Shown: positions 1 through 64,000, counted from the first letter of the stretch. The stretch is 64,000 nt of DNA from Paragordius varius (GCA_964247055.1 OZ176053.1:12586001-12650000), one strand, 5' to 3'. Notes: generated by a model from the sequence alone, not told the origin. Made by a program: numbers and translations.

Positions 1-310
1 GTACCTTACACGTTTATTCCAGAAAATTAAGCTAATATAATATTTATTATACTAATATTTTAGTTTTATTACTTGCCAACATTATTATAAAGCCAAATTA
101 ATACCACAAATCGGTAGCTTAAAAGACAAATTGATACCAGAAATCGGTACCTTACACGTTTATTTCAGAAAATCAAGGTAATATAATATTTATTATACTA
201 ATATTTTAGTTTTATTACTTAACATTATTAAAAATCCAAATTAATACCACAAATCGGTACCTTACACGTTTATTTCAGAAAATTAAGGTAATATAATATT
301 TATTATACTG
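1..310 (+). repeat. Three imperfect direct repeats (110-146 bp period) in the 5' subterminal region of hAT copy 1
   Basis: GTACCTTACACGTTTATT...AAGG/CTAATATAATATTTATTATACT starts at 1, 147 and 257. Related repeats occur on the opposite strand at ~15850-16040 in copy 3. Confidence 0.85.
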
Positions 311-326
311 ATAGTAGTTTATAAAT

Positions 327-2155
327 ATGAGCACAAAAAGAGATTGTAAATTCAACGATGAATTAATGAAAGATTTTCCTTTTATTAAAAAAACGGAGAA
401 TGAATCATTTGTTAAATTTTCTCTATGCGAAAGGGAATTCACCCTAGCACATGGCGGCAAGCATGATAATACAAAGCATATGGAAACACAGAAACATAAA
501 AAATGTTTAGATATGGCGGCATCATCTTACAAAATGAGCGATTTTTTTCGAAAAACCGTTTTTGGAGAGGAAGAAAAGAATTTGGCACTAGCTGAGGACG
601 TGTTATCTTTTCACGCCGTTAATCACAATCATTCCTTTAGATCTATGGACTGTACCTCACAAGTTATTCGCACGTTATTCCATAAAAAATTTACATGTGC
701 CCGTACAAAAGCTGAAGTCATTGTGTGCAATGTCGTTTCGCCACATGCATTTTTTAAAATACAAGATTTGTTGAAAATTAATTTCTTATCCCTATTGTCT
801 GATGCTTCAAATCACCATGAAAAAAAATTATTTCCCATTTTGATAAGATATTTTGGAGTAAAAATTAAAATTTTAGATTTAATTTCCATACCCGCTGAAA
901 ATTCCGAAATAATATTTACTTCAATAATGCATATTCTAGAAAAAAATAATCGCATATTGCACTGACAACACAAATACGAACTTTGGTGGAAAATCAAGGA
1001 GGGGAACAAAAAATATCATAAATTAACAGATAATCTTAATCAAAACATTGTTGGCGTTGGGTGTGCAGCGGATATAATACACAAAGCTTTTCAAACAGCT
1101 GCTGATTTGTTACCCCTAGATGTGGAAAATGTAGTTGTTAAAATATATTCCAATTTTTATATATACACGGTTCGTGTTAATACGCTTAAAAAATTCTGTG
1201 AAAATGCAGAAGTTCAATATCAAAAAATGCTTGAATATTGTAAAACTCGTTGGTTAGCTTTTATGCCAGCTATCGAAAGAATTTTAAAAATGTATGATCC
1301 TTTAAAATCTTTTTTTTATCACAGGACAAATGTCCTACAACTTTAAAAAAGTTTTTTGAAAGTGATTCTTCAAAAATATGATTAGTATTCTAAAATCAAG
1401 CTTTTCTATTTCAAAATGTTACTAAATTTATAGAAGGTAACAAAATTTCGACAATCGAAGTAGCCAATGAAGTTAGTAACCTAAAATTCCAATGTCAAGA
1501 ACGGTTAGAAAATAATTTTATACCATTAACCATCCGCAATATAATAAATAATTTAGAAAAACAAGGCTTAATAAATTGCCAAGATATCCTGTACCATATA
1601 AAAATGATAAATACAAACTGTAAAGATTATTGGAAGACTGGACGACGCAATTCAATGAAGATCATTTTCATTGGATAACATTAAAATCAGAATTTAATTG
1701 GAGCGATGTTCAAAAATCATATGATTATATCTGGTCCCGAAAATTCTCAAAAGTGTTCTTTCAGAAAATGATCTTTTTTCTGAAGTATCATCAGTTACAA
1801 GATATATTAATAATAAAAAACTTAAATTGAGGACAAAAGAAAAATATACAGTAGAAAAGAAATGGTTGGAAATATTCCATCATTTTGAAGCCAACTATAT
1901 TACACACAATAATATTTTGAAAATTGTGGAATTCGCACTATCTTTACCCGGAACCAACGCTGCTACTGAGCGCGTTTTTTCCACAGTAAATCAGGTGTGG
2001 ACATCGGAAAAATCAATTTAAATGTTGAAACTTTAAAGGCCGTTTTATCTAAATATAATTTGACAAATTCTTGTGAAGACTTTTACATTATTTTAAAAAA
2101 TGATGACAATCTGCTAAAACGCATTCGCTCAAACAAAAAATATACCAAAGAATAA
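327..2155 (+). pseudogene. hAT transposase pseudogene (degenerate N-terminal zinc finger, DDE core, C-terminal dimerization motif)
   Basis: ORF pieces 327-965, 1107-1346, 1630-1830 and 1827-2021 carry SFRSMDC, CKTRWL and LSLPGTNAATERVFS (hAT dimerization-type motif). Multiple frameshifts. Confidence 0.85.
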
Positions 2156-2216
2156 AATATTTTCTTTAAAGTTTTTGTGTTAAAAAATAAACAAAATTAC
2201 TTAAAATATTGTATAA

Positions 2217-3010
2217 GTCTTCATAATTTGTCAAATTATATTTGAACACATAAAATGGCTTTTATTCAACATTTAAATTTGATTCCGTGTCCTTACTTAA
2301 TTTACTGTGGAAACACGCGTTCAATAGCAGTGGTTCAGGTAAAGATAATGCAAATTCTCCAATTTTTAAAATATTATTGTATGTAATATAGTTGGCTTCT
2401 TTAAAAATTATTATCCATTTCTATCCTACGTATTTTTTCCTGTTGTCCATAATATAAGTTTTCATTCAATATATTTATTTAATAATGAGACTTCATAAAA
2501 AGTGTCATTGGCACCGTCTTGTGTTCCAAATAATCGTTTCTGTTTGTTTAAAACATTTTTATATTCTGACCATTCATTGAGCCTTGTTTTTCTGGATGCT
2601 TTATAATATTGCGATTAGGTAATGGTATAAAATTATTTTCCAACCTTTTTTGACTGGGAATTTTGACCTTTGTCCTGAGATAAAAAATAGGATTCTAGGA
2701 GATCACATTTTTATAAATATTTCAATCGCTGGCAAAAGAGCCCAACAGTTCTACAATATCCAAGAATTTTAACATCTATATTTTCCACATCCAGGGGTAA
2801 CAAATCAGTGGCTGTTTGAATAGCGTTGTGTATCTACCAATAATGTTTTGATTAAAATTATTCGCTAAATTGTTAAAAATATTTTTTGTGCCGCTTCTTG
2901 CATCACCCAGCAAACTTTGTGATGATTTCGTCTTATTATTTTTTTCTAGAATATTATAATCACTTTGCACATGTAAATTTATTGAATAAGGTACAACCTG
3001 TAAGGTACAA
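2217..3010 (-). pseudogene. Inverted, internally deleted fragment of a related hAT transposase inside the 3' region of copy 1
   Basis: 2217-2760 is a diverged reverse complement of ~1400-2090; 2760-2900 matches ~960-1130; 2960-3010 matches ~650-700. Confidence 0.8.
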
Positions 3011-3506
3011 TTTTTTTTATATTTATAATGTATTTGTGTTAAAAATAAATAAATATTACAATAAATTCTTTGTATAAAAATTTTTGGTGGTGCCCCCAAT
3101 GACCCCCCTTCTGGGATTTGTCCCGCTTTTTCCTTCAAAAAATCTGGTCACCTTATATATATAGAAGTTTTTTAAGATTATTTATTATATCATCAGTCTC
3201 AATTCACATATAATTTATGTCAAATTTATTTGAAGTCAAAAATTATGCATAGGAGATGAAGGACTTTCTTAGATGCTCAAAATTCTACATAGATATAATA
3301 TTGCAGCAATGTTTTCATGTTATTATATGATATTAATTTGCAAAAATGACAAAATGTTATAAGTTACACAGGGAAACAATATTCAAAGAATGTGTCTGCT
3401 TGGATGGTTGATTGTCATAAATATAGAAAAAAATAAATGTGGTAAAGCGCGTTAGTTAGTAATGATGAAAAAAGATTTAAACAAAAAAACGAATCCTAAA
3501 TCTTTC

Positions 3507-6500
3507 CTAACATTTCTGACAAAATATTTCATTGTTGCGATAATTGAAGGCTTGATCTTTCAAAGGATCCGAACAATTGGTGCATTTGAAGCAATCGCTG
3601 TGCCAATTGTTATCTTCGTATGTAACGTATTGCGTTCCGGCTATAGCAAAAATACATAAATACATATCGTTGCAATTAAGTTGTGCTTAAAAAATGAACA
3701 AACAACCTGAGATTGGTTTTCCACATTTTTTGCATTTTTTGGCGAAATTTTTATCGAAGCATTCCAAACAATATTTCTTATCCTCGTAGTTGACTATGGT
3801 TTTACCGCCCAGCGATTGTTTACAAGCGTTACAGATGATGCAGTCTTTGTGATAGAATTCGTCTTTTCCCTTAAGCATGGGACCAGTTATTTTCTGTTCA
3901 AACAATAAGATATTGCTTAAAATTATTGAATTTTTTTTTATCTCATTTTACGAAGCAAAGAAAATAAATTAAATGCAAACTTCGTGACAAATGGCACATT
4001 TTTGTGCAACTTTGTTTTCATAACAGTTGGTGCAAATGCATTCATTATTTAGTATGTAACATTTGCCTTGTCCAATCTTCTGACCACATTTGGAACAATT
4101 GAAACAGTCATCGTGATACGAATTGCCTTGAATGTCCACTTTTCGCTGACCTAGTTAATTAATAAAAAATAATTATTGCACACAAAATAATATTTGAATA
4201 AGGTGCTATGTTGAAAGGGGCGAGGTTAAATAAATTATATAAACAAATTCTTAATCTGTTAACTCTGCGCATATTTAACAAAATTTGGGAAATATCAAGT
4301 GTTGTAATTTTTTATATCTGACCTCCAAAATTTGTAGATTATACTCATTTAGTATCATCAATCTATTATATGTAAAAAACTGGAAATTTTGATGTCCGAT
4401 TACCAAAATGACATTTTGCATTTAAAAGAAATATATTAATGTAACATTCACCATGGTGCAAATACACTTTTAATATATCATAAAAATGTTGAATGCCGAT
4501 TGATATACCAAATAAAAACTGTAGATTAAATTTTATTAAAATTCAGATTGAATAATTCAGTATGATTTGATTTTTCAGCTTAAATTTTGAAAAAATCCCA
4601 TTTTGAAATATCTTTAACTGTTTTGTTATAATTTTAAACACGCATTAACAATATACTGCTAATTGAGTAACATTATAGAGTTTATCGTAACATTTTCCAT
4701 TATTTCATTCAAATTAGTATCTTTTTGGTGAAACAAATGTTCAGTATTTTATAGAATTTTATATTTATCTTAATCTTTTTGTATCATTCAAATATAAATG
4801 CACACAAGCCCGACTTAATGATGTTGCTGGAGTGTCCGAAGAGGTGACCGCGGCAACTCAAAAAGTCATTGCTTGAAAATTTTACACGAATCTTGTAAAT
4901 GCAATAATTATTTTAACTATGATGTATATGTTTTGCAGCATTTTCATTAAAATTCAAAATCAGTCATTGGGTAGGAAACACAAAACAATGATAGCTATGA
5001 TCAGTGTTTTAAAGCCTAAGGAAACGCTAGCATCTTTAGTATTATTTAAGATGCTAAATTATTTTATAAATTCTGGTGGGATATGGGTAGGTGACCAGAC
5101 GCCCCGCTTTTGGCGAGACACTCCCGATTTACGATTTTTTCCGCGTCCCGCTACTTTTTAAAAAATTCCTGATTTTTAGAATTCAAATTTTTATATTAAA
5201 CTCTTTGTGTTGCGCTTTTTTAGTGTTCGTTTATTCATTTGCTAACTAAACTGTCAAATTAAGTCTGCTACTTACGCTTCCTATAGAAAATTATATTAAG
5301 TAATTTATTTATACTAATATAATTTATTTTATATTATTAACAAAATGAGTACGAAAAAACTCACCGATGATTAAAGTATGATTATTAAAAAATATAAAAA
5401 AGACTACATAATTATATGTCAAATTGCGAATTCAGTATTTTGCACGACGAAGGAATGATAATAAAGCATCTGGAGACATAACATAAAAGATGTTTAAATA
5501 TTGTTGCATCATCTTCCAAAAGGACAGATTTTCTCCAAAAAAAACTATTGGGATGAAAATTTAATCAGAAGAAGGACTTATCTCATTTAACGCTGTTAAT
5601 CACAATCATTCCTTCAGATCTATGGCTACATCACAAGTTTATCAGAAAGCTATTTAATAAGAAATTATCCTGCACAACAAAGGCCGAGGCAATAGTATGA
5701 AATGTGCTTTTCACATATACATTTTCAGAAATAAAAAGTAATTTACAAAAAATTAATTTATATATCCATATATTCGACGCATCTAATCATAAAGAAATAA
5801 AATTATTTCCAACTATCATAAACTATGATTTAGATAATGGAGAAATTAAAATTTAATTTTTTTTTAGCCGGTGAAAATTTTAAAATATTTTTTAGTTCTA
5901 TCATTGATATTTTATAAAAAAAAATTAAAAACAAAAAATTATAGCATACTGTGCTGACAACACAAATACTAATTTTGGAGGAAAAGCGAGAAGAAGCATA
6001 GAATAATATTTTTTATAAATTATTAAAAAATAAGAAAAATATTATGATATTGTTTTTTGTTAGAAAATTTTTGATAGTAACCCCCCTTCCCTCTTCCGTT
6101 CTAAGTTGCCCCGCTATGTAGTTTTCTTATATATATATATATATACATTTGTTATGGGCCATCTAATTAATAGAAAAAATAATCAGTATGATTCATACAA
6201 TTTTTTATACATACGATCATATTGATAACAAAAAAAATGAAAAAAAAAACAAACTGGTATTTTTCTAACTCATCAATCGTCAAAGATATTACCAATATTT
6301 GTGAGTTGATAAACAACTGTATTTTTAAACATTTTCTCAATCTGGCACGGCTATCTGAAAAAATAGAGAGTCTTTATTTAAAAAATATGCCGATATTGGA
6401 CTACAATGATTTTGATAAACAATTTTCATCTATTAACTTGAACATATTGCCATTTTTTATCTTGTCCAACCACTTTTTAGGTGTTACAAAAGAGTGAAGA

Positions 6501-9500
6501 ATAATTAATTTATGTTAAATGTAATATCCATCTAATATTATTAGTAAAGAAAATAAACTTTATTAATAAGATTAATGCCCACATATTTGAAAAAGTACTA
6601 CACTCCTCAATTTTTTTGGGTCTAGATATTAATATGGATCAAATTATTCATTTATGAATGCTATTTAAACTAAACAGAGATTAACTAATAAACATATAGA
6701 ATCTTGTTTGAGAATTACTGTGACTTCATTAGAACCAAATATAAATAAACTTTCTGAACTTTTGCACAGCCGGGCATTTTGAACTTTTTTAATAAAATGG
6801 ATATTTATAAGTTAATTGTGATATATGTTAGAAATAAGCCGATAATATGTGGATGAAATTAAAATAGATTTCCGTACATTCTCTGATGCCAACATTTTAA
6901 GGTTGAGGTACTTTTATTTATACTTTATTTATGGTTCTAAACTGCATTGATATTTTTAATTTCCTATTCAGGATCATCATCTTTATTTATTTTTCCCTGT
7001 AATTTAAAATTTGTGCGCATTTTTGATGAAATTTTAAATTCACATTATTTAAACGCAAATCGTTAATTTATATAATGTAAATTTTTATATTGAAAATATA
7101 ATTAATTAATATTTTGAAGTGCTTTATGCTGTTTAAATAATAGGTAGTAAGAGTAGGTCTTTTGATTAAATTATTTTTATATTTTGATACAATCTTGGAA
7201 TTCAATTAAAAAATAGTGTGCAATCTGTAAAGCAGGTATATATATATAATTAAAGTGTTGATTGAGTCTTTCGATAGCAATAATTTTGGGGGACCGCGAA
7301 ACTTACAAAAAAAGCTCGCGACAAAAAAGGGTGGATACCGATATATTGACATTTGCGCAGTATACCATCCATAAAAATATTAAAAAAATTTAAACCATAA
7401 GTTACATATTTTTGGAATATATTCTCTAGGGTTGACCAAAAAAAGGTTTCTCTCCATTTGCCCTTAATGGAGAGTCGCCGATCGCCACCATTTAATACCA
7501 CAATAAAAATATATAGGTGATTTAAAATCAACTATAAATTGCATAGTATTAAAAACCTATAATGGAAATAATTAAAATATATATTTATAATATTAAAGTT
7601 ATATATCATTGATTTATGTTATTACGCGATTGTTTAAAAATTTAATGTTTTTTAATTTGTCTTTTGAGGAAAAAACAGATTCGATGATTGGTTTTCATAG
7701 TCCTAAAATTATGTTTTTTTAGAAGTTTTGTTTTTTGCGGAAAAGACAGATTTGATGATTGGTTTTCATAGTCCAAAAAATTTTGGAAGTCAAGCGCCAT
7801 ATAAGAGTATAAATAAAAAACTGATTCGAAAAAATCTGTTATTTTTTTCTATACAATTTTTATTTACATGGCTTGCAAATTAGATAGTAAAAAGTGTCTA
7901 AAATGCGAAACGGTCTTTTGTAAAAAAATTTAATAAAACTACGTAAAATTTTTATCTGGTTTTAACATATTAAAATTGAACTAAAGCATCGGTTTCATTT
8001 AAAAACGTTTAATGGTCTCTGAGACGGGAAAATAAAATATAAGCTTTTTCAAATAAGTTTAGAGCTGAATTCTGATATAATTTACTAAGATATATTTAAA
8101 AACTATTTTTTTGCCTTGTTATTTGATTACACTAGTCAAAAAATTTAGACAATTTTAAGCACCACCACTCAAACTTTTTGAATTATGACTAATTTCAGTG
8201 TTTTAAAACCGAATTTAAAAATTTTTTGATCCCGCCAATCAGAATTTTGAAATTTTATAGGTTTTTCAATTTTTCAAAAACTAGAGAAAATCGAGAGAAA
8301 ATTAAATATAACTTTATAATAAAATGTTATCATATTATAATCTTAATATCATTTAATAAAGCGTTTTAAACTCTATCTTTTGAATATAAATATGTCATTT
8401 AAATATCAGAGAGAAAAAAATAGTACGGACTTAAACGTCAAAATTTAGTCTTTTTTTTCAAGTGAATTTTTAACACATATAAAATTTTTTTTAAAAAATA
8501 CTAAAAAAGGCATTCTATGGTTTAAACCTTCGGCTTTCAGATAGACTATATTTTTTTGTTAGTTTTCGTTCTTTCGAGTACTTATTAGACATTTTCTCTT
8601 AAGTTGGTTCTTATAAAAAATCCTTTATTTATACCTAGTGGATATACTCTTAAATTATTGGTTGTTTTGTATTTTGAATATCAGATGGATGTTGTGTAGT
8701 CATTTTTAGTAGAATTTACTGTTATGGGATTGGACCATTTGTATTTACCTAATTTATATTCAATTTAATTGTAGAATTTATCTAACTTTATTCTGTAAAT
8801 TGGTTAATTTGACATGTCAATTTGCCTGGATTTTGCTTGCAAGTCTCTCTTATCGGGCTTTACGATTACTTATTGTTATCTTTGCCACATCTGGCATAAT
8901 TATAGGATCGCTTGGGAGATATGCAGAGCTTGTGCAGCCGCCCGGATCTATCACACTATACATAAGCCCCTTTTAGATTTTTAATACTTTGGCTCTTAGC
9001 TTGTTTAGTATCTTATTTATTGCCTAGAATTTGTTATCCATGCATGGAATATTACTTGTATCGACTTGCTCGTTTGAATATTTAAACATATGTGCACGAG
9101 GAATGATTGTTATTTTTGAATTAAATACAAATTTAAAAATTAAATTTTGGAAAAATCCTATTGGTGGCCTCAATTTTCTTTTTTGTTTTGGACTTTCCAT
9201 GCCATTAGGTATTAGAAAATGCAAAAATAATGGGGTGGTGCAAAACCTTGTTGAGCAGTGTTATACAAAATGTTTTTTTCTCCATCTCAGGTATCAAACG
9301 GGTAAATCACATGTTTTTAATACAAAATGTTTCGCTAGTGTGCTAAAAATTAGGTGTTTACAAACGATGTTGTAATTAAATTAGATAACATAAACACCTG
9401 CATACGAATTTTTATGTATTTTTATTTCCAAAAATCTTTTTGCATTTAAGACGCTTAACCTAATTAATGTTTAAACTTACTGGAATACATCTTTTAGATA

Positions 9501-10819
9501 AAATATTTTACTATTCTATAAAATACAAGATTTTAGCCATTGTGAGTAATGAATAAATTTATATAATAGAAATTATGAAATGACTGCTTATTCATATTTT
9601 TTGAGTTATTCCTATATGTAACGCTTGAACCCCATTATTTCGGAATCTAAATGTTCATCATCGTCTCTCTCTCTAAAAAATAAACCCAAAGCGAATCTTT
9701 AACTGACAAACATGCCCCGCCAATGGTTTCTTAGAAAAAACATGTGATCATGAATATTATGACTATGGATGTAACGCATTTCACCAAATAAAATTATCAT
9801 ATATTTAAACGTTTCATTATAAATTCAATATATTCGTAAACTTTATCCATTATCATTATAAAATTGTTTTACCAAATAAATTGTAATTAAAGTAGGAGAG
9901 ATTTTATATTTATGGTCCTAATAAATTTCAATGATTATTTAGTTTGATTTTGAAATTTAAATATTTCAAACCGTTTTGACCGAAAATAAAAAAACTATAA
10001 AATATGAACAAAAAGCAGGTGCTAAATTACAGTTCATTTATATAATTGTGCAGATATTTTATCGATTTATCCTATTTTATCGCAATGCAATATCTTTTCA
10101 GATAATATAAAGATTCTCAAATTTTAATCTCTACTAAAAGTACTTAAAAACCAAAAACATGGGCTAATTAAATTCATACTAGCTTCAGGCAGGATTTCTA
10201 AATAGGTCTATTAAAAACGCTTTAAGTGGATCTACAATATATTGCTTCTGTAAGCCTCTAAAACTAATTCCATAAATTTTCTTCTAAAATAAGACAAATA
10301 GTAGTTGACTATCGTGTCAACATAAAACTAGGAATTTGTTTGGTCAAAAATCAAAGACCGCATATTTATACCTGCTTTAAAGGGTTGATGGCATTTGAAA
10401 CAAGTCCCGCCTTCTTCGCACGTCGATTTATTAGCGCATTCATGACAATAAACCTTGCCCTCTTTGTTAATCACATCACTGTTCCCAATTTCTTTGGTGC
10501 ACAGATAGCAATTGGGCTAAATATCATGAATAAATTTCTTAAAAATAAATTCCAACATGTTTTTTGGATTTATATGTATTTTTAATAAAAAAACCAATAT
10601 TCAATTTATTTTTTTAATTTCGAAAAAATGGACAGTTATAGATAAAAAATGGTATCCATAACTTTTGTTTAAATTAGTAAATTTTGTTTAAACGTGCCAT
10701 CCATGCAACATGGAAAATTAACTTCAGCTGTTACTTATCAAATTTTACACGATTTACTTCTTAATCAACAGGAAAGAAAGGAAAGTTAAAAATTAAATAC
10801 TTTTTAACAAACTTACCAT
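3507..10819 (-). CDS. FHL: FHL/limpet-like LIM-only protein, 212 aa, half-LIM plus 3 LIM domains; complement(join(3507..3640,3707..3893,3981..4150,10372..10516,10817..10819))
   Basis: All junctions are GT-AG and phase-compatible (639 nt total). Translation: MPNCYLC..YCHEC..CFKCHQPFKAGQRK..YHDDCFNCSKC..CTNC..CAICHE..YHKDCIICNAC..CLEC..CKKCGKPIS..WHSDCFKCTNC..FCQKC*. The pattern follows FHL2 LIM2-LIM4. The ATG-only first exon (ATG|GTAAGT) is the least certain part. Confidence 0.88.
5088..6130 (+). mobile_element. Internally deleted hAT (Blackjack-like) copy 2 in the long intron of the LIM gene
   Basis: Left end TAGGTGACCAGACGCCCCGCTTTTGGCG matches the reverse complement of 17160-17246. Decayed transposase 5' part at 5345-6000, degenerate right end at ~6060-6115. 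Confidence 0.8.
6220..6782 (+). pseudogene. C-terminal remnant of a different hAT transposase (Charlie/SPIN-like)
   Basis: ~6680-6782 translates RLTNKHIESCLRITVTSLEPNINKL, resembling the Charlie/SPIN-type hAT C-terminus. Upstream part is broken. Confidence 0.55.
7670..7780 (+). repeat. Short tandem duplication (two ~40-bp copies)
   Basis: ACAGATTCGATGATTGGTTTTCATAGTCCTAAAA and ACAGATTTGATGATTGGTTTTCATAGTCCAAAAA. Confidence 0.8.
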
Positions 10820-13199
10820 TTATGTGAATTTTGCTGTAATATTTTCTGGAATTTATTTGGACCAATTTTTTTGCGAGAAAATTAATGAGTTAAGAATCCA
10901 AGATTTGCAAAAAATAAAATAACTCACAAAAAATAATAAAGATTCAACCAGATAATTTTTTTCATATTACAATAATTCTCTTTTTTTATATCCAACCACG
11001 CATTATTTTATAGATAATTAAAAAAAATATTGCATATAATAATGAAATAAAATAATGGGAAATGTTAGAAAATAAAATAATAAATAATTTACAAAGCGTT
11101 AATATATAAATTTTTTTGAAAACAAATATACTCGATCATTAAGAAAAAATTTTGGCCCATATAGTGTTACATTAGTAATAATTACTTAATTAATTTTTTA
11201 AGAGTTAAATTTCAATTTTAATTAATCAAATATTTTTATTGAAGAGATCTGATCTAGGATTTAAAAAATTATATGTATGTATATATTTAATTTTAACTTA
11301 TAAGCTTGATCAAAAAAATTTGCAAAACAGATTACGAGCCAACATATGGATATTGTTTATTTTCACCAAATCAAACGCACACAAAAGTAGCTAGATTATA
11401 ATCATAACTGTAATTAAAATCAATAAAATTATTAAAAATTGTGTATGAGAAGCAAAAAACATTTTCCATAATTTTTTTTATATAAAAAAGGTTTAGTTTT
11501 GAGGAATTTTTCGGTTTTTCCCCAAAACAGTTGGACTTTTAAGCGCTGAGAAAAGGTTTCCTTTGTATTAACATTTGTATTGGTCTTATTGTTATAATTG
11601 CTCCATTGGTCATAATCAGGTGAATACTGCAATGAAATATAAGTGTTAATCTAAATTAGCCAAATAGCCCCTACTAGTATTATTAACATTATAAATGACA
11701 AACAATAAATATTTCCCAGTTTAACATTCTTTAATTTTATTAAACTTGTGAGATTTAATTCAAACTTTACTGGCAAAGCTGGAGAAAAAACAAATCCTAG
11801 TAAAATTTTAACCTTTAAATCTTAAAATTTGTTTCGAGCTTACGAAGAACCGGAAATATTTTTTCAAACTTGTCAATAGGTCTCCGGAGAAAATTTCGCA
11901 TTATGCTTCATAAAATTCCTGATATAAGAAGTGACTGCCCTAAAAGTAATTCATATGCGGGACTTATATCTTGATGTTTTTAAAAACGAATAATTTCGAA
12001 AGTAAAAATATTTAGATAGTGTGTCGGCTGTTAAGTTTTGAGTAAAGTTAGTAAATTAAAGTAAATGATGGGCCGGAAATAGAAAATGATCAAAAACCCA
12101 GGTAACAGTCAAAAATAAATATTTTGATAGATAAATGTATCGGGATTCTCATGCTGATTTTGGTTTTGGCCCTTACGAGTGACATAATAAAATATTACAT
12201 TTAATAAAAATTTTAAATATGTACTAAATTTTGACATCAAAAAAAAATATTTTTTAATGTATATTTTTTAGAAAAATTTAATTTTTAGCATAATTTTATT
12301 GAAGCATCCTTCATAATATTTTTAAACATGTTAAAAACGGTATAAACATGTTTTAAGAAATTATAAATACATTTATTTATATAATTTGATGATGCTGAAT
12401 ATTTCTATCAATTCAGTTAGATTAAAAGAATATATAGAATTTAATTAGATTTTATAAACGCATTTTATATGTAATTATTCAAACAAATAGTAAATCGAAA
12501 TTTTAAGTTGAGATATAGGTTTAGCACCATTATACACAAAATATGGTTTATACTATTTTTTAGTGTTTTACATCGTTTATCATTAAATTCTCAACAAAAT
12601 TTTTCTGAAAATTATATTTTCAAGCAAAATATGGATTTTTTCAAAATGGAATACCTTTTTTATGTCATAATCTGAAAAGATTAATAAAAGTATCAGGCAC
12701 TCGGGATTTTTGCGTATAAAACTATCCCATTTTAGAGGTCTCCAAAAACTATGATGTGACTTACGGAATTCATATTTAACTTATTATTTGATATAAATAT
12801 AACTTTGCTTTTAAAATTTTATTGAAATTTTTTAAAATAAAGATCAAGCTTTACCCAAAAATATTTAACTGTGCCCCAATTTTGCCAATTTTGACATGAA
12901 ACAATCAACACAAGGGATAATATTTTTCCTTAATAACTCGCAAGGTCCAAAACTTAAAGCAATAGAATTCAGCTAGATTTATCTAGCAGAATATATATAT
13001 TTTATTAGGAAATTTTTGGCATATAATGTTTAATAAATAACATAAACAAAATATGCTAAGCAACTGATTATAAGTAGCTATGACACATCTGTACTTGAAA
13101 CAAAACGTTTAAAAATGTAATGGACATAGGCCCAATCATAAAACTTTAAGAATTTTCTAGCTTTGGAAATGTTTATATATATATATATATATATATATA

Positions 13200-13482
13200 C
13201 CATTTACACTTCAAATTCACCCTTGAACAATTCAAATTCATCATTGAACTAAAATTACCCCGAAAATAAATTAAGTCTTTTTTATAAAAAATTACTTAAA
13301 TTTTTATATTTTTAAAAAAATATAAGTAATTTTTGTTTAATTAAACATACTGTAAAAATAAAAATGTCCTAAAGATACATTCATATTTATGATAAGTTAT
13401 ATTAGCCCGAAAATACATAATTTATTTTTAGGGTAAATTTGAATTGTACAAGGGTGAATTTGAATTGTCCAAGGAGTAAATG

Positions 13483-13483
<1 letters not shown>
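13200..13483. mobile_element. ~285-bp MITE embedded in a (TA)n tract
   Basis: Ends CCATTTAC...GTAAATGG, with subterminal CAATTCAAATTCACCCTT-type motifs inverted at the two ends. (TA)n flanks both sides. A diverged relative lies at ~55730-55945. Confidence 0.75.
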
Positions 13484-13521
<38 letters not shown>

Positions 13522-14044
13522 CAATAATTTAGGAAAATTATATAATTTTCTTAAGTGTAGCTGGATCCCATAAATTGACAAACCTGGTCAAAACATCATA
13601 GGTGGTATGAATTAAAAGGTATAAACACTAAACATGGTGAACTAAAAGCGAAATTGGGTAATTAATAAAATCAAAGATTAAATTATTTTTTAATATAATT
13701 TTTAAGCATTTGATAGTTCAGCAATTTATTATGAAAGTAATACGTTTAGACTGCACATTACAAGGCTAAAATTTTTGATAGATTCCTAATAATTGAAATA
13801 ATAAACTATACAATAACCGAGTACGCGTAAACAATTCTGTATTTGGCCACTTTAGCCGGTTCGTTTGCAGAAATGCCTTGCTTAATGTTCATTCACATGG
13901 TTCTAAGTTAGGGTGACCAGATTTTTTGAATGAAAAATCGGGACAAATCTGAGGAAGGGGGGGGGGCTACAACCAAAAATTTTTATACAAAAAATGTAAT
14001 ATTTATTTAAAATAAATATTTTATTCCTTCGTATATTTTTTATT

Positions 14045-15834
14045 TAAGGAATGCGTTTTAGCAAATTGTCATCATTTTTTAAAATAGTGTAGAAGTCTAG
14101 AAGAATTTGTCAAATTACATTTGACAGATAAAATGGCCTTTAAAGTTTCAACTTTTAAATTTGGTTTTTCCGATGTTCACAACACCTGATTTACTGTGGA
14201 AACGCGCTCTGTAGCAGCGTTGGTTCCAGGTAAAGATAGTGCCCACAATTTTGAAATATATTGTATGGAAATAGTTTGTTTCATAATGATAAAATATTTC
14301 TAACCATTTCTTTTCTATTGTATTTTTTCTGTTGTCCATAATTTAAGTTTTATATTATTAATATATTTTTAAACTAATGACACTTCAGAAAAAAGATCAT
14401 TTTCTGAAAAATTACTTTTTGGCAATTTTTGGATGCAGATGTAAGCAAATGATTTTCGAACATCGCACCAATTAAATTCTGGTTTTAATGTTATCCATTG
14501 AATATAATCAATTTCATTGAATCGCACCGTCCAGTCTTCCAAATCTTTACTTGTATAAAACATTTTTATATGGTACAGGATATCTTGGCGATTTATTAAG
14601 CCTTGTATTTCTAAATTATTTATAATATTGCGGATGCTTAAGGGTAGAAAATTATTTAACCTTTTTTGACATTAAAATTTTAGGTTAATAACTTCATTGG
14701 CTACTTCGATTGCCGAAATTTTGTCACCTTATCAATTTAATAACATTTTGAAAGAGAGAAGCTTGATTATGTAGGAACTCTAACCATAATTTTGAGGAAT
14801 CATTTTCAAAAAACTTTTTTACAGTTATAGGACATTTGTCCTGTGATAAAAAATAGGATTTTAAAAGATCATACATTTTTAAATTCTTTCGATAGCTGGC
14901 AGAAGAGTTAATTAACGAGTTTTACAATATCCAAGCATTTTTGTTGAACTTCTGCATTTTCATAGAATTTTAAGCGTTTCAACGCGTATCGTGTATATAT
15001 ATAAAAATAGGAATATATTTTAACAACTAAATTCACATCTAGGGGTAACAAATCAGCAGCTGTTTGTGCGTTGTGTATTATATGCGCTGCACACCCAACG
15101 CCAATAATTTGAAGATTATCTGCTAATTTATGAAAAACATTTTTTGTTCCCCTCCTTGCTTTTCCACCGAAGTTCGTATTGGTGTTGTCAGCGCAATATG
15201 CGATGATTTTGTATTTTATATAATTTTCTTCTAAAATATTGATTATTGAAGTAAAAATTATGTCGGAATTTTCAATGGGTAGAAAAATAAAATCTAAAAT
15301 CTTGATTTTTACTTCGTTTCTGGATCAAAAATCTTATTAAAGAAGGAAATAATTTTTTTCATAATGATTTGATGCATCAGAGTATAGCGTATGAAATTAA
15401 TTTTCAGCAAATCTTTTTGTATTTCAGAAAATGCATGTGGCGAAAGGACATTGCATACAATGGCTTCAGCTTTTGTACGGGCACATGTAAATTTTTTATT
15501 GAATAAGGTACGAACAACCTGTGAGGTACAATCCATAGATCAAAAGGAATGATTGCGATTAACGGCGTGAAAAGATAAAACGCCTTCGGCTGGTGCCAAA
15601 TTTATTTCTTCTCCAAAAGCGGTTTTTCGATAATAGCTCATTTTGTGAGATGATGCCGCCCTATCTAAACATTTTTTTATGTTTCAATGTTTCTATATGC
15701 TTATTAATATCATGCTTGTTGCCATGTGCTAGGGTGAATTCTCCCTCGCATAAAGAACATTTAATCTTCGATTTTTTGAGAAAAGGAAATTCTTTCATTA
15801 ATTCATTGTTGAATTTACAACCTCTTGAACTCAT
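14045..15834 (-). pseudogene. hAT transposase pseudogene of copy 3
   Basis: ATG at 15834: MSSRGCKFNNELMKEFPFLKK..KCSLCEGEFTLAHGNKHDINKHIETLKHK (C2H2/BED-like). MDCTSQVVRTLFNKKFTCARTKAEAIVCNVL parallels copy 1. Frameshifted. Confidence 0.85.
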
Positions 15835-16080
15835 ATTTTTAAACTAATATTTGTATAAAAAAATATTATATTACCTTTATTTTCTGGAGTAAACGTATAA
15901 GCTACTGATTTGTAGTATTAATTTGTCTTATAATATTGTCAGGTAATATAACTAAAATATTAGCATAAGAAAATAATTTATTACCTTAATTTGCTGGAGT
16001 AAACGTATAATATACCGATTTGTGGTATTAATTTGTATTTTTGGTAATGTTGGAAGTAGGAGAAGGAGTAGCAAAGTGTA

Positions 16081-16943
16081 TAATCTATATATTTATAAAA
16101 ATGGAAAATGCTGGCTTTGTGATCTGGTACAGGAAAACCGGTAGACCCAATCAAATCAAATATCGAAACAATATAATCATTAATAAATGTCCCGACAATA
16201 GATTCGCCCTTTTTTTTGAAATAGGCCCCCAGTTCGGGCCCACCCCGTGTAAAAAACAGGTTCAAACAATTTTCTGGAGAACGTGTTGGACCATTCAATT
16301 TCAAATATGATTTTTGTTTACTTATTTTTGATCGCGCCGAACATAGTCGTCTCACTTTTTTGATTTAGGTCTCTTTTTACTCGCTACCCCCGTAAATTGC
16401 CATTTTTTTCAAAAAAAACAAAGTCCACAAAAATAATTTTTTGATTGTATTTTTTTTCCCAAGATATGAAACTGTAAAAATTCAATAAGGATTCCACGTA
16501 TTCCCTGTTAAAAGGCAATTTAGTCAAGCGTTTCTTTGATGATAGCTGCTGTGTGAGTATCTATCATATGCATAGGATGTTAAAAAATATATGATAATAA
16601 AACATTATTTATGGTAATCTATATATTTATAAAAATGAAAAATGCTGGCTTTGTGATCTGGTACAGGAAAACCGGTAGACCCAATGAAATCCAAATATCG
16701 AAAAAATATAATCATTAATAAAAGTCCCGACTTTTGAAATAGGCCCCCAGTTCGGGCTCACCACGTATGAAAAACGGTTTTTTAAGAAACAGAAGTCCAC
16801 AAAAATCGTGTCTTTGAGACAATTTTCTGGATGTGTTGGTCCATTCTATTTCAAATATAATTTTTGTTTACTTATTTTCAATTGCGCCGAACATAGTCGT
16901 CTCACTTTTTTAATTTAGTCCCACTTTTTACTCGCTACCCCCG
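16081..16943 (+). repeat. ~320-bp direct duplication (16081-16391 and 16615-16943) in the expanded 5' region of hAT copy 3
   Basis: Both copies run from TAATCTATATATTTATAAAAATG.AAAATGCTGGCTTTGTGATCTGGTACAGGAAAACCGGTAGACCCAAT to CTCGCTACCCCCG. Confidence 0.9.
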
Positions 16944-19439
16944 GCCATTATCCCCTCAGAAGTCCGAAGGACTTCCTCGGGCTGTGTAGTAGCACGAGAT
17001 TTACGCTAGCCATATGATATATTTAAAAATAAAAAATTTTAATCTAAAATTGATATAGATTTTAAAGATAACTAATGATAAAATAAAACGAATGAAAAAA
17101 TAAATATTTTAAAAAATTTAAATGTATTTAAAATTTTTTTTATATAATCGTGAAAAAGCGGGACATTTCAAAAACGTAGCGGGACGCGGGACAAAGTGTG
17201 AAAAATCCGGGCTGTCCCGCCAAAAGCGGGACGTCTGGTCACCCTAGCCTAAGTGTTAGCAACTATCACAAAATGACAAATAAAAAAAACTGCAGTTTCA
17301 TGGTTTTTTTATAAATTTCTTATCCTACTATGAAAAAAACTATGTGTAATTAATATATCTGGGGTTAAGCCCATATATAAATATATAAAATGGCAACTTA
17401 TCCCTGTCATCATTACTATTGGGTCAATTTTTAGTAGGTATATCAAATGATATCGAAAAGTATTTGGTGTTATGGTAACATTATTAAACAGAAATTCAAA
17501 AGTAATGTAAAATTGAGACTCTCAAATTTTTAAAGGACCCAAAAACAGTGAAAGTATAATCTTGTTTAAGGATCATTATTAAAACGGAAGTTTGTGTGAT
17601 ACACCGAGGGTTACTAAAACAGTATAATATAAACAAATATCGGTTCTTTAAATTTTTAGCTTTTGAAGTCCATATAATTGGACAGCTTTAAACTTATTTT
17701 ATTATGCAAGAGTTTGCGAATGTTTTTGCGACATATTTTATATAAATTAGCTAACCTCCGTTCCAAAATAGGATTTAACAAATGTCACCAAATTCATTTG
17801 ATAATTGTAAAAATAAAATTTTTGATGCGGCACCACAATTTTAATGAATTTCAACACAAATGGTAATGGAGAAAAATTGGAATCGGCTAAACCAAGATTG
17901 ATAATAAAATCACAAAATTAATTAATCTCAATTTCTCCCGTTGGAATGATTGAATGACCAGATTGAAAATCTGTTTATTTATTTGGCGCTCTAGCGATTT
18001 AAATTGTGTTTGGACAGTTTTTCGATTGATAATATTGGTCCAAACAATTTAATTAACCACAGAATCAAAAAATTTTTTAAAAATGAAAAGATGAATATAT
18101 TATTATTTATCAAATGATTACAACAAGCTTTATAATTAATCAAACATCAATGGCAAAATATCAAATTTTATTAGTTAGCCTGTGCCATATTTCCACCAAA
18201 TTATTATCGTTTTCAATTCTATCAAAATAATCATAAAAAACTTTCAAATGCTTGTTTGAAAATTAAATCAATATAAATATATGTTTTATATCGTTAGCAT
18301 ATTAGCCGTTAAAATTTTAAAACATGTATTTATGTTTGTTATTGTGTTGAAAATGACCTTCATCCTATCCATATATGACGTAAAATAATCAATGTATTTA
18401 AGTTATTCGAAAATCTTTTAATTGAAAATTTTTTTATAAATTTTTCTACTCAAAAAGGGATATTTTTTACTCAAATTAAATATATTGACTAGGTATTTTA
18501 TTGCGAATAAAAATAATTTAACTTACTTGGTTATTGTTCTATTATTTTAATTCTTGATGACTGGTCCTATCTTAATACCATCTTGCTTTATATGTCCCTA
18601 ACCATCCCTCCTAAAAATATTTTGTTTTCAAGGGATCCAATTTTTTTAATGTGTAATCTAAAAAGGTAAACTTTCGTTTGTCAGCGTTTTTAGGGTGTGT
18701 GTGTCTCTAAAATATCTTCTATCATTAATAAATCGCCCACTCTAGTGCCATGTTCCAATCTTGGAGCATTCATCAATTTTGCTATTGATATTTTACGAGT
18801 TTATTTAATATGACCAGATAGAATTTACAGTAAAAAATATTATTACATGTAACTGGAAAAGATACATTTTTTATGCACCATCTTTAATTTTGAATACGGA
18901 AAATTAATATATAATCACTGCGAAAAACATAAAAATAGTATACAATCAGCCCAAAAATGGCTTGGCGGCCTCATTTTTACTTTAAAAAATATTTGCAAGT
19001 CAGATTGAAAAGCAACATTACATATGAGCTTTGCTATAAAATTTAAAATTTTTGTTAAGTGTATGAAAAATTCCCCTTGATTCACAATTATTTTTTTGAA
19101 TCATAATTGTTATTGTAATAATGGTAAACAAGGGATTTTCGCCATTCTCACAAGATCAATTCAATATCTGCAATAAAAATCAATGTGTATTATTTTTAGA
19201 CAAATAATTTCCATATTATCGAATTCATATTACATATATGTATTTGAATATAAGTATAATAATACATTCATGTATATGTACAAGCTGGTCTTATCTATGA
19301 TTTAGGTGGCAACATTTGTATTTATTATAAAGAAATTGTTTTATTGGCTCTCAAAAAAGGGGGGGAGGGGGTCAAGAATTTTAGGCCCCGCGCTCCGCAA
19401 ATGCTCGACCACTGCTCCAAAAGACAATTTTTTAACCTT

Positions 19440-21300
19440 ATAAAATGAGTATTTACATTAAATAAACGCAAAAATGCCGAGATTGTGCGAAAATTTAAAT
19501 ATATGTTAAAATATCAACTATATTAAAAATGCATACTTTCAAAAATCAATTTTTAGCAAATTTTATTGTCTCGTGCTTTATGCTATTTCGAGGCATAAAA
19601 ACAGTTTAAAAACGATTTATGATATTTAAGACCCTTGCCTTTTATTGTCCGCGATGACATTTTGGAATGAGTTTATCGCAAAACTCAATTTTGTAAATAA
19701 CTACTGTTTTGAAATGTTAGAAATTTAATTATCACACCTTGTTCTTCTGTATTAGATCAAAAAGCTTATATTTTTTTACAGTATTGTGACTTCTAGAGCC
19801 TGGGACAGCTCTAAAACACGATACAATCAATCTACTGATAATTAATAAATATCAAATTTTTGCTGGTAAAATGCAACTTGAAAGCTTCTAAAATTAATTA
19901 CATATTTACACCCTAAATATATATTTATTTGTCTATTAGCGATTTAAAAAAACTAAAGAAAAAAAATGACGGCGAAAGTTTGAGATGAGGTTTTTTAACA
20001 ATTTTACATATTAAATTTTTTTATTGTTATGGGCCTAAAAGAAAAATATATTTATTCTAGCCCAAATATTTTTTGAGTAATAATCGGGTATAAAACTACT
20101 TCAAAAAGAAGTTTAATTTTGACACAAAAAAATTTTTTTGTGAAAAAAGGATATTTTGCCAAACGTCCTATATAAGGGAATATTCAAAATCCTGAGAAAA
20201 TATGTATATTTAGAAATGTATCAAGATTATTATTATGCTTTTGGCCCTTACGAGTGATGTGATAAAGTTATTTACACTGTGGTAAGTGCTATATCAATCG
20301 CACATTTTTATTAAATTTTGGTGAAAAAGGCTTCATTCCAAAAATCACACCACATATAAAAAGGTAAACAATATTTATAAAATAGTCGCAAAAAGCCTTA
20401 AATATATTCCAAATTTTGATATACTAAAATATTAAAAATCATAAAAATTAATTTTTAGCAAAATTTTGTTGTATGGTAATTTATTCTATTTTGAGGTATA
20501 AAAACGGTATAAAAACGTTTTAAGATATCAGCACCTCATGACCTTTCTCTATTTTTGTCCGCGAATATATATCGTGGTTCATCCCACAAATCAATTTGTA
20601 AATAATTTTGTTTTGAATATTAATGTAACTAAAATTCAATTATCCCTAGGCATTAGACAAAAGACTCACCTAGAGTTTAAACAGTCCCTAAACACGACTG
20701 AACTAAACAGCTGATATTAACACTTCGATTTAAAATCGGGTATTTAAATGCCCCAGACTATACTTAAATTAAAATTTTTAATAACTACTGAAAGAAACGG
20801 TTTCAATTTAAATTTCATGCTTCTATCATAATCAAAATTATATAAATAAGCCGAAATATCTAATTAAAATGGCTTTGAAAAAAAGTTCCATATCAAACTA
20901 CTTCGACACCATTTTATACAAGATTTTTGCAAAATATCGTGTTTATCTTTTGCGAAAATAAAAGCTAATTTTTTATTTAATTCACATCTAACATTGAAAA
21001 TTGGCCCTGGGGTATCCAACTACCCAATTTGATCCCAGGGACTGAAATGAATATGTTGTATCAATAAATATCAAGTCTTTGTTCTTAGGCGACTTCAAGC
21101 TTACTCAAGTTAATTTTTTACATTTTCTAACCATAATATATAATTTTTTGCTGATTGTATTAGCGATTTAAAAAATAGATAAAATAGCGGCAAAAAAGTT
21201 TGAGATATGCAACAAAAGAAAGCATATTTTTAAATTGGCCTAATACCATTTTTGCCTTTTTCCATTAAATTTCAACGTCTGATATAAAACTACTCAAAAA
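19440..21300 (+). repeat. Mosaic of degenerate copies of an unclassified dispersed repeat family
   Basis: 20720-21065 matches 28597-29130; 19785-20000 matches 60470-60690 and 21060-21210; 20210-20260 (TTTTGGCCCTTACGAGTGA) matches 12130-12185. Confidence 0.7.
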
Positions 21301-21743
21301 GGTCAGGAAATTCTAAATGAACTCGCTTTCTATATTTAGTTGTTGAACATTTCTATTTCATCTTTATTTATGTTTTGTATAGCAGGTGTTCTTCACAAAA
21401 ACTCAGGCCCATGTGAAGGTTGAAAAAATGTTCATACATTCGTTCTTTTGGTGAAGATAAAAAGCTCATCCTACATTCACTTGCGTGCTATAAAACGAGC
21501 ATATAAAATTGAGGATCGTAGGATTTTTAATACTTAATAACTTTTGAACTATATGGAATTTTTGAATTCTGAAAAGTGTTCCAAATAAAGTAAACACTAT
21601 ATTATAATATTTTAGCTGACAAAAGATTATTTGTTGAAAGTATTATAAAAAATTATAATTATATTACAAGGCTTGGGTATTTTTTATTAATTAGCTCTAA
21701 TTTTTAGTCCAGTATAATTTTCGTTGGCAAATAAAACTAAAAA

Positions 21744-23092
21744 ATGCCATATAATTACTATCCATCAACATTCGACACTATAGTGGATAATCCTGGGTAT
21801 ATATCATATTTTAATCGTCCAAGTAAGTTTCTTAAATCTTTTTTTTCTATTATTTATAGGCTTGGTCTCATATCTCAGACATCATCCAGTCTGAGTCTGG
21901 CTACTTGTTCAGCGACTGTTCCTCCTCAAAGGATCGAAGCTCGGGTTCCTGCTCGGTATATTTATAAATTCATTTATCCATTTTGCATTTTGTATATCTT
22001 ATATTTATAGGTTTGGTCCCATCCCACAGACAACATCTAGTCCAAGGCTGGCTATTCGTTCAGCGACTGTTCCTCCTCAAAGGATCGAAGCTCGGGTTCC
22101 TGCTCGGTATATTTATAAATTCATTTATCCATTTTGCATTTTGTATATTATATATTTATAGGTTTGGTCCCATCCCACAGACAACATCTAGTCCAAGGCT
22201 GGCTATTCGTTCAGCGACTGTTCCTCCTCAAAGGATCGAAGCTCGGGTTCCTGCTCGGTATATTTATAAATTCATTTATCCATTTTGCATTTTGTATATT
22301 ATATATTTATAGGTTTGGTCCCATCCCACAGACAACATCTAGTCCAAGGCTGGCTATTCGTTCAGCGACTGTTCCTCCTCAAATGATCGAAGCTCGGGTT
22401 CCTGCTCGGTATATTTATAAATTCATTTATCCATTTTGCATTTTGTATATCTTATATTTATAGGTTTGGTCCCATCCCACAGACAACATCTAGTCCAAGG
22501 CTGGCTATTCGTTCAGCGACTGTTCCTCCTCAAAGGATCGAAGCTCGGGTTCCTGCTCGGTATATTTATAAATTCATTTATCCATTTTGCATTTTGTATA
22601 TCTTATATTTATAGGTTTGGTCCCATCCCACAGACAACATTTAGTCCAAGGCTGGCTATTCGTTCAGCGACTGTTCCTCCTCAAAGGATCGAAGCTCGGG
22701 TTCCTGCTCGGTATATTTATAAATTCATTTATCCATTTTGCATTTTGTATATTATATATTTATAGGTTTGGTCCCATCCCACAGACAACATCTAGTCCAA
22801 GGCTGGCTATTCGTTCAGCGACTGTTCCTCCTCAAAGGATCGAAGCTCGGGTTCCTGCTCGGTATATTTATAAATTCATTTATCCATTTTGCATTTTGTA
22901 TATCTTATATTTATAGGTTTGGTCCCATCCCACAGACAACATCTAGTCCAAGGCTGTCTACTTGTTCAGCCACACTACCCATCCCACAAACGGCATCAAC
23001 TACTTTAAATTCTACTATTAATCCTAATCGGTAGTTTGGGATTTATAATTTTGCATTATAGACAGAACACACCCATGGGATCGAAGCACTAG
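21744..23092 (+). CDS. Putative cargo gene: Pro/Thr/Ser/Arg-rich repeat protein (~289 aa) built from tandem 96-nt exons
   Basis: Model: 21744..21796; seven 96-nt exons starting at 21860, 22011, 22162, 22313, 22464, 22615 and 22766; 22917..23030; 23062..23092. Total 870 nt, open. Repeat peptide RFGPIPQTTSSPRLAIRSATVPPQRIEARVPA. First-exon donor choice is uncertain. Confidence 0.65.
21860..22960 (+). repeat. 151-bp tandem array (~7.5 units) = 96-nt GC-rich segment plus 55-nt GT...AG AT-rich segment
   Basis: Period is exactly 151 and units are nearly identical. Each unit has CG|GTATAT...TTTATAG|G. Confidence 0.97.
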
Positions 23093-23682
23093 AGTGTGTT
23101 CAATTGATAGGTTCATTTTTGTGCGCCCCCATAATAAAATCTAGCATTTAAAAAGTAGACTCTTTTCCAGTCATCGACGTTTTACTAGATTCCTGTGGTA
23201 TTTTTTTGGGACGGGTCGAGCTCAAAATAGAGTTATTTCAATATTTACATAATTGGCCTTAATCAAAATTTAAATTACGATGAATATCGCATTTTTTAAA
23301 TGGACGATTTCTTTTTGCATTAACTTTAGAAACAGGGTAGTATTTTACCTAATTGAGGTTCGGGTCTTTAAGGGCCTATATAATACATGCCATTATAATG
23401 AAAAATAAACATCATGATTTATCAATATTGTTTAATATATTATATTACCAAAATTGATTAATTTAAAATTATATTTTTTCTAAAAAAAATCACATAGGCA
23501 TAAATAAGGCGAATCTGGCTCATTAGATAATATTATTCTAACTTTTTTTAACTTAACTACCCATCCTAAAACTATTACGAAATTTTAATTAGTCAGAAAA
23601 TGTTAATAAAATTTGATCCAAATATTTAAGTATCTTTATGTAACATAGTCTTATTATAATGTTTTTTTAAAAATTAATTCAG

Positions 23683-25031
23683 ATATTTCATTACAATATT
23701 TTCTTAATAGTGTCCGGAAACATAAAAAAAACATCCGACGCGACATATCTCCCTCGCAACTCAATACAATTTTACGATTTTCGTCTGACAGCCTTGATTT
23801 TATTACAAACCAGATTTTTCCTCAAGAACACATGCCTAAACGAAGAAATAAAACTCTAACCTACAGAAAAATGGTCGAAATATTCATACGATATCTTAGC
23901 GATCCGGGGCACCAGTCTGGTGTAGCTCTCGATTTCGGAGTGGATCGCTCATACGCAACGAAAATTATAAAGTTGGTCGCAGCAAGATGTGCGCGCTTAA
24001 GAGGTAAGTGGATTGTATTTCCTCGTAACCAAATTGAAATGGAGACCGCCAAAGAAAAATGGGCAGCCAAATACAAATTGACGCAAATAGTGGGTGCAAT
24101 CGATTGCACCCACATTCATATTAAGAAACCAACCAAATTTCCCAACGATTTTGTTAACCGCAAAAAATACCATTCCATCAATGTCCAGGCGACGGTGGAT
24201 GCCCAAGATAAAATAACCTCTCTGGAGGTTTGGTTTCCGGGTGGGACCCACGATGCTAGGATTTATAAAAATAGCCCGCTTTGTAAGGATATGGAAACGC
24301 TAAGTGAACACGGGAGCCTTCTGGGTGATAGTGGATACCCCCTATCACGATCCATTATCACTCCTATAAGGACACCTGTTTCTTCTCTTGATAAGAGATT
24401 TAATTATTATCACAGTCGGGAACGATGCTTGATCGAGCGTATTTTTGGGATTGTCAAACGTATATTTCCTATTTTAGGAAATAGGGTCCGAGTGGGAGAA
24501 TATAGTATTGGGAATATTATACAGTCCTGTTTTGTACTATATAATATTGGTAAGCATATATTTTTATTCTTATTATAATAACTTTAAACACACTTAAGTA
24601 TTTAGTATGATTATTTTTGCTTATGCTATACATAAGGTGACCAGATTTTTAACCGGTTATATGATGGAACCCGGTTTTAAGATGAGAACCGAAACCGTTT
24701 TAAAATTTTAAGAACCGTTTTGGTACCTCCAAATTCAAATTCAGTTCCAAAATCTGATATTTATTTTATTTTTGCGTATTTTGTATATATTTCGATAGAT
24801 ATCTATCGTAAAACAGACTATCGAAATATATTGCGGCCCGCACGTTTTTGACTCTACACTTACATCATATTATAAATAGGAATACATTTAAGATTAGAGA
24901 GAACCGATGAAGAGGAGTCGCCTACTGATTGTAGTTTATCGGAAGATATCAATATAGATCTGGAAGACCGAACAGATGGACACTTAAGGAGACAGGAAAT
25001 TATGCGACATTTATTATTTAATTATTCCTAA
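23683..25031 (+). CDS. Harbinger DDE transposase (DDE_Tnp_4/HARBI1-like); exons 23683?..24549 and 24880..25031, start exon unresolved
   Basis: Motifs GAIDCTHIHI, VNRKKYHSINVQA, GGTHDARIY, LLGDSGYPL and ERCLIERIFGIVK (D-D-E intact). The frame is open upstream of the called ATG (LRFSSDSLDFI). The spliced last exon gives an acidic tail ending GHLRRQEIMRHL. Confidence 0.92.
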
Positions 25032-26054
25032 CATGTAACATAATAAAATAATTATAATTTATTTTTTATTTCAAATAATAAATGAATAATGGTGTCAAGT
25101 TTGTCTCCCATGTTTCTGGTATACCGATCCATGTAATCTGTATCATTTTTTTTTTGAACGAGCCGACAACCCTTGTAAATATAATTAAAATATAATTTAT
25201 TTTTTAATAAATAAATATATGTTTATTTTTTTAATAACCAGTAACTTAGGCATTTTTTTAAATAATATCAGCAATCATATATGTACCTTGTCCGTTGATT
25301 TATCTTGTTATTGTAAGAACATAATATATATAATACTTGTTAAAATAGAAAATAAATATAAGGTGTGTTAACAAAATTATTGGATACCTTTTGGACGTTT
25401 TGGGAAACTCATTTTTATGTAAGATATAGATCAGGGCAAAGATCGCCAACATTTTTTCTCGCATACTTTTTAGGAAAAAAAATTAACGCGGGCACATGAA
25501 TATAAAGTATTAAAAAACTTTGTTATTACTTAAATACAAGATGAAAATATGTATCTCTTTAATTAAGGATTAGCACAGGCCATTTTAAAATAAATATCAA
25601 GAAAATTAAGTTATAATTTTGTTAAGGGAAAACTATGCAAAAATGTTTATTTACAATTTTATTCAGGCGGTTATGTTTTTAGATCTCGCGGTCAAAAAAT
25701 CCACTGTTTGGCCACATAGATGTTTGACGAGCTTTATTAATAAAAATCCTAGTAAAACAAAAGTTATATCAACAATTAATATAAAATATTTTTTCATTAA
25801 TGTTTTTTACATTATAACAAATATATGACACAAATTTTCGCCAATTAGCATATAACACAAAAAATTTGGCAAAAAATATTTTACTTTTTTGCATTTTATA
25901 TTCAATGATTTATTAAAGCCCATCTTTACTCTATATTGAAAATTGCGTCTCCCATAACGTACAAAAGGTGCCATTAAAATTTGTTACACTATGTATATAT
26001 ATTAAACCAGATCTCGTCTTCTTTCAGAATAGTAAGCCATATCCGCATAATGAC

Positions 26055-28231
26055 TTAAAAGGTCAAGCCTTAAAATTAAGTAAAACATACCTGATGTCGT
26101 TCCCTGGAAGTTAGTAAAGAAATTAGCATCTGATTGAACATAAACTCCTTAAATATAAAGGGTAAAAGATACCGGGATCCAGACATGCGGAGTAATCGTT
26201 TGATGTGTATGTGACATCATTATTATTAAAATTGGCATCTGATTGAACATAAACTCCTTAAATATAAAGGGTAAAAGATACCGGGATCCAGACATGCGGA
26301 GTAATCGTTTGATGTGTATGTGACATCATTATTATTAAAATTGGCATTTGATTGAACATAAACTCCTTAAATATAAAGGGTAAAAGATACCGGGATCCAG
26401 ACAAGCGGAGTAATCGTTTGATGTGTATGTGACATCATTATTATTAAAATTGGCATTTGATTGAACATAAACTCCTTAAATATAAAGGGTAAAAGATACC
26501 GGGATCCAGACAAGCGGAGTAATCGTTTGATGTGTATGTGACATCATTATTATTAAAATTGGCATCTGATTGAACATAAACTCCTTAAATATAAAGGGTA
26601 AAAGATACCGGGATCCAGACATGCGGAGTAATCGTTTGATGTGTATGTGACATCATTATTATTAAAATTGGCATTTGATTGAACATAAACTCCTTAAATA
26701 TAAAGGGTAAAAGATACCGGGATCCAGACAAGCGGAGTAATCGTTTGATGTGTATGTGACATCATTATTATTAAAATTGGCATTTGATTGAACATAAACT
26801 CCTTAAATATAAAGGGTAAAAGATACCGGGATCCAGACAAGCGGAGTAATCGTTTGATGTGTATGTGACATCATTATTATTAAAATTGGCATCTGATTGA
26901 ACATAAACTCCTTAAATATAAAGGGTAAAAGATACCGGGATCCAGACATGCGGAGTAATCGTTTGATGTGTATGTGACATCATTATTATTAAAATTGGCA
27001 TTTGATTGAACATAAACTCCTTAAATATAAAGGGTAAAAGATACCGGGATCCAGACAAGCGGAGTAATCGTTTGATGTGTATGTGACATCATTATTATTA
27101 AAATTGGCATTTGATTGAACATAAATTCCTTAAATATAAAGGGTAAAAGATACCGGGATCCAGACAAGCGGAGTAATCGTTTGATGTGTATGTGACATCA
27201 TTATTATTAAAATTGGCATTTGATTGAACATAAACTCCTTAAATATAAAGGGTAAAAGATACCGGGATCCAGACAAGCGGAGTAATCGTTTGATGTGTAT
27301 GTGACATCATTATTATTAAAATTGGCATCTGATTGAACATAAACCCCTTAAATATAAAGGGTAAAAGATACCGGGATCCAGACATGCGGAGTAATCGTTT
27401 GATGTGTATGTGACATCATTATTATTAAAATTGGCATTTGATTGAACATAAACTCCTTAAATATAAAGGGTAAAAGATACCGGGATCCAGACATGCGGAG
27501 TAATCGTTTGATGTGTATGTTACATCATTATTATTAAAATTGGCATCTGATTGCAGATAAAATCCTATACAGTAGGGTATGCAAAACATAAAGCTACAAA
27601 ATTTACCAAACTAATACAAGATATTAACATAATATTTTATCTTTGATTTTTGATGCGTTACTATAAAAACTAAAAGAAATACCCGGTCCAAAACTATTTC
27701 TGGTATACATTTTAAATGTATTAGCTTCTTTGAAAGCTTTTGAGCCTAATATATAGGGTAAAATATTACTGGATCCTACTGTACAGGGAAAATTTATCAG
27801 ATCTGTTTATTAAATAATTTTCCAAACCTACATCATCGTATGAGGACGATCCCCCTATTAGCAAACCATTGGTAGCTGATTTATGATATTGTAGAAGATT
27901 TATCAAAATATTCTCATGTTCTAAAAAATCGGCCACACTTCCGTTGCCGGATTGATTACATGCATCCATTTTTAATCTGATGCATAATCTGATGTTGTTG
28001 TATAACTTAATAACTTTGTCCACTGTAAATGCTTTTGGTACCAAAGTGTTGAATTCTTTGGTTAAAAGAATCCAATGCTTTCTTTTTTGGTATGATGTGT
28101 GTTTGTGGGATACTATAATTCGATAGCTAAATTTAAAAAAAATTATACCTTTTTTCTATTAAATGTACGAGTATTAAGCGAAAATCAATACGAGAGCTTT
28201 TATTTGCCGATTTTTTAATATGTGGCTTCAT
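26055..28231 (-). CDS. Harbinger Myb/SANT-like DNA-binding protein with a 13 x 28-aa repeat C-terminus (~546 aa)
   Basis: Exons 28149-28231, 27828-28126, 27770-27802, 27683-27745, thirteen 84-nt exons (27481-27564 stepping by 109 to 26173-26256), 26091-26147 and 26055-26068. Total 1641 nt, open. N-terminus RIDFRLILVHLIEKSYRIIVSHK..KRKHWILLTKEFN..FTVDKVIKLYNNIR..NQSGNG fits the Myb_DNA-bind_5/MSANTD pattern. Terminal exon uncertain. Confidence 0.78.
26091..27564 (-). repeat. 109-bp tandem array (13 full units plus a divergent partial unit) = 84-nt exon-like segment plus 25-nt GT...AG segment on the minus strand
   Basis: TGATTG recurs at 26131, 26240, 26349 and so on to 27548. Minus-strand unit has CCCG|GTATCTTTTACCCTTTATATTTAAG|GAG. 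Confidence 0.97.
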
Positions 28232-29775
28232 CGGAAATCAACCTCAAAAAGTACACTCAACATTCACATAAAATAAACATATGATTTAAAACAAGCCCAT
28301 TTCGGTGAAGGTAGAGACACCTTCACATGGGCCTCACTAACATTCGAAGACTTACACTTTAATTCTAAAGCGATAGAAGTGATCAGCATCAATAAATTAT
28401 TTAGAAAAAGTGTTTTTATAACATCTAAAAGCGCTTTAATACCGTCTCCATCATGGGTTAAAAAAATAAGTAGGCCTCAACAAAATTTGCTAAAAAATAA
28501 TTTTTTTGAATATATATGCATTTTTTAAAAACATTGGTATTCAAATTTAGCATATTTAATTATTGTGCAATCTCGGCATTTTGACCATTATTTTATCACT
28601 TCGATTCAAATTGGGGTATCTAAATATCCCAGACTAAATTAAATTAATATTTTTAAAAAACTACTGAAGGAAACGGTCCTAATTTAAATTTATGCCCTGA
28701 TAAAAATTATATAAATATGCCAAAATATCTTGATAAAATTTTGTTTTGAAAAAAAAGTTCCTCAAACTACTTCGACCCCATTATTATTTGCAAATTTTTT
28801 GCAAAATATCGTATTCATTTAATTTTAAGGGCACTAATTTTTTTATATAAATTACATTTAACATTGAGAGAAATAGAAAACGCGGTTTATTTTATTTTTT
28901 AATTTTACAATTTGACACATGTCTCAGTTAAGAAATTTTTACCTTTCGGATTTAGCTTACAATAAATTCAGTATTTTTGAATAAATTTTTTTATATATTT
29001 CGGTTTATTAATATTATCTAAGTACAATTTTTGCCATGGTTTCGATTTTGCATACTTTTTATATTTGATTTTAAAGGCATGTATCCAACTACCCCATTAA
29101 TCGAAGGACTAAAATGAGTGTGTTGTATCCAAGTGTTAAGAGAGCCCATTTCAGAAGAGCGAAAAAATTTAGAGTGTCGGACGCATCTAAAAAATAAAAT
29201 TTTAGAAAATATTGCTTTTTTATGTAGTTTATATTTTAGTGGTTATATTGAATGAACAATTTGCATTCACCAAAAAATATTTAACAATGTGTGCGCAAAT
29301 TTTGCTATTTTTAATACAGTTACAGTAAAAGTGATAATAACTTTATTATACTCGAGACCCATACCTTTTGTTTACCTATGTCCAGATAGTTTAAAACGTA
29401 ATAATTATTATGTAAGCACTCTCATGAGGTGTTTTAAATTATAATATTTAGATAATCAAATTAATTTAACTATTCTTTTTATTTTGAGTGCAGGTAACAA
29501 TTAAAACACATGTGCACCGCAACCATTTACAAAAATAAACCTTTCATTGTGTTTTTTTTAGTATAAATAAAGCGGCATAAATTTTCGTATATTATAACGT
29601 AGCTCGTATCCTACTCTTTTATATCGTCATTTGTTTTGTCTAAGCAGGTTTATTTTTATATTTATTATAGAAGTGTCATTACATATATCGGTGGCCAAAA
29701 TATTTTGACGCAGCTTTACCATATAACCAAAAAATATAATTTTATGCAATATTTACCATATAAACTATAATCTTG

Positions 29776-46813
<17,038 letters not shown>

Positions 46814-47223
46814 TGTAACGTTCTTTCAACTTCTACTTTGTAAATAATATAATTTGTATTTACCTATTTTTTTGTCCCTCCATACCTAGAACAATCAATG
46901 TGATATTATTTCAAAATTTAATCTAATTTCTCCTATATAATTAATGCTTATTCATCCATTGTAATCTTTAAAAAATGCTTATTATAAAAATATATTTATA
47001 TTTATGCCTTTTGACCAAAACTTGTCCATTTATTATCGCTACACGGACCAATATTATGAAACCCAAATAATTGTCTTAACTGTATGCATTTTTGTAATAT
47101 GATTTTCTTAAAACCATTTATATTATATTTAATTTTGCTTACATTACTTTAATAAATTTTTATATTTTCAAAAATGGAAATCATTGAGATTTCTTTTTTT
47201 ATAACAGTCTCAAAAGTCGTTTG

Positions 47224-48196
47224 TAACATGGTGTGGTCATAAGTTATTATCTGTTTATTAAGAGAAGCAGCAAAATGTACGCAGACGATTTATTTATTAA
47301 TTTTGTTCATCTGACATTAAACAACAAACACACACACAAGGTGAGTCCGCCAAAGACAACTGTATTTTAAACATTCATTAATTATGTCAAATCTTGTGGA
47401 AAAAAATTGATGCACGCATGCCATCAGGGGGAAAAATCTGTGAAATTTATTGTTTGCTGGAAGATATGATGAACAAGCTTTATCGATTAATGCGTGTGAA
47501 AGAGTTAGAGGGCTTTTGTGAACCAACCAACAGCGAAGACGCTCAGAAAGAGTTATTGGAAAATGAGCCAACTCAAACTTAACATTGGCACATTACATGT
47601 AGCACAAAAATAAATAGATGTTAACGAGCGGTAAGAATAAGAATCTTCAAGAAAATCGCCTAGTCACTTGGGAAATTTTGCTTCAACATCACGAAAGAAA
47701 TCAATCGTGCATTAAATGGGACGAGTGATAATGACTTTATAAAGCTGAAGTAGAAAAATTCGTGGCTTTTACTTTGGCACGACCGATCAGCACTACGACC
47801 AAATCGTTTTGGCAAAAAGTCTATGCACGGTGTCTGATGGGAGAGCGGTATTGTGTATTATGAACTTTTTAAATCCGGTGAAACCGTTATTCCACAACGC
47901 TATCGCCAATAATTGACCAAATGGCAAATCAATGGATTCTTTCGCATCCGCCGAACTTTCCATTTGACCAATATAATTTCGCATCAATAGGGTACACATG
48001 AATACCACTTCAATAATATCTAAAGGTTGAAAAATGGCTTGAATGGATGTCCGCCAAAGACAATTAGTTTTTTTTTCTAGCACAGCAATTCTAAATTATT
48101 TAAGAAATGGGCGAAATGTATAGAAGCTGATGGACACTATTTTAAATATAATACATAAATTTCTTTTACCAAAAACCCGAATGGCTACACCTGATA
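47224..48196 (+). mobile_element. Decayed mariner (Mos1-like) transposon
   Basis: ~47795-47915 translates RPNRFGKKSMHGV*WESGIVYYELFKSGETVIPQRYRQ*L (cf. Mos1 core). ELLENEPTQT is upstream and KWAKCIEADGHYF at the end. Right end reads TATCAGGTGT on the minus strand. Many stops and deletions. Confidence 0.8.
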
Positions 48197-49369
48197 CAGT
48201 TATAATTGGTTAAAACAGATCTAAAAATACACAGTAACATAGACGAACATACTATCTGAACTGATAAATAATAAAAGTCGGTATTTTTCAATTGACATTA
48301 AATAAATTGCAAAACACATACCAATTCAAAACCTGCTGCTTTATATCAAATGTGCGGCCGTTTATATACAGGAGAATATATTTTCTATGACCCTTAATAA
48401 CGTTAATTTAAATTATTGTTAAAGTTTAGAGATCATTTAAATTTTGGGGGGCATTAGTTAAAAATGGTAAGAAAAGTTTCATTAATTTGAATGTTTTTAG
48501 GGAAAATATCCAATAGTATAATTGGTAGAGAAGGACATCTACCACGGTGTAACTAAAAACCACCTAATTTAACATTGAAAAAATTTGCAAAGTGCAACAG
48601 TATTGGTTTAGCTCCACTTATTTTTACTCTTCAAAGAATAAAAATAGAGCGAAATTAGCCTTTTATAACCACAGGGTTCTGTTTTCTTGTTGAAAATGCA
48701 GCACTGTGTTTAATAAGAGTTAAATTTTAAGATTTTTGTTATCGAAAGCAAAGTTCTTGAACGGAACTTTGGCCATAATTTTTTAGAAGCCGGTTAAATG
48801 TTTTATAAACTAGTTCTATTTAAATACAGAAGATGTGGATAAATCATGTTTTATGCTTTATTTTTTAGATTACGGTAGAATTCCGCCCTAAACCTGCTTT
48901 TTAATTAACTCATGGTGATAGTCATGCAATTTTTTAGCCAAAAACAATCAAAATAACTTAAGTTTTTAATTTTTTTTTCAATAGATAAAAATGTTGATAT
49001 TATTATGTTTTATGAATAACGAAATATTGAATACAACAATCAATTTTGTATAATCTTTAAAGGTCACAATGTCAATATTTTGCCATGTTTACAATGGCTA
49101 AAAAATCATTTTACTTAATTAAACCGGATTTTCACAATGATAAAGTAGTGAGAAAATTCCAAAATCTCTTTTAAAAAATTAGATGTTTTATAAAAGGAAA
49201 CCCGTTTTAATTAAATTATAATTTCGTTATTTAATATTAAATATTTAAGAATGTGAATTTATTGTAGTGTATAAATATGTATCAAAATATTATATGCATA
49301 TTTAATAGTAATATAGGGGATATTCATTAACATATATAATTACTAAATAAAAATATAGTTTTTTCCTGC

Positions 49370-52300
49370 CTCAATCGTTTTCAAATTTTGTTTTGTGTTT
49401 CTGAGGGGTCGAGCATAAATTAGCCAAAGATTCTTCATCAAAACTAAGATTCTTTTTTGGAAACGTTTTGCCTAAAAGATGCCATAAAAAGAGAAATATT
49501 AATAACCTTTTAAATTTAGGTAGGCAACATAATTCTTGTGTAATATTAAAAATATGTTTTAAAAAACCAGAGTAAAATTACTTAGTAATGGCGTTTCAAA
49601 GTTATTTTCGTCAATTGAATTCATAGGATCGAAATCGGAATTTCCATTAACTACAAGAGCTCTTCGATACATTGTATCTCTACGACCAGGAGTTCGACCT
49701 AATCATTAAGAAATTAAGCGATTCTGATAATTAACTATACTTAAAATAAGGAACATCTCCGACAATATTTTTATTAAAATAAATATATTAAAGTTTTTAG
49801 CTGGTTATCAACACCTTTAAAAACTAATTATAAAGCAATACAATTGAAAATTTAATTTTACTTTTTATTTTAGCTTAAAGAAAGCACAATTTACATACCA
49901 GTGACTATATCGAACTTCCATTCATTAAATAAATCCTGAACCTTCTTACAGACTTGAGATACATTTTGCGTTCCCAAAATGGTAAAAAGTTTATTTACGT
50001 CCAAATGTACAGTTTCGAGATTCTTCAAAGAATTTATTGAATTTTCGTTATTTTTCGTGTGCAAGACTCCAAGTTGATTGAAAAATGCGGTAAGCTCGTT
50101 ACAATCTGTTGTTGTTTGATTCTATCGTGTTTAAACAAATTTTAGATACAGTTTGTAATACAAATATAACAGTATGCTGGGGTTTTACCTGTAACTGTTT
50201 TATAATGTCTTCAAATATTTCTTCATGATTTTGATCGGTTATATGCCCTTTGATATTTTTGATTTCGTGACAAATGTCCTAATAAATATTTTCAAATGCA
50301 AATATGTACCTTGCTATCTTGACTAATTTTAAAGGATAGATCTGTCTTTTTCTCGTTTGTTTTGGTTATAATAGATTCGGATTGGTGAGTTATCTAATAA
50401 AATATTTAATGGAAATCATACCTGTTCCAATTGTTTAGTATTGGTGTCAAAATATTGCTGGAGAGTTGTTTGGGAGTTTGTATTAAACACAGAAACTGAG
50501 TGAGATAATTGATCAATTTCGCTAATAATATATTTATAACAGTTTTAGCATGCAGGTTTTGTGTATAATAGTTTACCGATCATATAAAAAACAAAATTAT
50601 TTTATAATTTAATTAAAATCAAAAAGTTGCATTGCAAATTTTAAGCACACACTGGGTGTTTTTTAAACAGTTTACAAATATCTACAACACTAATCAAAAT
50701 ACACACCTTTCATAATCTAACACATTTTTTTAGTAGCTACTTTATTTAGGGCTTATTTAAAAATTTTGGTATTCGTATTTAAAATTGTCATTAAATATTT
50801 AACATATAATTGCTCAGGGATGCAAAGACCGACTCCCACCTCCTCGCGGGGCATCCCGGGTAACGCTAACGGGAGCGGCACTGTTTGTAAAGAACAGTCA
50901 ATGAACATCAATCCACAAGGAGGAAAACTAGTGTGTGGGGCGTGGCGGAATTGAGATTGGCTGTCTCATTTTCTTACAAAATACCACAATGCCTGTATTC
51001 ACACATATGGTTTTAAAGCGGGTTTATCTGGGCGCTATAACCAGCAGCCAGATGATAATAACGATAATATAAGTACTTAAAACGAAAGATGGAGTGGGAG
51101 CTTCCAAAGCCCAGAAAGGCACCTCCCTCGGCCGTAGACTTAAATCTACAAACGGATTGAGAGATTCGAAGTCTTTTTAGACACTCTCTAGCCTGGTACA
51201 GCGAATAAGGTACTCTCTCCTCCGAGTTAAGAGGTTGGCTATAAGGGCATATAGTCTATAAAAATCAAGCCTCATTACCTTTACCATGTTCAACAGCGAA
51301 ATAATAATGAATAAATACTACTTATAAAAACGTCTTTAAAGCTTTATATTATATATTTTTATACTGCATAATAATAATAATAATAATTATATTTTTAAAT
51401 AATACATCTACGGAAAAGTGAAATGTTACCGGAGAAAAAATCATTTAATATTAAAAATAATAACTTTAAATTTGGCACATGGAATGTCGGAACTCTTGTT
51501 GGAAAAGCTTGGATGATAATAAATGCGATTAAAGAACAAAAGCTTGACATATGTTGTTTACAAGAAACTCGTTTTAAAAACGGAGGTAATTATCAACATG
51601 AAGGTTTTACACTGTATTATGAAGGAGGAAAATCAGGGAAATCAGGAGTAGCAATAGCCATAAACGATCAAATAAAAGATATAATTGACATTACACGTCA
51701 CAACGACAGAATTATTCAAATGCGAGTGGCTTTCAATAACACCACCCTTAACATACTATCCATCTATACCCCTCAACAGGGTCAAAATGAAACTACCAAA
51801 CAGGAATTTTGGAATCAGCTTTATCAGATTGCACAAAATGTTCCCACAAATGACATACTTCTGATCGGCGGAGATTTTAATGGACACATTGGAATGCACG
51901 CTGATGGTTATGAAGGTATACACGGTGGAGTAGGTATTGGCTCTCGTAACAAAGAGGGCGAAACCCTCTTGGAATTCTGCAGTGCCGCGAACTTATTGAT
52001 TTGCAACACACACTTCTGTAAAAAACCTAGCCAAATCCACACATATAAAAGCGGAAATCACACATCGCAAATAGATTTTGTTTTGCTGAACCAACAACTT
52101 AGAAAAATTATAACCAACTTTAAAACTTATGAATATGATACACAACATAAACTAATAGTTGCTTTTTTAATAATAAATAAGAACCGACCTAGCCCTAAAA
52201 AATTGCCACAACTTAACGTTGCAAAACTTAATGATCCTAATACAAAGCATCAATACATCAACCAAATTACACCTGAACTAAAACATTCCCCTAACAACGT

Positions 52301-55300
52301 TCATGACGGCTGGGAGCATCTCAAAAACACCCTACTCTCAAACGTTTTTAAAATCTGCGGAAGAAAACGTACCAAAACAAAATCTCAATGGTGGTGGCAA
52401 AGCGATTTTAAACCCTTACTGAATGAGAAAAGAGATGCCTTTAAGAAATGGAAAGCTTCTAAACATGATGATGACAAACATTTTTACATAATGATTAAAA
52501 AAAGAGTAAAGAAAATAATAGCTGACAAAATGAATGAAAGATGTTTGGAAATGGCCAAAAAACTTGAGGGAGAAATTAAAAACTTAAAAGTTTTTAAAAC
52601 ACTAAAAAATATTAATAATAATAAAAAAGATATTCGGGTAGTGAAAGCCATAAAAGATAAAAATAACAACATAGTTACTGACACTCTTAGCATTCAAAAT
52701 GTATGGACACAATACATGCAAAATATGAATTTCCAGCATTCAAATGTCGAGATCCCAAACTTACCTCCAGTTATTGGGCCACCCCCAATCATTACTGCAG
52801 AAGATGTGAGCTTAGCCATGCAAAAATGTAAAATCAATAAGGCATCTGGTCCAACGGAAATCAAAACTGAAATGTACAAAAATATTCCTGAAGCAATTAC
52901 CTATTTCACAGAGCTATTTAATCTAATTATAATGGAGGAAAAAATCCCGAACGACTGGAACCAAAGTGTCATAATTCCAATATATAAAAACAAAGGCGAC
53001 ATGCTTAACTGCGCCTCCTACAGACCATTAAAATTACTTGAACACGCAACAAAATTATTCGAAATTATTATAGAAAAGAAAATACGTCAACTTTGCTCGA
53101 TCGACGAAAACCAATTCGGTTTCCAACAGGGGATCAGCACCTCTGACGCCATATTCATTCTTAGAAGGCTACAAGAGAACTACAGATGCAAAAACAAAAC
53201 CTTATATCACATCTTTATTGATTTAAGCCGTGCATTCGACTGCATCCCGCGGTCCATGATCACATTTGCGTTACGGAAAAAAGAAATTCCGGAATGGATA
53301 ATAAGAATAATAAACTTACTATATGAGAACACCACTAGTTGCGTGAGAACTCCCGTGGGTGCCAATCGATTTCCAGTAACTGTCGAACTACACCAGGGCT
53401 CCATCCTCAGTCCATTACTATTTATCATCATTATGGATGTAATAACTGATAATATAAAAACAGGTTTACCTTTTGAGATGATGTACGCTGACGACATAAT
53501 ACTAACAGCCACCAGCGAAACAGCCATTATCAATAAATATAACCTCTGGAAATCTACTTTAGAAAAATTTGGCCTCAAAATTGACATAGATAAAACAAAG
53601 GCTTTAATAACAGGCTCACCGGTACCTGAAATAAAATTCCCTTGCTCCATTTGTCACTCTGAAGTGAAACTTAATTCCATCAAATGCACCAAATGCCAGC
53701 TGTGGGTCCATAAAAAGTGCTCACAAATTAAAGGAAGTTTATTGGGCATTGAAAATTTTATATGTAAAGCTTGTGCAACACCAGATATAAACCAAAATAA
53801 TCCCACACAAACTACCTACCTTCCATCTCCAAACATCGAAATAGTAAACAGATACAATTACCTGGGTGACACAATAGCAGCTGATATGAATATTAAAAAC
53901 GCCATAACAACACGGTCACATCAGGCTTGGGCCAAATTTCATCAACTCAAGTATATAATGAAACACAAACACATTTCAAACCCAAACAAGGACAAAATCT
54001 ACACGATTGCCATTCGCCCTGCCCTCACCTATGCTAGCGAATGTTGGCCCTTAAACCAAACTAATGAAAATAAATTATGTGACATAGAAAGAAAAATCCT
54101 CAACTCATGCCTCACCAATCAGTATCACAATGATAAAACAAATAATAATAAAAGCATACATAATCTGTTTCATATCGCACCTATGTCTTCTTTTCTCAGA
54201 GCAAATCGTCTCAGATACTGGGGTCACATTGAACGCTCAAATAGTTGGATTAACAAAATTAGATCCTTTCATCCGAACGGCAATTTAAAACGAGGCAGAC
54301 CATACCATGATTGGGAAAAAACACTCAGCAATGACTTACACTTAACTCAACTGAACAAAGACGATTGTCTCGATCGCAAGCTATTTCGCTCAAGAATTTG
54401 GAAGCTAGCACATGCTGGACAAACAACGACTTGATGATGATATAATTGCTCAATAATTTTTACTAAAGCCAACGCTTTTTTGAACAGAAATATTTACATG
54501 GCCAATTATAAAATTGAATATCAATATATATCTCTTAAGATATGGAATTTCTAAATAACTTTGAGCAAAAATAAGAGTTGAGTTTGATTGGAAAGTAAAA
54601 GTCTAGGGTTGGAAATTCATTTATAATATTATATTCTAAATACTGCACCAACAATTTCAAAGCCACGTTATATCAGGCGGAATGCAACGAAAAAATCAAT
54701 GTAATACTACAAAAAAATATTTTATACCATTACCTTTTAAGAGCAAAGAAAACAGTATTAGTAATCAAACTTAAACTGTTTCAGACGAAAATTCCGAAAA
54801 ATTATTATAAGGTAAAATCAAATCAATTGTTCTAAGTGTGTTTAAAATATTTTAAACAGTGAATATAAAAAACATTTGTACATAATTTCAAATTAATATG
54901 AAAAATGTTTATTACCAGATTAGGCAATGTATTATGTAACAAATATTCTATATTTTAACATATTCGTCCTGTTTAAGATAAAAAATCATAAAATAAACGT
55001 ATTAATGAAAATTTTTAAAAGCCCGACAATCCAAACAAAATATTTAAATTAGTCATATGGTAATTAAGTTTCGTAAGTCACGGAAAAATTTTACTCGTTA
55101 ACTTGAGATTCTAACGTATCGATTTGTTCGAAATTTTCGTTTTGAACAAGAGACATTTGATTATAGAAATTATCGTTTTCATGTTTGTTATTGGATTCTA
55201 ATTCCTGCATTTGTTGCAGCAGGGCTTGAAGTTTCTTAAACACAAATATGGATATATTGGTTAAATACATAGAATAAATAATCAAAGATGACACGAATAA

Positions 55301-58300
55301 TTAGAGAGTCTGATTAAATTAATTCATAAAAATAAATAACTGAGTACTATTGTTTAAAGGCCATTAATAATTTATACTGTCTATAACAATATCCATATCG
55401 AAACGTTGTTAAACCATTTTTAACAATAGCAAATCAGAAACGGACACACTTATAAATGATAATATTAATAATACAAGATATTCGCAAATATTTAAATGAA
55501 TTAATTAAAAGGATAATAAAAATAAAATCATAATTCCTTAGGCCACAATAAAAAATGTTTTGAGTATCACGAAATAGGTTTAAAAGAATAATTTATAGGG
55601 ATAATTTAGTTAATTCCTAAACATATTTAAAGACAATGCAGTATTTATGATTTGATAAATTCTTATGGTTTTGCACAACCATGATTGATTAATATGGGAG
55701 TAGTTATAACAAAGTGCTCTATATAATATACCAATTTACCATTTAAATTAACCTTTGAACAATTTAAATTAACCATAAAAATAATTAATATATATTTTTA
55801 CGACATAGTTTATTTATTTTTTCAGTATAATTTTAATTACAAAAGTTTTATTTTTTAATGAAAAAATATATGATCTTAAAAAACACATAATTTATTTTAG
55901 GGTGAATTTATATTGTTTAGGGTAATTTAAATTATTCGAGGGTGTATTTTAATTGCTTAAGGTTAAATTTGATGTATAAATGGTATATATTCAAGTTTGT
56001 AAATATTTGTAAACAAAAGTTAAAAGATTATAAAGGTTATTTTTCATACCTCTTGATATATTTTTTGATTTTCTTGGTGTTTTTGTATATGGGATATTTG
56101 TTTGTGGACCATACCTCTTTCCACCTCAAAGTTTTTTTGCAAATGCGCCTTAAATTTGTTAAGTTTATCATTGTGAGACGAAAGGAATTTTTGGGAGTTT
56201 AATTGAATATCTTTGATCTATAATATACAGCAAAAATAGTATAAAAAAACTTGAAAAACAAAAAGATTGTTTCATAAATACAGTCATAGCATCATTATTA
56301 TTTTTATATAATCTTATTAAATTGTAGGTGCAACACATTTTTTTCCCAACTATAGAACATAAAAATAGTAATAAAATATGTTTGTCTTGAGAAAAATATT
56401 GAACTTAAACCTTAGTTAATTAACGTGGCTTAAAAATGGTTCTACCGGAAATAATAAAGCAATTATTAACATAGAATTTAATAAATATCATAGTTCTTAT
56501 GGAAAAACGAGTTTTTTTATGGTTTATTAATTCTAACTTATCGTTTTAGGTAGAGCGAATAAAGTAATCAAGACGTAAATTAATGACTCACTAATCTTAT
56601 ATTTCACAATTGTAATAATATAGGTCAAAATCAATATTGTATGTAATATTTAGGTCACTCAATTATAAATTGAATACTTGAGAAAGGGGATCCCATGTAC
56701 CAGCCAATTGCTTTTGTAAAAGCTTAACCTCATCAGTTATAACGCTAAATGCTTCCTCACAAGCTTCAGCAGTTTTTGTAAGGAGGTTTGTCGCATTATT
56801 CTGCAAAAGATATACCATTTATTTTTTGATAAAAAAAGAAAATGAAAAAACCTAAAATTACTTCCAAATTTGCCAGACCTTCAAGAGTAAGATTTTTATT
56901 TTCAAGATATTGGTTTTTAACATGTTTTATGCTATTTACGTTCGCCAACAATCGGTCATTGATATCTTTGCAAAATTTTGTGGCAAAATCGGTAATAAAT
57001 GCTTGTAAAGAGGTAACATTTGTTTGTGTTTCATCTAAAAAGAGTTACTAGAGTTACCTTTACATAAATTTATTAATGTATAGTTTAGGCAGTAGTAATA
57101 CTTTGAATCTTATTTATAAGGGTATGCATGTGCGTTTGATAAATTTGAATTTGGGATATTTCATCATTGAACCCAGAAAAATATTGATCAAGAGTTTGTT
57201 CGAATTCGGACTTGACATGCCGATTACAGGCTTCAATACATTTCGAACGATCAACTTTGTCATGCAAATTTTGAATGTCTTGTACGCTTTGAAACGTTAT
57301 TTGCAGCAGCTATAACATAACAAAGATAAATAAGTAAAAAGAGGGCTTTGAAGCATTTTTTCGAAAATTGTATAGGCCCATCGAAATGCAATCATTGTAA
57401 TATATTTATAAATGTGAGCCCCAAAAATGGTGCAGCATTTTGAATAACACTTCAGTTAATCTCCGCCCTTTTGACGTTTAACGTCGAAAAACACCCTATT
57501 TTTTAAGAAAAGGCATTATAAGATATCATTTCTAAATTAATTTTTAGTTTTAATCAAAAATTAATATGATAAATTTATATGAAAAAAGACAGATTTGTAT
57601 TAATTAATAGCTCATCAAGGCTCAATATTCACAATCCATAAACTATGAAGTTATATAGGCAATTATTTTAAAAACTTGAATCTTATTAAAGGGTGACAAA
57701 AGTGGAATATCAGTATAAACTTATCTCAATATTCACAAGCCATAAGCTATTAAGTTATATAGGCAATTACTCTTAGAAACTTGATTATTTAAAAGGTCAG
57801 AAAAGTCAATTATCAGCATGAAATTATTAGTTTAAAGGGGTTGTTCATTTAAAAATAAGCGGGTGGTTCAATGTAATATATAAAATAGTAAAATAAAAAA
57901 CCTTATCTTTTTCACTTTTTATAGCTGCTATGCGCTCAACAAGTTTTTGGATTTCAGCACTTTTGACTTCCAAATCTCGATTTAAAGCATCAAAATTTTC
58001 GACTGCCAGAAATATTCCATTCTTTTCTCGAGTGGCAGCCAGATCTTTGCGTAACCTTTCAAGTTCCTCCGTATATTCCTATCGGTCATAAAATGAGTTA
58101 AAGAGTAGAGGACATATAATTTTTTTATGAGGAAACCTATTTTTTAAACCATAATTTCTTCCATATAACCTGTAAATAAGAAATGAGTATGCATCCAATT
58201 TATATCTCAAACCTTAATTCGCCAAGCAAAAACGATAAATTTTGGAAAAGGATTTGGGTTAAAAAATAGTTTTTTTCTTCATTCAAAAAATGTTTGTCCT

Positions 58301-61300
58301 TTTATAATTTATAAAAAACAAAAATTGATATACCTTAAGTAGGGCTTTTTTGCTTAATTTTTGATTGATTTCAGGCCTGTTGGTTATATGTTTCGCCCGA
58401 TGGGCATAATCCAAAGTACTCAATGTTTCCTCCATATTTAGCACGGAAGGCGAGATGGTTGCAATTATGGATGTTTTGGTCCGACCTCCCAACGAATCTT
58501 GCAGGATTCGGGTTAATTTACTTTCTCTGTATATAGAAATGCCTTAATTCAAAGGAAAAATCTGAAAATTTGATAAATGCCGAAATTAAAAATAATGTCG
58601 AAAAACTAATATATTGAATCATATTTTTGGACTCTTAAGTGCAAACATACGGAATAATATGGAATTGAGGGACTTAAGCTAATTCAGGATTTTAAATGGC
58701 TGCCTTGATAAAAGAATTTTAAATGGTTGCCTGTTTTATAATGCTTTCATTTTTATGCCTCTCGTATGTTACAGCAAATCAATAATATAAACTGCTGAAA
58801 AGGCAAGCAATATATATAAAGTTAAGAACCTATATGGGATATGTGTACTACGTTCAACGAGAGCATTTATAACGCGACCAAGTGTTAACAGACTTTGGTT
58901 AATATTCCCGGCCTCGCGCAGTCTTTTATCCACAGCTCCTGACCGACTCACATTTTCACTCCCGGCTAAATCCACCTAAAATCGCACAAAATATATTTTA
59001 CATGATATGTTATACACAGAAAACGAAAAAAATAAAAGACAACCCCATATTATTTAATCCTTAATTATTAGAAAATCACTCATCATATGGAGTTTCGAAA
59101 GAATAAAAGGGCAAATTGTGTAAACTCAATTATATATTTAAAATATTAATTATATAGTTCAAATATGAACAACAACGGTTTAGTATTGTTGTCTTTTTTT
59201 TACATTTTGTCTGTATGAATATTAGAAAAATTTAAGAAAATATATTTACTAAATTGAGTTTGCCAGTTTTAAGCAATTCCTCCCCATCTATATCATTTTC
59301 CTTTATGTGAATCGTTATGGAGAAAACCGAGTGAGATCGACTAGAAAACAAAAAAAAAATATAAAAATTTGACTGCTTTTCTATTGAAAGAGATGACATG
59401 CAGTAAAAAATAATAAAGACCAAACATAAAAAGCATGTAATATTTTTAACAATATAAAACCATATTTCAAGCTTGATTTTATGAAAATACCTATTTAAGT
59501 TAATAAATTGAGAATAAAGTAAATTGGTAGAATTTTATATCATTATAATTGATATAAATATTTATTCCCTATCCAATATATTTTACATAAATTTTATTAC
59601 CTGGAAGTGGCATTTAAAAGCGTGGCAGCTGTTTGACGTCTCTGAGCTCCGCGTTGCAGAATTTGGTAGACTTCGTGTTTGTTATGAACTGTTATTTCCT
59701 CCAATCCCTACAATTATTTACACTGATAATTGCGAATAAAAGTACCAATATTATTACAAATCACTGATTGGCACATTAAAAAACTATAAAATTTTAGAGT
59801 AAATAAGGAAATTTATACTGAAGATTTTTTATTAATTTATGTTTTTGTCCATATTTTTTGAGTGGTTATAATTTCTTTTAGAGCTTACAGTGGACAAAAT
59901 TCATTTATCACCTGATAAAAAGACCTAATTATTCCTGACAATATTTAAAGTTTTACCAGCCCCTTCCGTTAATCCAAAAGGAGATTATATATCTGCAAGT
60001 AGCGTTATTAACGGATATCATTAATTGACTTCACTTTAAATACTTTTGTTTTAAAAAAAAGCCCTTTTTATACGAATGCAGATTAATAATATTATGATGC
60101 AAAACTAAAAATTTTTAATGTTAATAGAAGTGTCTAATTAGATCAAATTAGTTCATAATTAGTCAAGTCTATTTTAAATAAAATTCGACATTTGTCGCAA
60201 GACAAAAAACTTCTTAAAATATTCGACGTGTTTATAGATACAATAAGTTATATATATTTTCTTTTTGTAAAATCTAATTTTAGAAATATATGGTGCTATA
60301 TTGGAATATTTATTTTTAACCCTTCATTAACTTTTCATTTTTTGTCCTAGTTCACCTTTTGGGGTAGTTTTATATCCCAGAGCTGTACAGTTTTGAATGT
60401 TAATTAAATTAAAATTTAATTATCAAACATTGTTCTTGTGTGTTAGAGAAAAAAAAAGTTTAAAGTTTTGTGACCTCTAGAGCCTAAAATTGGGACAGTT
60501 CCAAACGATTGAAACGGACAGCTGATATTAAAATGATAATATATCAAGTCTTAGCTGGTAAAATGAAGCCTAAAAGCTTGTTAAAGTTATTTTTATACAT
60601 AATCTAACCATAATATATATTTATTTGCCTGTTTCATTCGCGATTTAAAAAATATATAAAAATGGCGGCAAAAAAGTTTGAGGTGTCGATTTTTTAAAAT
60701 TTTACATTTACGGAAAAAATATATTTTATAAATGCGCCTATAGGACTCAGGAAAACATATATTGAAATTCGGCTTATTTCCTTAAATACTTTTTAAGATA
60801 TTGTTTAAAATAGACCTGAGATATAAAACTACCGCAAAAGTTAATGGAGTGTTCTAGAATTATTGATAACCTAAATATTATTTATAGGAAAAAATATTGG
60901 AAAAGAGAAAATTTTGTTAAAAAATTAATAAAAATCGAAATTACATGAACAAGAACGGACCCTTTACGAGTGGCATCTTCAAAAATTTTAAGGCGTGGAT
61001 TTTCCATTCCAACGGCCAAAAGATCAAATAATTCCTCATTATAGAGTTCCAAAAAAGAAACACGCACTGAATATTCACATTCCTATGTATAATAATTTGA
61101 AATATAAACGCTACTCATATATTTATTTAATAATAAAGTCAAACCTGAATTTTTAATTTTTCAAATAAATCATTTAACGTCCTTGGAATTATTCCCGATG
61201 AAGGCGATAAACCTAATTGTTCAACTTTAGATTCCAATTTTTCTCCTTCCATAGTATACGTTTTCCCTGTTCCAGTTTGCCCATATCTACAGTAAATAAA

Positions 61301-61607
61301 ATATTTACGCAAATATTGTACAATTATATCCCAATAAAACTTCCTCAAGAATAGGCAACACAATCGTACTATAAATTTCTTTTTGCGGAGTATTTGGTGA
61401 AAAAACTTTGTCAAAGGTAAAGGTTTTGTTGTTTGTTTTATCTTTAACGGTAATTTCCTTCCTTTCTGGATTAATATCTATCACATCTTGATATTTCTTT
61501 TCCAATATATTAGTTGGCCTATTAGATAATAAATAATAAACAAACCTGCATCTAACAGCAACCTGAATATTTTGATTGTGACTTTTATCAGTTCTTACAT
61601 TTACCAT
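49370..61607 (-). CDS. KIF11: Kinesin-5 (BimC/Eg5) motor protein; multi-exon, 3'-most exon uncertain
   Basis: Motifs [133 protein letters not shown] and [13 protein letters not shown]. BimC box with CDK site VTGRTPGRR at ~49670-49870. Stalk exons resume at 50521 after the LINE-containing intron 50522-55094. Confidence 0.93.
50817..50877 (+). ncRNA. HDV-like self-cleaving ribozyme at the 5' end of the LINE
   Basis: P1 GGGAUGC(50817-23)/GCAUCCC(50851-57); P2 CUCCC(50833-37)/GGGAG(50870-74); P3-L3 ACC-UCCUCGC-GGG; P1.1 GG; J4/2 GCUAAC. Nearly the antigenomic HDV core CUCCACCUCCUCGCGG...GCUAAGGGAG. Confidence 0.85.
51423..54434 (+). CDS. APE endonuclease-reverse transcriptase ORF (1003 aa) with a PHD-like Cys-rich insert
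   Basis: [22 protein letters not shown] and SQIDFVL (APE); [21 protein letters not shown] and MYADD (RT); [27 protein letters not shown]; C-terminal LRYWGHIER and KRGRP. No stops. Confidence 0.95.
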   Translation: MLPEKKSFNIKNNNFKFGTWNVGTLVGKAWMIINAIKEQKLDICCLQETRFKNGGNYQHEGFTLYYEGGKSGKSGVAIAINDQIKDIIDITRHNDRIIQMRVAFNNTTLNILSIYTPQQGQNETTKQEFWNQLYQIAQNVPTNDILLIGGDFNGHIGMHADGYEGIHGGVGIGSRNKEGETLLEFCSAANLLICNTHFCKKPSQIHTYKSGNHTSQIDFVLLNQQLRKIITNFKTYEYDTQHKLIVAFLIINKNRPSPKKLPQLNVAKLNDPNTKHQYINQITPELKHSPNNVHDGWEHLKNTLLSNVFKICGRKRTKTKSQWWWQSDFKPLLNEKRDAFKKWKASKHDDDKHFYIMIKKRVKKIIADKMNERCLEMAKKLEGEIKNLKVFKTLKNINNNKKDIRVVKAIKDKNNNIVTDTLSIQNVWTQYMQNMNFQHSNVEIPNLPPVIGPPPIITAEDVSLAMQKCKINKASGPTEIKTEMYKNIPEAITYFTELFNLIIMEEKIPNDWNQSVIIPIYKNKGDMLNCASYRPLKLLEHATKLFEIIIEKKIRQLCSIDENQFGFQQGISTSDAIFILRRLQENYRCKNKTLYHIFIDLSRAFDCIPRSMITFALRKKEIPEWIIRIINLLYENTTSCVRTPVGANRFPVTVELHQGSILSPLLFIIIMDVITDNIKTGLPFEMMYADDIILTATSETAIINKYNLWKSTLEKFGLKIDIDKTKALITGSPVPEIKFPCSICHSEVKLNSIKCTKCQLWVHKKCSQIKGSLLGIENFICKACATPDINQNNPTQTTYLPSPNIEIVNRYNYLGDTIAADMNIKNAITTRSHQAWAKFHQLKYIMKHKHISNPNKDKIYTIAIRPALTYASECWPLNQTNENKLCDIERKILNSCLTNQYHNDKTNNNKSIHNLFHIAPMSSFLRANRLRYWGHIERSNSWINKIRSFHPNGNLKRGRPYHDWEKTLSNDLHLTQLNKDDCLDRKLFRSRIWKLAHAGQTTT
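55730..55945. mobile_element. Diverged MITE related to the 13200-13483 element
   Basis: Shares ACATAATTTATTTTAGGGTGAATTT and AACCTTTGAACAATTTAAATT motifs in inverted arrangement. Confidence 0.55.
57620..57775 (+). repeat. Short intronic direct duplication (two ~50-bp copies)
   Basis: CTCAATATTCACAA.CCATAA.CTAT.AAGTTATATAGGCAATTA at ~57621 and ~57726. Confidence 0.8.
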
Positions 61608-64000
61608 GTCAATTTTTCAAATGTTGCTGGAATTTTGAACCAATAGAATTGTAGTATTTTTGACACACTATAAAAGTAAAATAACAGTCAAAATTTGTGA
61701 ATTAATATATGTTTCTGATAAAATTCAGGATTCTCATGCTATTTTTTTGGGTAAGAATTATTTCATTTAACGATTTCCTCCTTTGTATAGGAGGATTAGC
61801 GCAAAATATGTTAAATAAATATATATCATGTAATAAGCAAAACTACATTTGATCCTAATATTTAGCAGTCGATACGAAGGTCAATTTTTAATAATCCTTT
61901 AAAACAAAATGTGGATTGCACGATAATAATTTGACTATCGATTGCAAATGGCCAAAATCGAGGCTATAAAATATATCCTGATAAAATATATATTTTTATA
62001 CAAATATTAAAATCCTCCGCTTTTGGTTTTTGACCGGAATAAAAAGTGGACACACTTTGTGACTGTCCATAAATGATTGACGATAATTATCACACTGCTT
62101 TAAAAGTTTTTTTAGTGAAAACTAAATAATTATATTATTAAAATGTATCATAAACTTAACCATCCGTCAAAATCGGAGGTGCTGAAACATATCCTCATAA
62201 AAGATATATTTGATAGATAAAAGTAACTGAATTCTATTTTTAATTCTGGGGCCTACGCGCGATATACTAACTTTTGGGGTAATGCCGATATCCTAAAATG
62301 ACAAAATTAACACTTATTATGTTTGAACAAAATAAAAAATATCGCTAATATAGGTATGCTATATTTAAATAGCAAAACAGAACAATTTATTATATGTGGG
62401 TTTAGAAAATTCCAAATAGTTTGCCCTTCATTAATAGGCTAGTTATTTTTATTTATGGAAGATTATGGCATTAAAAATTTTATGATTTTGAGGCATGATT
62501 GAATCGGTTTATGAAGCTTTATATAATTGGATGATTTTAAACATTTCTTTCATATTTTAATCAATATTTGTTATTTTTAAAATTATGTGATAAATTGTTA
62601 TTTTTAACAAAATTCACCCAAGTCAAAAACGAAGCTTTAAATAAAAATTCTGTGCAATAAATGTTTAACATCATCGAAAGAAAAATATCACAGTAAAGAG
62701 GTATTCCACAATGCTTAGTACTATAAAATTTGCATCAATTTAAGCTAAGCTAAATTGTAAATGTCAAATAAAGCATATAACCTTTTGTCGAACAATATTT
62801 TGTGTTTTGATCTCAAAAAATTATAACTTCCGGAGGTAACATGCAAAATATAATGCATTCAATATAGATTTAAGGTATTATTTTTTGAAATGAGGCATTT
62901 AGTTTTTACCAAAAGATTCTACCATTGAGCGCAAGTTTTATCATTTCGATGTTACCACAAAAGTGGTTGAAACTTTATTGTTTCTTTTGGCAGGCCTCTG
63001 AAACTAAAAAAACCTTGAGACAAGTTGATTATCAATTCAAATTTAAAAAAATGTGTTGAAGTGTATTCAATAAAGTTTCGAATCATAGTGGTAAACGCTA
63101 AAAACATCAATGAATTATATAATTTGATTGCTTTTAAATTTTTAAATAATAATTATGCTTTTGTAAGGCTTAAAGGAGAAAAATTATCATTTGATATTCC
63201 ATGGCTTAAATGACAAAATATGCCCTAAAATTTTTTTCCATAAACAACTTAGGCAATGAAATGTTAGGTAACTCTATAAACATTTTTCAACAAATAAGCA
63301 AAAGCTATTTTTAATATATTTCCAGATTTTTAGACTGGTAATTTTAAAACATTAATTTATTTTAAATGTAATTGAAAATATAATGTTTGTTAACTTCATT
63401 TAGAATAGCAATCTATCATAAATTACATTTAAATACGACCAAATTTTAATGATAAAAGTAATATTTGGCTAGTGCGACTAGCCAAAGTAGCTGGTAAAAT
63501 TCCACTATTTGATTTTTATACCCTACACAGTTGATATAAATTGGCAAATAACTGAGGCTTTTACCCCTAACTCTCACCTCAAATACGTTATAATCTAACC
63601 ATTAATCATTCAAGCTTTTTACAAAATATCATTAAAAATTACCTTTATATTTATTAATTTTGTATTTTCTTTCAAGTAAAGTAAAACCTTAAAGTTATAT
63701 AAACCATCTTTAGCTAAAACAAAAAACTAACAATATCATCAATGGTCCGATATTCTTGGTTAAGCCGATTTTCTAAAAATAATATACAACTCCAAAAAAT
63801 TGTTGATTAATTCCATATTATTGAGTTATTTTTTTGAATATAATTTGGATCACCCGAAATATATTTAGATACTGCACATCCAATTCTAACATCTAGTAAA
63901 CAAATTCATTTGTTGGCCCATATTTTTTAAACTGGTGTTATACAAAGGCCTAAAATAAAACCTAGTCTTTGGTTCTCTTTAAGGAAAGGCCCTATTTGAA

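Follow-up and report, generated by a model that had tools for sequence, protein, structure and literature searches.

The window analysed here is a stretch of 64,000 nucleotides from Paragordius varius (GCA_964247055.1, OZ176053.1:12586001-12650000), and all positions are counted from its first letter. It contains a complete PIF/Harbinger transposon, in which a tandem array of 109-bp units lies downstream of the element's Myb/SANT-like gene and on the same (minus) strand. The first-pass annotation read this array as a run of short exons and very short introns that adds a tail of repeats to a transposon Myb protein. The features of the element, with the evidence for each, are as follows:

21406..28333, no strand assigned: complete PIF/Harbinger element (perfect 15-bp terminal inverted repeat, TIR, and 3-bp target site duplication, TSD)
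23832..24578, plus strand: transposase ORF of 248 aa, DDE_Tnp_4 (PF13359, E = 1.3e-34, full profile 1-158)
28149..28231, minus strand: predicted exon 1 of the Myb/SANT-like gene, with ATG at 28231, 27 codons + 2 nt (from sequence; alone without a Pfam match)
28127..28148, minus strand: candidate micro-intron of 22 nt, an in-frame link between exons 1 and 2 (from sequence)
27828..28126, minus strand: predicted exon 2, Myb_DNA-bind_5-like helices (PF13873, E = 4.4e-4, 20.6 bits, cut-off 21.7)
27803..27827, minus strand: candidate micro-intron of 25 nt in phase 1, its end reading TTTAAT..CAG (from sequence and alignment to a related family)
27683..27802, minus strand: putative coding segment, 120 nt and phase 1-1, with ...NSFGP G at its end (from sequence)
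27565..27682, minus strand: link to the array, with two possible routes (sequence, shuffles)
26148..27564, minus strand: array, 13 units of 84 nt + a 25-nt GT..AG piece (repeat finder, pattern search, frame translation)
26091..26147, minus strand: last, shortened unit of 57 nt (alignment to the unit, frame translation)
26104..26116, minus strand: TACTAAC then TTCCAG, putative branch site and acceptor (sequence inspection only)
26069..26090, minus strand: 22-nt GT..AG piece related to the 25-nt piece (from sequence)
25909..25914, minus strand: AATAAA, the first on this strand after 27811 and downstream of the whole array (from sequence)

The terminal inverted repeats of the element match at 15 of 15 bp (21406-21420 and 28319-28333) and the duplicated target, TCA, is present on both flanks. 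Together with the DDE_Tnp_4 transposase, these features place the element among the Harbinger transposons. The genome carries many diverged Harbinger families, and the paralogous transposase families found elsewhere in it are 44-58% identical to the one described here. There is just one full copy of the element in the 110.5-Mb genome, and the terminal segment 27980-28333 is the only part of it that is repeated. In the reads, this segment occurs at approximately 7x the single-copy depth as part of deletion derivatives, where it is joined to the 151-bp repeat of the element; these derivatives are without the 109-bp array. No DNA homology of the element to the related Harbinger families was detectable.

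The element contains further repeated DNA. A dispersed repeat of approximately 170 bp (25446-25622), with at least 40 genome copies at 68-78% identity, sits between the transposase and Myb genes. A second array (21851-22970, plus strand) consists of 7.4 copies of a 151-bp unit, made up of a 96-nt GC-richer piece and a 55-nt AT-rich GT..AG piece. The first-pass annotation took this array as eight exons. Since the same exon/intron appearance arises in 48-81% of shuffles, the 151-bp array was dropped as supporting evidence.

Within the Myb/SANT-like gene, the candidate DNA-binding domain is carried by exon 2. Searched alone, this exon matches PF13873 from near profile position 24-29 with 20.6 bits, just under the Pfam cut-off of 21.7. 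The Myb_DNA-bind_5 domain that had been expected is the one matched, although at a score below the threshold. Exon 2 also aligns without gaps to the ORF of a related Harbinger family (BLASTP, 35% identity over 88 aa, E = 4e-14), and the Myb ORF of a related family shows a weak MADF/Myb_DNA-bind_4 match. A phmmer search of the Myb exon against 1.8 billion representative proteins returned no relatives, only two spurious repeat proteins, and the exact product of the 92-aa ORF is not on record.

Exon 2 is followed by the 25-nt candidate intron 27827-27803 (GTTTGG...TTTAATAAACAG), which corresponds exactly in codon and phase to a 23-nt GT..AG candidate in the related family. The earlier reading had used a 34-nt intron starting with GTAGG. 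This is probably wrong, as none of the homology-proven micro-introns described below starts in that way, and the 25-nt piece is the better candidate for the link. The putative coding stretch that follows (27683-27802) contains a 24-nt GT..AG piece (27746-27769) that leaves the frame intact whether it is kept or removed. The segment 27661-27776 derives from an old copy of the repeat unit that has since diverged; it aligns with a score of 49 against a null of 23 +/- 4, and its exon part is 63 nt long. Homology to the unit did not rise above the null in the 96 nt before unit 1 or in the DNA after the array.

From the end of the coding stretch there are two possible routes into the array. The first, proposed in the first-pass annotation, is a single 118-nt intron. 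The second comprises a 22-nt intron (27661-27682), a 43-nt exon (27618-27660) and a 24-nt intron (27594-27617), the last of which would remove a TAG; 29 nt then continue into unit 1. When the intervening 270 nt were shuffled, a stop-free route using micro-introns only (20-36 nt, a maximum of three introns) was present in 2.75% of cases, while the last link to unit 1 by itself was found by chance in 13-25%. When introns of up to 200 nt were allowed, 99% of shuffles gave an in-frame link, and the 118-nt solution therefore carries no weight by itself. It does reach the frame, as had been stated, but it has the two-micro-intron route as a rival. The frame of the units is indeed the phase reachable from the upstream ...NSFGP G donor.

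One array was reported by Tandem Repeats Finder: it spans 26120-27566 and has 13.3 copies of a 109-bp period that match at 98%. It resolves, on the minus strand, into 13 units, each composed of an 84-nt piece and then an invariant 25-nt GT..AG piece that starts with GTATC and ends with TTTAAG. A pattern search of the whole window found 13 identical occurrences of the 25-nt piece, where none is expected. The division into thirteen 84-nt and 25-nt segments is therefore as originally described. The 84-nt piece amounts to 28 codons without a stop in the proposed frame (phase 1-1), and its translation is the 28-aa peptide quoted in the first-pass annotation, in which the units vary between D and N. 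The unit is open in two of its three sense frames. In unit 1 only the proposed frame is open; a C-to-A change in this unit leaves the peptide of that frame unaltered but introduces a stop into the other frame that is otherwise open.

The divergent first (GFYLQSDAN...) and last (57 nt, ...FFTNFQGTTSG) units were both said to keep the frame, and translation bears this out. The last unit runs collinear to the initial 56 nt of a unit, and exactly 27 nt (9 codons) are absent from it. If the 25-nt pieces are retained, a stop follows 18 codons past each junction. An ORF scan of the array gave only fragments of 36-54 aa, in keeping with the earlier remark that a six-frame scan misses the repeat protein. 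Past the last unit, the frame stops at 26055-26057 when 26069-26090 is removed and at 26002-26004 when it is kept. On the minus strand from 27811 to 25914 there is neither AATAAA nor ATTAAA. As no poly(A) signal precedes the end of the array, a transcript that ends at a standard signal must cross it. The contigs of two individuals cover the array at approximately 10x and 13x the single-copy depth, which shows that it is real DNA and no assembly artefact.

In the related Harbinger copies, the Myb ORF is immediately followed by between one and three tandem units of 85-92 bp. All of these have a 25-nt GT..AG piece, and the remaining 60-67 nt contain stops in all frames; thus, repeats at this place can be plainly non-coding. 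Two of the related loci (G000:C1:9052984-9056803 and G000:C6:3943865-3945472) are tail-to-tail inverted pairs, one with two Myb ORFs facing each other approximately 260 bp apart and the other with two transposase ORFs separated by approximately 310 bp. A likeness by eye between ...VTYTSND... of the unit and ...ITHTATD... of an exon in a relative is not claimed, given that no DNA homology is detectable.

The genome of P. varius splices introns of 21-32 nt. The clearest case lies in the window itself, where a 22-nt GT..AG piece (61308-61287) splits the P-loop of a kinesin between ...IFA and YGQTGTGKT... The exons on either side match positions 26-79 and 81-115 of the Pfam profile, with the split codon between them, and the gene has a 27-nt intron 210 nt further upstream. 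This kinesin-5-like motor gene (60900-61650, minus strand) has introns of 27, 22 and 62 nt, of which the 22-nt one splits the P-loop Ala codon. The whole genome was scanned with kinesin, kinase and myosin profiles, and twelve loci were inspected. Approximately 14 more introns of 21-32 nt were recognized by homology, each of which restores an invariant motif of CDK, Polo or Chk1-like kinases, kinesins or myosins.

These homology-proven micro-introns start with GTA or GTT, are AT-rich and mostly end with TAG or CAG. One unambiguous kinesin micro-intron ends with AAG, as the array piece does, and the layout of a Polo-kinase intron (GTTTTAC...TTTTATATTTTAG) is almost that of the array piece. The micro-introns of this genome are characterised by GT..AG borders, a length of 21-32 nt, AT-richness, a GTA or GTT start and a branch-like YTNAY close to the acceptor. 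The array piece shows every one of these properties, being 25 nt long and 76% A+T, with a GTATC start, TTTAC and TTTAT motifs and an AAG end. The homology-proven examples of 21-29 nt in kinesin and kinase genes (L037, L038, L040, L041 and L043) often have CTAAT, TTAAT or TTTAC, located 3-10 nt before the acceptor. Lengths of 21 and 24 nt, both multiples of three, also exist, and those seen contain an in-frame stop. The myosin II gene of the window (32000-46800, plus strand) has ordinary introns of approximately 70-400 nt, with none below 40 nt in the head region, which indicates that micro-introns are a minority class that varies from gene to gene. Elsewhere in the window, a LINE ORF of 1003 aa (51423-54434, plus strand) encodes an endonuclease, a reverse transcriptase and, behind the latter, a PHD/C1-like zinc finger.

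The significance of the unit was assessed against dinucleotide shuffles of its sequence, each searched for a piece of 20-36 nt that starts with GTA or GTT and ends with AG preceded by any base other than G, with an open remainder divisible by three. This configuration was present in 18% of the shuffles when any phase was accepted and in 7% when the phase was fixed. The bare exon/intron appearance is therefore worth a likelihood ratio of approximately 14 at most. Codon usage adds a likelihood ratio of only about 2: the unit scores 5.9, where coding 84-mers have a mean of 4.5 and random open sequences a mean of 2.2. The five unit variants named in the first-pass annotation are present, and three of them are synonymous in its frame. 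The bias towards synonymous change that had been drawn from them did not hold up: over codon positions 3:1:2 the variable sites among the units number 7:5:3, a spread that does not reach significance, and the four differences that separate the individuals in the Myb gene are without exception non-synonymous.

Neither the units nor the second individual gave a signal of selection; units that are 98% alike carry almost no record of it. In the second individual, every unit has a pair of neighbouring non-synonymous differences (N to T, D to H), which are read in its collapsed array contig (~13x) as C>G at 26218 and T>G at 26220, turning minus-strand AAT GAT into ACT CAT. The array as a whole appears to have been homogenised to a different variant, which would represent concerted evolution within the species. 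Between the two individuals, the Myb gene has 0 synonymous and 4 non-synonymous differences and the transposase 4 and 5, respectively. The second individual also has a 9-nt in-frame insertion at a codon boundary (27652). This is the only indel between the individuals in the proposed coding path; the three others in the element are 1 nt each. Like this 9-nt indel, those of 27 and 21 nt have lengths divisible by three. The old flanking copies, 63 nt upstream and 57 nt downstream, are likewise divisible by three and both open.

Searches for relatives of the unit elsewhere in the genome found none by DNA and none by peptide, and the unit junction had no match in metagenome contigs. A search of public sequencing runs returned only DNA-like matches to the locus. 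The RNA-labelled run that was mapped to it gave no reads, and the two individuals show uniform DNA depth. A literature search on the array returned nothing specific.

The best single explanation for these observations, and one that is favoured on balance, is that the array is an in-frame array of exons and micro-introns, with the upstream gene model corrected as above. The unit would pair a symmetric 84-nt exon (phase 1-1) with a complete spliceosomal micro-intron of 25 nt. Amplified in tandem, this module would reside in the 3′ portion of the Myb/SANT-like accessory gene, within a complete PIF/Harbinger transposon of which there is a single copy. As introns of 21-32 nt are removed by the host, a unit no larger than that of a minisatellite could hold a whole exon along with a whole intron, and unequal crossing-over could then multiply the coding units with the frame unbroken. 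The locus is presumed to be transcribed and the 25-nt pieces to be removed, as the arrangement of the sequence suggests. Transcription to the first poly(A) signal beyond the array, followed by splicing, would give a protein of approximately 550-600 aa, comprising a DNA-binding domain and then 13 copies of a 28-aa repeat rich in Asn, Asp, Ser and Tyr. The exon-skipping isoforms that were suggested earlier are pure conjecture. As for the claim of a repeat tail on a transposon Myb protein, the array, its frame, the Myb gene on the same strand and the micro-introns of the host all speak for it, but the Myb match lies below the cut-off and the 34-nt intron was not upheld. At the level of the sequence, the unit has what a coding VNTR is expected to have, namely an intron and a symmetric exon, each of them complete, that fit the frame of the flanking exons.

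An unlikely alternative is that the array is a non-coding minisatellite past the real end of the Myb gene, situated in the 3′-UTR or in untranscribed DNA. The stop codon of the protein would then be the TAA of ...SRIQ (147 aa) or the TAG of ...VNILY (175 aa), both upstream of the array. Slippage or unequal exchange would have multiplied the last exon-intron segment of the gene, leaving units whose exon-like look is inherited or accidental. The 85-92-bp units of the related Harbinger copies set a direct precedent, as they follow the Myb ORF, contain a GT..AG piece and are stopped in all frames. The configuration of the unit is also reached in 7-18% of shuffles, purifying selection is not seen and no RNA reads were found. 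Against this, the present unit is stop-free and divisible by three, and it is entered in frame through micro-introns only, a route with the 2.75% shuffle frequency given above. In addition, the TAG of the short form falls inside a good 24-nt intron candidate, the poly(A) signal is absent before the end of the array, and an mRNA with 14 splice-competent introns behind its stop codon would be a poor one.

It is improbable that the array is transcribed and removed whole, as an intron of approximately 1.58 kb from a donor at 27682 to an acceptor at 26104, leaving a repeat-free protein of approximately 170 aa. The last, diverged unit does contain a textbook branch-site heptamer and a pyrimidine-rich CAG acceptor, the phase fits, and long introns are also present in this genome, as in the myosin gene. 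However, thirteen closer donor/acceptor pairs of the kind that the genome uses would compete with such an intron, the exon past the acceptor would be only 13 nt or would end after 13 codons, and nothing conserved supports it. It is very improbable that the array is a set of cis-acting binding sites for the proteins of the element itself, with a core of approximately 35 nt around the intron-like piece. Comparison of the old copy (27776-27744) with the units shows that this piece and its GGATCC border are better kept than the exon-like parts, as such a role would predict. Yet the motif is not above chance on the other strand or at the left end, where the best score of 12 equals the 99.9th percentile of the null. 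All copies have the same orientation and lie 0.6-2.3 kb from the end, and the deletion derivatives at ~7x depth do without the array. The subterminal repeats of other cut-and-paste transposons, with which the array would then be comparable, have their motif near both ends and usually in both orientations, a pattern that the element does not display.

If the splicing of the exon/micro-intron array is real, DNA that any repeat finder would classify as a 109-bp satellite codes for protein. With micro-introns, the minimum size at which a tandem duplication can yield in-frame repeats in a protein would then be lower. This would affect the annotation of micro-intron genomes, since six-frame translation and standard gene finders miss such genes, and it would bear on the origin of repeat proteins and the diversification of transposon accessory proteins. 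A further step, which is possible but doubtful and is put forward tentatively, is that satellite dynamics directly build and resize repeat proteins, and that the Myb protein of this transposon has gained a 13-unit tail that evolves in concert. If that holds, it would, together with the 151-bp array of the element, suggest a general path, particular to this genome, by which a 'satellite' becomes protein. Should the splicing not be real, the locus is a warning that splice-like tandem repeats are common in this genome and can mimic exon arrays.

PIF/Harbinger transposons with a Myb/SANT-like second gene are known from Harbinger3_DR and from the domesticated pair HARBI1/NAIF1. The element described here resembles them in its DDE_Tnp_4 transposase, putative Myb/SANT-like second gene, short TIRs, 3-bp TSD and shorter non-autonomous derivatives. 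It differs in that its accessory gene is cut by candidate micro-introns and may carry a 364-aa repeat tail, in that the duplication is TCA where TTA or TAA is usual, and in that the Myb match is just below the cut-off. Like ordinary transposon minisatellites, the array is arranged head-to-tail, its units are 98% identical, the copies at its edges have diverged, and individuals differ by changes fixed across the whole array. In contrast to them, its unit is stop-free, and the frame is continuous with the upstream gene after removal of a consensus-like micro-intron.

Ultra-short spliceosomal introns are found in Paramecium (approximately 25 nt) and in dicyemids (approximately 26 nt). Those of P. 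varius are of the same length class, with GT..AG borders, AT-richness and a branch-like motif tight against the acceptor, and mostly have lengths that are not multiples of three or give a stop when retained. Unlike the introns of Paramecium and dicyemids, they coexist with ordinary and long introns, and the 13 pieces of the array are candidates.

Coding tandem arrays whose unit encompasses complete exons and introns are represented by the human LPA kringle IV-2 repeat, with a 5.5-kb unit of two exons, and by the spider flagelliform silk gene, which has iterated exon-intron pairs with homogenised introns. The array would share with these systems a unit of exon plus intron, in which a symmetric exon allows the copy number to change without a frameshift, and introns that are as uniform as the exons, as concerted evolution predicts. 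It is set apart from them by a 109-bp unit, a 25-nt candidate intron, a minisatellite-like character and its location in a transposon gene. As exon-plus-intron tandem units are already known, what would be new here is the minisatellite scale that micro-introns permit, together with the setting in a transposon gene.
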